Part shown: positions 1-49,447 of the stretch, piece after piece | Position numbering within the stretch: the stretch's first letter is position 1 | Layout: the number at the start of each line of letters is the position of its first letter | IMG/VR virus record: IMGVR_UViG_3300050019_000017 | Span: 1-49,447 of that record | DNA length: 49,447 nt | DNA from: a virus | Reading direction: 5' to 3' (one strand) | Notes under the pieces: model-generated | Database searches by the model: none | The model's input: only the letters and a program-made list of their open reading frames with translations | What the model was told of the DNA's origin: nothing | Made by a program: the position numbers and the translations under genes

Positions 1-127
1 TGAGCCACAGCGAACGAACGGGACGGCGGTAATGGTATTGTGTCAGTTTGATACTTGCGTTTACTGTGGGCCATGCTAGGGCCATACAAATCAATTTTAA
101 TACTTTAGTGCCAAATAAAATAGCCAC
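1..127. repeat. terminal direct repeat, copy 1 (identical to 49321..49447)
   Basis: The first and last 127 nt of the window are identical base for base. The unit length is 49,320 bp. Confidence 0.95.
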
Positions 128-149
128 CTAAGTGTTACCTTAGATGGCT
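122..149 (-). terminator. intrinsic terminator-like hairpin after CDS 183..566
   Basis: Arms AGCCACCTAAG / CTTAGATGGCT pair at 10 of 11 positions with a 6-nt loop. ATTTTATTT follows on the minus strand. Confidence 0.5.
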
Positions 150-182
150 GATGTCTCAATCCCTGATATACGGGCGGACTAA

Positions 183-566
183 CTAGCTCTTGATACCGAT
201 GGCCTGATTATGCAGTGTAACAATTCGCCTGCAATTTTCGTCTCGTTCCACCGGCAACGTTCCATTGCCTGTTTCCCGTTCCATTCGAGCAATGGGGATA
301 CCTGTCACGGTTTCGATTGCTCCTGATACCATGCGCCATTCGAGAAACCAGCTTGCTAGCTCCCTGCATTCTGATTCAAGAATAGCAATCCAATAGTTAG
401 TTGTTAGATCATTACAGGCGCGATATGCTGCAATGATTGAACCGCTCAAGTAAAATTCGCCTCTTCGTGGCGAGCGCCACTCACCAGATGCAACATACAT
501 CGGTATAGGCTTTCCACGTTCGCCTATATTTCCTTCGCTCGGGTAACGTCCATTCGGTTTGTTCAC
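183..566 (-). CDS. hypothetical protein
   Basis: ORF track gives 183..590. I prefer the GTG at 566: it overlaps the upstream stop (GTGA) and is preceded by GGAGGGAG. No domain recognised. Confidence 0.5.
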   Translation of the reverse strand: MNKPNGRYPSEGNIGERGKPIPMYVASGEWRSPRRGEFYLSGSIIAAYRACNDLTTNYWIAILESECRELASWFLEWRMVSGAIETVTGIPIARMERETGNGTLPVERDENCRRIVTLHNQAIGIKS

Positions 567-787
567 TTGCTCCCTCCGTTCTGTCCGCACGTGCCAGCGA
601 TATAACCTAGCCAGCGATCACGCATAAAATTACCATTCTGTTGCCGACAAAACGTTGCCAGTGTATGCAAGTGCTCCGAGTCAAACAATGCTACATCTTG
701 CTCGGCAGGACCGGGAGCACCATAGACTCGATTATGTTCCTTAATCGCGTCTGCTAGTGCGATAAAATCTTTCTTGCTCATGCTCAT
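563..787 (-). CDS. hypothetical protein
   Basis: 74-aa ORF with GAGGG upstream of the ATG. Its stop overlaps the next start. No domain recognised. Confidence 0.55.
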   Translation of the reverse strand: MSMSKKDFIALADAIKEHNRVYGAPGPAEQDVALFDSEHLHTLATFCRQQNGNFMRDRWLGYIAGTCGQNGGSK

Positions 788-856
788 GGTATTCCCTCTT
801 TCGTGTTTGAATACTTCAATAACAGCATCGAATAGTCAATGCTGTTAATGCTGCAT

Positions 857-1405
857 TCAGACTATCGCCCAGATTAGATACAGCTTACCACGCGAGCAGC
901 GGTACAATGAGACATTACCGTGATCTGATACGATAGCTACTTCGCCAGTGTAACCTTTGGGAATTTCACTGCTATCAGATACCTTGATTCCATCGGATGA
1001 ATCTTCCCAATTCTCATCTAACCAAAAGCCATAGTCAGAACCATCGCCCGGATGCGAACCAAAGTAAAAATACGGCGGGCAATATTCGTTTAGTGCGTCG
1101 AATAGACTTTCGTTTAGATCATACTGAGCAGATTCCGAATCGAAGTAACTGGCGTACCGCTCAGAATCTTCCCTGCAATCACCGTCAAATTCTGGATCGT
1201 GCCATTGCCCACACGTAGGACAATTATCGGCATACATACGTGATTCAATTTCTCGAATCAGCTTGCGATGATGGTTAGGCTTTTGATCTTTCAGGCAATC
1301 AATGAATGCGGGAATCAAATCTTCCGCGAGCATGGTAGCATGTGATACAGTTCCCATGTTGTTAATGTAACGCTTGTAACCAGCTACTCTCAATTCTCTG
1401 TGCAT
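857..1405 (-). CDS. hypothetical early protein with strongly acidic C-terminal half
   Basis: ORF track gives 857..1429 with a TTG start. The ATG at 1405 has GGAGG just upstream. The protein has CPTCGQWH...C followed by a D/E-rich region. Confidence 0.55.
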   Translation of the reverse strand: MHRELRVAGYKRYINNMGTVSHATMLAEDLIPAFIDCLKDQKPNHHRKLIREIESRMYADNCPTCGQWHDPEFDGDCREDSERYASYFDSESAQYDLNESLFDALNEYCPPYFYFGSHPGDGSDYGFWLDENWEDSSDGIKVSDSSEIPKGYTGEVAIVSDHGNVSLYRCSRGKLYLIWAIV

Positions 1406-1467
1406 ATATCCTCCAATCTGAAATAGCAAATCAATAACCGCACTGGCATGATGCGGTTAATGTCGTG

Positions 1468-1932
1468 CTATGGGTTAGCAATCAAGTCTGGAATCGTGGA
1501 AATGTTGGCATCTTCTAACAGACGGAATCTTGTTTCAATTGCTTCTCTGTCTGTGATCGAAACCCATACTTGCTCTGTCCAATTGTATGGTGAAAATTCG
1601 CCCAAGATGCGTCCGCCAAATTCTACAATGTCAAGCCGGAATGTAATACCGGCAAATGTACCATCATATTCAGGTGATTCGCATATCTGAATTGTGATAT
1701 CAATTCCGTTCTGCATTTTTTTGTCCGCGTCAACTAACAGTGACCAACGGTAATCGTCGCAAGACTCGGCCGGTTCGTCTGTTATGTGACCTTCGGCACG
1801 TAACAGCGTTTGAATAGCTGTTAGTTTGGCAAGGATACGCTTTGCATAGCGCCGTTTAATTACTTCTGTGCGTTTGTTCCATTGTTTGTTTGTCATTACT
1901 TTTGTACCTTGTTTCATTTTATTCCAATCCAT
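1468..1932 (-). CDS. hypothetical protein
   Basis: ORF track gives 1468..1941 with a GTG start. An ATG at 1932 is an alternative, so the start is uncertain. Confidence 0.5.
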   Translation of the reverse strand: MDWNKMKQGTKVMTNKQWNKRTEVIKRRYAKRILAKLTAIQTLLRAEGHITDEPAESCDDYRWSLLVDADKKMQNGIDITIQICESPEYDGTFAGITFRLDIVEFGGRILGEFSPYNWTEQVWVSITDREAIETRFRLLEDANISTIPDLIANP

Positions 1933-1976
1933 TTCTACCACTATTATGTAGTGGTCACATTAGATTGTCGGGGCTG

Positions 1977-2117
1977 TTAGTGTCCCACAGCGTTAGTGAT
2001 ACAAGTTTGAATCCACGTTACGTCAGAATGCGACATAACAAAATAGGTGACTAGCAGAGTGCCAGCGATCCAAACGATTGCGCCAGCGATCCATCCGGGA
2101 TACTTGTTTGTTGGCAT
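1977..2117 (-). CDS. small putative membrane protein (46 aa)
   Basis: Below the ORF-track cutoff. It reads MPTNKYPGWIAGAIVWIAGTLLVTYFVM... with one hydrophobic helix. The ATG lies 3 nt after the upstream stop. Confidence 0.35.
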   Translation of the reverse strand: MPTNKYPGWIAGAIVWIAGTLLVTYFVMSHSDVTWIQTCITNAVGH

Positions 2118-2120
2118 GAT

Positions 2121-2519
2121 TCAATTTCCTTTCAGTGCTTTCGGTATCGAATTATAGTCAATAGCATAGGGCAACAAACGAATTGCGGTTAATACGGGTT
2201 CACCGTCGGACCCTAAGCTATATTGTTCCTTGCCAGTGACAGGGAAGATCATGCGACCGTGCAATGCTTCGATTGATTCAGCGACCGTCCAAAACAATGC
2301 AGGGTCGTTAATGAGTGAAACAATACCATTATCTAACGTGGCGCGATAGACTGAGACCCCACGTTCATATTCGTGTGTTGCATGATTTAGAGACCGCTCG
2401 CGTTTGGAAAACTTGCCAAAGCGCAAATAGACGTGTTCCGGTCTCTTTCGCGGTTCGCGCAGTGATAGACCCTCATCATCCATCCATCGTTTAACGTGAC
2501 TCTGATAGGTCTCACTCAT
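2121..2519 (-). CDS. hypothetical protein, first gene of the leftward operon
   Basis: 132-aa ORF. Its ATG sits 6 nt after a predicted -10 box. Confidence 0.55.
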   Translation of the reverse strand: MSETYQSHVKRWMDDEGLSLREPRKRPEHVYLRFGKFSKRERSLNHATHEYERGVSVYRATLDNGIVSLINDPALFWTVAESIEALHGRMIFPVTGKEQYSLGSDGEPVLTAIRLLPYAIDYNSIPKALKGN

Positions 2520-2525
2520 GGCGCT

Positions 2526-2553
2526 AGTCTAGCACCCTTCTAGTTAATGTCAA
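2526..2553 (-). promoter_or_regulatory. sigma70-like promoter, apparently leaderless
   Basis: Minus strand reads TTGACA-N16-TAGACT-N6-ATG, with the ATG at 2519. Confidence 0.45.
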
Positions 2554-2646
2554 GTAAAATCGTACTACTTTACACTTCTTTACAATAATGTAATTATTAC
2601 ATTCATTCCCACAGGTAATCGCACCATTATGCAGGCAGTGTTAGGC

Positions 2647-2689
2647 GATCAGATCATGATCAGGCATGATCAGCAGGCGATCAGGCATG
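2647..2689. promoter_or_regulatory. GATC cluster with GATCAGGCATG direct repeat
   Basis: Five GATC sites lie in 36 bp (2647, 2652, 2658, 2668, 2679). GATCAGGCATG occurs at 2658 and 2679. Confidence 0.5.
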
Positions 2690-2741
2690 TAAGTGCATTA
2701 CTTTGTATTATATAACTTTATGCAACTATCGTGCTATCTTT

Positions 2742-2935
2742 TATATGATACATAATAAAGCAGTTACATGCTATTGAAAGTTAAGTATATGATAACAATA
2801 GACTTATGTTATTAGCAAGATATATGATAGATAACAAAAGTACTTAGCTACCCTTCGCTTTATATTCACTTTTATTCGCCTTATGTTCGCTTTGTCTTGC
2901 ACATCAGTGCCATATTTTATATGATAGATAACAAA
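2742..2935. repeat. iteron-like direct repeats (TATATGATAGATAACAAA family)
   Basis: Perfect 18-mer at 2821..2838 and 2918..2935. Degenerate copies at 2742..2759 and 2786..2802. Confidence 0.7.
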
Positions 2936-3135
2936 CGAGTTAACACTGTTTTTGAGCAATAATTTGCGGAGATTTTGTTGTATATTGAAAATATAACGTA
3001 TAAGTCGTTTAGAATCATATGTATATGCCTGTATATTGTATAACAGGGGGATATATAGAAAGGGAATGAAATTGCCTCAAAGTTACTCCGTTTCAATCCC
3101 GCAGGTTATTTATAGTGTTTGCTCTCTTGATTATC

Positions 3136-3171
3136 TATATATATTATATATATATTATTATATATATAATA
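3136..3171. repeat. A/T-only low-complexity tract
   Basis: 36 consecutive A/T bases, mostly TA repeats, inside the non-coding region. Confidence 0.8.
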
Positions 3172-3665
3172 CATACTAAAGGACATAGGTCAGACGCCAC
3201 AGTGTGGGCTGTATAGAAAGCACCACCTTTGTAGTATGTCATAGATTACTAAATGGCGAAATTACCTGTTACCATGTTACTCAACAAATCATATTAGCTT
3301 AAATAGCACATAATAAAGCATGTTAGCATGTAATGTCTGATAATGTGTATTATGTATAGTATGAATAAGCGTAGAATTAGGCAGTGTACCCCCGGCACAC
3401 CCCATAGAAATGGCAGACTCGCCGCGCCCCCATCCCCGTACAAGTTTTTTATTTTTGAAATGTTAATTGAACCGTGAGCAAACACTATATTATACAGCTA
3501 TATTATAACAGTATAAATAAGCCGGTCCATTCTTAGCCAAAGAATAACCTGCGGTAATTTTTCTGGATTTTTTTCTAGCCATTTTTAGGGTCCGAGAGCA
3601 GACAAAGTATCAAGCCTGATTCAAGCATATACACCAAACTGATTCAAGCCTTATTTATTTTCTAC

Positions 3666-3695
3666 TTGACAGCCGTGATCAGACAGGAGTATAGG
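3666..3695 (+). promoter_or_regulatory. sigma70-like promoter for the rightward early operon
   Basis: TTGACA-N18-TATAGG. It is preceded by the CTGATTCAAGC direct repeat (3616 and 3639). Confidence 0.4.
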
Positions 3696-3717
3696 CTTGA
3701 ACACAGGAGCAAACATA

Positions 3718-3948
3718 ATGGCTAAGGGTACTGATCTAGTTCGTGAAATGTCTGGTGGTCAATCGGTACATGCTGATTTAATTGATTGTTTGAAAGAGCA
3801 GTTGCTTATCGTATTTCTTAAACGATTAGGCGGACACGTTGACATACCTGTGAAAGAAGTTGATGATACAGGTAAAGATATGCTTTATTTTAACGTGACA
3901 CCAGACAGGGTATTTCATTTCTCTATTCAGAAGAAAGGATCATCATGA
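3718..3948 (+). CDS. hypothetical protein
   Basis: ORF track gives 3697..3948 with a TTG start. The ATG at 3718 has AGGAG 6 nt upstream. Confidence 0.55.
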   Translation: MAKGTDLVREMSGGQSVHADLIDCLKEQLLIVFLKRLGGHVDIPVKEVDDTGKDMLYFNVTPDRVFHFSIQKKGSS

Positions 3949-4193
3949 TTTGGAAGAGAGTTAATTGGCCGGACCTTTTAGTTGAAGCATTTGAAGCAGG
4001 TCCGCTCACTCGTAATGATGTGATTCGTATCTGTGGGGATTACTTCTTTGTTAATCCTTGGAGTTTGATACGTCAACATGGTTTTGTAATTGAACCTACC
4101 GGAACTAAGAGCTATGGCGAACTAAACAATCCGCCATACTATCGTATGATCAGTAAACCAAGTTATATGTTAGAACAGGTGCATAATAAATGA
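3945..4193 (+). CDS. hypothetical protein
   Basis: 82-aa ORF whose start overlaps the upstream stop (ATGA). Confidence 0.55.
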   Translation: MIWKRVNWPDLLVEAFEAGPLTRNDVIRICGDYFFVNPWSLIRQHGFVIEPTGTKSYGELNNPPYYRMISKPSYMLEQVHNK

Positions 4194-4315
4194 AACACAT
4201 CATACAATGGTTGATGGCATTATGGCTTTGCAGAAATGGAAAGGTTTGCTCTTGGTATCCACCACCGCCGCGACACTTTGATTGTAGGTGCATAATAAAT
4301 GAAACGTCGAATTGA
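4190..4315 (+). CDS. small hypothetical protein (41 aa)
   Basis: ATGA overlap with the upstream stop. The start lies inside the 20-bp AGGTGCATAATAAATGAAAC module. Below the ORF-track cutoff. Confidence 0.3.
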   Translation: MKHIIQWLMALWLCRNGKVCSWYPPPPRHFDCRCIINETSN

Positions 4316-4391
4316 ATCATTATTATGGCCCGCGATTTACTTGAATCTGTTATTAGTGTGGCTCCGTATTTGTGGTTGGTACTTTTCTTAA
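4299..4391 (+). CDS. small putative membrane protein (30 aa)
   Basis: It starts in the second copy of the 20-bp module. It reads MKRRIESLLWPAIYLNLLLVWLRICGWYFS. Confidence 0.3.
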   Translation: MKRRIESLLWPAIYLNLLLVWLRICGWYFS

Positions 4392-4422
4392 TTCCCTTCT
4401 AAATTTTTTCTGAAAATAATCC

Positions 4423-4452
4423 TTGACAAACTTTGTCGGATGGGCGTATTGC
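4423..4452 (+). promoter_or_regulatory. candidate promoter ahead of a long structured leader
   Basis: TTGACA at 4423..4428 lies within the palindrome GACAAACTTTGTC. The -10 (TATTGC) after 18 nt is weak. Confidence 0.3.
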
Positions 4453-4848
4453 TATGAATGAAGCCGTTGCATTTGCAGATTGGACGGCTTTGCATGTGTG
4501 TGTAATCCCCCTGTGTGGTGCGCCGGACCTTGGAGCGGGTGTTGCCAATCGGCCAGATGGTGATTTCCCCCGATAGGTCCGGCGTTGGGTTTGTTCTTTT
4601 AAGCAACTGTTGAATAACGTACTCTGTGCGTGTCTGTCGTTTGTTGAGGATGATGGAATATATCAGCAATATATCTCAACCGCTGTTGCTGATGAAATTC
4701 AACAGTTTCTTAATTGAACAAGCTTTGAGTTAGAGCGACGTACCGAAAACAGACAGCCTCCGAGATGATGGGTAGCAACCCTTCTTTAGTCTAAGTAGGA
4801 TCGTCGCTCTAAGTTTTGAATTGAACCAATCCTGAAAGAAGGTGTTTA

Positions 4849-5205
4849 ATGGCGCTGAATTTGAATACGTTGCAACAGACTCAACATAACAACTTCCTGA
4901 TCTATTTCAACAAGTACATGCCTCTCGCCACTGCTGAAATCACTGCTGTTCAAACCGATCTTTCCCACAAGGATACCGTCGCAGCAATTTCCGATTCAAT
5001 GGATGCTACTGTTGTCGGTATTCAAATGGCCGATCCTGAAATGGGAGCAATGGCTCAAGCAGCGGCAATGTTGGCAAAGCTGGTACTTCCGTTGTTTGTT
5101 TCATTGTTTCATCGTAACAAAGCTGGCGTAGCTTTCACTGCGGACCCGACAAAGGCACCGCCGATACCAGCTGCTCCCCCGGTCCCGGTTCCTATCAAAG
5201 CTTGA
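4849..5205 (+). CDS. hypothetical protein with one hydrophobic segment and a Pro-rich tail
   Basis: AAGGTG upstream of the ATG. It contains AMLAKLVLPLFVSLF. A terminator hairpin follows. Confidence 0.55.
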   Translation: MALNLNTLQQTQHNNFLIYFNKYMPLATAEITAVQTDLSHKDTVAAISDSMDATVVGIQMADPEMGAMAQAAAMLAKLVLPLFVSLFHRNKAGVAFTADPTKAPPIPAAPPVPVPIKA

Positions 5206-5243
5206 TCACGGCTATTTGAGAGGATGTATGTGATCAGTAAACG

Positions 5244-5270
5244 GGGTACGGCTGAAATACCGTACCCTTT
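5244..5270 (+). terminator. intrinsic terminator
   Basis: GGGTACGG / CCGTACCC 8-bp stem with an 8-nt loop, followed by TTT. Confidence 0.55.
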
Positions 5271-5284
5271 AAAGAAGGATTCAA

Positions 5285-5467
5285 ATGGATAAAGTTATTA
5301 TCACCATTGAAACTAAACATCTTCATGCCGTATCTATCAAACGTCTTTATAACAGAGCTACAAATCGAACGGCATGGGACAGTTTTAAGAAGTTTGTTGA
5401 CGGTGTTATGACTTTATTGGAAGATGATGATAACAGCACTTCGCTTGAGGTAAAGAAAGATGCCTGA
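5285..5467 (+). CDS. hypothetical protein
   Basis: 60-aa ORF with AAGGA upstream. Confidence 0.5.
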   Translation: MDKVIITIETKHLHAVSIKRLYNRATNRTAWDSFKKFVDGVMTLLEDDDNSTSLEVKKDA

Positions 5468-5585
5468 ATGGTTTGAACATTACCTACTGCAATTATCTGA
5501 TGTACAAAAGAAAGAGCTTTGGGCTTGGTTAGATGCTAACGCATTTGAAGTTGTTGAAGAAATAATGGAGAGAATCAGTGAGTAA
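5460..5585 (+). CDS. small hypothetical protein (41 aa)
   Basis: The ATG overlaps the upstream stop region (ATGCCTGA). It reads MPEWFEHYLLQLSDVQKKELWAWLDANAFEVVEEIMERISE. Confidence 0.3.
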   Translation: MPEWFEHYLLQLSDVQKKELWAWLDANAFEVVEEIMERISE

Positions 5586-5922
5586 AATTATGAGCAAGAT
5601 TCGTAGTATTATTTCTGCTATTACCGGGCTGTTTTCAAAGAAGCAACCCACAAACCTTCAAACGTTACGCACATCATTGGCAAAGCAACAGGCTGAAGCA
5701 ATTGTCGCTGATCAAGCAGACAAACGCGGTGGTAAGCATACCCGGCTTGCTGGTAAGACTCGTTGCCGTTGTTTTGTTCGTCTATTAGGGTCCGCTTTTT
5801 GTACCAGCAATCCTACAGTGGACAATCCCAAGCGTGTACATCGCCGCGAAGTTTGGTGTTCAAAACACCGTTTGTATATCTGTCTGGATTGTGGGAACAG
5901 AGACAGATTTGCATCGGCATGA
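5578..5922 (+). CDS. hypothetical Cys-rich protein
   Basis: GTG start 7 nt after GGAG, with an ATG alternative at 5590. The C-terminus has CRC...C...C..C. Confidence 0.4.
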   Translation: MSKIMSKIRSIISAITGLFSKKQPTNLQTLRTSLAKQQAEAIVADQADKRGGKHTRLAGKTRCRCFVRLLGSAFCTSNPTVDNPKRVHRREVWCSKHRLYICLDCGNRDRFASA

Positions 5923-6194
5923 AACGTCAATTAACCAGTTCGGAACTAGAACTAACCGGAGAATTGCGTCTGGACTTTGGCGCAATTGTGAGAGGATATT
6001 TCAGCTATGAAGAATCAATTGAATTACGCGAAGTGCTTTCAAGTGCTGTTACTAAGTTTGTACGTAGTGGTCATGTTATCCGCCGTCAATGTCTCAAGCC
6101 AAACAGCAAGCCAAACAATGAACAAAACTACGAACGTTACGGTGTCAACCGTAGCTCAAAACGGAACGACACTACCCTGCACAGGCAAAGGTAG
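5919..6194 (+). CDS. hypothetical protein (uncertain; overlaps the next gene)
   Basis: ATGA overlap with the upstream stop. The last 188 nt overlap 6007..6672, so the extent is doubtful. Confidence 0.2.
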   Translation: MKRQLTSSELELTGELRLDFGAIVRGYFSYEESIELREVLSSAVTKFVRSGHVIRRQCLKPNSKPNNEQNYERYGVNRSSKRNDTTLHRQR

Positions 6195-6672
6195 TCTTGT
6201 TTGCATCACTCCTTCCAATTGTACTTTGACTCAAACGTTGAATTGTAGTGGTGGTGTACCGCCGCCGCCGCCGCCGCCACCGCCGCCCCCTCCGCCGCCA
6301 CCGCCACCGCCGCCGCCCCCTCCGCCGCCACCGCCACCGCCGCCGCCCCCTCCGCCGCCACCGGTCGGGTTTGGTGCGGGTTGTGCGCCTTATACGGAAT
6401 GCAAGCCAAATCCCGACGGCAGTTACACCTTTCAACAGGTGATACCGCGCGGAGGCTACATTGACGCGCAAGTAAGCATCTCCGACGGGATCAACGCGTC
6501 ATTCTGGACGAGCGCAGACGGCGGGGCGACGTGGGCGCCAATTACTTGCGCAGCGGGGCAGTGGCGTTACTCATGGGACTGCTCCGTTGCTGGCGCGACA
6601 AACTTCAAATTACAAGCGACACCGGACCCGAGCAATCCAGGTGGTCTGGCTATTGACGGTATTTTGAACTAA
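6007..6672 (+). CDS. secreted protein with a 35-residue polyproline linker
   Basis: Signal-peptide-like N-terminus, then a Cys-rich segment, 35 Pro codons (6259..6363) and a GC-rich C-terminal domain. Confidence 0.6.
   Translation: MKNQLNYAKCFQVLLLSLYVVVMLSAVNVSSQTASQTMNKTTNVTVSTVAQNGTTLPCTGKGSLVCITPSNCTLTQTLNCSGGVPPPPPPPPPPPPPPPPPPPPPPPPPPPPPPPPPPPVGFGAGCAPYTECKPNPDGSYTFQQVIPRGGYIDAQVSISDGINASFWTSADGGATWAPITCAAGQWRYSWDCSVAGATNFKLQATPDPSNPGGLAIDGILN
6281..6363. repeat. 30-bp tandem repeat (about 2.8 copies) inside the proline run
   Basis: CGCCGCCCCCTCCGCCGCCACCGCCACCGC occurs at 6281 and 6311. A partial copy starts at 6341. Confidence 0.9.
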
Positions 6673-6698
6673 ATTCAATAACAAATGAGCAAACAAAC

Positions 6699-6950
6699 AT
6701 GAAAGGACGTGTTATGCCTGTACTTACTGATGATGGCCTGAAGCCACATGCTACCGCTGTTCCTAAGAAACTTGTTGCCGATCTTATGGTTATTGGTCAA
6801 TGGGTAGATAAATCTACCGGAGCATTGAACTATAATTTATACGTTTCGGACAAATCAGGAGCTATTTTTGTCAGTTCCAGCAAACGTGGTGGTTTTTATC
6901 CACTGGATATGACAATCTTGAAGCCGTCAACGGAAAGAAATGGCACGTAA
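6699..6950 (+). CDS. hypothetical protein
   Basis: 83-aa ORF. An ATG at 6714 with AAAGGA upstream is an alternative start. Confidence 0.5.
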   Translation: MKGRVMPVLTDDGLKPHATAVPKKLVADLMVIGQWVDKSTGALNYNLYVSDKSGAIFVSSSKRGGFYPLDMTILKPSTERNGT

Positions 6951-7077
6951 ACCATTTGCGCCGAAGATTCGTAAACCATCGCGTGAAACATGGGGTGGGG
7001 CTTTGTGCGAACTTCGGCGCATAGCTGAAGCTACAAGAATAGCAGATAAGAAAGTAAAACAGTGCCATTCGAGATAG
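6940..7077 (+). CDS. small basic hypothetical protein (45 aa)
   Basis: It fills the gap between neighbouring genes and overlaps both ends. Below the ORF-track cutoff. Confidence 0.25.
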   Translation: MARKPFAPKIRKPSRETWGGALCELRRIAEATRIADKKVKQCHSR

Positions 7078-7316
7078 TAAAAGCACCATTACCGACACGT
7101 TTCAAAAGAAGTAAGTACCCCTTTGCTCAAATGAAGGTAGGAGATTCTATTTTCGTTCCTGTTGATGAACGATTGCAACGTAATATTCGTGTAGCTATGT
7201 CTGATTTCAATGCTGTAAATGATTGGGGCTTGAAATCTATTAAGTTGCCAGATGGACGTTTGCAAATTTATAGGTCCGGTAATCTTGCTCAAGCACCAGT
7301 GTGGGAAGGAAAGTAA
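7062..7316 (+). CDS. hypothetical protein with a YPFAQMKVGDSIFVP motif
   Basis: GTG start. It shares the YPF-x-QM-x-VGDS-x-FVP ... I(Y/W)R pattern with the C-terminus of 9244..9918. Confidence 0.45.
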   Translation: MPFEIVKAPLPTRFKRSKYPFAQMKVGDSIFVPVDERLQRNIRVAMSDFNAVNDWGLKSIKLPDGRLQIYRSGNLAQAPVWEGK

Positions 7317-7539
7317 TATTGCTACAAAGAATTTAATTGCTCATGCTGCACATAATTGTGTTTATAGAGCAATTAGACAGAACAAACTTAAACCGCCGTA
7401 TTATCTAGTTTGTGCTGATTGTGGTTGGAGTCCTTGCGAGTATCATCATCCAAATTATAAATATCCGCTTAAAGTTATACCATTATGTCGTTGGTGTCAT
7501 AAACGGAGACACAAACATAGAAAGAAGAAAATAAAATGA
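7252..7539 (+). CDS. HNH-type endonuclease (small)
   Basis: CADCG...EYHHPNYKYP...CRWCHKRRH fits the CxxC..HH..CxxCH pattern. The start is uncertain (ATG 7252 or TTG 7285). Confidence 0.6.
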   Translation: MDVCKFIGPVILLKHQCGKESNIATKNLIAHAAHNCVYRAIRQNKLKPPYYLVCADCGWSPCEYHHPNYKYPLKVIPLCRWCHKRRHKHRKKKIK

Positions 7540-7904
7540 ATATAGCAGAACGTTCAGATGTAGGTTTAGATACATTAGAACCTAGTCAAGATATGATATT
7601 TTCTATACCTTGTCCTTTATGTAATGCTAGGGCAGATCATTCTTGTTTGCCACAAGGTATTGTTTCAAGTGATGGCTATGTACCATTTCATAAGGAACGT
7701 ATAGAGTATGCTAAACGTAAGTCACTAGAACTATCTATGGTTGATAAATTCAATATTATGACCTACGCATTTTTGTTCTTAGCTAATTCATGCAGCGTTA
7801 AATCTATGGCTTTATTTAATAAGCAGTTTACTAGCGAAGAAATACAAGAGTTCTTTGCAAAGATGGCGATTGAAGCATTGAAAAAGGAAGGTCGGTTGCA
7901 CTGA
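7536..7904 (+). CDS. hypothetical protein
   Basis: 122-aa ORF with an ATGA overlap. It has a CPLC...C motif. Confidence 0.5.
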   Translation: MNIAERSDVGLDTLEPSQDMIFSIPCPLCNARADHSCLPQGIVSSDGYVPFHKERIEYAKRKSLELSMVDKFNIMTYAFLFLANSCSVKSMALFNKQFTSEEIQEFFAKMAIEALKKEGRLH

Positions 7905-8299
7905 TGCCCGGTCCTACTCCTGAATCACTCGCTCAAGCCGGTACAGAGGAAAGTGAGCAAGTTGCACTCTTTTGTTGGAGTGCTACACTTGAAGTACGTA
8001 ATCAATATCCTGAATTGCAATGGATGTTTGCTATACCGAATGGCGGATTACGCAACAAGATAGTAGCAGCTAAGTTAAAAGCACAAGGGGTTAAAGCGGG
8101 AGTACCCGACATATTTCTTCCTGTATCACGTGGTAAGTATCATGGCATATTTGTTGAGTTAAAGACACTTAAAGGTGTAGTAAGTAATATGCAAAAACAG
8201 TGGATTGCTGCGTTGCAAGTACAAGGATATGCTGCTTGTGTTTGTATAGGGTGGGAGAATACGGCAAAAATGCTAGTATCATATTTGGAGTGGAAATGA
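7904..8299 (+). CDS. VRR-NUC family nuclease
   Basis: GVPDIFLPV...GIFVELKT...QKQW matches the PD-(D/E)XK core typical of VRR-NUC domains. Confidence 0.75.
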   Translation: MPGPTPESLAQAGTEESEQVALFCWSATLEVRNQYPELQWMFAIPNGGLRNKIVAAKLKAQGVKAGVPDIFLPVSRGKYHGIFVELKTLKGVVSNMQKQWIAALQVQGYAACVCIGWENTAKMLVSYLEWK

Positions 8300-8496
8300 T
8301 TGAAATAGATTCTAATGTACCCCTACCAGACAAAGCCTGTATTAACGGGCATATTAACTCTCAACGCTTTTCTACTGGTAACTGTAAAGAATGTGAAACG
8401 GAACGGGAAAAGGTGCGTTGCCACGAAAAGAAGCAACTAGCCTACATGAAAAAGTATCGTCGATATGCACAAGCCGGAAATAAAAGCGAGAATTGA
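8296..8496 (+). CDS. Cys- and Lys-rich hypothetical protein (possible N-terminal part of the Endo VII gene)
   Basis: ATGA overlap with the upstream stop. ORF track gives the longer form 8200..8496. Confidence 0.4.
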   Translation: MIEIDSNVPLPDKACINGHINSQRFSTGNCKECETEREKVRCHEKKQLAYMKKYRRYAQAGNKSEN

Positions 8497-8722
8497 ATTA
8501 TGGCGCTACGGGCAAACATCCTCCGCCTTGATTGAAGCGCAACATGGTCTTTGTGCAATTTGTGGGGATGCTCTTGATCTTGGAAAGCGAACACATATGG
8601 ATCATAAAGAGAATAGAGTGCGTGGTGTACTTTGTCACCTTTGCAACGTTGGGCTTGGTCATTTTCGGGATTCTATCCCAAATTTGCAAGCGGCAATTTT
8701 GTACCTCGAACGGGCAAAATAG
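8465..8722 (+). CDS. recombination endonuclease VII-like HNH nuclease
   Basis: CAICG...HMDHKENRVRGVLCHLCNVGLGHF signature. Confidence 0.7.
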   Translation: MHKPEIKARIELWRYGQTSSALIEAQHGLCAICGDALDLGKRTHMDHKENRVRGVLCHLCNVGLGHFRDSIPNLQAAILYLERAK

Positions 8723-8784
8723 TTGCTGTATTGGTTGGATTGATGCATCGCATATCATCATTCAATATTTGGAGAGTCTAACTA

Positions 8785-8991
8785 ATGACACCTATAGATA
8801 TTAAATCTGAGGTACTTGCTAAGTATCCGAATGCTGTTTGCCGTAAATTTGTTGCAACAGGTCCACATACATATAGCACCCCACAATTTACTATTATTGC
8901 CAATGGCACTGAATTAGGGGCAACGTCTTTTGAAGAAAATCTTGCTTGGCAATATGCTTATCAACGCATTTATAACAGAAGCATTATATGA
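8785..8991 (+). CDS. hypothetical protein
   Basis: 68-aa ORF with GGAGAG upstream. Confidence 0.5.
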   Translation: MTPIDIKSEVLAKYPNAVCRKFVATGPHTYSTPQFTIIANGTELGATSFEENLAWQYAYQRIYNRSII

Positions 8992-9185
8992 CAGATTGCC
9001 GTGATCCCCGGATCAATATTGATGCAATCGCTATTTCTCAAGCGAGTCTTTGTGAGGATTGCCGGATGATTGTTGTGTCGCGTAACGAATCATGCCCTTT
9101 GTGCGGGTCCAAGGCGGTAATGAATTTGGCGACGATTTTAGCCGGTCAAAAGAAAAGTGAAAAAGAGCTTGACAAGCAAACATGA
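8988..9185 (+). CDS. hypothetical zinc-ribbon-like protein
   Basis: ATGA overlap with the upstream stop. It has CEDC...CPLCG. Confidence 0.5.
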   Translation: MTDCRDPRINIDAIAISQASLCEDCRMIVVSRNESCPLCGSKAVMNLATILAGQKKSEKELDKQT

Positions 9186-9197
9186 TTGTGAAATAAT
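9169..9197 (+). promoter_or_regulatory. sigma70-like promoter with extended -10
   Basis: TTGACA-N17 (ending TGa)-AATAAT, located 47 nt upstream of the ATG at 9244. Confidence 0.5.
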
Positions 9198-9243
9198 TCT
9201 CTTGCTGTAACAAATTCACCGTTTGACAACAGGAGATAACAAT

Positions 9244-9918
9244 ATGTTTGCAAGCTTGAAAGACGTTGGAAAGAACAAGTTTAAGACGAACGCGATTGCT
9301 TTGTTCACGTTCATTGTCAATTCAACCAAGGGTCCGGCTGGTGGCGGATATGCACCGCTGGCCGATGCACAGAAGGTTCTCAAAGCCGAACCTACCTTCA
9401 TCACAATCAACGAACAATTGAAAGACCCTTCAGGTAACGTGTTCATCAGCGCAACGGCTGCTGGCATCGCTGCTATTGATGGTCCGGCTGCTGGTGCTAC
9501 TGGTGGTCCCGTTCCCCCTGTAGTTCCGCCGAATGCCGTTCCGCAAGCCGGTGCCATTCCGAGTGTGAGTACTAGCAAATTCAGCTTGGAAAAGGGAATT
9601 GGCATTCCGGCAACCAAACGCGGTGGAATGAAAGGTGAAACGTATCCCTTCTCACAGATGGAAGTGGGTGATTCATTCTTTGTTCCGGCAACGGAGAAGC
9701 GGCCCGATCCGGCAAAGGCACTTGGGAGCACTCTTTTTAGTGCTGCATTGCGATTTGCTACGAAGGTGGTTGGGCAGACGCGAACCAACAAGAAAGGTCG
9801 TGAGGTTCCTGTCTATACCTTCAGCCGCAAATTCAAGGTGCGTCCGGTGGCCGCTGTTGCTGCTACTGATACTACCCCGGCGCAACCCGCTGGTGCTCGT
9901 ATTTGGCGCACTGAGTAA
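9244..9918 (+). CDS. hypothetical protein with a C-terminal YPFSQMEVGDSFFVP domain
   Basis: ORF track gives 9223..9918 with a TTG start. The ATG at 9244 has AGGAG 8 nt upstream. The gene has its own promoter and terminator. Confidence 0.6.
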   Translation: MFASLKDVGKNKFKTNAIALFTFIVNSTKGPAGGGYAPLADAQKVLKAEPTFITINEQLKDPSGNVFISATAAGIAAIDGPAAGATGGPVPPVVPPNAVPQAGAIPSVSTSKFSLEKGIGIPATKRGGMKGETYPFSQMEVGDSFFVPATEKRPDPAKALGSTLFSAALRFATKVVGQTRTNKKGREVPVYTFSRKFKVRPVAAVAATDTTPAQPAGARIWRTE

Positions 9919-9966
9919 ACCATCAACAAGCTTTAGTGAATCTGCCTCTAGTAATGTTTCTGAATC

Positions 9967-9995
9967 AAAAGCCCCCATTTTTATTGGGGGCTTTT
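9967..9995. terminator. bidirectional intrinsic terminator
   Basis: AAAAGCCCCCA / TGGGGGCTTTT 11-bp stem with a 7-nt loop, flanked by A- and T-runs, between convergent genes. Confidence 0.75.
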
Positions 9996-10334
9996 CTATT
10001 CGTAGTTTTTCAGATACTTTATAAGTTTATCGGAGTATTCTTTTTCAAACCAACCAACTACAAGGTTGCAAGAATGGCATAACCACCCGCGTATTTTACC
10101 GTTTTTATGGCTATGATCTTTAACGAGTTTATTTGATGGCTTACCACATATTTCGCATACGCCAGTGTGAAACCCAAAACCAATAGATGTTTTGTTTTTT
10201 TGTTGCTTACACCATGCTACTTTGCACGTGAAACCTTTGCGGCAAGGTTTCAGTGGAACTGGTCCGCAAACGGCGCACACACCACGGCGATTCGCCCGAT
10301 CAATATCAGATAATCTATGAATCCATTTTCCCAT
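9996..10334 (-). CDS. Endo VII/HNH-family endonuclease
   Basis: CEICGKPSNKLVKDHSHKNGKIRGWLCHSCNLVVGWF signature. ORF track's TTG start at 10352 lies inside a hairpin, so I prefer the ATG at 10334. Confidence 0.7.
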   Translation of the reverse strand: MGKWIHRLSDIDRANRRGVCAVCGPVPLKPCRKGFTCKVAWCKQQKNKTSIGFGFHTGVCEICGKPSNKLVKDHSHKNGKIRGWLCHSCNLVVGWFEKEYSDKLIKYLKNYE

Positions 10335-10350
10335 GTCGCAATTATAACTC

Positions 10351-10376
10351 AAAAAGCCCCTGCGAGGGGGCTTTTT
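10351..10376. terminator. hairpin with the same stem as 9967..9995
   Basis: AAAAAGCCCC / GGGGCTTTTT 10-bp stem with a 6-nt loop. Confidence 0.6.
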
Positions 10377-10456
10377 TGACTTCTCATTTGGAGCACCAGT
10401 AATAGGGGCAGATTTATTTTGTGCCTATAGCTTGACAAGTGATGTAGAATCGGCGC

Positions 10457-10939
10457 ATGAAAACTTTCCGGTTTACCCTACTCATTACCTTGCTTTTGGC
10501 GGCATCTTTCGCATGTGCTCAAAAGAGTCCCATTAGCGCGTGTTCACTTCATGCTATCGTGGCTTCGGATACTTCATCCGGCGCACTTGAAATGATCCCG
10601 ATTCCTACTCAGGGTGTAAATTACATTTACGTTAACGGATCACGTGTAGTTAACCCCCGTTCCCCTTCCATTCACATTTGCAGTTTGGAGATTCGGGTTA
10701 AACAACCCGGTTCCGCTCCTGCTTCGTTTGGGCTTGTTACTGGTACAGGAACTAACTGTGCTACTGGACAGGCTAGTTTGACTACCCAATGGGCCGGTAC
10801 TATCAGCGTCACAGATTCATGGTCGCCTCAGTGGGCTTCTGATATAGGTCCGGTTGCTCCTGCTGGTACAGCGGTGTGTTTGCTTCTGTCCACTGCTCCT
10901 ACAGCGGCACAGGCTTACGTTACTTACGGTGTGTTCTAG
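10457..10939 (+). CDS. secreted protein, paralogue of the C-terminal domain of 11011..12879
   Basis: Signal peptide MKTFRFTLLITLLLAASFACAQ. It shares the ICS...GTGTxCATG...CLL.S...Y signature with the next gene. Confidence 0.6.
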   Translation: MKTFRFTLLITLLLAASFACAQKSPISACSLHAIVASDTSSGALEMIPIPTQGVNYIYVNGSRVVNPRSPSIHICSLEIRVKQPGSAPASFGLVTGTGTNCATGQASLTTQWAGTISVTDSWSPQWASDIGPVAPAGTAVCLLLSTAPTAAQAYVTYGVF

Positions 10940-11010
10940 TCGCATTTCGTTTTGCGGAAACTGTCAAGGGAAGTGAAATATCTTCCCTTTGGGCTGTATG
11001 GAGATTCATA

Positions 11011-12879
11011 ATGAAACGTAGTGCTTTTTTTCTATTCATGTTGGTTGCTTCATTTGTATCTGCTCAAACTGTCACATTTACAGGTACTAAATTTCAAGAT
11101 GCTAACGGCAATACAGGCACTTTGAACGGTACTATTTCTTTTCAGCCAACCAACCAATTTGGGCAACCTATCAATGGCAAGGTAGGCGGCGGTGGACAAA
11201 TGAGTTATGTCCCTGTCACTTGCGCTATTAGTCATGGTGCCGTTGCCACAGGTTGTAAGTTGGTTGATACTGCTCTAACCGCTCCTGCTAATATTGGTTA
11301 TACAATTATATGGAAACCTGCCGCTACGCTTGTGGGTAGTAAGCTTTCTCAGCCTTCCGCGCTTGGTTCATATACGAATGTACAGCCTCAAGCAAACAAT
11401 TCATGGTGTACTTCGGGCACTTGCAATTTTGATAACTTCGTTCCTAACAGTACAAATTTGCCGCTTGGTTATTCTGTTAGCGATCTTGCTGTGGGTAATC
11501 TTATTGTTGATCATTGTCAAGGTGCGGGATGTTCTACTGGTAGTGGCATGACATGGCCGGGGGGTGTGGTGTCGGGTATTGTCAACTATCAGTATCCTAA
11601 TTCATGGGGATCAGTGTATAATACTACGAACTTGATTCCGTTCAACTTTTTGAATGGAGTGCAAGCTTCATTAGGTTTTACTCCTGAAAATGTAGCACAT
11701 AAAGGTGCTGCGTCGGGTTATGCACCGCTTGATATAAATGCTCTATTACCCGCTGGCAACCTTCCTGAAGGTGATCTTGGCAAAATTCCGATTGGTCAAG
11801 GTCCGGGCATCCCGGCTGTATTTGCTGATCCTCTTGTACAAGGTACACAGGTTGATGGTAGTGCTACAGAGGCTAATCCAGTTTTAGGTGGTATTTGGGA
11901 TGGTGCCCATCATCGCGCAATGTACGGTGATTCATCCGGTAGATTGTGGGTAAACATATTCAATTCAGTTGCCGTGACAGGTACATTTTGGCAATCGATA
12001 CAGCCTGTTAGTGGAACATTTTATCAAGCTACTCAGCCGGTTTCTGGTACTTTTTATCAAGCCACACAACCTATTTCATCTTTACAATTACCTACTGCTT
12101 TAGACGGTAGTGGTTTCTTAAAGACGCATGAACAAGGTATAGTAGGAGTTACAGGTACATTCTGGCAAGCAACACAGCCCATATCTTCTATTCAACTTCC
12201 TAGTGCTCTTGACGGCAGCGGTTTCTTAAAAGTATCTATTCAAAATGCTACGCTTGCTATTACGGGTACATTTTGGCAAAGTGTTCAACCTGTGAGCGGA
12301 ACCTTCTGGCAGACTAAGCAACCTATTTCACAAGCTGATGGTGACAATGTTACACTTGGTACAAAGGCTGATGCAGCAGATACACACACAGATACTACTG
12401 CTATTTCTATTGTTTCTATTCTTAAAGCAATTAGTGCTAAAGCACAATCACCCGCTGCTTTACCTGCTAATCAAAGTGTTAATCAAGCGCAAATTGGCGG
12501 AACAAGTATTGTTGCTGATCCTTGTCAAACCAGTGCCAAAACATTTATATCAATTAGTCTTACAGCTAATACGCAGTTAATTAGCGGAACGAGTGCCAAG
12601 AAAATTTATATATGTAGCATTCATTTGATTGCAGCAGCATCTACTAATGTCGCCATTGTAGAAGGCACAGGTACAGTATGTGCTACAGGAATCGCCGGTG
12701 TAGGTGGTATGGGTGGTTCAACGGCTGCTACAGGTTGGAATTTTGCTGCTAATGGCGGTATCGTTCTTGGTAATGGTGGTTATGCCATTGGTGCGGAAGG
12801 TACAAATGCTGATAATCTTTGTTTGTTAGTATCAGCAGCAAATCAAATTTCAGGGGGGTTGAGTTATGTCGCTTATTAA
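11011..12879 (+). CDS. tail-fibre-like repeat protein with an N-terminal signal-like peptide
   Basis: ORF track gives 10876..12879. The ATG at 11011 has GGAG upstream and yields MKRSAFFLFMLVASFVSAQ. It also has GFTPENVAHKGAASGYAPLD and GTFWQxxQPVSG repeats. Confidence 0.7.
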   Translation: MKRSAFFLFMLVASFVSAQTVTFTGTKFQDANGNTGTLNGTISFQPTNQFGQPINGKVGGGGQMSYVPVTCAISHGAVATGCKLVDTALTAPANIGYTIIWKPAATLVGSKLSQPSALGSYTNVQPQANNSWCTSGTCNFDNFVPNSTNLPLGYSVSDLAVGNLIVDHCQGAGCSTGSGMTWPGGVVSGIVNYQYPNSWGSVYNTTNLIPFNFLNGVQASLGFTPENVAHKGAASGYAPLDINALLPAGNLPEGDLGKIPIGQGPGIPAVFADPLVQGTQVDGSATEANPVLGGIWDGAHHRAMYGDSSGRLWVNIFNSVAVTGTFWQSIQPVSGTFYQATQPVSGTFYQATQPISSLQLPTALDGSGFLKTHEQGIVGVTGTFWQATQPISSIQLPSALDGSGFLKVSIQNATLAITGTFWQSVQPVSGTFWQTKQPISQADGDNVTLGTKADAADTHTDTTAISIVSILKAISAKAQSPAALPANQSVNQAQIGGTSIVADPCQTSAKTFISISLTANTQLISGTSAKKIYICSIHLIAAASTNVAIVEGTGTVCATGIAGVGGMGGSTAATGWNFAANGGIVLGNGGYAIGAEGTNADNLCLLVSAANQISGGLSYVAY

Positions 12880-13627
12880 GCGGGGGCGCCTCTGCTTCCT
12901 TCTACTCGGCTTCGCCTTTGCGTGCACGACGGCGATGGGGCAGATTGCAATCGTAAACAACGGCACTCCGGCGCACGCGAAATGTGCCGCCGACGGTGGC
13001 TGCACGACTCCGGGAATAAACACCATCGGGGCTTCAATTGAATTTGCCGCGTGCTACTCCTACGGCGTGAACTGCACGGTCTCGTCCACTCCATCTAATA
13101 CATGGCGGTTGGTGGGCGGGGCTTGCTACTCCGGAGGTAGTCTTCATGCCTGTTTGTACCAAGCATACGGGCCTCCCTCGACGGGCACAGCCCAAACGGC
13201 AACATTCGCCGGGTCTTACAATGGGGGATTTTTCCTCGCCTTCACTGGGACGCCTCCAGATGCCACCGCCTTCGATTCCATCAGTGGTTTCGGTGCTAGT
13301 TCCCCAACTACAATCTCTCCCGGCTCGCTCACCCCTGCGGCCCCAAATGAGTTGCTTATTTCTCTGGTGGGAGGGCTTTACAACGCCGGGTCCGTGACGG
13401 TGGATTCTGGATTCTCTGTGTTGGACAGCTTTCCTTATTCTTCGGGAGTTTATTTCGGGGGGGCGGTGGCCGTGCTGGTTGACGCTAACACTGCCCCCGT
13501 AAATCTGACGTGGACTTTTCCAGTGCCCGCAGCCTATGGCGCGGCTACGTTGGTCGCAGGGTTTAAACCTGCTGCCGTTGCGTCGAAGACCTGCACCCTC
13601 GCCACTATGGGTGCTGGACCCTGTTAA
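12866..13627 (+). CDS. secreted hypothetical protein encoded by a GC-rich island
   Basis: Signal peptide MSLIKRGRLCFLLLGFAFACTTAMGQ. The start overlaps the upstream gene and the stop abuts the next ATG. GC is visibly higher than in the flanks. Confidence 0.6.
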   Translation: MSLIKRGRLCFLLLGFAFACTTAMGQIAIVNNGTPAHAKCAADGGCTTPGINTIGASIEFAACYSYGVNCTVSSTPSNTWRLVGGACYSGGSLHACLYQAYGPPSTGTAQTATFAGSYNGGFFLAFTGTPPDATAFDSISGFGASSPTTISPGSLTPAAPNELLISLVGGLYNAGSVTVDSGFSVLDSFPYSSGVYFGGAVAVLVDANTAPVNLTWTFPVPAAYGAATLVAGFKPAAVASKTCTLATMGAGPC

Positions 13628-14107
13628 ATGGCTGAAGTAGAACAAGCCGAATTAAAGACACGATTCGCAGAGGAATTGTTGCGTGAGCCTAACGAGTTTA
13701 AGGCTGCGCTGATCGTGTTTCCAAATGATGTAGCTACGGCTATGCGCGTTGCCGGTGAATGGGCACATGATACATTTGTTGCTTCAGAGAAGCTTAGGCT
13801 ACTTGATGATCTTGGTCCTAAAGCATTCTTAATTTCAAAGGAAGATCAGGCTAAAGATATTTATGCAATTGCTCAGGATGAAAAGCTTGACGTTGAAGTG
13901 CGTTTGAAAGCACACAGACTATATGCTGAAATTATGGGTAATATTGAAAAGCCACAAACGGGGGTCAATGTTAATGTAGGTGTTCAAAGTCATGTCATGG
14001 TTGTTAAGGATCATGGTACTGACGATGAATGGGAATCAAAGGCTATTAAACAACAGGCTAGATTGGTGGAAGATGCTAACCGAGAGATACAAGCCCAAAC
14101 CAATTGA
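13628..14107 (+). CDS. putative terminase small subunit
   Basis: It lies directly upstream of terL. RLKAHRLYAEIMGNIEK resembles small-terminase helices. This is a weak call. Confidence 0.45.
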   Translation: MAEVEQAELKTRFAEELLREPNEFKAALIVFPNDVATAMRVAGEWAHDTFVASEKLRLLDDLGPKAFLISKEDQAKDIYAIAQDEKLDVEVRLKAHRLYAEIMGNIEKPQTGVNVNVGVQSHVMVVKDHGTDDEWESKAIKQQARLVEDANREIQAQTN

Positions 14108-15614
14108 ACCTGATGTAGTGTGGGCACCTATTCCGGGTACGTCGCAAGAATTAGCTATTGATTCTCGTTGTAATGAGTTGCTATTCACTGGCACACGTGG
14201 ACCGGGCAAAACGGAGTGTCAGTTGATGAAGTTTAGGCGACGTGTTGGTATTGGTTATGGTATGTATTGGCGTGGCGTTATATTTGATCGTGAATATAAG
14301 CATCTTGATGATCTTGTTAATAAGTCTAAACGTTTATTCAGTAAATTTATGGATGGTGGTGAATTTCTTGAAGCTTTGTCATCTTATAAATGGGTATGGC
14401 CCACAGGTGAAGAATTATTGTTTCGTGTATTTGATAAGAAAACAGATTATGATAAGTATCATGGACAGGAATATCCATATCAAGGTTGGAACGAGTTAAC
14501 CAAATATCCGCATTTACTTTTCTATAATATGATGATTAGTTGTTGCCGTTCATCATTTCAGTGGGAAAAAGATGGACCTATTGTAGATGGTAAGCATCAG
14601 TATGTACCACCTATACCATTGGAAATTTTTTCAACTTGTAACAGTATTGGTCCGGGTCATGCTTGCGTTAAAGCGAAGTTTATTGATCCGGCACCTTACG
14701 GACAAGTAGTTAAGACAAAATCTATTGTATTTGATCCTAAAACAAAAGAAGATGTAGAAGTAACTAGAACACAGGTAGCTATTTTTGGATCATATAAAGA
14801 AAATATATATCTTGATCCTATTTATATAGCTGGATTGTATGATACAAATGATCCGGCACTTAAACGAGCATGGACTACTGGCGATTGGGACGTAATTTCA
14901 GGGGGAGCATTTGATGATTTATGGAAAGGGTCAGTACACATTATTCCACGTTTCCAAATACCGGAAGGTTGGTATGTGGATAGATCATTTGATTGGGGCA
15001 GTTCGCAACCGTTTTCAGTGGGATGGTGGGCTGAAGCAAATGGTGAGGAAGTTGAAATTAAGGTGGGTAAGGAAACAGTTAGATTTGCCCCTGCCGCCGG
15101 ATCGTTGATTCAAATTGCTGAATGGTATGGTACTCGTCAGATGAGTACGAATCGTGGTTTACGCTTAGGATCATCGGCTATTGCAAAAGAAATAAAGCAA
15201 CGGGAAATTAAGTTATATTCAGATAGTTGGATTCCCGAATTGCCTAGTGCTGGTCCGGCTGATAATCAGATTCGTAACGTAACTGATGAAGATAATGATA
15301 CCATTGAAAAGAAGATGCAAGATGAAGGTATCTATTGGACCGAAAGTGATAAATCGCCGGGATCACGTAAGATTGGTTTTGAATTGGCGCGTGAACGGTT
15401 GAGAGCGGCGATAACACATGAAGGTCCGGCTATTTATGTTATGAATAATTGCATCGCTTCTATTCAAATTATTCCTGTATTACCACGTGATCCTGAGAAG
15501 GAAGATGATGTAGATACTGAAGCTGAAGATCATCCTTGGGATATGTGGCGTTTTAGAATACTTAAAGGTAACAATAGATATGCAACTAATATACCCTGTC
15601 GTACCGTGAATTGA
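14073..15614 (+). CDS. terL: terminase large subunit
   Basis: Walker A GTRGPGKT, appropriate size, and the portal gene follows. The start is uncertain (ATG 14073; ORF track 13980). Confidence 0.85.
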   Translation: MLTERYKPKPIEPDVVWAPIPGTSQELAIDSRCNELLFTGTRGPGKTECQLMKFRRRVGIGYGMYWRGVIFDREYKHLDDLVNKSKRLFSKFMDGGEFLEALSSYKWVWPTGEELLFRVFDKKTDYDKYHGQEYPYQGWNELTKYPHLLFYNMMISCCRSSFQWEKDGPIVDGKHQYVPPIPLEIFSTCNSIGPGHACVKAKFIDPAPYGQVVKTKSIVFDPKTKEDVEVTRTQVAIFGSYKENIYLDPIYIAGLYDTNDPALKRAWTTGDWDVISGGAFDDLWKGSVHIIPRFQIPEGWYVDRSFDWGSSQPFSVGWWAEANGEEVEIKVGKETVRFAPAAGSLIQIAEWYGTRQMSTNRGLRLGSSAIAKEIKQREIKLYSDSWIPELPSAGPADNQIRNVTDEDNDTIEKKMQDEGIYWTESDKSPGSRKIGFELARERLRAAITHEGPAIYVMNNCIASIQIIPVLPRDPEKEDDVDTEAEDHPWDMWRFRILKGNNRYATNIPCRTVN

Positions 15615-15627
15615 AGGGAGTCTTGTA

Positions 15628-17301
15628 ATGGCTAAAAAGAAAACGGCACCAGTGCAAGCAAATGCTGTTTCAAATCGTAAGGTGCGCAAGGGCAGTGTGA
15701 AGTACACACGTCAAGAGGTAAATGTATTATTGCCTCTTTACTTTCTTATTCGTGACGTGATTGAAGGTGAACCGGCTATTAAAGGTATGATTCCTAGTGG
15801 TGGTCGTGGTGCCGAGTTCGGTAACGGCGGGGGAATTACAGGTTTGGATTCTTCTGCTAATTTAATACTTAGTCGTGCTCTAAAGTATTTGCCACAACCA
15901 AATGCTGATGATAAATCACCAGCAAATTTAGAGAGGTATCGTGCCTATGTTATGCGAGCAGTTTTTTATAACGTAACGGCCCGTACTTTAGGTGGGATGA
16001 CCGGACAAGTATTTTTACGTGATCCTGTTATGGAACTACCAAAAGAACTTGATTCGTTAAAGAATGATTCAAACGGAACAGGATTGAGTTTGATTCAATT
16101 GGCTAAATTAGCTGTTAAGGAAGATTTAAGCTATGGCCGTTTAGGTATATTGGTTGATTATCCTGTAACTAGCGGTCCTGTTACAGCGGCAGATGTTCAA
16201 GATGGAGATATTCGTCCTACACTTACTGTCTTTTATCCTTGGGATATTATTAACTGGCGTACTATGCAACGTGGTGCAAAACGAGTTTTATCATTTCTAG
16301 TTTTGCGTGAAACATTAGCAGAGGAAGGTGATGAAGATTTTGAACCTATACCTAATGAACAATATCGTGTTCTGTCTTTGGATCAAGATAATGAAGGTTC
16401 TTATACTGTTGAGATATACAGAGAAGAAGAAGGTCAAGAGGGACATACATTGTCTGAATGGTTTGTGCCCACAGATGCCGATGGTAAACCACTGAAAGAA
16501 ATTCCCTTTCATTTTATTGGATCAGATAACAACGGTATTGCACCAAATAAACCACCGCTTTATGATCTAGCTAGTTTGAACATTGCTCATTATCGCAATT
16601 CGGCGGACCATGAAGAAGCGTCATTTATTGCCGGTCAACCTACTCCGGTATTATCAGGTTTAACAAAAGATTGGGTGACTAACGTTCTGAAGGGATCAGT
16701 TACGTTAGGTTCACGTGCCTCTATTCCATTGCCTCAAGGTGGAACAGCTACCTTACTTCAGGCAAATACCAACACTATGCCCGGTGAAGGGATGAAACAC
16801 AAAGAGGATCAGATGGTTGCACTTGGGGCAAAGTTGGTACAGAAGCAATTAACAGCCCGCACAGCCGTCGAAACGATTGTCGAAACAACGTCCGAGAGTT
16901 CCACCTTGGCTAATGTAGCTAAGAATGTATCTGTTGCTTTTGAATGGGCATTAGGGACAGCAGCAAAATTTGTTATTAAGGGTACTGTTTCTGCTATTAA
17001 GTTTTCATTGAATACTGATTTTGATTTAACTAATATGACTCCTGCTGATATTCAACAGGTAGTGCAAACGTGGATTCAAGGCGGAATTGCATTTCCTGAA
17101 ATGCGAGAAGTATTGCGTAAAGGTGGCTATGCTACCTTGGCCGATGATGTAGCATTAAAGCTTATTCAGAAGGAACAAGCTGATATGGGGCTTGGTGCTC
17201 CTAATCCAAATGCTACCGCCGATCCTAATCTACATGCCAATATAGACGCACCCGGACCTATACCTAAGAAGAAAGAACCGGGGGTAGCGGCTACCGCATA
17301 A
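15628..17301 (+). CDS. portal protein
   Basis: 557 aa immediately after terL, with GGGAG upstream. Called from gene order and size. Confidence 0.75.
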   Translation: MAKKKTAPVQANAVSNRKVRKGSVKYTRQEVNVLLPLYFLIRDVIEGEPAIKGMIPSGGRGAEFGNGGGITGLDSSANLILSRALKYLPQPNADDKSPANLERYRAYVMRAVFYNVTARTLGGMTGQVFLRDPVMELPKELDSLKNDSNGTGLSLIQLAKLAVKEDLSYGRLGILVDYPVTSGPVTAADVQDGDIRPTLTVFYPWDIINWRTMQRGAKRVLSFLVLRETLAEEGDEDFEPIPNEQYRVLSLDQDNEGSYTVEIYREEEGQEGHTLSEWFVPTDADGKPLKEIPFHFIGSDNNGIAPNKPPLYDLASLNIAHYRNSADHEEASFIAGQPTPVLSGLTKDWVTNVLKGSVTLGSRASIPLPQGGTATLLQANTNTMPGEGMKHKEDQMVALGAKLVQKQLTARTAVETIVETTSESSTLANVAKNVSVAFEWALGTAAKFVIKGTVSAIKFSLNTDFDLTNMTPADIQQVVQTWIQGGIAFPEMREVLRKGGYATLADDVALKLIQKEQADMGLGAPNPNATADPNLHANIDAPGPIPKKKEPGVAATA

Positions 17302-18477
17302 ATGGCACAAATCTTTGATAAAGAACTGACCGTAGAACAGCTTTACTTATTCAATATGCTGTTTAGACATCAGGTCTATTTGGAAGGTGTTAAGTCTAAC
17401 TTTGCTCGTAATTATAAGGCTGTACTTAATTCGATCTATGAGTCATTACGCAAATATTTATATGAGCATCAATATGTAACGATGGATCAATTTAGTCGCG
17501 CTCAACTGCGCGATTACATTTATAAGTTGAATCGTGAGCAAATTCAATTCTATAGCTATTATACCAAAGATTTGCTTGATTTTCTTAAAGCATTTATCGC
17601 AGTAGATTCAAGTATGTTTATGACTATGTTCAAAGCTGGTACGGGTAAAACGGTAGGTGAAGCCGGTCGGCAATTGAAGATAGCCAAAACAAATGCTGAG
17701 TATGATATGCTCCCGCCGGTATTACAGGATCAGTATCAATCAGCAGGGTCCGGTGGTGGTTTCATTCTGAAATCTGATTATCAACAGCCCAAACAAGCAA
17801 CCGCGATAGGTAAAGTTGTTTCGTCAACTGATCAAGCCAAACTGTGGGCAGCTATAAAAGATGAACCGATTCCGGCGAATGGTTTTTTACTTTCTGATTA
17901 TATTAACGCCTATACATTTCAAGCAGCTAATGCAGTATTATTGTTAATCAATCGTGGTTATGCTAATAACTGGACCATTGCCGAAACAATTAAACAGATT
18001 GTTGGTGATGCTAATACATATCGTGGTGGATTATTTGCTAGGCTATATACGCAGAATGCAGCTATGGTTGATACTATTATTCAACATGCTAATTCAATGA
18101 TAGAAGCAGGATTAGCTAGTGTTTATTTTGATCATTATATGTGGTCTGCTATGTTAGAAAATAGTTGTGTGTTATGTACAGAAAGAAATGGAACTATTTA
18201 TGTTTATGGTAAAGGACCATTACCACCGGCACATTATAGATGCGCTTGTAAACCAGTTCCAGTACCGAATGATGAAGGTTTTGCCGTACCTAAATCATAT
18301 TATAGTTGGATAAAGAATCAATCAACAACATTTCAGAATGATGTGCTTGGAGAATCAAAAGCAATAAGGCTTAGGAGTGGAGATTTGACCGCTGGTGATT
18401 TTGTGTCAATCTATACTCCCAAGCCTTTAACACTTGAGCAATTTCAGCAAAAGATCAAATTCATTTTAGGAGAGTGA
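17302..18477 (+). CDS. minor head/head morphogenesis protein (SPP1 gp7 / Mu F-like)
   Basis: It has the C-terminal motif CVLCTERNG...PPAHYRCACKP and lies after the portal gene. Confidence 0.7.
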   Translation: MAQIFDKELTVEQLYLFNMLFRHQVYLEGVKSNFARNYKAVLNSIYESLRKYLYEHQYVTMDQFSRAQLRDYIYKLNREQIQFYSYYTKDLLDFLKAFIAVDSSMFMTMFKAGTGKTVGEAGRQLKIAKTNAEYDMLPPVLQDQYQSAGSGGGFILKSDYQQPKQATAIGKVVSSTDQAKLWAAIKDEPIPANGFLLSDYINAYTFQAANAVLLLINRGYANNWTIAETIKQIVGDANTYRGGLFARLYTQNAAMVDTIIQHANSMIEAGLASVYFDHYMWSAMLENSCVLCTERNGTIYVYGKGPLPPAHYRCACKPVPVPNDEGFAVPKSYYSWIKNQSTTFQNDVLGESKAIRLRSGDLTAGDFVSIYTPKPLTLEQFQQKIKFILGE

Positions 18478-19208
18478 GTATGTTGAAGCGAAAGATTAAC
18501 AAAGCTACTTTTGATGCGTTATCTGATGAAATGAAAAAGCTTTATGTCGCTGAAGGTGACGATTTCATTATCAATCTTGATGGTGGTGAGGAATTGTCGC
18601 GGGCGAATGCTCGTTTGCAAACCGAATTAACCACGATGCGTACAGAATTAACCACTGTTAAGAACAAGCTTGAGGCTATTGACAACACTTCTGCTCACAA
18701 AGCCGGTGACGTAGTAGCTATTGAGGCATCGTGGAAAGGGAAATTTGATACAATGGTAGCCGATAAGGATAAGATCATCAAAAAGAAAGATGATTTTATT
18801 CAGAAGGTACTTGTATCTGAAAAGGCAACTAAGCTTGCTTCAGAAATTAGTAGTGCTCCTGAAATTTTGCTACCGCATCTTATCGGGCGTTTGCAAGCTG
18901 AGTTTAATGGTGATGCCGATCCAATTACTCGCGTGTTGGATAAGGACGGTAAACCATCGGCGTTATCACTTGAAGATTTGGGAAAAGAATTTGTTGACAA
19001 TCCCAAATTCAAGAGTATTATCGTGGTCAGTAATGCCTCTGGCGGCGGTGCCTCTGGTGGTAATGGAGCAGGACGCGGCGGTGCCGGTTCTGCAACCAAG
19101 AAGTTTGCTGAGTTAGGCGATGCAGAACGTATAGCGTTATTCAAAGCCGATCCAGCAGAGTTCAAACGTCAATCCGAAGAAGCACAAGCAGCACTTCGGA
19201 GGATGTAA
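18474..19208 (+). CDS. scaffolding protein
   Basis: Coiled-coil-like 244-aa protein with a Gly-rich stretch, between the head morphogenesis and capsid genes. Confidence 0.55.
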   Translation: MSMLKRKINKATFDALSDEMKKLYVAEGDDFIINLDGGEELSRANARLQTELTTMRTELTTVKNKLEAIDNTSAHKAGDVVAIEASWKGKFDTMVADKDKIIKKKDDFIQKVLVSEKATKLASEISSAPEILLPHLIGRLQAEFNGDADPITRVLDKDGKPSALSLEDLGKEFVDNPKFKSIIVVSNASGGGASGGNGAGRGGAGSATKKFAELGDAERIALFKADPAEFKRQSEEAQAALRRM

Positions 19209-19257
19209 GTGGTTTGAACATTTGGTTTGACATTCCAATTACCGAAAGAGGTCACAA

Positions 19258-20292
19258 ATGGGTGCCGTCCTACTCACTGATGTAGTTATCCCTGAAGTGT
19301 ATATGTCTTACACTGCGGTGGATTCTCCCGAATTAACTGCTTTCTTTGAATCTGGCGTTGCGGTGAGCAATCCCGCTTTGTCAGCCGCTTTTGGTAACGG
19401 CGGTGATATTGCCGTTCTTCCCTTCTGGCTTGACTTGGATGCCTCTGTTGAGCCTAACTACTCTACCGATCTTGTTACCGATGTTGCTGTGCCTAACAAG
19501 GTAACGGCGTCGAAGATGGTTACTCGTATTGCCTTTTTGAACCAAGGCTATTCTTCGCCTGATCTTGTGGCGGAACTTGCCGGTTCTAATCCAATGCAGC
19601 GGATTCGTAATCGTTTTGGTAGCTACTGGACAAAACAGTGGCAACGACGGTTAATTGCCGCTTGCAATGGAATCTTGGCTAATAACCTTGCTTCCGATGA
19701 CGGTGACATGGTTAACAATGTGGCACTCGAAACTAAAACAGGTGTTACTGATGCCAATTTGTTCACTCGTTCCAATTTCACCGGGGCAATCTTCACGCTT
19801 GGAGATCACTTTGGCGAAGTGGCTGCTATTGCTGTTCACTCCGTTGTTTACAAACGCATGGTTGACAATGATGATGTTGAATTTGTTCGTCCTTCCATCG
19901 TTGATCCTAACGTTCCATTAGAAGCGCAGATGCAACCGTATTTCCTTGGAAAGCGTGTGATCGTTGATGATGGAATGCCTGTGATTGCCGGTACCACTGA
20001 CGGATACAAATTTGTTACAATGTTGTTTGGTGTTGGTGCAATCGGCTATGCTGAAGGTTCTCCGTTAGTTCCCGTTGCTACTCAGCGTTGGGAAGCACAG
20101 GGCAACGGTGCCGGTGTTGAACAAATTTGGGAACGTAAGTCATGGATCATCCATCCTTTCGGTCACAAGTTCGATTCAAATACTGTTGCCGGAATTTCGC
20201 CCACCAATGCTGAAATGGCACGTGCGGACAATTGGACGCGTGTAGTGGAACGTAAGAATGTTCCTATTGCGTTTCTCTATACCAACGGGTAG
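19258..20292 (+). CDS. major capsid protein
   Basis: 344 aa after the scaffold gene. A strong terminator lies downstream. Confidence 0.7.
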   Translation: MGAVLLTDVVIPEVYMSYTAVDSPELTAFFESGVAVSNPALSAAFGNGGDIAVLPFWLDLDASVEPNYSTDLVTDVAVPNKVTASKMVTRIAFLNQGYSSPDLVAELAGSNPMQRIRNRFGSYWTKQWQRRLIAACNGILANNLASDDGDMVNNVALETKTGVTDANLFTRSNFTGAIFTLGDHFGEVAAIAVHSVVYKRMVDNDDVEFVRPSIVDPNVPLEAQMQPYFLGKRVIVDDGMPVIAGTTDGYKFVTMLFGVGAIGYAEGSPLVPVATQRWEAQGNGAGVEQIWERKSWIIHPFGHKFDSNTVAGISPTNAEMARADNWTRVVERKNVPIAFLYTNG

Positions 20293-20319
20293 TTAGCTTG
20301 CGGTGCCTGTTGCCAAACT

Positions 20320-20346
20320 GAAGGGTCACTTGTGTGACCCTTCTTT
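20320..20346 (+). terminator. intrinsic terminator after the capsid gene
   Basis: GAAGGGTCAC / GTGACCCTTC 10-bp stem with a 4-nt loop, followed by TTT. Confidence 0.7.
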
Positions 20347-20370
20347 CAAAAACTACTTAGGAGATTTCAA

Positions 20371-20718
20371 ATGTCAGAACCAGTTGATCACATGACTTTG
20401 CTTCAGCATTCCAAAGAAGTTGATGCAGCGATGAAACAACAGGGCGATAAATCCGTTAAGGTGACATTGCCCAAAGACAACAACAATTTGATCCCGCCGA
20501 TCCCTGAAAACAAGAACACCAACAATGAGGCTGTACAGAAACGCATGGCAAACGATCAAGTGACAGTTGACGGTCAAAAGGTACCCAAGGGCACCACAGG
20601 CACCGATTTGAGCGCACAGGCAAAAGCAGCGGCTAAGGGTGCTCCGGGTGCCGATCCTTCGTCTCAGGGCAAGCCAACAGCGGGAACGACTGTTCCTGTG
20701 TATCCCGGCACTAAATAG
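20371..20718 (+). CDS. hypothetical virion-module protein
   Basis: AGGAGATTTCAAATG initiation region. The product is low-complexity and K/G/A-rich. Confidence 0.5.
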   Translation: MSEPVDHMTLLQHSKEVDAAMKQQGDKSVKVTLPKDNNNLIPPIPENKNTNNEAVQKRMANDQVTVDGQKVPKGTTGTDLSAQAKAAAKGAPGADPSSQGKPTAGTTVPVYPGTK

Positions 20719-20730
20719 GAGCGTCCCACT

Positions 20731-21249
20731 GTGGCCCTAGTCGTTGAAGATGGTACCGGAAAATCGGACGCTAATTCTTACTGCGATTTGGATGAGATAC
20801 GGAGCTATGCCGCTGATCGTGGTGTAGCTCTCTCATCCGATGATGCTATTATAATTGCATTTGCTATTAAGGCCACTGATTATCTTGAATCTTATGCTGA
20901 ATTGTTTGTGGGTAAACCAGCACATATAACTCAGTCATTATCGTGGCCGCGTAAATGGGTTATGCAAGATCAGTGTGTTCCCCTTCCTGATGATGTAATC
21001 CCACAAAAGTTGAAAGATGCTGAATCTCAGTTGTGTATTGAACAGAATAATGGTGTTAACTTGTTCCCCACAACGGACCCGGCTTCTACTGGTGGTTTTG
21101 TTTTAAGAGAAAAGATTGACGTTATTGAAACACAATATTCTGAAAGGATTAGCATAACTGGTTTACCTATTATGCCCGCTGTAGATAGTCTATTGCAGTT
21201 TCTATTATGGAATCGTAGTCCACTAGGCTTAAAGGTGGTCCGGGTGTGA
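20731..21249 (+). CDS. head-tail connector (gp6-like adaptor)
   Basis: The N-terminus VVEDGTGKSDANSYCDLDEIRSYAADRG is typical of head-tail connector proteins. GTG start with AGGAG upstream. Confidence 0.55.
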   Translation: MALVVEDGTGKSDANSYCDLDEIRSYAADRGVALSSDDAIIIAFAIKATDYLESYAELFVGKPAHITQSLSWPRKWVMQDQCVPLPDDVIPQKLKDAESQLCIEQNNGVNLFPTTDPASTGGFVLREKIDVIETQYSERISITGLPIMPAVDSLLQFLLWNRSPLGLKVVRV

Positions 21250-21626
21250 GTACTTATAACTATGATCGAAGTGTAGCTACAGCAACACGATTGATTGATA
21301 AGTATGGTGATGATGCAATATGGAGTAAGCCAGTTATTAGCCAAAGTGATCAACCTTGGCATTCAAGTGGTAGTGCTCCTAATAATTATGATGTAACTAT
21401 TGTATTTTTAATACCACAAACAGGAATCAAGGCATTATTTGCATTTCTAAAAGGGACAGATATACCGGCTGGTGGTGAACGGGGTTTGATGGCCGCAACA
21501 TCAGATTTTGTACCGGAGATAAGCGATTCAGTTACACGTAATGGTAAAACATTAACCATTGATTCTATAACTGTATTGAATCCGGGTGGCACAGCAATTT
21601 TGTATTCGATTGAGTTTAAAACTTAA
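21246..21626 (+). CDS. putative head closure/neck protein
   Basis: Called from gene order. GTGA overlap with the upstream stop. Confidence 0.4.
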   Translation: MSTYNYDRSVATATRLIDKYGDDAIWSKPVISQSDQPWHSSGSAPNNYDVTIVFLIPQTGIKALFAFLKGTDIPAGGERGLMAATSDFVPEISDSVTRNGKTLTIDSITVLNPGGTAILYSIEFKT

Positions 21627-21639
21627 AGGAGATTTTCAA

Positions 21640-22350
21640 ATGGCAGTTAAAAGCGCAAAATATTCGCAAAAATTAGCAGGAACAATTGAACCGGGTACTT
21701 TTACCCGTCACGATGAAGTATCCGGTATTCACATCATTGCTGATAGCCAAGCTGATGTAGCCTTGTTGATTGAACAAGGTGTAATCAATATCAGTAATTC
21801 GCTGATGTTGGCCGCTCAACCTACATTGAGACTTGTTGATGTTGAATTGAGCATTGATTATGTTGGTACTGTTACGGTTGCAGGATCACTTGCTGCTGTT
21901 CGCGGTGCTACAACGATTGGTGCTGATTCAACAATTGCCGGTGCCAGTTATTTGTATGGTGTTCAAGGCAAGTTGATCAACAAGGGCATTCATAGTGGCA
22001 CAGCTGAAGTATCAGCGGCTTTGGTTGGGCAGTTGGATTTGTCAGCATCTTTAGGTGTGACGGCTCCTATTGCTTGTGTTTTTGCCGATTGTGGTGCCAC
22101 AGCCGGTACCGTAACTGCTGCTGCTATTGATGGTGTAGTGGTTTATAACACTACTGCCGCCAAGATCAATGCAGCACTTCGCATTGATACCAATTCTAAC
22201 TACTTGTTCGATTTGTCTGATGAAGGCGGCGGGCATGGAGCGGGTAATTGGATCATTGCTACGGCTAAGAGCAGTGGATGGGATAAGAGTCTGAAGATCA
22301 AGATCAACGGAACTGCTTATTACATTCCATGCAATAGTGCTGCATCCTAA
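21640..22350 (+). CDS. hypothetical virion protein
   Basis: ORF track gives 21586..22350. The ATG at 21640 has AAGGAG upstream, and the initiation region is nearly identical to that of 20371. Confidence 0.5.
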   Translation: MAVKSAKYSQKLAGTIEPGTFTRHDEVSGIHIIADSQADVALLIEQGVINISNSLMLAAQPTLRLVDVELSIDYVGTVTVAGSLAAVRGATTIGADSTIAGASYLYGVQGKLINKGIHSGTAEVSAALVGQLDLSASLGVTAPIACVFADCGATAGTVTAAAIDGVVVYNTTAAKINAALRIDTNSNYLFDLSDEGGGHGAGNWIIATAKSSGWDKSLKIKINGTAYYIPCNSAAS

Positions 22351-22352
22351 CA

Positions 22353-22508
22353 ATGATCACACGTGAACAAATCGTAGCTCGCCTAGCTATGTTGAAAGCA
22401 AACTTGAATGCCCAACAGGGTGCCATTCAGGATTGTGAGTATTGGCTAGGCGAGTGGGACAAAGAAAATGCAATTGCCGAAGCAAAGAAATTAGAACCTG
22501 ATGCTTGA
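22353..22508 (+). CDS. small hypothetical protein (51 aa)
   Basis: It fills the gap and its stop overlaps the next start. Below the ORF-track cutoff. Confidence 0.3.
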   Translation: MITREQIVARLAMLKANLNAQQGAIQDCEYWLGEWDKENAIAEAKKLEPDA

Positions 22509-22941
22509 TTACTCAGACGCACGTGATCATATTTTTGGTATAGCTAATACTGTATGGGTTACTGCGTCTGCTCCTATTGTTGGTTATGTGCCTGATGTTA
22601 GGTGGCCGGGAGTTATTGAACCTAAACCCGATAATTCAAAGTATTGGGCTAGGACTAGCCTCACAGTGGTTGATCGTAGTCAATCGGCGGTTAATCAGAA
22701 CTTTGAAGGTAAGCGTAAATACACAACTACTGCTATATTCTTTCTACAGTTGTTTTGTCCAAAAGGACAGGGTGATACATTACCCAAAGGAATTAAGTTA
22801 GCCGAAGCTGTTAAATCGGCTTTTTGTAAACAAGATGATGATATTTGGTTTCGCAATCAAAAGGTTGTTGAATTGCCGCCTGAATCCGACAACTATCCAG
22901 TTAACGTAGTAATAACCTGCATTTTCGATACTCTTGAATAA
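22501..22941 (+). CDS. putative tail terminator/completion protein
   Basis: 146 aa immediately upstream of the major tail gene. Confidence 0.4.
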   Translation: MLDYSDARDHIFGIANTVWVTASAPIVGYVPDVRWPGVIEPKPDNSKYWARTSLTVVDRSQSAVNQNFEGKRKYTTTAIFFLQLFCPKGQGDTLPKGIKLAEAVKSAFCKQDDDIWFRNQKVVELPPESDNYPVNVVITCIFDTLE

Positions 22942-22952
22942 AGGACGGTCCC

Positions 22953-24479
22953 ATGAGTACACCGCTTGCTATTGAAAGCAATCAAACAGGTCTTTCGGTT
23001 GCTGAAGAAACGTCGCTAAAGACTCTGCCCGTAACGCCTATATGGTATGGGCTTGAGCCAAATACTTATGCTGATTTGGGAGCGTCCTACACAATGGTTG
23101 CCCGCACTCCCATTAACAACACCCGGCAACAGAACAAGGGTGTAGTAACCGATTTGGAAGCTAAGGCAAACTTCCAAGTTGATCTTACTCAGCACAATTT
23201 GCAGCGGCTTTTGCAGGGTTATTTCTTTGCTGATGCCTATGAAAAGCCTGATACCTTGCCGTTCAATACGGCACAGGTAGTTATTACAGGTATTACGGCG
23301 CATACCTTTACTGCGGCTGCTGGCCTTGACGTGTTTCAGGTCGGGCACTTGGTTGTAGCTAAAGGTTGTGGAGTTGTGGGCAACAATGGATTAGCTAAGT
23401 GTACCGTTGACAGTGCTACGGTATTCACAAGCGATAAAACATTTACAGTTGAAGCTGCTCCCCCGGCAACAGCAAAGATTGAAGCAGTGGGCTTTGAATT
23501 TGCTGCTGGTGACTTGGTTGCAACTATCGTAGCAGGGCAATTGAACCTAGCTACTACTGTTGCTAGTTTTCTTACAATGGGCTTGCATGTTGGCGAGTGG
23601 ATTTTTATCGGCGGTGATGATGCAGCTAATCAGTTTGCAACGACTGCTGATAAGGGCTTTGCTCGTATTCAGAGTATTGCCGCGAAGGTACTCACGTTTG
23701 ATCTATGTATGTCAACCTTTGTGGCAGATGACGGAGCAACCAAAACAATCCGCATCTTCTTTGGTAAGGTGATTCAGAATGCTGCTGATCCTACCAATAT
23801 AAAACGGCGGTCCTATAACGTCGAAAGGTCATTGGGCAATGATGGTTCCGGTACGCAAAGTGAATATGTTATTGGTTCTGTTCCCGGTGAACTAACCATT
23901 AACATGAAAGAAGCATCTAAGGTTGAAGTTGACTTGACCTTTGTTGGTTTGGATGTGGAATCACGCAGCGGTACTGTCGGATTAAAAATAGGAACACGTG
24001 TTTCTGCTGCTGGTGAATCGGCATTCAACACATCGCTTGATATTGTAGCGATGTATCTCGCTGTTGTTGCTCCCGGTACAATGAATCCTACTGCATTGTT
24101 TGGTTATTTCAGCGATGCCAAATTCGTGATCAATAACAACATCACGCCTGATAAGGCTCTAGCTGTAATGGGAGCTTTTGAAGTCAATGCTGGTTTGTTT
24201 GCTGTGTCAGCTACGGGCACAGCTTACTTTACCAGTGTCGCGGCCATTGACGCTATTCGTCACAATTACGATGTATGTCTCACTACTATTTTGGCGAAGG
24301 AACATGCGGGAATCGTACTTGATATTCCGCTGCTTTCGCTTGGTGACGGTGCTAACAAGGTAGAGAAGGATAAGCCGATCAGTGTATCTCTAACACAAAC
24401 GGCTGCAAAGAATGTGGCGGGTTATACCTGTCTGATCAATTTCTTTGAATACCTTCCTACCATTGCAATGCCGGTCTAA
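22953..24479 (+). CDS. major tail protein
   Basis: 508 aa. A hairpin, chaperones and the tape measure gene follow. Confidence 0.55.
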   Translation: MSTPLAIESNQTGLSVAEETSLKTLPVTPIWYGLEPNTYADLGASYTMVARTPINNTRQQNKGVVTDLEAKANFQVDLTQHNLQRLLQGYFFADAYEKPDTLPFNTAQVVITGITAHTFTAAAGLDVFQVGHLVVAKGCGVVGNNGLAKCTVDSATVFTSDKTFTVEAAPPATAKIEAVGFEFAAGDLVATIVAGQLNLATTVASFLTMGLHVGEWIFIGGDDAANQFATTADKGFARIQSIAAKVLTFDLCMSTFVADDGATKTIRIFFGKVIQNAADPTNIKRRSYNVERSLGNDGSGTQSEYVIGSVPGELTINMKEASKVEVDLTFVGLDVESRSGTVGLKIGTRVSAAGESAFNTSLDIVAMYLAVVAPGTMNPTALFGYFSDAKFVINNNITPDKALAVMGAFEVNAGLFAVSATGTAYFTSVAAIDAIRHNYDVCLTTILAKEHAGIVLDIPLLSLGDGANKVEKDKPISVSLTQTAAKNVAGYTCLINFFEYLPTIAMPV

Positions 24480-24498
24480 GTTAGTCAGCGGTGACTAG

Positions 24499-24525
24499 GT
24501 GCCGGGGCTGTAATGGTCCCGGCAC
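24499..24525 (+). terminator. hairpin after the major tail gene
   Basis: GTGCCGGG / CCCGGCAC 8-bp stem with an 11-nt loop. The T-tract is weak. Confidence 0.4.
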
Positions 24526-24549
24526 TATCTTAAAAACGGGAATAGTTAG

Positions 24550-24882
24550 ATGCCAGAAACTAATGGAAAGCCATTACCTATTTCACGTATTTCTCTAACA
24601 GTAACAAACGTTATTGCTATACTTGTATTAGCTGGTGGATGGATTTATAATTATGCTATTGCACAAGAAATGATGCGCGAAAATACTAGGCGTATTGTTG
24701 TTCTTGAATCAATTCAAGTATCACGTGTGGAATTTGATTTAAAAGAAAAAGAACTTACGCTACGGCTTGATCGTATCGAGTCAAAGATTGATTCAGGGGC
24801 CGTTGATACTTCCACTGATTTAAGAGCAATACGTAAAGAGTGGTCACGTTATAGTTCTCATCCTAAAGGTCATCAAGAATAA
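24550..24882 (+). CDS. membrane-anchored coiled-coil protein
   Basis: N-terminal TM helix ISLTVTNVIAILVLAGGWIY followed by a charged helical region. Confidence 0.45.
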   Translation: MPETNGKPLPISRISLTVTNVIAILVLAGGWIYNYAIAQEMMRENTRRIVVLESIQVSRVEFDLKEKELTLRLDRIESKIDSGAVDTSTDLRAIRKEWSRYSSHPKGHQE

Positions 24883-25077
24883 GAAAGGAACAATCAATTG
24901 GCAAAACCCAAAGGTTCATCCAATCACACCACCAAGAAATTCCCATCCGGGCGTAGCAACAACAAAACACCAATGCCCCCTGTTGCAAAGAGTATGCCAG
25001 CACACAAAGGTAAGTGCTAATCGTAGTCTAACAACGTGTGAAGCGGTGCTTCATACTTAACTCGAAAGGACAAGATT

Positions 25078-25527
25078 ATGTCACTTCAGAGAATGTTTCA
25101 GATGGATGACAAGAAACAAATTGAAGGGGTCCGGGTGTCTTATGCTCCGAATCCTGATGGTACTGTTCCCACATTTATACTTGCTCGCATGGGACGTGCC
25201 AACAAGCGGTACCTTACTGAGATTACCCGGCTAACTAAGCCAGTTCAACGTTTGATTGATGCAAATCAGTTAGGTGATGAACTGGCTGATGCCATTGTAT
25301 TAGAGGCATTTGTAGATACGGTGCTGCTTGGTTGGGAGCATGTTCAACTGGAAAAGGCTATTGATAATTGTCCGCTTCCGGTCGGAACAGACATTGTATT
25401 AAACCGAACCAATGCACACTTATTGCTTGGCAAGGGTCTGCCGGAACTATTTGCGGACCTTCGTGAACAGGCACAGGCAGCGACATTGTTTCGTGATGAT
25501 TCATTGGACGTTGCCGCAAAAAACTAA
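25078..25527 (+). CDS. tail assembly chaperone (G-like)
   Basis: It lies between the major tail and tape measure genes and ends 1 nt after an A_AAA_AAC heptamer. Confidence 0.6.
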   Translation: MSLQRMFQMDDKKQIEGVRVSYAPNPDGTVPTFILARMGRANKRYLTEITRLTKPVQRLIDANQLGDELADAIVLEAFVDTVLLGWEHVQLEKAIDNCPLPVGTDIVLNRTNAHLLLGKGLPELFADLREQAQAATLFRDDSLDVAAKN

Positions 25528-25853
25528 TTGATGTTCTGCTCTATACATTAGACATGGGTAAGGCAGAGCAGAGCATCATAAAACAGGCGGTACGATTTGG
25601 TAATCCGATTCCAGAACGTATCGCCAATGCTCCTAAACTGAATCTAGGTTTGCAGTTTTATTTAGATGCTTTCTTTGATCTTGATTCGGAGCGGACACAC
25701 GGATTTAGCCTTACTCGTATTCCTTGGAGTGCTATTGTTAATTATGCAAGAGCTACAGAGCTAGATGATCAGGAAACAGATGATTTAGTTTATATTATTC
25801 AAGCAATGGATAGAGCACATCTTGAGCGATTAGAGAAAAAGAATGAAAAGTGA
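25078..25853 (+). CDS. tail assembly chaperone, predicted -1 frameshift fusion (GT-like)
   Basis: ORF 25554..25853 is in the -1 frame relative to 25078..25527 and is reachable from the slippery site without a stop. Confidence 0.5.
25518..25524 (+). promoter_or_regulatory. -1 programmed frameshift slippery heptamer A_AAA_AAC
   Basis: Zero-frame codons are GCA AAA AAC TAA. The -1 frame is open from 25500 into ORF 25554..25853. Confidence 0.55.
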
Positions 25854-26319
25854 AACGCTTATGCAACTAGCGGCTAGTATGGATCAACTTGAAAATGATA
25901 TACCTATTATTGCCAGTAATATTGCTCGTGACGTAGCAGACAGGATAGCTAATGATCTTGTTGAAGTTACTCCGGTTGATGTTGGTGATGCAATGTCGGG
26001 TTGGATCGTTACACTTGATACTCCCGCGTCTGACATTCAACTAGCTTTTGCTCCTAGTCCTAAAGGTAGATGGAGACCTCCGTGGACACATGCTGTTGAT
26101 CCGCTTATAACTTTCTTTGCAAATGTAGGACAGGCGACAGAAGCAATCAGATTAGCTCTTGAAGCAAAGCAACCGGGTCAATCTATTTGGATTGTTAACA
26201 ATCTTCCTTATATAGATGTATTGAACACAGGAACATCAAAACAGGAACCGGGCGGTTTTGTTGAACGTGCCATGCTTCTAGCTGAAATAGTTGTGGGCAA
26301 TGCAAAGTTGGTAATTTAA
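25843..26319 (+). CDS. hypothetical tail-module protein
   Basis: 158-aa ORF overlapping the upstream gene by 11 nt. VEVTPVDVGDAMSGW resembles HK97 gp10-type proteins weakly. Confidence 0.4.
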   Translation: MKSETLMQLAASMDQLENDIPIIASNIARDVADRIANDLVEVTPVDVGDAMSGWIVTLDTPASDIQLAFAPSPKGRWRPPWTHAVDPLITFFANVGQATEAIRLALEAKQPGQSIWIVNNLPYIDVLNTGTSKQEPGGFVERAMLLAEIVVGNAKLVI

Positions 26320-29300
26320 ATGGCGACACATAATGTAGCAATTAACATTACCGATAGTGTTGACGGCAAAATTGCTGTAAAGATTCAGGAGATTGGTTCT
26401 GCTGCTAGAGTATCAACTACAGGGCTTCGTGGTTTACAAACGGCTATAGATCAGGTAAGCGGATCAGGTTTAACCGGGCTTAAAACTACACTTCAACAAA
26501 TCAGTGCTTCTAGTCAACAACTTGCAACAACAACTACTCGGATGGGGCAAGCTGCATTTTCTGCTTCATCCGGTGTAGATAAATTAGCTACTTCTTACCG
26601 CAATCTTAATATAGCTGCATCGGCTGCTATTCTTACCCTTCAACAATTGGCAACAGCGGCTAATAATGGATCAACAGCCACAGCCAATTTAGGTAAGCAA
26701 ACGGCTGTTGCCTCTGCTGGTACTCAAAGTATGGGCGGTGCTAATCTTATGGCTGCTTCTACCTTATCAGTATTAGAAGGAAGAACACTTGGTAGTAATA
26801 GAGCGGTTGCTAGGTTACTCGTTAGTTATGCCGGGTTAGGTTCAATTATCAAAGCTGCTTTTCCTGTTATTGGTGCTATAGCTCTTATTGGTATCTTGGA
26901 TATGATGTATGATAAAGTGCAAAAAATAGTTCAAGCTTATAAAGATTTGACTTCGCAAGAACGAGAAGCAAATCTTGCAAATATTAAATCTGGTGAACAA
27001 ACGTTAAAGATTAAACCTTCAGGAGATTTTAATGCAACAGCGGCTAAATTACTTGTAGGTGATCTTACATCCGAACAAGAGATTCAAATTCAAAATGTTG
27101 CTTATGCTATTAAGCGTATTCAATATGAAAAAGATTTAGCGGAAGCTGTAGCGCAGAATAATGAAAAAGGACTTCAAGGACTTGCACTTGCACAACAGAA
27201 AACAAAAGATGATCAGTTAAAACTTGATGCAATAAAAAAAGCTAAAGGGGAATTAGAAGGATTGCGTAAGACTTATGAAGATATATTAACATCTACAGTT
27301 ACACTTCCCGGTGCTGCTTATGGTTCGACAGGTTTTGAACAACCTATAGATGATGTTAAGGTTAAGCTTGTAAATGATAAGGGGGAAGTTGAAAAATTAA
27401 CAGCACAGTTTACTACAGCAACAAATGCTATTCAGGAAATACAACATGAGGCAGATATAACTGCTGTTCACATAAAAGGTGATTTTCAAAGTGAACCTTT
27501 AGCCGGAATGAAGGATGAGATTAAAGCAGCCGCAAAAGAAATGGCTGCGTTTAATGCTGAATTAACTAAGACGAAAAATATAGATATTAAAGCCGGTTTA
27601 ACTCCTATACAGCAGCAGCAACATCAATATCAACAGTTAGAACAATTTAAGACACAGACAAAATATCCAACTGAAAATCTTCCTAAGATTGATAAAGCGG
27701 AAGAAGCAACAGGTGTAGGTGGTATTCAAAAGAACAATGAATTGATTACTCAGCGCAATACTATTCTTGCTGCTGCTAGCGAACACTATAGAGATGAAGT
27801 GAGTAATATTGGTCTATATAATAATGCTCTCAAGATCGAATCAGATTATGAAAAGATTTTATTGGAACTAAGCAAGAACAAGGCATCATTATCCCCACAG
27901 CAACTAGCCGATGAAAAAGCTAAGTTAGCTGCAATTAAAGACAGTATCCAAACTTCGGTTGAAGCAGGACGTTATCAGGGTGAACTAAACAAATTATATG
28001 AGGATAGTGCCGGACCTTTATTGAACTATCGTGCCGCGCAAGCAGCAAATGTAACATTATTTGCTAATGGTGACATTTCAGTACAGAAGTTTATTGAACA
28101 TATTCGACTAGGGGGTAAGATTTATGCCGATGCAACAAACCCGCTGGCGGAATATACGCATTCGCTTCAAAATGAGATTGATCTATTGGGCAAGTACGGC
28201 ACGGCATTGGCCGTCGCATCGGAAATTCAAAAAATTCAAAATATATTGAGAGAGAAAGGTAAGACACTAACTGACTCTGAAGTATCAAATCTACGCCAGT
28301 ATCTTACTACCCTAGAATTAAACAAGCAACTCAATCAAGAAATTAACAACATTTATCAGCAACAAGCAGGACTCTTACAGAACCTATATGTTAAGCAAGC
28401 TGCATTATTGTCTCAGAAGGTAAAGGACAAAGCGGCTATTGCTCAAAACACTATTGAAATTGCAAAGCAGAATCTTCAGATGAATAGGGAAGTGACTCTT
28501 GGTAATATGTTAAAAGGTTCTATGTCTCAAATTATGTCGGGTTATAAAGGTCTAGCTACCGGCATTACTGATACAATGGGTAAAGCATTTGACACGTTAG
28601 GTAGTGGCTTTGCAGATTCATTAGGTAGAGCTATAGCTTATGGTCAAGATTTAGGTGATGCATTAAAGGATGTGGCTAGACAGGGATTATCTGAAATTAT
28701 TAGTGGTTTGGTAAAACTTGGTATTCAATGGGTTATTAGTGAAACAATTGCTAAAGGACTTCAAGCTGCTGGTTTGGCAGCAAGCAAAGCTTTGGCGGCG
28801 GCGACGGCTGTAGCATGGGCACCAGCGGCGGCTCTTGTTGACACAGCCACGATGGGCGGGGCTGGTGTGGCTGCTGATATTGCTTTGACAACTACTGCGG
28901 GTGTGGCTATGGGAATTGCCGGTGCGGGTGCCGGTGGAATGCATCTTGCTACAGGTGGCTCAGTGTGGGGAACTCCCGGTGTTGACCGGATTCCAGCCAT
29001 GCTCACGAATGGAGAATTTGTAGTTAAAGCAAATGCTGCTAGTTCCCACAGATCATTGCTTGAATCAATTAACAACGGTACCTATTATAACTCTGGTGGA
29101 GTAGTCAATAACAAAAACAATCATTATGCAAAAGGTGGAAGTGTCAATAACATTTCTGATTTAAGCCGTTCTTTTGAGGCGGTTAATCATTATGAGCATG
29201 GTGGTATTATTGGAGGCAGTGCATCAAGTTTATATAGTTCTATGGGGGCTGTTAATCATTATAATTCTGGTGGGGTAGTCAATCATTATGTTAATGGTGG

Positions 29301-29550
29301 TAGCGTCAGCAATACTTATAGCGGTGGTGGCCGTCCTATAAAGGTTAGTGTAATCCACGATGGTTCAACAGCTATTCAGGTTCAACAAGTTGATGATGAT
29401 CATATTCGAGTCATAGCAAAGCGTGAAGCTAAACTAGCTGTACATGAACATGCTCCTAATGTCATGGCTAGTGAGTTTCATAATCCTAATTCTAAACCAT
29501 CAAAAGCTATAGCACGTAATTTTCAAGCACCAAGACGTAGGAGTAATTAA
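26320..29550 (+). CDS. tape measure protein
   Basis: 1076 aa, helical and Q/A/K-rich, with hydrophobic Gly/Ala segments. It lies after the chaperones. Confidence 0.85.
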   Translation: MATHNVAINITDSVDGKIAVKIQEIGSAARVSTTGLRGLQTAIDQVSGSGLTGLKTTLQQISASSQQLATTTTRMGQAAFSASSGVDKLATSYRNLNIAASAAILTLQQLATAANNGSTATANLGKQTAVASAGTQSMGGANLMAASTLSVLEGRTLGSNRAVARLLVSYAGLGSIIKAAFPVIGAIALIGILDMMYDKVQKIVQAYKDLTSQEREANLANIKSGEQTLKIKPSGDFNATAAKLLVGDLTSEQEIQIQNVAYAIKRIQYEKDLAEAVAQNNEKGLQGLALAQQKTKDDQLKLDAIKKAKGELEGLRKTYEDILTSTVTLPGAAYGSTGFEQPIDDVKVKLVNDKGEVEKLTAQFTTATNAIQEIQHEADITAVHIKGDFQSEPLAGMKDEIKAAAKEMAAFNAELTKTKNIDIKAGLTPIQQQQHQYQQLEQFKTQTKYPTENLPKIDKAEEATGVGGIQKNNELITQRNTILAAASEHYRDEVSNIGLYNNALKIESDYEKILLELSKNKASLSPQQLADEKAKLAAIKDSIQTSVEAGRYQGELNKLYEDSAGPLLNYRAAQAANVTLFANGDISVQKFIEHIRLGGKIYADATNPLAEYTHSLQNEIDLLGKYGTALAVASEIQKIQNILREKGKTLTDSEVSNLRQYLTTLELNKQLNQEINNIYQQQAGLLQNLYVKQAALLSQKVKDKAAIAQNTIEIAKQNLQMNREVTLGNMLKGSMSQIMSGYKGLATGITDTMGKAFDTLGSGFADSLGRAIAYGQDLGDALKDVARQGLSEIISGLVKLGIQWVISETIAKGLQAAGLAASKALAAATAVAWAPAAALVDTATMGGAGVAADIALTTTAGVAMGIAGAGAGGMHLATGGSVWGTPGVDRIPAMLTNGEFVVKANAASSHRSLLESINNGTYYNSGGVVNNKNNHYAKGGSVNNISDLSRSFEAVNHYEHGGIIGGSASSLYSSMGAVNHYNSGGVVNHYVNGGSVSNTYSGGGRPIKVSVIHDGSTAIQVQQVDDDHIRVIAKREAKLAVHEHAPNVMASEFHNPNSKPSKAIARNFQAPRRRSN

Positions 29551-29922
29551 GTGGCACTTCCTAGTTTGACATTACAACCACACTCACCAAACTATACTGC
29601 TGATATAGCTACAGGTGCAGTTGTCTCTATTAAATTAGATGGTGGTGCCGGAAGGTATAGACGCGATTATTTAGGAGCGACAGCTACAATTGCTGTTGAA
29701 TGGATTCTGGACCCTGATGATTATAACACTTTATACACTTTCTTTCATACTACTTTATTTGATGGTGCGTTACCTTTCACAGTTCCTTTAATCTTTGAAT
29801 CATCAACGGTAGAAACATATAAAGCATATTTTGTTCCTGATACTTTTATATTGTATTCTCAAGAAGGTTTATCTTATACCGTACAAGCTAGTTTGGAAGT
29901 ATTGCCAGGTGCAATCACATGA
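29551..29922 (+). CDS. minor tail protein (distal tail, gpM-like position)
   Basis: 123 aa directly after the tape measure gene. GTG start. Confidence 0.45.
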   Translation: MALPSLTLQPHSPNYTADIATGAVVSIKLDGGAGRYRRDYLGATATIAVEWILDPDDYNTLYTFFHTTLFDGALPFTVPLIFESSTVETYKAYFVPDTFILYSQEGLSYTVQASLEVLPGAIT

Positions 29923-30419
29923 GTAGATATTCAGAGTTTTTCCTTAATTCGGCTTCAAGTGTAGTACAGCTAGAGCTAATTGAGATTTCTCATCCTAGTT
30001 TTAGCAAGGTATATAGGGTTGTGCGTAATGCTATTGACGGCGTTACCGTTACGCTTGAAACAGGTTTAGTTGCTAATTTTGAATATTATCCTTTGAATAT
30101 TAAGCCTACAGGAGTAAGCGACGATCTTGATCAAACACTAGAAATACAGCTTGGAGATTTAGGTGAAATTATTCCTTATGAATTAGACAATATTGCGGCT
30201 GATGGTACTTTCAACATCAAGCCTACATTGCTTTACAGAACATATCGTAGCGATGATTTAACACAACCTTTGTATGGTCCTTTCCGTTATGTTATATCTA
30301 ATATGCCTTTTACTAAAGAAGGTGTCGTACTTAATGCCGGTGCCCCTAGAGTCAATCAAAATACAACAGGAGAAATTTATACCATTGATAGGTTCCCAAC
30401 CTTGCAAGGCTTTTTATGA
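29919..30419 (+). CDS. minor tail protein (gpL-like position)
   Basis: 166 aa with an ATGA overlap. Called from gene order. Confidence 0.45.
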   Translation: MSRYSEFFLNSASSVVQLELIEISHPSFSKVYRVVRNAIDGVTVTLETGLVANFEYYPLNIKPTGVSDDLDQTLEIQLGDLGEIIPYELDNIAADGTFNIKPTLLYRTYRSDDLTQPLYGPFRYVISNMPFTKEGVVLNAGAPRVNQNTTGEIYTIDRFPTLQGFL

Positions 30420-30769
30420 TTGAAAGTGTTGACAAGTATCTGGATCGTGTTAGACGTAAAGGGTACAACTGTTGGGATTTTACTTGCGAAGTGTGGCTAG
30501 AATTAACCGGCGAAGATATACATGAGCGTTTGCCTAAGCTGATCGGTGACTTCAGGACTAGGCGCGTTACTATAAGCGGGATCAGGGGAGTAGAAAGGTT
30601 AGATAAGCCTACTAATCCGTGTATTGTAGTTATGCAGCGGTCACGTATGGTTCCCCATGTTGGAGTCTATCTAAGAGGTAAATTATTGCACTTGCCTAAT
30701 AGTGGTGCTGAGTTTAGATCGCTTGACGTAGCACAACGTTGTTATCATAAAGTATCTTACTACCGATGA
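30416..30769 (+). CDS. NlpC/P60-like tail tip protein (gpK-like position)
   Basis: GYNCWDFTCEVW (Cys) with PHVGVY and LHL (His) suggest a papain-like fold. Supported by gene order. Confidence 0.45.
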   Translation: MIESVDKYLDRVRRKGYNCWDFTCEVWLELTGEDIHERLPKLIGDFRTRRVTISGIRGVERLDKPTNPCIVVMQRSRMVPHVGVYLRGKLLHLPNSGAEFRSLDVAQRCYHKVSYYR

Positions 30770-32892
30770 ACAAAATAACCATTTGCGATAATGTATTGTC
30801 TCCCGAATCTTGGCAGACTTATGATTGTGATGATGTGCGTGAATTTTTAGCAGCTAGGTATCCTAAGATGCCTGATACTGCACATATTTATCATCATTAT
30901 GTTGCGGATAATTGCGATGTGACTCCGCACGATGAAGCTTCAATTGAATTGCTAGGCACACTCAAGGGTGATTTCTATCTAGTGATCTTACCTGAAGGTA
31001 TTGAAACTATCTTAATTATTGTTGCTATTGCTGTTGCAGCTATATCTATTGGCCTATCCTTTCTGTTACGTCCCAAGGTTAAATCAGATACGGCTACTTC
31101 AAGCAATAATCAATTATCAGACAGAACTAATAAGGAAAGAATTGGAGAGCGCATTCCCGATATTGTGGGTAGGGTTCGTTCAATTCCTGATTTACTTAGT
31201 GTGCCTTATCATATATTTATTAACAACACAGAAGTTGAATATTCCTATATGTGCATAGGACGTGGTGAATATACTATTTCTGATGTGCGTGATGACTTGA
31301 CACCATTACATGATATTAACGGATCTAGCATTGAAGTTTATAAACCATTTACATCGCCCAATTCTGGTGATCAACCACAATATAGGATTGGGACAGCTAT
31401 TGCTACACCTGTATTTAATGTACAGGAAATCAATTCTGTAAACGGTCAAGTATTACTAGCTCCAAATTTGCCCGGTAGCGATTGGATAGGACCATTCTAT
31501 ATTACCGTTAATACATTAACAGATATATGGTGCAATTTTGTAGCCGAAGCTGGATTATTTCAAGTAAGTAAGAAAGGTAATCAAAGTGCTTTATCTGTTG
31601 CTATTCAATTAGGTATTACTCCTATTGACGGTGCCGGTAATCCCACAGACGATGAAACAATGTTTAGCATAACATTGACCGGATCAGATGTATTTAAGAC
31701 TCAGATAGGAACAACATTAAAGGCACCGCTGCCAATTCCGGGTGCGGTAGCTATCCGGGCGATCCGTCTGACAGACACGATCTTGACCGAAGGGGTAAGT
31801 GTTTCTGATGAAATTCGCTGGCGAGAAGCTCATGGTTTGTCGGCTTTAGATCAAACAGATTTTGGCAATGTAACCACCGTACAGAGTATTACTCATGCTA
31901 CTTCGGCGGCTTTATCTTTGAAACAGCGTAAGTTAAATATGCTGGTGACTAGGAACGTTCCACAGTATCTAGGTACCGGGCTTGGCTTCGGCACAGCTTT
32001 AGCACCATCGCGTAATGCTATTGATATACTATGTTTCTTAGCTCTCGATCCACTTGTGGGTAACAGAACACTTGCCGAATTAGATGTAGATGTAATGTAT
32101 GTGACTATAGCAGAAATTGAAACTTATTTTGGTACCGATCTATGTACTCATTTTTCCTATACATTTGATGATGCTAATAAATCATTTGAGGAAACTGCTG
32201 CTGATATTGCCGCTGCTGTTTTTTGTATTGCTTATAGACGCGGTAGCCTTATCTCACTCTTTTTTGAGAAACGAACGTCTGATAGTACCTTGCTTTTTAA
32301 TCATCGTAACAAGGTGCCTAAATCTGAAACAAGAACTGTTGTATTTGGATCATTAAATGATTATGATGGTATCAATTTAGATTATGTTGATCCGGCGGCT
32401 TTAAACTTTCCTAATGTAGATAGTACAATTACTCTTTACTTTCCCCCTGATCAAAGTGCTCGTAACCCACAGAAGATTACGAGTATTGGTATTCGTAATA
32501 ATGTACAAGCATGGATTTATGGTTGGCGTTTGTATCAGAAACTCATATATCAAAATACTACTGTAGAGTTTGAGGCTACACAGGAAGCAGCTAGTTGTGT
32601 ACGTATGGAGCGTATTGCTGTAGCTGATAATACGCGACCGGATACACAGGATGGTGAAGTAGTTGCTCAAGCTGGTTTAATTCTTACACTTTCACAACCC
32701 GTTAATTTCATTAGTGGTAGCTATACTTATATAATATATCTTCAACATTATGATGATTCAGTCGAAAGTATAGGTATCACTCCCGGTTCTGATGAGTACA
32801 AAGTAGTGTTAGCTACTGCTCCTACACTGCCTTGTGTAGTTGACAATGATTCGTTTGCAAAAACAACGTACATCATCGTGTACACCAATTAG
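30766..32892 (+). CDS. tail tip/central fibre protein (gpI/gpJ-like)
   Basis: 708 aa with the hydrophobic segment TILIIVAIAVAAISIGLSFLL near the N-terminus. Called from gene order. Confidence 0.5.
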   Translation: MNKITICDNVLSPESWQTYDCDDVREFLAARYPKMPDTAHIYHHYVADNCDVTPHDEASIELLGTLKGDFYLVILPEGIETILIIVAIAVAAISIGLSFLLRPKVKSDTATSSNNQLSDRTNKERIGERIPDIVGRVRSIPDLLSVPYHIFINNTEVEYSYMCIGRGEYTISDVRDDLTPLHDINGSSIEVYKPFTSPNSGDQPQYRIGTAIATPVFNVQEINSVNGQVLLAPNLPGSDWIGPFYITVNTLTDIWCNFVAEAGLFQVSKKGNQSALSVAIQLGITPIDGAGNPTDDETMFSITLTGSDVFKTQIGTTLKAPLPIPGAVAIRAIRLTDTILTEGVSVSDEIRWREAHGLSALDQTDFGNVTTVQSITHATSAALSLKQRKLNMLVTRNVPQYLGTGLGFGTALAPSRNAIDILCFLALDPLVGNRTLAELDVDVMYVTIAEIETYFGTDLCTHFSYTFDDANKSFEETAADIAAAVFCIAYRRGSLISLFFEKRTSDSTLLFNHRNKVPKSETRTVVFGSLNDYDGINLDYVDPAALNFPNVDSTITLYFPPDQSARNPQKITSIGIRNNVQAWIYGWRLYQKLIYQNTTVEFEATQEAASCVRMERIAVADNTRPDTQDGEVVAQAGLILTLSQPVNFISGSYTYIIYLQHYDDSVESIGITPGSDEYKVVLATAPTLPCVVDNDSFAKTTYIIVYTN

Positions 32893-32901
32893 GAGAAGAA
32901 A

Positions 32902-33312
32902 ATGTACAATCCGAAAGTACCAACTGCAATTATGGATGCCATGCTAGATATAATTGGCGTGGATGCCGATACGGGTTTTATTGATATTTACAACGGAACA
33001 CAACCGGCGAATGGTGGTGACGCTTTAACAGGTCAAACTATGCTCTGTTCTTTTCCTTTACCTGCCGATGCTTTTCCAGCAGCTAGCGATAGGAAACTCA
33101 CCGCAAATGCTATTGACAATGCTAATGCTGCTGCTAGTGGTAGTGCTAATTGGTTTCGTATGTATAAAGCCGATCATACTACACCAATTATTGATGGTTC
33201 GGCTGGTGTGCCGCGTCCCGGTAATGATTTTGATCTTGAACTTGCCAATGATGATCTTGTAACTGGACAGGCTCAAGGCATCGTTTCATGTATCATCAAC
33301 GGAAATAACTAG
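32902..33312 (+). CDS. hypothetical tail-associated protein
   Basis: 136-aa ORF with GGAGAAG upstream. Confidence 0.45.
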   Translation: MYNPKVPTAIMDAMLDIIGVDADTGFIDIYNGTQPANGGDALTGQTMLCSFPLPADAFPAASDRKLTANAIDNANAAASGSANWFRMYKADHTTPIIDGSAGVPRPGNDFDLELANDDLVTGQAQGIVSCIINGNN

Positions 33313-33321
33313 GAAACAATT

Positions 33322-34866
33322 ATGAGTTTTCCCATTGATTGGACAACAGCACCAGATGATGATTCTAGTAATTCTTTCTTTCCTGATGTACCGGGATGGT
33401 CAAAGGTTATTAAGTCTAGTCCCGGTGCGATAGAGGATGTGTCTGCCGGTTTTACGTTTATAGACGGATACACACCTATTCCGTGGACCGACGTAACAAA
33501 TGCCGCAAGCAATGATGGAACTAATAATGCTTCAGTAACTCTTACAGAAGTTGATCCACTATATAACTGCTCTGATTGCTTGTATGCACACGATTGGGGT
33601 TTTGCCATTCCTGATGGGGCGACTATTCAGGCGTTGATGGTAAGCATCAATGGAACATTTGTTGCGACGCAGGACTTCGTAAATGGAGGATCTGGAAATT
33701 TTCTTCCATTTGCCTTAAACGTAAGTGGGGCTTGGGATTATGGGCCGGATGCTCCACTCTATCCGGTGGGACTTGATAATATCGTTCTGTGGTACACCCC
33801 GCCGGGTACCTATCCTCCCGCAACCAACAAGGAAGACTTTACAGAACCGTCTGATATTCATCCTCCTATCGATGGGGGCATAATGGCTGCTTTTACCGAC
33901 GTATCACTTACGCCGGAGTTGGTAAATGCTTCGGGATTTGGCATGGGTTTTTCTGTGCTATGTGGTTTTGTAGATGGACTACCCGGAATGATGGCAACCA
34001 ACATCTACGCGATGGCGATGGCTGTATATTATACTGGTGGTGACAGTGATAATCTAAATAGATGCGGTCAAGAATATCCTAATGGTAATCCGTTAGCCAA
34101 TCAAATTTGTATGAAGTTGGACCCGTTATCTTTTAGTGTACGATCAACAAATCGTATATCAATTAAATTGCATCACTTTCTGATGCGATTACGTTCAAAG
34201 GCTCGAATACTTATTAACCTACAAATGTTTCGTCATAGTAGGACAGGTTTACAAGTTAAACGTATCCCATTTTTGTTAATGGAGAAAGTACCACAGAATA
34301 GACAGACCTATAAGTTAACGGCTGTTAATTATGCTACTGAATATTATGATCCACATGATGATGACTTCAAAAATAATTTTGTGGTTTACAACGGTGGTGA
34401 CGAAAGCGGCGGTGGTGGCGACGGTGGTACGGGTGATGGTAATTATAGACCATCTATCTATAATGATTTAGGTGATTTATTTACAACCAATCCTGAACAG
34501 GCTTACGATACACTAGCTGAAACCTTTGCTGATGTTAGCGGCACTTATAGCGGTGGAGATGGTCAAAAACCCGATTATGTTCAATATCTTGGATTTCCTA
34601 ATTTAGTCTTACATGCAGATTCAACGATCAATATTGATTTGAGTTTTGAAATACATATTGCCGGTCATGTACATATTGCTTCTACCGGCTACTTTGATAT
34701 TACTTGGAACTCCAATCATACAAGAGCTACCATTTCTTATACAGTACCAGCAGGTACTAATATATCTACTATCGGTATAGGTATTTGGTGTGCTGGTGAT
34801 CCTCACGGTAGCGATAATACATGGGCGATCTGCGACATTTACGACATTTGGATTGTCAAAGTTTAA
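33322..34866 (+). CDS. putative tail fibre/receptor-binding protein
   Basis: 514 aa at the distal end of the tail module, with Gly/Asp-rich stretches. Confidence 0.45.
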   Translation: MSFPIDWTTAPDDDSSNSFFPDVPGWSKVIKSSPGAIEDVSAGFTFIDGYTPIPWTDVTNAASNDGTNNASVTLTEVDPLYNCSDCLYAHDWGFAIPDGATIQALMVSINGTFVATQDFVNGGSGNFLPFALNVSGAWDYGPDAPLYPVGLDNIVLWYTPPGTYPPATNKEDFTEPSDIHPPIDGGIMAAFTDVSLTPELVNASGFGMGFSVLCGFVDGLPGMMATNIYAMAMAVYYTGGDSDNLNRCGQEYPNGNPLANQICMKLDPLSFSVRSTNRISIKLHHFLMRLRSKARILINLQMFRHSRTGLQVKRIPFLLMEKVPQNRQTYKLTAVNYATEYYDPHDDDFKNNFVVYNGGDESGGGGDGGTGDGNYRPSIYNDLGDLFTTNPEQAYDTLAETFADVSGTYSGGDGQKPDYVQYLGFPNLVLHADSTINIDLSFEIHIAGHVHIASTGYFDITWNSNHTRATISYTVPAGTNISTIGIGIWCAGDPHGSDNTWAICDIYDIWIVKV

Positions 34867-34887
34867 CTTGACAGGCTAGGAGTCATC

Positions 34888-35157
34888 ATGCTAATGTTTG
34901 GAAATCGGAAGGACAAAATGGACAAGCCTAGTAGTATCCCGCCTGTACCATCAACCATCAACATCAATGTGTACTTGCACAATCTTGACGATGGTACCGC
35001 GAAACAATTAACAAGTTTAGGAGTCAAGGTGGATCACTTAACAGAAGTCATCATAGCAGCATTTAGTGGTGATCCTGCAAAGATTGAAACCTTGGCTCAA
35101 AGGTTGTCTGCTAGCAGTACGAAACTTGCGGCTGCTGTTGAAGCGAACAAGATATAA
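34888..35157 (+). CDS. hypothetical protein, paralogue of 35205..35429
   Basis: AGGAG upstream. It shares the ...KI..LA.RL...S..LAAAV.AN C-terminus with the next gene. Confidence 0.45.
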   Translation: MLMFGNRKDKMDKPSSIPPVPSTININVYLHNLDDGTAKQLTSLGVKVDHLTEVIIAAFSGDPAKIETLAQRLSASSTKLAAAVEANKI

Positions 35158-35204
35158 GCAGCGGTCAAACCAAAACAACTAACCCCTAATTAGGAGTGTG
35201 TTCA

Positions 35205-35429
35205 ATGAGTGCAATGGATGATGCAGTACAGACACTAACTGACGATGTTACCGCCGATGAAACCGTAGAAGGTTCGGCAGTGACGTTGCTCTCTCAGCTT
35301 TCCGACTTGCTGTTGCAGTTTAAGGACAGCCCACAGAAGATCGTGGACCTTGCTGGCCGTCTCAAGACTCAGAGTGATGCTCTGGCCGCTGCTGTGGTTG
35401 CCAATACTCCGGCTGCTCCCGCTGCCTAA
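35205..35429 (+). CDS. hypothetical protein, paralogue of 34888..35157
   Basis: ORF track gives 35196 with a GTG start. The ATG at 35205 has AGGAG 8 nt upstream. Confidence 0.45.
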   Translation: MSAMDDAVQTLTDDVTADETVEGSAVTLLSQLSDLLLQFKDSPQKIVDLAGRLKTQSDALAAAVVANTPAAPAA

Positions 35430-35453
35430 ACGCGACCCTTCCCCTGTGTCATG

Positions 35454-35479
35454 GAAAGCCGGGTACGGTCCCGGCTTTC
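35454..35479. terminator. hairpin terminator between convergent operons
   Basis: GAAAGCCGGG / CCCGGCTTTC 10-bp stem with a 6-nt loop. Confidence 0.65.
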
Positions 35480-35480
35480 T

Positions 35481-35660
35481 TTATGCATCGCGTGTTACAC
35501 CGCGTTTTCTAATTTCATTTACCATATCTATCAACCCTCGTCTAAGTTCAAGTGTTTTACTCATAAATTCTTTTCCAACATCATCAGCCATAATCATATT
35601 GATACCTTGTAATATGGCTAATTGTGAACGAAACAAAAGTTCTTTTTCACGTCGCATCAT
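35481..35660 (-). CDS. hypothetical protein
   Basis: ORF track gives 35481..35675. The ATG at 35660 overlaps the polymerase stop (ATGA). Confidence 0.4.
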   Translation of the reverse strand: MMRREKELLFRSQLAILQGINMIMADDVGKEFMSKTLELRRGLIDMVNEIRKRGVTRDA

Positions 35661-37666
35661 TCTATGTCTCCCCATGTAGGTCCGCGTCCTACTGTAAACT
35701 TGATTGGTACACGTAACGGCAAACTGGTTTGCATGATGTGTCTCAAATAAGCATGGGCTTCATTCCGAATAGGACTATCATCAATCACGCTATGATCGTT
35801 CTCATCATGTACCGTAAGTGTGGGAACACCTGTAACAGCATAGACACCTTCATTCCATGCTCTGAGCATTCCTGTTTTCATAATGTCACCTTCGCCACCT
35901 TGTAAAGTGCCACTGATAGCAGAATGTGTCATAGCTCGCTTAATCATTTGTCCATATTGTCTAAGTGCCCATTCATACGGTAATGGCTTTGCACGATTCT
36001 CATAATTTGTATCTCTAGGTTCCCACAAGTTGAATCTGAATCTGCGTCCTAATAAGCTTTTGACATAACCTAGTGTGTCTGCCTGTCCCGCTAACATATC
36101 CATAGTAGCTTTCATATATGGTGCTGCTTCGTGTGAGGCACTAAAGATAATATCCGCGATAGCTTGCGGTACGTTTAGCATACGTTTGACTTTCTTTTTA
36201 CCCGCTCCAAACATAGTACCAAAATTGAAATTCTTAATGGGCTTGCGTTTCACTTCAATACCGGCAATCTTCTGTACAAGATCATGGGCACGATCATGGT
36301 AGTCAGTATCAGGATTGGTGTTGTAGTCTGCTCGTAGTTCATCGCTTCCTTTACCTACCGCGATATGAGCTAAAATACGATATTGTAATTGGCTGAAGTC
36401 ACCCTTTTCCCAACATAGATGCCCTTCAAATGGAACAAAGATTTTGCGTATCTCATTACCAAGATCAGCAGGTAGATCAAACTTAATTAGATTGTCATCT
36501 TCGCGTACCGGGATGTTTTGTAGGTTAGGATTGGAGCTAGATAAACGTCCTACTCTTGTTCCACCTTCATCAGAGCGCAATGGGTGAAATTCACCATGTA
36601 TAATACCATTTATATTTCCATCTAGGATATAAGACTTTAGAAAGGTATTATGAAGTATCTCAAGCTTGCGAATAGCTAAGACAAGATCAGCAATAGGATG
36701 ATCTAACCCTTGAAGCCATTCTTTTGCAAAGCTTGGATTCCCTTTTTCCGTTTGCGGCGGGGTGACGTTAATTGCTTTGAATATCTTTTGAATGTCTCCG
36801 CCTGTTGTTGATTCCGCTCTAACACCTGTTTCAGTATAGATTCGTTCGTACAGTTTGTTAATTTGAGGACCGATTCGTCCATACATTTCCTCTGCTTTCT
36901 TTACGTCAACTCTCACACCTTGCCGTCGCATTGCTACCCACAACCGGATTAGATCACATTCCATCCGGTATATGTGTCCTAACCCTTCGGCTTGAAGTGT
37001 TCGCCACTGTGCTTTGATTATTTGAATAGGTAGGCTTGAATCAACTTCGGCATAAGGTCCAACTAGCCGGGGTGAACAGCGGTATATATTTTCACGTTGC
37101 TTACCTGTAGCTTCGCCGCCATAAGCATCAGCGGACCATTGATACAGTATGTTAGATTCTTTACCACGTTTCAGGTATTTATCACCAAGATAATCAAGGT
37201 CAACAAAGCCGGATTCGTCAAGCAATGCTTCTGAGAATTGGCAATCGTGTAATTCTCCCGCCACTTCAATTCCGTCATCGGCAAGGTTTCCAGTATCATA
37301 GATGAGATTAGCCCCAAATTTCGGTATGGGCATTTGAAGAACTTCCGCGAGAAACGCATCAACCTTTTCCGGGTCAAGATTATACTCCGGTTCTACTTCA
37401 TGGTACTTGGGAAAGTACCAGCTTTTCATTGTACCGTCGCGCCAATAGCCTGTTACTGAGGCTCCTACAACCTTAGCCTTACCACGTGACCATCCGGGTC
37501 CGTGGTCTATGTCCATTTCTTTTTCTTCGGAGTCAATACCGAGTAGGATACACTGGCTTAGGTTGGGAAATTCTTTCGGCGGCAACCATCCGGTTTCCGG
37601 CGTGGTAGGCAGTTGCTTTAGAACGGTACGCTTCCGCTCTGTCAAATCTATGTCGTCAAAGAACAT
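35657..37666 (-). CDS. family A DNA polymerase
   Basis: RKPIKNFNFGTMFGAG (motif B), LTVHDEN (motif C) and an N-terminal exonuclease-like GIDSEE. 669 aa. Confidence 0.9.
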   Translation of the reverse strand: MFFDDIDLTERKRTVLKQLPTTPETGWLPPKEFPNLSQCILLGIDSEEKEMDIDHGPGWSRGKAKVVGASVTGYWRDGTMKSWYFPKYHEVEPEYNLDPEKVDAFLAEVLQMPIPKFGANLIYDTGNLADDGIEVAGELHDCQFSEALLDESGFVDLDYLGDKYLKRGKESNILYQWSADAYGGEATGKQRENIYRCSPRLVGPYAEVDSSLPIQIIKAQWRTLQAEGLGHIYRMECDLIRLWVAMRRQGVRVDVKKAEEMYGRIGPQINKLYERIYTETGVRAESTTGGDIQKIFKAINVTPPQTEKGNPSFAKEWLQGLDHPIADLVLAIRKLEILHNTFLKSYILDGNINGIIHGEFHPLRSDEGGTRVGRLSSSNPNLQNIPVREDDNLIKFDLPADLGNEIRKIFVPFEGHLCWEKGDFSQLQYRILAHIAVGKGSDELRADYNTNPDTDYHDRAHDLVQKIAGIEVKRKPIKNFNFGTMFGAGKKKVKRMLNVPQAIADIIFSASHEAAPYMKATMDMLAGQADTLGYVKSLLGRRFRFNLWEPRDTNYENRAKPLPYEWALRQYGQMIKRAMTHSAISGTLQGGEGDIMKTGMLRAWNEGVYAVTGVPTLTVHDENDHSVIDDSPIRNEAHAYLRHIMQTSLPLRVPIKFTVGRGPTWGDIE

Positions 37667-38400
37667 TGGGTAAAGTGCTCATTTATCACTTTGGCAAAAA
37701 CGAAAGGAATAGCTGGAATAACTGCATTACCTAATACTTTGAATCTGTCCAATTCAACGGATAACCCATCAATAGCTCTAGGAATTGTGGATTCAATACC
37801 CCATGATCCACACAATTGTCGGGCCATTTCCCATATTTTGCCATTTGCCAAAGCGAATTGTAACCACCCCATTTTTGTGCATTGGCATTCTTGTTTGGTG
37901 CTGCATAAGCAGCGCAAGGTGTCGGTAGCCACGATCCAGATTCTATCTCTCGTATGAGGGGCGCTAAGATAGGAAGCTGAAACACAATGCCATTCTGCAT
38001 CATACCGGAGCGCGGCCAAGTCCCATAATACTTTCTCGAATACGTCTGTATCTTTATTTCTAATGGTACTGACATTTTCAATAAAGATACATTTAGGTCT
38101 AAGCTCACTAATAATTCGTGCCATTTCTGACCATAATGATGTACGATTGCCACTTAAACCTAATCTCTTTCCCGCTGTACTAACATCTTGACAAGGAAAA
38201 CCCCCTACTAGACAATTAACAGGTTTCAAATTTATTGCTTGTCTAATATCCTTAATCCGCAAAGTGTTAGGCCAACGTTTTTCCAAAATATGATTACAAA
38301 AAGGGTCAATTTCAACTTGCCATTCAATAGTAAAACCAGCTTGTTGAAATCCCAAATCAATGCCGCCTATTCCAGTAAACAGTGATCCAATGGTAGGCAT
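37648..38400 (-). CDS. DNA (cytosine-5)-methyltransferase
   Basis: FTGIGG, GGFPCQDVS, FIENV, SAPHTRDRIWIVA and KVLGNAVIP occur in order. The ATG at 38400 overlaps the upstream stop (TAATG). See the finding on the nested +1 ORF. Confidence 0.8.
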   Translation of the reverse strand: MPTIGSLFTGIGGIDLGFQQAGFTIEWQVEIDPFCNHILEKRWPNTLRIKDIRQAINLKPVNCLVGGFPCQDVSTAGKRLGLSGNRTSLWSEMARIISELRPKCIFIENVSTIRNKDTDVFEKVLWDLAALRYDAEWHCVSASYLSAPHTRDRIWIVATDTLRCLCSTKQECQCTKMGWLQFALANGKIWEMARQLCGSWGIESTIPRAIDGLSVELDRFKVLGNAVIPAIPFVFAKVINEHFTQCSLTT

Positions 38401-39467
38401 TAGAAGGGTATGCAGTTTCCACAACAAGGTTTGCCGTCACAACATCCACCGTCGCGACACGATTGACAATCTTCTTTACTGTACTTGTTGAATACTTGAT
38501 GCTGGATACAACCACGAAATTTGTCACCTATGAACATAGTACGATCATGCAACGTTGCTGAATAGTGAGTAGCTATCTTACAAACGTCCATCAGTGCTTT
38601 TATGTTATAAATACGTGGTTGCATGAACTGTGAAATTGTTTTGGTTTCAGCAGTATCATCATTTGCTTCAACCTTGTTTCCGTTACACAGTACCGTACCA
38701 TCTTTGCAGAACGGTGCTATACATTTCAATGCAGGTAACAGGTCTGCTGGAAATTCAATACTGCTCTCACTACCGTCAAGATAGTTTGTTACTCCCATCG
38801 GCCATGCTTCTTTGTACAACTGCGTTTTGATCCAACTTTGATCGCTAAAATGAAACGTCATGGATTGTTCACCATACCCAACTGCTACCAGTTCCTTGCC
38901 ACATTTCAATACGGCGGCAACTCCTGCCTTTGGGAGTACAACTGTGGGCAGAGTATAACCATGCCAAGCTTCTAAAATGACTGTTCGATCCGTGGCGATC
39001 GCACTCCCCGGTCCAAGCTGAATACTGGCCGTCAAGACGTGTTCCGCCTTATCCCCGGCGAGTGGGGCAACGATTCGCAAAGCGTCTGTGACGGCTGTTC
39101 CCACAGCAAGCGTAGCTGCGTCGGGCTGCGCTGAGACAAGCGATCCCGGCTTGAGACAAGGGATAGAGGCTTGGAAGTCGCCAGAGCGCACCAGAAGGCT
39201 TGCAGGGGGTATTTGCGTGAGGCTGTAATCCTCTCCGCAACGGTCCATTGCCAGAATCAGATTCAGAGTTTCAGGACAGGCAACAAGATCATTGTTGATT
39301 ATGATTCCCGCACCTAAAATACCGTCAAAAGCCGTGGCGGTCCATCCACCTAAAACACAGTGCGTTTGACCGTCATTGCCCTTGTGACGTTGGGCACAGG
39401 CGATGAAACGTAGTGCGTCAAGGAACGGTTTAGTTACTACGTCTTTTTTCTTACGTCCGCGTGGCAT
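38400..39467 (-). CDS. sliding-clamp-like (DNA pol III beta-like) protein with a Cys-rich tail
   Basis: 355 aa in the replication operon with a weak overall resemblance to phage beta-clamp-like proteins. The C-terminus is CQSCRDGGCCDGKPCCGNCIPF. Confidence 0.35.
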   Translation of the reverse strand: MPRGRKKKDVVTKPFLDALRFIACAQRHKGNDGQTHCVLGGWTATAFDGILGAGIIINNDLVACPETLNLILAMDRCGEDYSLTQIPPASLLVRSGDFQASIPCLKPGSLVSAQPDAATLAVGTAVTDALRIVAPLAGDKAEHVLTASIQLGPGSAIATDRTVILEAWHGYTLPTVVLPKAGVAAVLKCGKELVAVGYGEQSMTFHFSDQSWIKTQLYKEAWPMGVTNYLDGSESSIEFPADLLPALKCIAPFCKDGTVLCNGNKVEANDDTAETKTISQFMQPRIYNIKALMDVCKIATHYSATLHDRTMFIGDKFRGCIQHQVFNKYSKEDCQSCRDGGCCDGKPCCGNCIPF

Positions 39468-39686
39468 TTATGCTACCAATATTTGAGTTGCTTGTGTAAT
39501 GAAGCTTTTTAGATCATCTTCCGTCCAACCTTGATCTGGCTTTTCTTCTTTCAATTCAGCTACTGCGCGTTTAATAGCATCCATTGGTGCTGATGCCATA
39601 ACTTGAAAGGTATATTCATGGATACGTGCAAATGTTACGATGTATAAGTTTGTTTTGAGTAATTCTAACTTGGTAGGCTTATCCAT
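39468..39686 (-). CDS. hypothetical protein
   Basis: 72-aa ORF packed between neighbouring genes. Confidence 0.45.
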   Translation of the reverse strand: MDKPTKLELLKTNLYIVTFARIHEYTFQVMASAPMDAIKRAVAELKEEKPDQGWTEDDLKSFITQATQILVA

Positions 39687-40570
39687 TGTTCACATCCTTT
39701 CGCTATAAAATCGGCTGGTATGTTTTGTTGATAGTGATTGCAGAACCATTGTTCACCATCAACCGGCTGTGCATACTGACAACTACGGCAATTCTTATCT
39801 GGTGCTGCACTGAAATGACAAATAGTTTGTGCAGGACAAAACCTACATTCATAATATGATGGATTTTCTGATAGGCGACGTGGCGGAACATTAGATAGGA
39901 TTATGAACTCTGCTTTTCGTTCTTGTTCTTCTGCAAATTCCCAATCCAATTCTTCCAATTCAATGTCCCAATCATCATCATTTTTATCTTCGCATATATA
40001 GAGAATATAATGTAAATCAAGCTTACGCCCATAACTACAAGCTTGCGCCCAATGATGCGGCTTACCTTTAATAAATCCTTGCGAACTGATACGTCCATAC
40101 CAATTCGCGTTTGCAGTTTTAAATTCGACAAGTAATCGCTCAGAAAAGCTACCATAACGAATAGGCAACCTAGTGTTACTGTCAATAGAGCCACCATAAT
40201 GTCCGCCGATGCTTCTTGCGACATGAATTTGTTCTCCATCAATAGTGTGTGATTCAATTTCAAAACCTATGCCGGTTAAAATTCCAATAGCTATCTTTTC
40301 AAATATGTCACCACGTTGGAATAATCTAGCCATGCGTCCATCAAATTTCTCTTGAACCATCCAACGAAACTTATACCAAACATATCTAGCACAGCTATGC
40401 CCTATTTCAGAAATACCTAAATGAGTCCGCCGTTCATCTAATAATGTTTGTTGACAGTAAGAATCAACATCCTTCTTAATCTGTGTAGCAATGTCATCAC
40501 GTCCTGCTCTGTTATAAAGATCAAACGTCAAAGTAGGATTGATAGGCGGGGGTGTGTATGGCTTAGTCAT
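39665..40570 (-). CDS. PD-(D/E)XK exonuclease (Cas4/RecB-like) with a C-terminal Cys cluster
   Basis: GGSIDS...LLVEFKT core plus the CRFC...C...CRSC Cys cluster. Confidence 0.65.
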   Translation of the reverse strand: MTKPYTPPPINPTLTFDLYNRAGRDDIATQIKKDVDSYCQQTLLDERRTHLGISEIGHSCARYVWYKFRWMVQEKFDGRMARLFQRGDIFEKIAIGILTGIGFEIESHTIDGEQIHVARSIGGHYGGSIDSNTRLPIRYGSFSERLLVEFKTANANWYGRISSQGFIKGKPHHWAQACSYGRKLDLHYILYICEDKNDDDWDIELEELDWEFAEEQERKAEFIILSNVPPRRLSENPSYYECRFCPAQTICHFSAAPDKNCRSCQYAQPVDGEQWFCNHYQQNIPADFIAKGCEQWISLPS

Positions 40571-40783
40571 TTATTTATAAAATGCTTTATAAGCATTTTC
40601 GTTTTTAATTTGTAATGCTGCTTCTTTCCATGCATCACGTCCACGTTGATACCATCGGCTGAGATATTGGTTATCAATCGTCCAATCTTTTACCCGATAC
40701 TGTTTTTCAAGTCCAATAAATCTAATTTCAATTATGGCATTAGGATAGATACGTATAACCTGTTTTTTATAGTTACAACTCAT
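40571..40783 (-). CDS. hypothetical protein
   Basis: 70-aa ORF with AGGAG 11 nt upstream. Confidence 0.45.
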   Translation of the reverse strand: MSCNYKKQVIRIYPNAIIEIRFIGLEKQYRVKDWTIDNQYLSRWYQRGRDAWKEAALQIKNENAYKAFYK

Positions 40784-40918
40784 TTTATAAACCGCTCCTA
40801 GTCATCGCTTTTTACTTGCTATGCACTACGGTCTATGGGAGATAAGAACCTATCTGATCTTCCGATCCCGTAACGTCGAACAGCCTTTTCATTGGCTCTT
40901 AGAAGCGGTTTATAAAAC

Positions 40919-40948
40919 GTACAGGGAATACAACGGTACCCCCTGTAC
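40919..40948 (-). terminator. terminator-like hairpin after the SSB-like gene
   Basis: GTACAGGG / CCCTGTAC 8-bp stem with a 14-nt loop. GTTTTATAAA follows on the minus strand. Confidence 0.4.
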
Positions 40949-40955
40949 AACCTGC

Positions 40956-41615
40956 TTATTTAGGTGGTTGCCATGTTGGTGCTGCTGGTGGACCCCAAGG
41001 CGGTGCCGCTCCTGCTGGTGGGGCTGTTGGTGGGGCTGCTGCCGGTGCCGGTGCTCCCCAAGGGGCTGCTGCTGTGGGCGGGGCTGCTTGCGGCGGTGCA
41101 TAAGTCGGTGCTCCCGGTGCTGGTGGACCCCAACTAGGCGCTGTTGCTGGTGCCGGTGCTCCCCCGCCCCATGCCGGGGCTGCTGGTGGTTGCGGCGGTC
41201 CTGCTGGTGCCACTCCCTTACCGGGCAAATTGCCGTTGATATCTTTTACAGCCTTGACATTGTTGTATGATCCGTCATTGTTCACGGTAGCAATAAACGG
41301 AATGTTATGTAGCTGTTCTGATGCCTGAAGATTGAATACTTGTAATACATGGCACAAACCAGACAACTGTTTGTAGGCAATTTCAACAGTTTGCTGATTC
41401 TTGTTAAACAAATTCAGATTCCACATGAATTTGTGGCCCTTGTTTGGATGCTGTGGCATAACTACTAACCAAAGCACTAGCATTCCACCGTCACCTGCCG
41501 ATGTTGCTTTACTTTCAGATGACTCAATGTACACTGGATAATCACCAGCAGGTACAAGTGAAATACCAAAACTCGGTTCTACTGCTCTTGCGTCAAACGG
41601 TTGTGGAAATTGCAT
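40956..41615 (-). CDS. DUF669-like ssDNA-binding protein with a Pro/Ala/Trp-rich tail
   Basis: The N-terminal pattern PAGDYPVYIESSESKATSAGDGGMLVLWL and adjacency to the AAA ATPase fit phage DUF669/Sak4 pairs. Confidence 0.5.
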   Translation of the reverse strand: MQFPQPFDARAVEPSFGISLVPAGDYPVYIESSESKATSAGDGGMLVLWLVVMPQHPNKGHKFMWNLNLFNKNQQTVEIAYKQLSGLCHVLQVFNLQASEQLHNIPFIATVNNDGSYNNVKAVKDINGNLPGKGVAPAGPPQPPAAPAWGGGAPAPATAPSWGPPAPGAPTYAPPQAAPPTAAAPWGAPAPAAAPPTAPPAGAAPPWGPPAAPTWQPPK

Positions 41616-41619
41616 AACT

Positions 41620-42300
41620 TCACACTCCTAAGATTTTGCTAAATACTGACGTTAGGTTTGGGTACTCCATTTCAGCGAGTAACCCGCTTCGATCACGCGC
41701 AACCCATTGTGTGCTAAGTTTGGTGTATAATCCTCTCCATTCTTGTCCGTTAACGTCACGGCCAGAAGTCATTCTTAATGTTTCATCAAAGAAATAAGGC
41801 AACTGATTACCAAGTTTTGATCCGGGCATCATAGGTTGATAAAGCATCATGCCTGTTGATTCATCTTTAATCCATTCCTCTTTTGCAACAAGTACGACAG
41901 AACGGCCCGGTAGATCACGAAACCATTTAACTAACCTGATACCTTCAAGCAACATATTTCCATAGGCTTTTCGTCCATCCTTGTTCTTTTTCATTTCCTC
42001 AGTTAGTAATACTTCGCATATTTCACTGAGGCTATCAAGGCATGGAGTATAAAACTGACGAGCTTCGTATGATGACTGTAACCAACAGCAAGCTTCCGTT
42101 AAAGCACTATAGTTACCAATATCAACCCAAGGTACCGGCGGATTATTACGCTTAACTGACAGTAAACCTTTTTCAGCACTAAAGATGATAGGTGCTGGTG
42201 CTGTGGCACATAACGGAGTCTTACCAACTCCACTTTTGCCATATACCAAACATTTGATGCCGTCAAAACCAACATTAGCTGAAGATTGAATTTGAATCAT
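41620..42300 (-). CDS. RecA-like AAA ATPase (Sak4-like)
   Basis: Walker A GKSGVGKT. The ATG at 42300 overlaps the upstream stop (TAATG). ORF track gives the longer form to 42345. Confidence 0.65.
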   Translation of the reverse strand: MIQIQSSANVGFDGIKCLVYGKSGVGKTPLCATAPAPIIFSAEKGLLSVKRNNPPVPWVDIGNYSALTEACCWLQSSYEARQFYTPCLDSLSEICEVLLTEEMKKNKDGRKAYGNMLLEGIRLVKWFRDLPGRSVVLVAKEEWIKDESTGMMLYQPMMPGSKLGNQLPYFFDETLRMTSGRDVNGQEWRGLYTKLSTQWVARDRSGLLAEMEYPNLTSVFSKILGV

Positions 42301-42512
42301 TAGAACTCTACTTTCACTCCCGGCAGAACTTCTTTGACAGTGCAAAACAACACCTTACGCTTTGGTTCCATTACTGTTTCAACAATAAAACTATTATGCT
42401 GTGGTGTACCGTCATCAGGAATTTCAATATGCTGTGTGTGACAAGTTAGCAATTCTGTACCGTCAGACTTTGATTCGTCCAACACATTGATTGTTATCCT
42501 AAGTTGTTTCAT
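42300..42512 (-). CDS. hypothetical protein
   Basis: 70-aa ORF overlapping its neighbours. Confidence 0.45.
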   Translation of the reverse strand: MKQLRITINVLDESKSDGTELLTCHTQHIEIPDDGTPQHNSFIVETVMEPKRKVLFCTVKEVLPGVKVEF

Positions 42513-42966
42513 TGGTTGATTCCTCTGGTGGGATCAATTCAATTTCCGGGGCACCGGGCTTAATAATGATTGCAGCAGCGGATAATTCTTTCAGGTGAGC
42601 ATTTGTGGCTAAAAGTGGGAGTAAAGTTTTGCGGTAGGCTGTAAGAGATATTTCAGGTACCCACTTATATAACTGAATAGGTAATGATGGGTCAATAGTA
42701 TGTAACGCTGCTCCTAACTGTTCTGTTTCACCTTGAGCATTCGTCATACTATAATTCATCTTATGATTGACCTTTAGCTTCCAAGCGTTTAGATCAAATG
42801 TTTCCACACCTTCTAATTTGGTGGGCATTGCTATAGCACGAATTAACTGTGAACGTCGCTCCCATTCGACAGGCTTCCACCTAGCTAATTCTTCTTTAGC
42901 TTTATACCACTCATTTAATAGTGCTTGTGCTTCAGATGGGAACGGCTTGACTGTGCTCTTTGCCAT
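42499..42966 (-). CDS. hypothetical protein, first gene of the leftward replication operon
   Basis: 155-aa ORF whose ATG lies 6 nt after a predicted -10 box. Confidence 0.5.
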   Translation of the reverse strand: MAKSTVKPFPSEAQALLNEWYKAKEELARWKPVEWERRSQLIRAIAMPTKLEGVETFDLNAWKLKVNHKMNYSMTNAQGETEQLGAALHTIDPSLPIQLYKWVPEISLTAYRKTLLPLLATNAHLKELSAAAIIIKPGAPEIELIPPEESTNETT

Positions 42967-42972
42967 AAAAGT

Positions 42973-43002
42973 ACCCTAGCAAAGCAGTTCCAAGCTTGTC
43001 AA
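42973..43002 (-). promoter_or_regulatory. sigma70-like promoter, apparently leaderless
   Basis: Minus strand reads TTGACA-N18-TAGGGT-N6-ATG, with the ATG at 42966. Confidence 0.45.
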
Positions 43003-43023
43003 GCACAAAATAAAACTTTTTGC

Positions 43024-43053
43024 TTGACAGATTTTAGACCCCTGATCTATCTT
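43024..43053 (+). promoter_or_regulatory. sigma70-like promoter, apparently leaderless
   Basis: TTGACA-N18-TATCTT-N7-ATG, with the ATG at 43061. No Shine-Dalgarno sequence is present. Confidence 0.45.
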
Positions 43054-43060
43054 CATTCCT

Positions 43061-43246
43061 ATGGCACCGAAGCAAAAATTTCGTAATCAAAGAATCTCAT
43101 TTAAGCCTGAAGATGATAATGCTTTGAAGTCACTTCAGCGTATAATGGAAACTAGGTTGAATCTAACCAAAGTGTCCAAAACATCAGCAATAAATCATGC
43201 AATACAACTAGCTCTTAAACAATACGAACCTAATCAAGTCGCGTGA
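43061..43246 (+). CDS. ribbon-helix-helix-like small regulator
   Basis: RISFKPEDDNALKSLQRIME shows a strand-helix pattern. 61 aa, first gene after the promoter. Confidence 0.4.
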   Translation: MAPKQKFRNQRISFKPEDDNALKSLQRIMETRLNLTKVSKTSAINHAIQLALKQYEPNQVA

Positions 43247-45513
43247 TGATTCCACAAGAATTGATGGCATACCCACAATGGGTACTGTGGCGTAGTGCTC
43301 TAACAACAGATAACCGGCCTACTAAGTTACCTTATTCGCCAATCACCGGGCAACTTGCCAGTGTGAATGATCCGCGAACATGGTCTGACTATCCTACCGC
43401 AGTTACCGCACTTTCTTTTGGTCAACACACAGGTTTAGGTTTTGTTCTCAGCACCACTGATCCATATACATTTATAGACTTGGACGATCCTAAAGGGGAT
43501 CAGTCTATTATTGATATACAGGTTAAGATTGAAGAATCATTTGACAGCTACAGCGAAGTATCACCTTCTGGCAGAGGATTACATATAATCATTAAAGGTA
43601 ACGTACCTGAAGGTAGGCGACGTAGCTGTGTTGAAGTCTATTCTAGCTCTCGTTATATGACTATGACAGGCAATACTTACCACGAAAAACCTATTGCTGA
43701 TCGTCAATCTATACTCGAAACGTTGTGGGAAGAACTAGGTAGCAATAAGTCTAAGCTTGACATTGCTAGTCAACCACAACAATATGCTGATGATGAAATT
43801 TATTATCAAGCTTGGAGAGCAGAAAATGGAGATAAATTTGCAGCATTATGGCGGGGTGATTGGAACATTTATTATAAGTCACAGTCTGAAGCTGATTTTG
43901 CTCTCATCAATATCTTAGGCTTCTATTCACGTAATATAGATCAGATTAGACGTTTGTTCCTAACGTCTGCTTTAGGTCAGCGGGATAAATCTAGGAAACG
44001 AGTTAAAACGTATGTAGATAACATGATTAAACGCAGCTTTGACAACCTACCCCCGGCAGTAGATTTAGAAAGTATGGTTGCCAAAATCAAAAGTGAACTT
44101 CAAGTTAACAATCCTTTCGCCGGTCCCTTGTTTCAAAGCCTTCCTGATCCGAATTATGATTGGACCGTACCCCCCGGCTTATTAGGCGATATTGTTCAAT
44201 TCATTTATGCATCGGCACCACGTCCTGTCAAAGAAGTTGCTCTTGCTGCTGGCATAGGTTTTATGGCCGGTATTTGTGGGAGAGCCTATAATGTATCTAA
44301 GACAGGCTTGAATCAATACGTGCTAGTCCTAGCTAAAACTGGTATTGGAAAAGAAGCTATGGCAGCGGGTATTGATAAGCTTGTTAAAGCGTTGCGACCA
44401 AGTATCCCGGCGATTATGGATTTTATAGGTCCGGCAGAAATTGCATCAGGTATTGCCCTAATTAAACAACTGAATAAACAACCTTGTTTTGTATCAGTGG
44501 TTGGCGAATTTGGTTTGTTAATGCAACAAATTTGTTCCCCATCAGCTAACTTACCGCAACAGCAACTTAGACGTAAGCTATTAGAACTCTATAATAAATC
44601 AGGAGCAACTGATACAGTACAACCTACAATATATAGCGATCAGAATAACAATACAAAAGAAATTAAATCACCAGCGTTTACCTTGTTAGGTGAATCTACT
44701 CCTGAAGCATACTATGCCGGTATTGATGAAACTATGATTGCTCAAGGATTACTGCCACGATTCTTGTGTATTGAGTATCTAGGTCCGCGTCCGCCATTGA
44801 ATAAACAGCATGGGGCTGTAACACCATCACCTGATCTATTAGCGCGTCTAACACAATTGTTGATGCAGACACTAGCTCTAGGATCAACGGCCAATGTACA
44901 TGAAATTCTGTGTTCGCCCGAAGCCGAAGTATTCTTAGATAAATTTGAACTGTCAACTACTGACTTAATCAACAGTTCTGATCAGGTAATTGCTAGGGAA
45001 CTATGGAATCGTGCCCATATTAAATCTCTCAAACTTGCCGCGCTTATAGCAATTGGAATCAATTCTAGTGTACCTGTTATTTCGCTTGAATGTGCGGAAT
45101 GGGCCACAACATTAGTAGAGCGCGATATTCTTAATGTACTAGCTAAGTTTGAAGCGGGCGGGATTGGACGTGACACGAACGAGATTCATCAATTGGCAGA
45201 TGTGGCTTATATAATTAAAGATTATATTTCTAAGCCTTTTACTCACATGGGCAAGTATAGGATCGTTGAGCAAATGCATACAGACAGAGTTATAGAAACG
45301 GCCTATATTCAGCGGCGATTGCTAGCTAAGAATGCATTTAAGAATGATCATATAGGCGCGTCGAATGCAATCAATCGTGCGTTGCAATCTTTAGTCAATG
45401 AAGGTTCCATTAGGGAAGTAAATCAAGCGAGCATGTACAAGGCATACAACAAGACAAGCAAAGGTTATCTTGTTGTGGACCCCATGCGCTTTTTGAAATC
45501 GAATGTCCTTTAA
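43243..45513 (+). CDS. bifunctional primase-polymerase/helicase
   Basis: YPQWVLW, IDLDD and SPSGRGLHII prim-pol motifs. SQSEADFALINILGFY is PriCT-like. Walker A is KTGIGKE. Confidence 0.8.
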   Translation: MMIPQELMAYPQWVLWRSALTTDNRPTKLPYSPITGQLASVNDPRTWSDYPTAVTALSFGQHTGLGFVLSTTDPYTFIDLDDPKGDQSIIDIQVKIEESFDSYSEVSPSGRGLHIIIKGNVPEGRRRSCVEVYSSSRYMTMTGNTYHEKPIADRQSILETLWEELGSNKSKLDIASQPQQYADDEIYYQAWRAENGDKFAALWRGDWNIYYKSQSEADFALINILGFYSRNIDQIRRLFLTSALGQRDKSRKRVKTYVDNMIKRSFDNLPPAVDLESMVAKIKSELQVNNPFAGPLFQSLPDPNYDWTVPPGLLGDIVQFIYASAPRPVKEVALAAGIGFMAGICGRAYNVSKTGLNQYVLVLAKTGIGKEAMAAGIDKLVKALRPSIPAIMDFIGPAEIASGIALIKQLNKQPCFVSVVGEFGLLMQQICSPSANLPQQQLRRKLLELYNKSGATDTVQPTIYSDQNNNTKEIKSPAFTLLGESTPEAYYAGIDETMIAQGLLPRFLCIEYLGPRPPLNKQHGAVTPSPDLLARLTQLLMQTLALGSTANVHEILCSPEAEVFLDKFELSTTDLINSSDQVIARELWNRAHIKSLKLAALIAIGINSSVPVISLECAEWATTLVERDILNVLAKFEAGGIGRDTNEIHQLADVAYIIKDYISKPFTHMGKYRIVEQMHTDRVIETAYIQRRLLAKNAFKNDHIGASNAINRALQSLVNEGSIREVNQASMYKAYNKTSKGYLVVDPMRFLKSNVL

Positions 45514-45524
45514 GGTCACTTAAC

Positions 45525-45941
45525 ATGAAATGTAAGCCCGACTGTACACATAATAAACATTACTGGTATATTCCGCCAGAAATAATCAATCCATTACATG
45601 CTGAATTTAACTTTGATTTTGATCCCTGTCCTAGTCCTAGACCGGAAGGATTTGACGGATTAACCGTAGAATGGGGTGAACGTAATTGGGTAAATCCGCC
45701 GTTCACAGGGGGAGTAACACCTTGGATCAGAAAAGCTATTGAACAGCAGAAAAAGGGGAAATTATGCGTGATTATACTTCCCATTTTTGCAATGAGGCCC
45801 ATTGTGATCCTTGATCAAGCAGGAGCAGAAGTACGTTATATTGGTTTGGTTCGCTACCTTTCATTAGAAGATCATACACCAAATCCTTGTAAGACAAATG
45901 ATCTTCATCCCACTTTACTATTTATATTACGGCCCAAATAA
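45525..45941 (+). CDS. DNA N6-adenine methyltransferase (phage Dam-like)
   Basis: NWVNPPF catalytic motif and FDFDPC. 138 aa. Confidence 0.7.
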   Translation: MKCKPDCTHNKHYWYIPPEIINPLHAEFNFDFDPCPSPRPEGFDGLTVEWGERNWVNPPFTGGVTPWIRKAIEQQKKGKLCVIILPIFAMRPIVILDQAGAEVRYIGLVRYLSLEDHTPNPCKTNDLHPTLLFILRPK

Positions 45942-45944
45942 AAT

Positions 45945-45977
45945 GGTACCATGTACAACTTAGGTACCATGTACAAC
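45945..45977. repeat. two tandem GGTACCATGTACAAC motifs (18-bp period)
   Basis: Exact 15-mers at 45945 and 45963 fill the 38-bp gap between convergent genes. Confidence 0.9.
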
Positions 45978-45979
45978 CC

Positions 45980-46270
45980 TTATTCTTCCGGTGGTGTCCA
46001 AGTAGGCACGTCAACGAGCTTCAATTCTGCTTCTTTAATACGATCCACGTCCGGAGCTTCATGGACTCTCATACAGAAGTCATAGGTGGCTTCGTGATAT
46101 TCAGTATCAGCACCTTGATAGCCATAAGTATTGACACCTTGAATAAACACCCTGTTAACATCTTTAGACGGTGATACAACGACGGGTAACTCTTGCCCAT
46201 CCTCAAGTTCTAACTCATATTTGTAGGCATGTTCCTGCCCCTTGCTGAATAAACTAATTGTGACTTTCAT
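45980..46270 (-). CDS. hypothetical protein
   Basis: 96-aa ORF. Confidence 0.5.
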   Translation of the reverse strand: MKVTISLFSKGQEHAYKYELELEDGQELPVVVSPSKDVNRVFIQGVNTYGYQGADTEYHEATYDFCMRVHEAPDVDRIKEAELKLVDVPTWTPPEE

Positions 46271-46637
46271 CTTGTTTTCCTTTCAAGATCATTTCACGTT
46301 TGCTGGTGTAGTTTGGATTCGGCACAAAACCATAACGCTTGTACCATGAATACAGTTGCCATACGCTGAGTCTAGGACGCTGATCACCAAATGGCCGGAC
46401 ATAGAGTGTCAACGTCACATTATACTTCATTGCAAGGTCACAGAGCCATTGCAGAGCCATGCCAGCATTACCCCGGCCACGATCCACAGACCTGATACCA
46501 TTCAACCTTACACTGCCTGAAAAGGTTGTGATCCTCAGTATGACACACCCTTTCCAAACACGCTCTTGCACGTTGAATGGGTTAGGCTCTGTTTCGTGCA
46601 TGTAATCATACACAAATAGTTGTTGTTGATTTTTCAT
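46254..46637 (-). CDS. GNAT-like acetyltransferase (tentative)
   Basis: RGRGNAGMALQWL resembles the acetyl-CoA-binding loop. A ...WYKRYGF motif follows. Confidence 0.4.
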   Translation of the reverse strand: MKNQQQLFVYDYMHETEPNPFNVQERVWKGCVILRITTFSGSVRLNGIRSVDRGRGNAGMALQWLCDLAMKYNVTLTLYVRPFGDQRPRLSVWQLYSWYKRYGFVPNPNYTSKREMILKGKQDESHN

Positions 46638-46855
46638 ACCTTCTTATTCTGATATTTGTTGACAAAGCTAATAGCACGTCCGGCCATGCCAAAGCTAGTA
46701 TCAAAAAATTCAACTGCATTTAAGATACGTTGTGTTTCTTTTCCAAATTTGCGTGAAATTACGGCGATAACGTCACTGTCAATAGACTCGCCGCGAAGTG
46801 ATTCCAACCATTGTTTTGCTTCTTCTTCTGTCATTTGTTTAATCTCCCCCTTCAA
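46634..46855 (-). CDS. hypothetical protein
   Basis: 73-aa ORF with ATGA overlaps at both ends. Confidence 0.45.
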   Translation of the reverse strand: MKGEIKQMTEEEAKQWLESLRGESIDSDVIAVISRKFGKETQRILNAVEFFDTSFGMAGRAISFVNKYQNKKV

Positions 46856-48456
46856 AACTCAAAACCCATGACTTCCGGGTATTTCTTGTTGTGCCAGATA
46901 CGAATCTTCTTAGGCCAAGGCAACTTACCTATAGACTTCAAAGCTTCGTCTGTGCTCTGTGGGATTGTACCACCGTAATGCTTTAACCACCACTCAGCCG
47001 CTTTCTTCTTAGCAAAGCCGGTATGATCAAAGCATAGCCATTCGTTATGCATACGCAAGCCACAAATGTATGTGACCTTGATCATCGGCGGTGATCCTTT
47101 TTTCTGGTGCATATTATAGATCACCTGTTGAACTGGTACCCAATCAACTATAGATTCCGGTTCAAAGCGTACCAGTTCATCGGTAGATGCCTCTTTGTAT
47201 AGCTTGGGACTCATATCAAACTTCGCGCCACAGCCTATACAGATTGGTGCCCTAGCATGATTATAGGTTCCACACTTAGGGCAGATTTTGATAGGTGCTA
47301 CTCCGGGCTGTTGTCCCTTTACTCGTTTGTGCGGAATGATAGGATCATTGACCGGACCTAACCTAGCTGTGTTCTTTGCGAAGTCTAGAACTAAACAATT
47401 CTCTTTGCGTGTTGCTACCGATGGCCGTCCGCCACGTCCCAACATTTGTACCCACAGAACGGCAGACTGCGTTGGACGCAACATGATAATTAAATCAATT
47501 GGTGGATGGTCAAAGCCGGTAGTCAGCTTGCCATAATTAACTAAGCAGCGAATCTTACCTTCTCTAAATTCTTGTATGTTTTCATCGGCTAAATCTTGTG
47601 GCATCTTGCTATGAACATAGGCGGCATCAATGCCCATAGTCTGTAGGCATTCAGTGATGTGCTCCGCGTGTTTAATTCCGCTGGCGAAGCATAACCAGCT
47701 AATGCGATCAGCACCTTGTTGCACTGATTCCAGACAGGCTTGATAGGTTACATCGTGCTTGTCAACGGCGGCTTGCAATTCATTCTTAGCATAGTCACCG
47801 TTAGCTGTTCCTACTCCTGTCACGTCCAATTCAATTCCGGTTTTCTTGGGGATTAGCAGCGCAAGGTATCCATCTTGAATAAGTTTGTTGTAGCTCTCCA
47901 TGTTGCAGATGTTGTAGCAGAAATCGTCAAACAATTTACCGTCTGTGATTAAACCGTATCCACTACGCCAAGGTGTTGCGGTGAAGCCAATCACTTTCAT
48001 GTGCGGATTGATTACGCGCAATGCAGTAATTAACTTCTGATACATGGTTTCATCATCAGGTCCGATTAAGTGTGCTTCGTCAACTAGAAACAGATCACGG
48101 TGCCCGAATCTCTCAGGACACTTGACCATCGAAGCCACACCACCATATATAATAGGGTGCATAGTATCGCATTGATTCAATCCACTGGAATAGATACCCA
48201 TCGGAGCAGTGGGCCACTGTCCTAGCAACTTGCTGGCATTCTGTTTAATCAGTTCCTTGACGTGTGTTGCTACGATCACTCGCTGCAACGGCCACTGTTT
48301 GAAAGTGCGGTGAATGAACTCAGCAATCACTAGACTCTTTCCAGTGGCCGTCGGCATTGCGATGACGGGATTACCCATGCCGTTTGTACCGGCTAGGTAA
48401 TAGTCAAAGATGCTTTGAATTGCATCTTCCTGATATGGATATGGTGTCAGCATCAC
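46852..48456 (-). CDS. SF2 DEAH-box helicase with a C-terminal zinc ribbon
   Basis: PTATGKS Walker A, LVDEAH box and CPKCG...CIGCG. Confidence 0.85.
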   Translation of the reverse strand: MMLTPYPYQEDAIQSIFDYYLAGTNGMGNPVIAMPTATGKSLVIAEFIHRTFKQWPLQRVIVATHVKELIKQNASKLLGQWPTAPMGIYSSGLNQCDTMHPIIYGGVASMVKCPERFGHRDLFLVDEAHLIGPDDETMYQKLITALRVINPHMKVIGFTATPWRSGYGLITDGKLFDDFCYNICNMESYNKLIQDGYLALLIPKKTGIELDVTGVGTANGDYAKNELQAAVDKHDVTYQACLESVQQGADRISWLCFASGIKHAEHITECLQTMGIDAAYVHSKMPQDLADENIQEFREGKIRCLVNYGKLTTGFDHPPIDLIIMLRPTQSAVLWVQMLGRGGRPSVATRKENCLVLDFAKNTARLGPVNDPIIPHKRVKGQQPGVAPIKICPKCGTYNHARAPICIGCGAKFDMSPKLYKEASTDELVRFEPESIVDWVPVQQVIYNMHQKKGSPPMIKVTYICGLRMHNEWLCFDHTGFAKKKAAEWWLKHYGGTIPQSTDEALKSIGKLPWPKKIRIWHNKKYPEVMGFEF

Positions 48457-48650
48457 TCACCAATTGAATCTACAGTGTTAAGTTTTGCTACCATACGGCA
48501 GTAAGCCTCACGATATGCAGCAAGGTAGCCATTGGCTGCTTTCAATTCACGCTTGGCTTTGTCTCGCTGGTGTGCGGCACGAAACCACATTGCAAACATC
48601 AGTATGCCAGCAAGTGAGATTAACAAACCTTCTAATGCAAGTGTATTCAT
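48453..48650 (-). CDS. small membrane protein
   Basis: TM helix LEGLLISLAGILMFAMWF with AAGGGAG upstream. Confidence 0.45.
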   Translation of the reverse strand: MNTLALEGLLISLAGILMFAMWFRAAHQRDKAKRELKAANGYLAAYREAYCRMVAKLNTVDSIGE

Positions 48651-48673
48651 TGTTTAATTCTCCCTTCGTTTTG

Positions 48674-48702
48674 ATTGTTTCATACTTCCGAAAACTTGTC
48701 AA
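48674..48702 (-). promoter_or_regulatory. sigma70-like promoter with extended -10
   Basis: Minus strand reads TTGACA-N17 (ending TGa)-AACAAT, upstream of 48650. Confidence 0.4.
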
Positions 48703-48707
48703 GTGAA

Positions 48708-48905
48708 TTACAAGCCATGTTTGTTGAAATCACGTTTATAACCGTGACGGGAACAACAAGCATGATTACGTTCCATCCAAGAATGGGTAGTTTCATTCCA
48801 TCCTGAAACTATGTTAACAACAAAATTAAATGGACGTTGTAATCCGTTATACCCTGTAACTTTTAACAGGATTGATCCGATCCAATGAATCATATCTGCT
48901 TTCAT
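48708..48905 (-). CDS. hypothetical protein
   Basis: ORF track gives 48708..48974. The ATG at 48905 with AAAGGA upstream leaves the operator-like region non-coding. Confidence 0.4.
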   Translation of the reverse strand: MKADMIHWIGSILLKVTGYNGLQRPFNFVVNIVSGWNETTHSWMERNHACCSRHGYKRDFNKHGL

Positions 48906-48928
48906 TTCAAATTCCTTTCTAGGCTCTC

Positions 48929-48998
48929 TGTACAACCGTTTTCCAAAATTGTCTAATCCCGACCCCCTGTACAACCATTTGAGGTACCATGTACAACC
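48929..48998. promoter_or_regulatory. three TGTACAAC-core motifs (operator-like)
   Basis: Cores at 48929, 48968 and 48990. The third sits in the full motif GGTACCATGTACAACC (48983..48998). Confidence 0.6.
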
Positions 48999-49062
48999 AT
49001 CTTATTTTGATACCTGCTTTCCTCTGGTTTTTCACCTGTCCACTTTTCGGAAATGGACACTT

Positions 49063-49281
49063 TTACGATTCCGGCATTGCACAAGATATTAGAATTAATA
49101 TATCCGGGCGAACCTGCAATGCACGTGCTAGTCTCTCGACGGTCGCAATGGTAGGGCATACGGTCCTGCATTCGATCTTGGCAATCATGGCGCGATTGCA
49201 GTGCATCCTACTGGCAAGCTGATACTGTGATAGTCCGCGAGCTTGCCTTAATAGTTTCGTGCTAAATGCTAGGTCCAACAT
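49063..49281 (-). CDS. XRE/Cro-CI family helix-turn-helix regulator
   Basis: LRQARGLSQYQLASRMHCNRAMIAKIE is an HTH. GAAGGA lies upstream of the ATG. Confidence 0.65.
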   Translation of the reverse strand: MLDLAFSTKLLRQARGLSQYQLASRMHCNRAMIAKIECRTVCPTIATVERLARALQVRPDILILISCAMPES

Positions 49282-49320
49282 ACTGTGATTCCTTCTATGC
49301 CTGATTTTATGCCGCTAGCA

Positions 49321-49447
49321 TGAGCCACAGCGAACGAACGGGACGGCGGTAATGGTATTGTGTCAGTTTGATACTTGCGTTTACTGTGGGCCATGCTAGG
49401 GCCATACAAATCAATTTTAATACTTTAGTGCCAAATAAAATAGCCAC
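49321..49447. repeat. terminal direct repeat, copy 2 (identical to 1..127)
   Basis: Same 127-nt identity. This is a circular-contig overlap or a true terminal redundancy. Confidence 0.95.

Follow-up and report, generated by a model that had tools for sequence, protein, structure and literature searches.

Two nested same-strand reading frames of a phage gene as a putative heterodimeric cytosine-5 DNA methyltransferase of the M.EcoHK31I type

Our analysis of a viral DNA stretch of 49,447 nucleotides (IMG/VR record IMGVR_UViG_3300050019_000017; hereafter the window, meaning that stretch at its full length) leads us to propose, with a probability of about 0.8, that one of its loci specifies a heterodimeric alpha/beta DNA cytosine-5 (C5) methyltransferase of the M.EcoHK31I type from two nested genes on the same strand. 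Taken on comparative sequence evidence, the segment open in the +1 frame is genuine dual coding, and neither an assembly error, a compensated frameshift nor the outcome of a double ribosomal frameshift. Briefly, we advance the following mechanism. The alpha chain would be translated from the ATG at 38400 through to its own stop, giving 250 aa, and would include a linker of 59 residues (TDTLRC...SVEL) whose sequence is dictated by the beta frame, with selection merely keeping out stop codons. The beta chain would be translated separately via an internal +1 start, the GTG at 38153 (ATG in the closest relatives), and would supply what alpha lacks: a variable target-recognition-like region (LPTP...) and a motif IX-like element (LNPxFxELLMGYPxxWTD), which together would take the place of the small domain in monomeric C5 methyltransferases. 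Alpha and beta would then associate to yield the active enzyme. In this scheme, we infer that beta is initiated separately, that the two chains bind each other, that target recognition belongs to beta and, by analogy with M.EcoHK31I, that activity requires both chains.

Layout of the two frames

The features of the locus, with positions counted in the window, are as follows.

37648..38400, minus strand: alpha gene, predicted C5-methyltransferase catalytic subunit; 250 aa from the ATG, with motifs I-VIII and X
37927..37965, minus strand: alpha motif VIII, SAPHTRDRIWIVA; selection leaves the alpha frame (..IVA) for the beta frame (LPTP) at its 3' end
37750..37926, minus strand: alpha read-through linker, residues 159-217, TDTLRCLCSTKQ...GLSVEL, between motifs VIII and X
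37714..37749, minus strand: alpha motif X region, DRFKVLGNAVIP; alpha-only selection is back exactly at the end of beta
37731..38153, minus strand: beta gene in the +1 frame, 140 aa, GTG start and TAG stop, fully inside the alpha ORF
38159..38173, minus strand: Shine-Dalgarno-like purine-rich stretch, GGGAAAGAG ... AGG, with the AGG 5 nt before the GTG; function putative
38151..38153, minus strand: GTG proposed as the start codon of beta; the two closest relatives (L001 and L002) have ATG here
38022..38153, minus strand: beta N-terminal arm, residues 1-44, overlapping the motif IV-to-VI part of alpha; largely a shadow of alpha and little constrained for beta itself
37743..38021, minus strand: beta core, residues 45-137, TWPRSGMMQNG ... 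WLPTPCA ... VLNPQFLELLMGYPLNWTD; the dual-constraint and beta-selected segment
37743..37799, minus strand: beta motif IX-like element, VLNPQFLELLMGYPLNWTD, with 68% identity to LNPNWVEWLMGYPLGWTD of P0004
37731..37733, minus strand: beta stop TAG, straddling alpha codons L223 and G224 of LGNAV; same position in L001 and L002

An earlier sequence-only reading of this DNA had listed the motifs of frame A (alpha) in canonical order, among them FTGIGG (38362-38379), GGFPCQDVS (38179-38205) and FIENV (38071-38085), and had described a Cys/Trp/Gln-rich interval ahead of LGNAV. Both descriptions agree with the sequence, in which the linker starts TDTLRCLCSTK... and is rich in these residues. It had also singled out the 140-codon +1 ORF at 37731-38153 nested in the C5-methyltransferase gene, noted that its stop falls on the L-G codons of LGNAV and called it the longest same-strand off-frame ORF in the AT-rich parts of the genome; all of this holds, and among nested ORFs of this type it is the longest in the window. 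The ORF, with a GC content of 0.42, ends in ...TWPRSGMMQNGIVFQLPILAPLIREIESGSWLPTPCAAYAAPNKNANAQKWGGYNSLWQMAKYGKWPDNCVDHGVLNPQFLELLMGYPLNWTDSKY followed by the stop, and strings specific to its frame include SGMMQNGIVFQLPILAPLIR and WGGYNSLWQMAK. The runner-up among such nested ORFs in the window, of 120 aa at 39901..40263, had no match in a family search. In the window and both closest relatives the first beta start lies 45 codons upstream of W46, and the two relatives have AGGA/AGGT at the Shine-Dalgarno-like position; the window's own beta start is a GTG with a modest upstream AGG, and a further in-frame ATG follows at beta codon 27.

Profile searches retrieve the two frames separately. The Pfam model PF00145 matches frame A at E=8.8e-43 over residues 4-160 only, corresponding to profile positions 3-162 of 324, and Pfam searches with the +1 ORF and with a frame-spliced chimera returned nothing past the N-terminal half; beta has no Pfam family. 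Thus, the C5-methyltransferase profile check suggested in the sequence-only reading proved uninformative, since PF00145 is blind to the +1 frame. Phage protein families cover both chains, with phrog_363 matching alpha at E=1.8e-60 (residues 1-241) and phrog_1008 the 140-aa +1 ORF at E=1.9e-17. A word-indexed protein search with a 96-aa +1 peptide gave zero candidates; an exhaustive phmmer search of 1.84 billion proteins, used instead, recovered 2467 cluster representatives at E<=1e-3, the best at 6.6e-20. The beta family HMM scores the window's +1 ORF at E=3e-40. Judged from sequence, this ORF is far outside chance expectation.

On the structural side, the alpha profile aligns with M.HhaI at 3e-38, covering M.HhaI residues 13-318, FGNSVV included. 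The AF2 model of alpha has pLDDT >90 for residues 1-160 and 230-250, that is, the large domain and the motif X helix, with values of 40-70 in the linker and <50 for residues 199-224; Foldseek places this model with M.HhaI and M.HaeIII at E ~5e-14 over 161-171 columns. Beta modelled alone reached a pLDDT of 57, which is too poor for a fold search. Its profile had no match among PDB sequences even at E<=10, and the sole hhalign alignment with M.HhaI fell on motif IX (residues 265-289) and was weak (E=0.1, not significant). Since that match is not significant, the putative label of small domain for beta draws on its place in the gene, on its motif resemblance and on the M.EcoHK31I precedent. The likeness of the +1 text to the target-recognition and motif IX region, which the sequence-only reading had pointed out without recognizing that precedent, is itself borne out. 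We also considered 3G7U, the methyltransferase of prophage CP-933R, as a solved member of the family, and rejected it as the alpha profile matches the N-terminal half only.

Selection, openness and family-wide occurrence

The question of which frames are under purifying selection among homologues, raised in the sequence-only reading as a test, has a clear answer: the beta core is selected in the +1 frame and alpha in the flanks. Within the window clade, alpha-frame fourfold sites differ at a fraction of 0.56 upstream of beta, 11/26 = 0.42 in the beta arm, 4/73 = 0.05 in the beta core and 13/21 = 0.62 on the 3' side of the beta stop. Differences in the core fall on alpha codon positions 1/2/3 at 0.21/0.08/0.09, and 47-53% of the core substitutions are synonymous in beta as against 0-15% in alpha. 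In the variable region the synonymous to nonsynonymous ratio is 28:32 in beta versus 9:51 in alpha, and in the motif IX-like part it is 8:7 versus 0:15.

Entropy maps of the whole family resolve these segments further. Alpha-only coding occupies columns 1-122 and resumes from column 220, where H3 is back to 1.5-1.9 bits; beta-specific constraint is seen at P-R-S-G, upstream of motif VIII, and the stretch from PTP to WTD is beta-dominant. Across the family, beta codon position 2 (equivalent to alpha position 3) varies most in the arm, while in the motif IX-like element the third beta codon position is free and M155, E152, G156 and P158 are nearly invariant. In the alpha linker the most variable position is alpha codon position 1, and the conserved residues (E, P/S, R, D/N/H/Y, G, P/S, D) are exact -1 shadows of beta LNP.F.EWLMGFP.GWTD. 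By these substitution patterns, purifying selection acts on alpha and on beta, each in a segment of its own. The alpha chain, although it has the large domain and motif X, does not carry the full set of large domain, target-recognition domain (TRD) and motifs IX and X that a monomeric C5 methyltransferase has on one chain, as judged from the half-coverage of PF00145 and from a linker that lacks alpha-frame selection (9 synonymous to 51 nonsynonymous) and is modelled with low confidence.

Both frames are also kept open. Alpha is open across the beta-selected segment in all 75 of 75 loci versus 10.5 expected by permutation, a count to be read with the proviso that alpha-selected loci were picked by tblastn to full-length alpha, which could modestly favour open alpha frames. 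Of the same 75 loci, none has an open third frame over the beta-dominant segment. Upstream of its core, beta is open for a mean of 94.6 codons against an expected 33.7, with an ATG in 77/80 loci against 28.9. Taken by itself, the window does not have a +1 frame that is open significantly further upstream than expected (P=0.18).

Over 160 loci, each assembled independently and with alpha identities of 33-52%, show the same layout; their sources are IMG/VR, phages in GenBank, Logan, ENA and GTDB genomes. The beta HMM matches the nested +1 ORF in 84/84 alpha-selected loci and in 80/80 beta-selected genome loci from many phyla; further, all three database "hypothetical proteins" that it was matched to (3/3) are nested +1 ORFs inside an alpha ORF. 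In most relatives, a start 76-87 codons upstream combines with a core of ~95 residues to give a beta of ~170-180 aa. Altogether, beta is nested in alpha in 167/167 loci. A single beta-like sequence lies elsewhere than in an alpha gene; it is a C-terminal fragment (L067:1492-1810), and L067 also has a nested alpha/beta gene. Beta is thus seen, bar that one fragment, only within alpha, as would be expected for an overprinted gene. Displacement of an older coding sequence between frames is at least as likely an origin as birth de novo, because beta fills the ancestral small-domain slot and has a motif IX-like element. A "standalone" family of small proteins, entertained for the beta hits, was rejected: its S[PRL][AV][KR]T signature is the codon shadow of alpha FPCQD, and three of its members each lie inside a complete uncalled alpha ORF.

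These observations bear on annotation. Gene callers keep one of two long same-strand overlapping genes, so that either beta or the methyltransferase vanishes: in the window only alpha is called, and at the three database loci only beta is called, each within an uncalled complete alpha ORF, with loss of the methyltransferase. At least 5615 database proteins are beta calls of this kind. Assignments of methylomes to genes and catalogues of phage anti-restriction functions built on such annotations will be incomplete. If target recognition resides on beta, specificity predictions made from the alpha "variable region" use the wrong frame.

More broadly, we consider it an even chance that nested beta is an obligatory and ancient feature of a very large phage and prophage C5-methyltransferase family, numbering thousands of members and spread over most bacterial phyla, in which the small domain (variable region and motif IX) is +1-encoded and the corresponding stretch of alpha is a stop-free tether. 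Both the prevalence of the nested arrangement and the encoding of the variable region by beta may be unreported so far. Were such obligatory family-wide nesting true, few families of long nested genes on the same strand (140-340 codons) in prokaryotes and phages would match it in size and age, nearly all of it would be missing from annotations, and the arrangement of M.EcoHK31I would be no oddity of one E. coli restriction-modification system.

Comparison with known systems

The chains of M.EcoHK31I measure 309 aa (alpha) and 176 aa (beta). In this enzyme of E. coli HK31, which targets YGGCCR (Lee, Kam and Shaw 1995, as given in PMC2836561 and PMC3404938), motifs I-VIII and X sit on alpha and motif IX on beta, and association of the two is required for activity; with alpha and beta on separate plasmids, DNA is methylated in vivo. 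Beta tolerates the loss of its first 42 residues in vitro, and its translation can begin at internal Met codons (PMC2836561, PMC3404938). Removal of the beta start codons abolishes activity (PMC2836561). The likeness to the window locus is one of architecture, set by the published description: beta lies fully inside the alpha gene, on the same strand and in another frame, and the ~40 dispensable N-terminal residues there have their parallel in the 44-residue arm without beta-specific constraint here. The two differ in that the published model has the TRD on alpha, whereas here the variable region is selected in the beta frame and the alpha text appears to be an unstructured shadow. Further, the window version is a gene of a phage replication module, with a short beta (140 aa, GTG) and no neighbouring restriction enzyme. 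By its architecture, the window locus would be a further instance of a nested-gene design already known from M.EcoHK31I.

Other systems also invite comparison. The M.AquI genes overlap only slightly. M.AquI (Agmenellum quadruplicatum/Synechococcus) is a natural two-chain C5 methyltransferase, of cyanobacterial origin and split in the variable region, but its small subunit has the distal variable region together with motifs IX and X, and its genes are consecutive (PMC3404938); at the window locus, in contrast, alpha keeps motif X and its gene contains the whole of beta. The monomeric M.HhaI and M.HaeIII (PF00145) share the catalytic large domain (I, IV, VI, VIII, X) and the DNA order of motifs I-VIII, variable region, IX and X, whereas here the variable region and motif IX are in another frame and would be released as a separate chain. 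The ShiLan-type elements are out-of-frame HNH endonuclease insertions in actinophage methylase genes; they resemble the present case as an alternate-frame ORF hidden in a phage methylase gene, with a host frame that remains free of stops and is predicted to loop out, yet they are sporadic mobile homing elements encoding an HNH nuclease (PMC11855218). Beta has no HNH signature, is shared by all family members examined and takes up the methyltransferase's own small-domain position; a hidden element of this type, considered as the identity of beta, was set aside as a different phenomenon. In the dcm-vsr overlap of E. coli, the second gene likewise begins in the +1 frame inside a C5-methyltransferase gene; those two genes share no more than a few codons, at the 3' end, and the product Vsr is an unrelated repair endonuclease.

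Alternative explanations and significance

The sequence-only reading had offered three interpretations without choosing: dual coding, a double shift of frame during translation, and a compensated double frameshift or pair of assembly indels. Dual coding is the one supported, with both frames selected and open in all relatives. The last would make the segment an assembly artefact or the mark of a crippled or pseudogenised methyltransferase, with the +1 text as the ancestral frame, and it accounts for why the frame-A text between motifs VIII and X reads like a Cys/Trp/Gln-rich out-of-frame translation and is predicted to be unstructured; nevertheless, the recurrence of the two-frame layout in over 160 independently assembled loci of widely differing alpha sequence, the openness of both frames far above expectation and the purifying selection on the beta core and alpha flanks reduce its probability to a negligible level, and we treat it as excluded. 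The double shift, in which a +1 shift near 37925 after motif VIII and a -1 shift near 37740 before motif X would yield one canonical polypeptide with its TRD and motif IX from the +1 frame, got the geometry right: amino-acid selection changes frame at exactly those two points, and the order of parts in the spliced chimera (I-VIII, variable, IX-like, X) is that of a monomeric C5 methyltransferase. What does not stand is the translation mechanism. A frameshifting ribosome would have no need of an alpha frame kept stop-free through the +1 segment, an open +1 frame with an ATG precedes the supposed shift site by 45-87 codons, and +1-specific constraint already acts at P-R-S-G, ahead of motif VIII. 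A conserved motif was sought at the switch points among close relatives and none was found; the nucleotides at the second point differ among three close relatives (GATTCAAAGTATTAG, GATTTAAGAGTTTAG, GATATAAAAGTTTAG), and thus there is no conserved slippery site. In the precedent, M.EcoHK31I, activity can be reconstituted from separately expressed chains. On all these grounds we regard programmed double frameshifting as highly improbable.

Two further explanations accept beta as a real product and are each unlikely, if somewhat less so than the double shift. In one, beta would arise wholly or partly from a +1 slip upstream of WPRSG, producing a fusion of the alpha N-terminus to beta beside full-length alpha, comparable to dnaX and phage G/GT. 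The abrupt onset of strong beta-specific constraint at T-W-P-R-S-G after a little-constrained arm would fit this, as would two single-frame database proteins that join the alpha N-terminus to beta (P0121 and P0124), although both are single metagenome-contig sequences that may be indel artefacts. A slip would not, however, need the upstream +1 openness with its nearly universal ATG, and it sits poorly with the conserved position of the start codon in the window's clade and with the loss of M.EcoHK31I activity once the beta start codons are removed. In the other, alpha alone would be a complete enzyme and beta an overprinted protein unrelated to methylation, such as a regulator or anti-defence factor. 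It draws on beta's having no significant similarity to solved methyltransferases and no Pfam family, and on a weak motif IX-like string, EP.V.RVA.G.P, kept by alpha. That string is, however, the exact codon shadow of the beta motif, with alpha position 1 free and predicted disorder, and no variable region is under selection in the alpha frame, which leaves alpha no evident route to target recognition. Beta, for its part, is placed exactly where monomeric enzymes encode the small domain and is nested in alpha in all 167 loci, the lone L067 fragment aside, and M.EcoHK31I provides an experimental precedent for the heterodimer that we favour.

The locus offers an unusually clean natural case of long dual coding, with a constraint map running from alpha-only through dual and beta-dominant to alpha-only again, and the quantifiable nature of this map makes it a useful test case for methods that detect overlapping genes. 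Natural split methyltransferases also serve as scaffolds for targeted methylation (PMC2836561), an engineering use for which the alpha/beta family holds thousands of pairs.

The two reading frames and their protein families

The methyltransferase gene lies within the minus-strand replication module of the window, where the stops and starts of adjoining genes overlap in a tightly coupled array:

39665..40570, minus strand, Cas4-domain exonuclease (phrog_1990, E=1.4e-79)
38400..39467, minus strand, processivity-factor-like protein, 355 aa (phrog_947, DNA polymerase processivity factor, E=1.8e-32)
37648..38400, minus strand, alpha ORF (frame A), 250 aa from ATG, between the processivity-factor-like and DNA polymerase genes
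37731..38153, minus strand, beta ORF nested in alpha, +1 frame, 140 codons, GTG start, TAG stop
35657..37666, minus strand, family A DNA polymerase

Alpha carries the C5 methyltransferase motifs in order, as read from the sequence: I (FTGIGG), IV (GGFPCQDVS), VI (FIENV), VIII (SAPHTRDRIWIVA) and X (DRFKVLGNAVIP), with Cys/Trp/Gln-rich text between VIII and X. Beta is the longest off-frame nested same-strand ORF in the window. Its translation contains ...TWPRSGMMQNG...WLPTPCA...VLNPQFLELLMGYPLNWTDSKY and terminates at a TAG lying across the L and G codons of alpha's LGNAV. On re-reading the sequence, the earlier description of the motifs, the +1 ORF and its stop at LGNAV held in every detail. 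The profile search that the sequence-only reading had proposed for both translations gave a divided result in Pfam, with alpha matched at residues 4-160 only and the +1 frame returning no match. Among PHROG families, phrog_363 matches alpha residues 1-241 (E=1.8e-60) and a different family, phrog_1008, matches the 140-aa +1 ORF (E=1.9e-17); when the 96-aa +1 peptide was run exhaustively with phmmer against 1.84 billion cluster representatives, 2467 matched at E<=1e-3 (best 6.6e-20). On these matches, neither frame is noise.

An AF2 model of alpha (60-sequence alignment; pLDDT 79, pTM 0.79) is confident at residues 1-160 and 230-250 (pLDDT >90), falling to 40-70 at 161-229 and below 50 at 199-224. 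A Foldseek search aligns it with M.HhaI and M.HaeIII at E about 5e-14, the match being limited to 161-171 columns that correspond to the catalytic large domain, and the alpha profile spans the N-terminal half and motif X of M.HhaI. A model of beta on its own is of low quality (pLDDT 57), and the beta profile has no match among PDB sequences; in hhalign against the verified M.HhaI sequence, its sole alignment falls on motif IX and is not significant (E=0.1).

Two features of neighboring genes may be recorded here. The processivity-factor-like protein, whose stop overlaps the alpha start (TAATG, 38398..38402, minus strand), has a Cys-rich C-terminal tail, CQSCRDGGCCDGKPCCGNCIPF, at about 38403..38470, outside the profile match (residues 13-275); at the other end, alpha's last 19 nt (37648..37666, minus strand) overlap the start of the polymerase gene. 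The second-longest nested same-strand +1 ORF of the window (39901..40263, minus strand, 120 aa), inside the Cas4-domain exonuclease gene, has no match in Pfam or PHROG and is therefore probably due to chance.

Selection on the two frames

For the window (P0001) and the two relatives nearest to it (P0002, P0003), the public gene calls all follow frame A, odd text included. In the DNA of both relatives the +1 frame is open too, with its start codon (ATG in each) and stop at the window's positions, and conservation of the +1 peptide across the three equals or exceeds that of frame A. We counted differing frame-A fourfold-degenerate sites in a codon alignment of these three genes, and sorted substitutions in the window's clade as synonymous or nonsynonymous in each frame.

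Fourfold-degenerate frame-A sites differing
Upstream of beta start: 41/73 (0.56)
Beta N-terminal arm: 11/26 (0.42)
Beta core (TWPRSG..WTD): 4/73 (0.05)
After beta stop: 13/21 (0.62)

Synonymous:nonsynonymous substitutions
Variable region, LPTP to G118: beta frame 28:32; alpha frame 9:51
Motif IX-like part: beta frame 8:7; alpha frame 0:15
Alpha-only control region: beta frame (off frame) 44:165; alpha frame (in frame) 95:114

Within the beta core, the most variable alpha codon position is the first, equivalent to beta position 3 (0.21, 0.08 and 0.09 at positions 1, 2 and 3). From the counts per frame it follows that beta is the selected frame between motifs VIII and X, where alpha behaves like an off-frame.

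The per-codon-position entropy over 81 non-identical loci resolves this further. Coding is alpha-only at columns 1-122 and again from column 220 (R.K.LGNAVVPQ), with alpha position 3 free (~1.8-2.0 bits). A patch of beta-specific constraint lies at P-R-S-G(-M-M), as at the third position of the alpha G130 codon (H3=0.26); alpha dominates at motif VIII, and beta from PTP to WTD, where M155 is invariant and beta T102 has an amino-acid entropy of 0.10 against 1.77 bits at its third position. The conserved alpha residues here (E, P/S, V, R, V, A, D/N/H/Y, G, V, P, R, V, D) are the exact -1 shadow of beta LNP.F.EWLMGFP.GWTD, the D/N/H/Y position being NAT read over beta's ATG.

Across this beta-dominant segment alpha is open in 75/75 loci, against 10.5/75 expected when beta codons are permuted synonymously (for the window itself, a chance of <1/300), and the third frame in 0/75. 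Upstream of W(PRSG), the +1 frame stays open for a mean of 94.6 codons versus 33.7 expected under synonymous permutation of alpha codons (74.2 versus 15.6 in AT-rich loci), and an ATG occurs in it in 77/80 loci versus 28.9 expected; the first beta start usually lies 76-87 codons upstream, and 45 in the window's clade. Both frames are thus kept translatable, and the question of purifying selection raised by the sequence-only reading is answered in favor of beta between motifs VIII and X.

Distribution of the nested arrangement

Related loci were scanned in all six frames with a beta family HMM built from 15 phmmer hits; in all loci matched, the hit is an ORF nested in alpha, always in relative frame +1. 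It was found in 84/84 alpha-selected loci (E 1e-22 to 1e-65), comprising 80 IMG/VR contigs with 33-52% alpha identity, a Porphyromonas phage, Microcystis phage Mwe-JY08 and the two close relatives, and in 80/80 beta-selected loci from bacterial genomes of many phyla, 62 of them with a complete alpha and most others cut by contig ends. The arrangement is common to every relative examined. In the literature searched, whose coverage is incomplete so that an earlier report is possible, we found no account of it as widespread in phage methyltransferases; should it prove unreported, the family-wide picture would be of greater interest than this locus.

Gene callers retain just one of the two frames: alpha alone is listed in the window's own JGI call and annotated in three PGAP-annotated plasmid records (H41-H43), and on three metagenome or genome contigs (L085, L086, L087) only beta survives, under the name 'hypothetical protein', the complete alpha having been dropped. 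With the beta profile, 5615 or more proteins of this kind are recovered; almost every one carries the name 'hypothetical protein' and no Pfam domain. We rejected these as a standalone family: all three members checked on contigs sit inside a complete alpha ORF, and the S[PRL][AV][KR]T motif of the apparently standalone proteins is FPCQD of alpha seen as a codon shadow.

The nested pair is seen as well on contigs binned to MAGs of a Candidatus Woesearchaeota archaeon (L150) and of the CPR bacteria Saccharibacteria (L103, L107), which may be mis-binned prophage or viral contigs. Some sequences depart from the common form. In Kitasatospora sp. NPDC002040 (L153, L155), alpha stops ~540 nt before the end of nested beta and the alpha HMM match is confined to positions 7-166, a variant architecture or decayed alpha. 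The only beta-like sequence seen outside an alpha gene, L067:1492-1810 (family HMM positions 98-183, E=1e-11), resembles the beta C-terminus and lies 1.2 kb upstream of that contig's alpha/beta gene, outside any methyltransferase ORF. Three single-frame proteins may represent either genuine fusions or artefacts of indels: P0004 (435 aa), a complete alpha followed after motif X by an in-frame beta-like WPTPC...LNPNWVEWLMGYPLGWTD module; P0121, with alpha motifs I-VI joined in frame to the beta C-terminal half and no motif VIII or X; and P0124, with motif I joined to the whole of beta.

A probable two-chain methyltransferase and the alternatives

[quoted passage not shown] Supplied from separate plasmids they methylate DNA in vivo, and activity is lost once the beta start codons are removed (PMC2836561; PMC3404938). 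Set beside that published description, the window gene has the same architecture, with a motif IX-like element on beta, and on this ground we interpret the locus as encoding a heterodimeric alpha/beta C5 methyltransferase. Alpha would provide the catalytic domain and a stop-free tether, and beta, presumably produced from its own internal start, would supply the variable region and motif IX; the two chains would associate and both be needed. The 44-residue N-terminal arm of the window's beta shows no constraint of its own, and the first 42 residues of M.EcoHK31I beta are dispensable in vitro (PMC2836561; PMC3404938). The TRD of M.EcoHK31I has been published as lying on alpha; in our reading, which differs here, target recognition would lie on beta.

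The sequence-only reading had offered dual coding alongside two other explanations. A +1 shift near 37925 followed by a -1 shift near 37740, yielding one polypeptide, would have no need for alpha to be open downstream or beta upstream, yet both are kept open; this, with the absence of a conserved slip site among the three close relatives, argues against a double programmed frameshift. More than 160 independent loci share the arrangement, which rules out assembly indels and a compensated frameshift alike. Two further possibilities are disfavored by comparison across loci and by the M.EcoHK31I precedent: fusion of alpha to beta through a +1 slip, and a role for beta outside methylation. Dual coding is the supported reading, with both frames held open and beta selected between motifs VIII and X.

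In the locus of one of the window's closest relatives (L002:1501-2741) and in L086:3702-5743, the alpha/beta neighbors include proteins with NADAR and YAcAr (PF10686) domains and a Mom-like protein (PF25680), which suggests a DNA-modification or anti-defence neighborhood.
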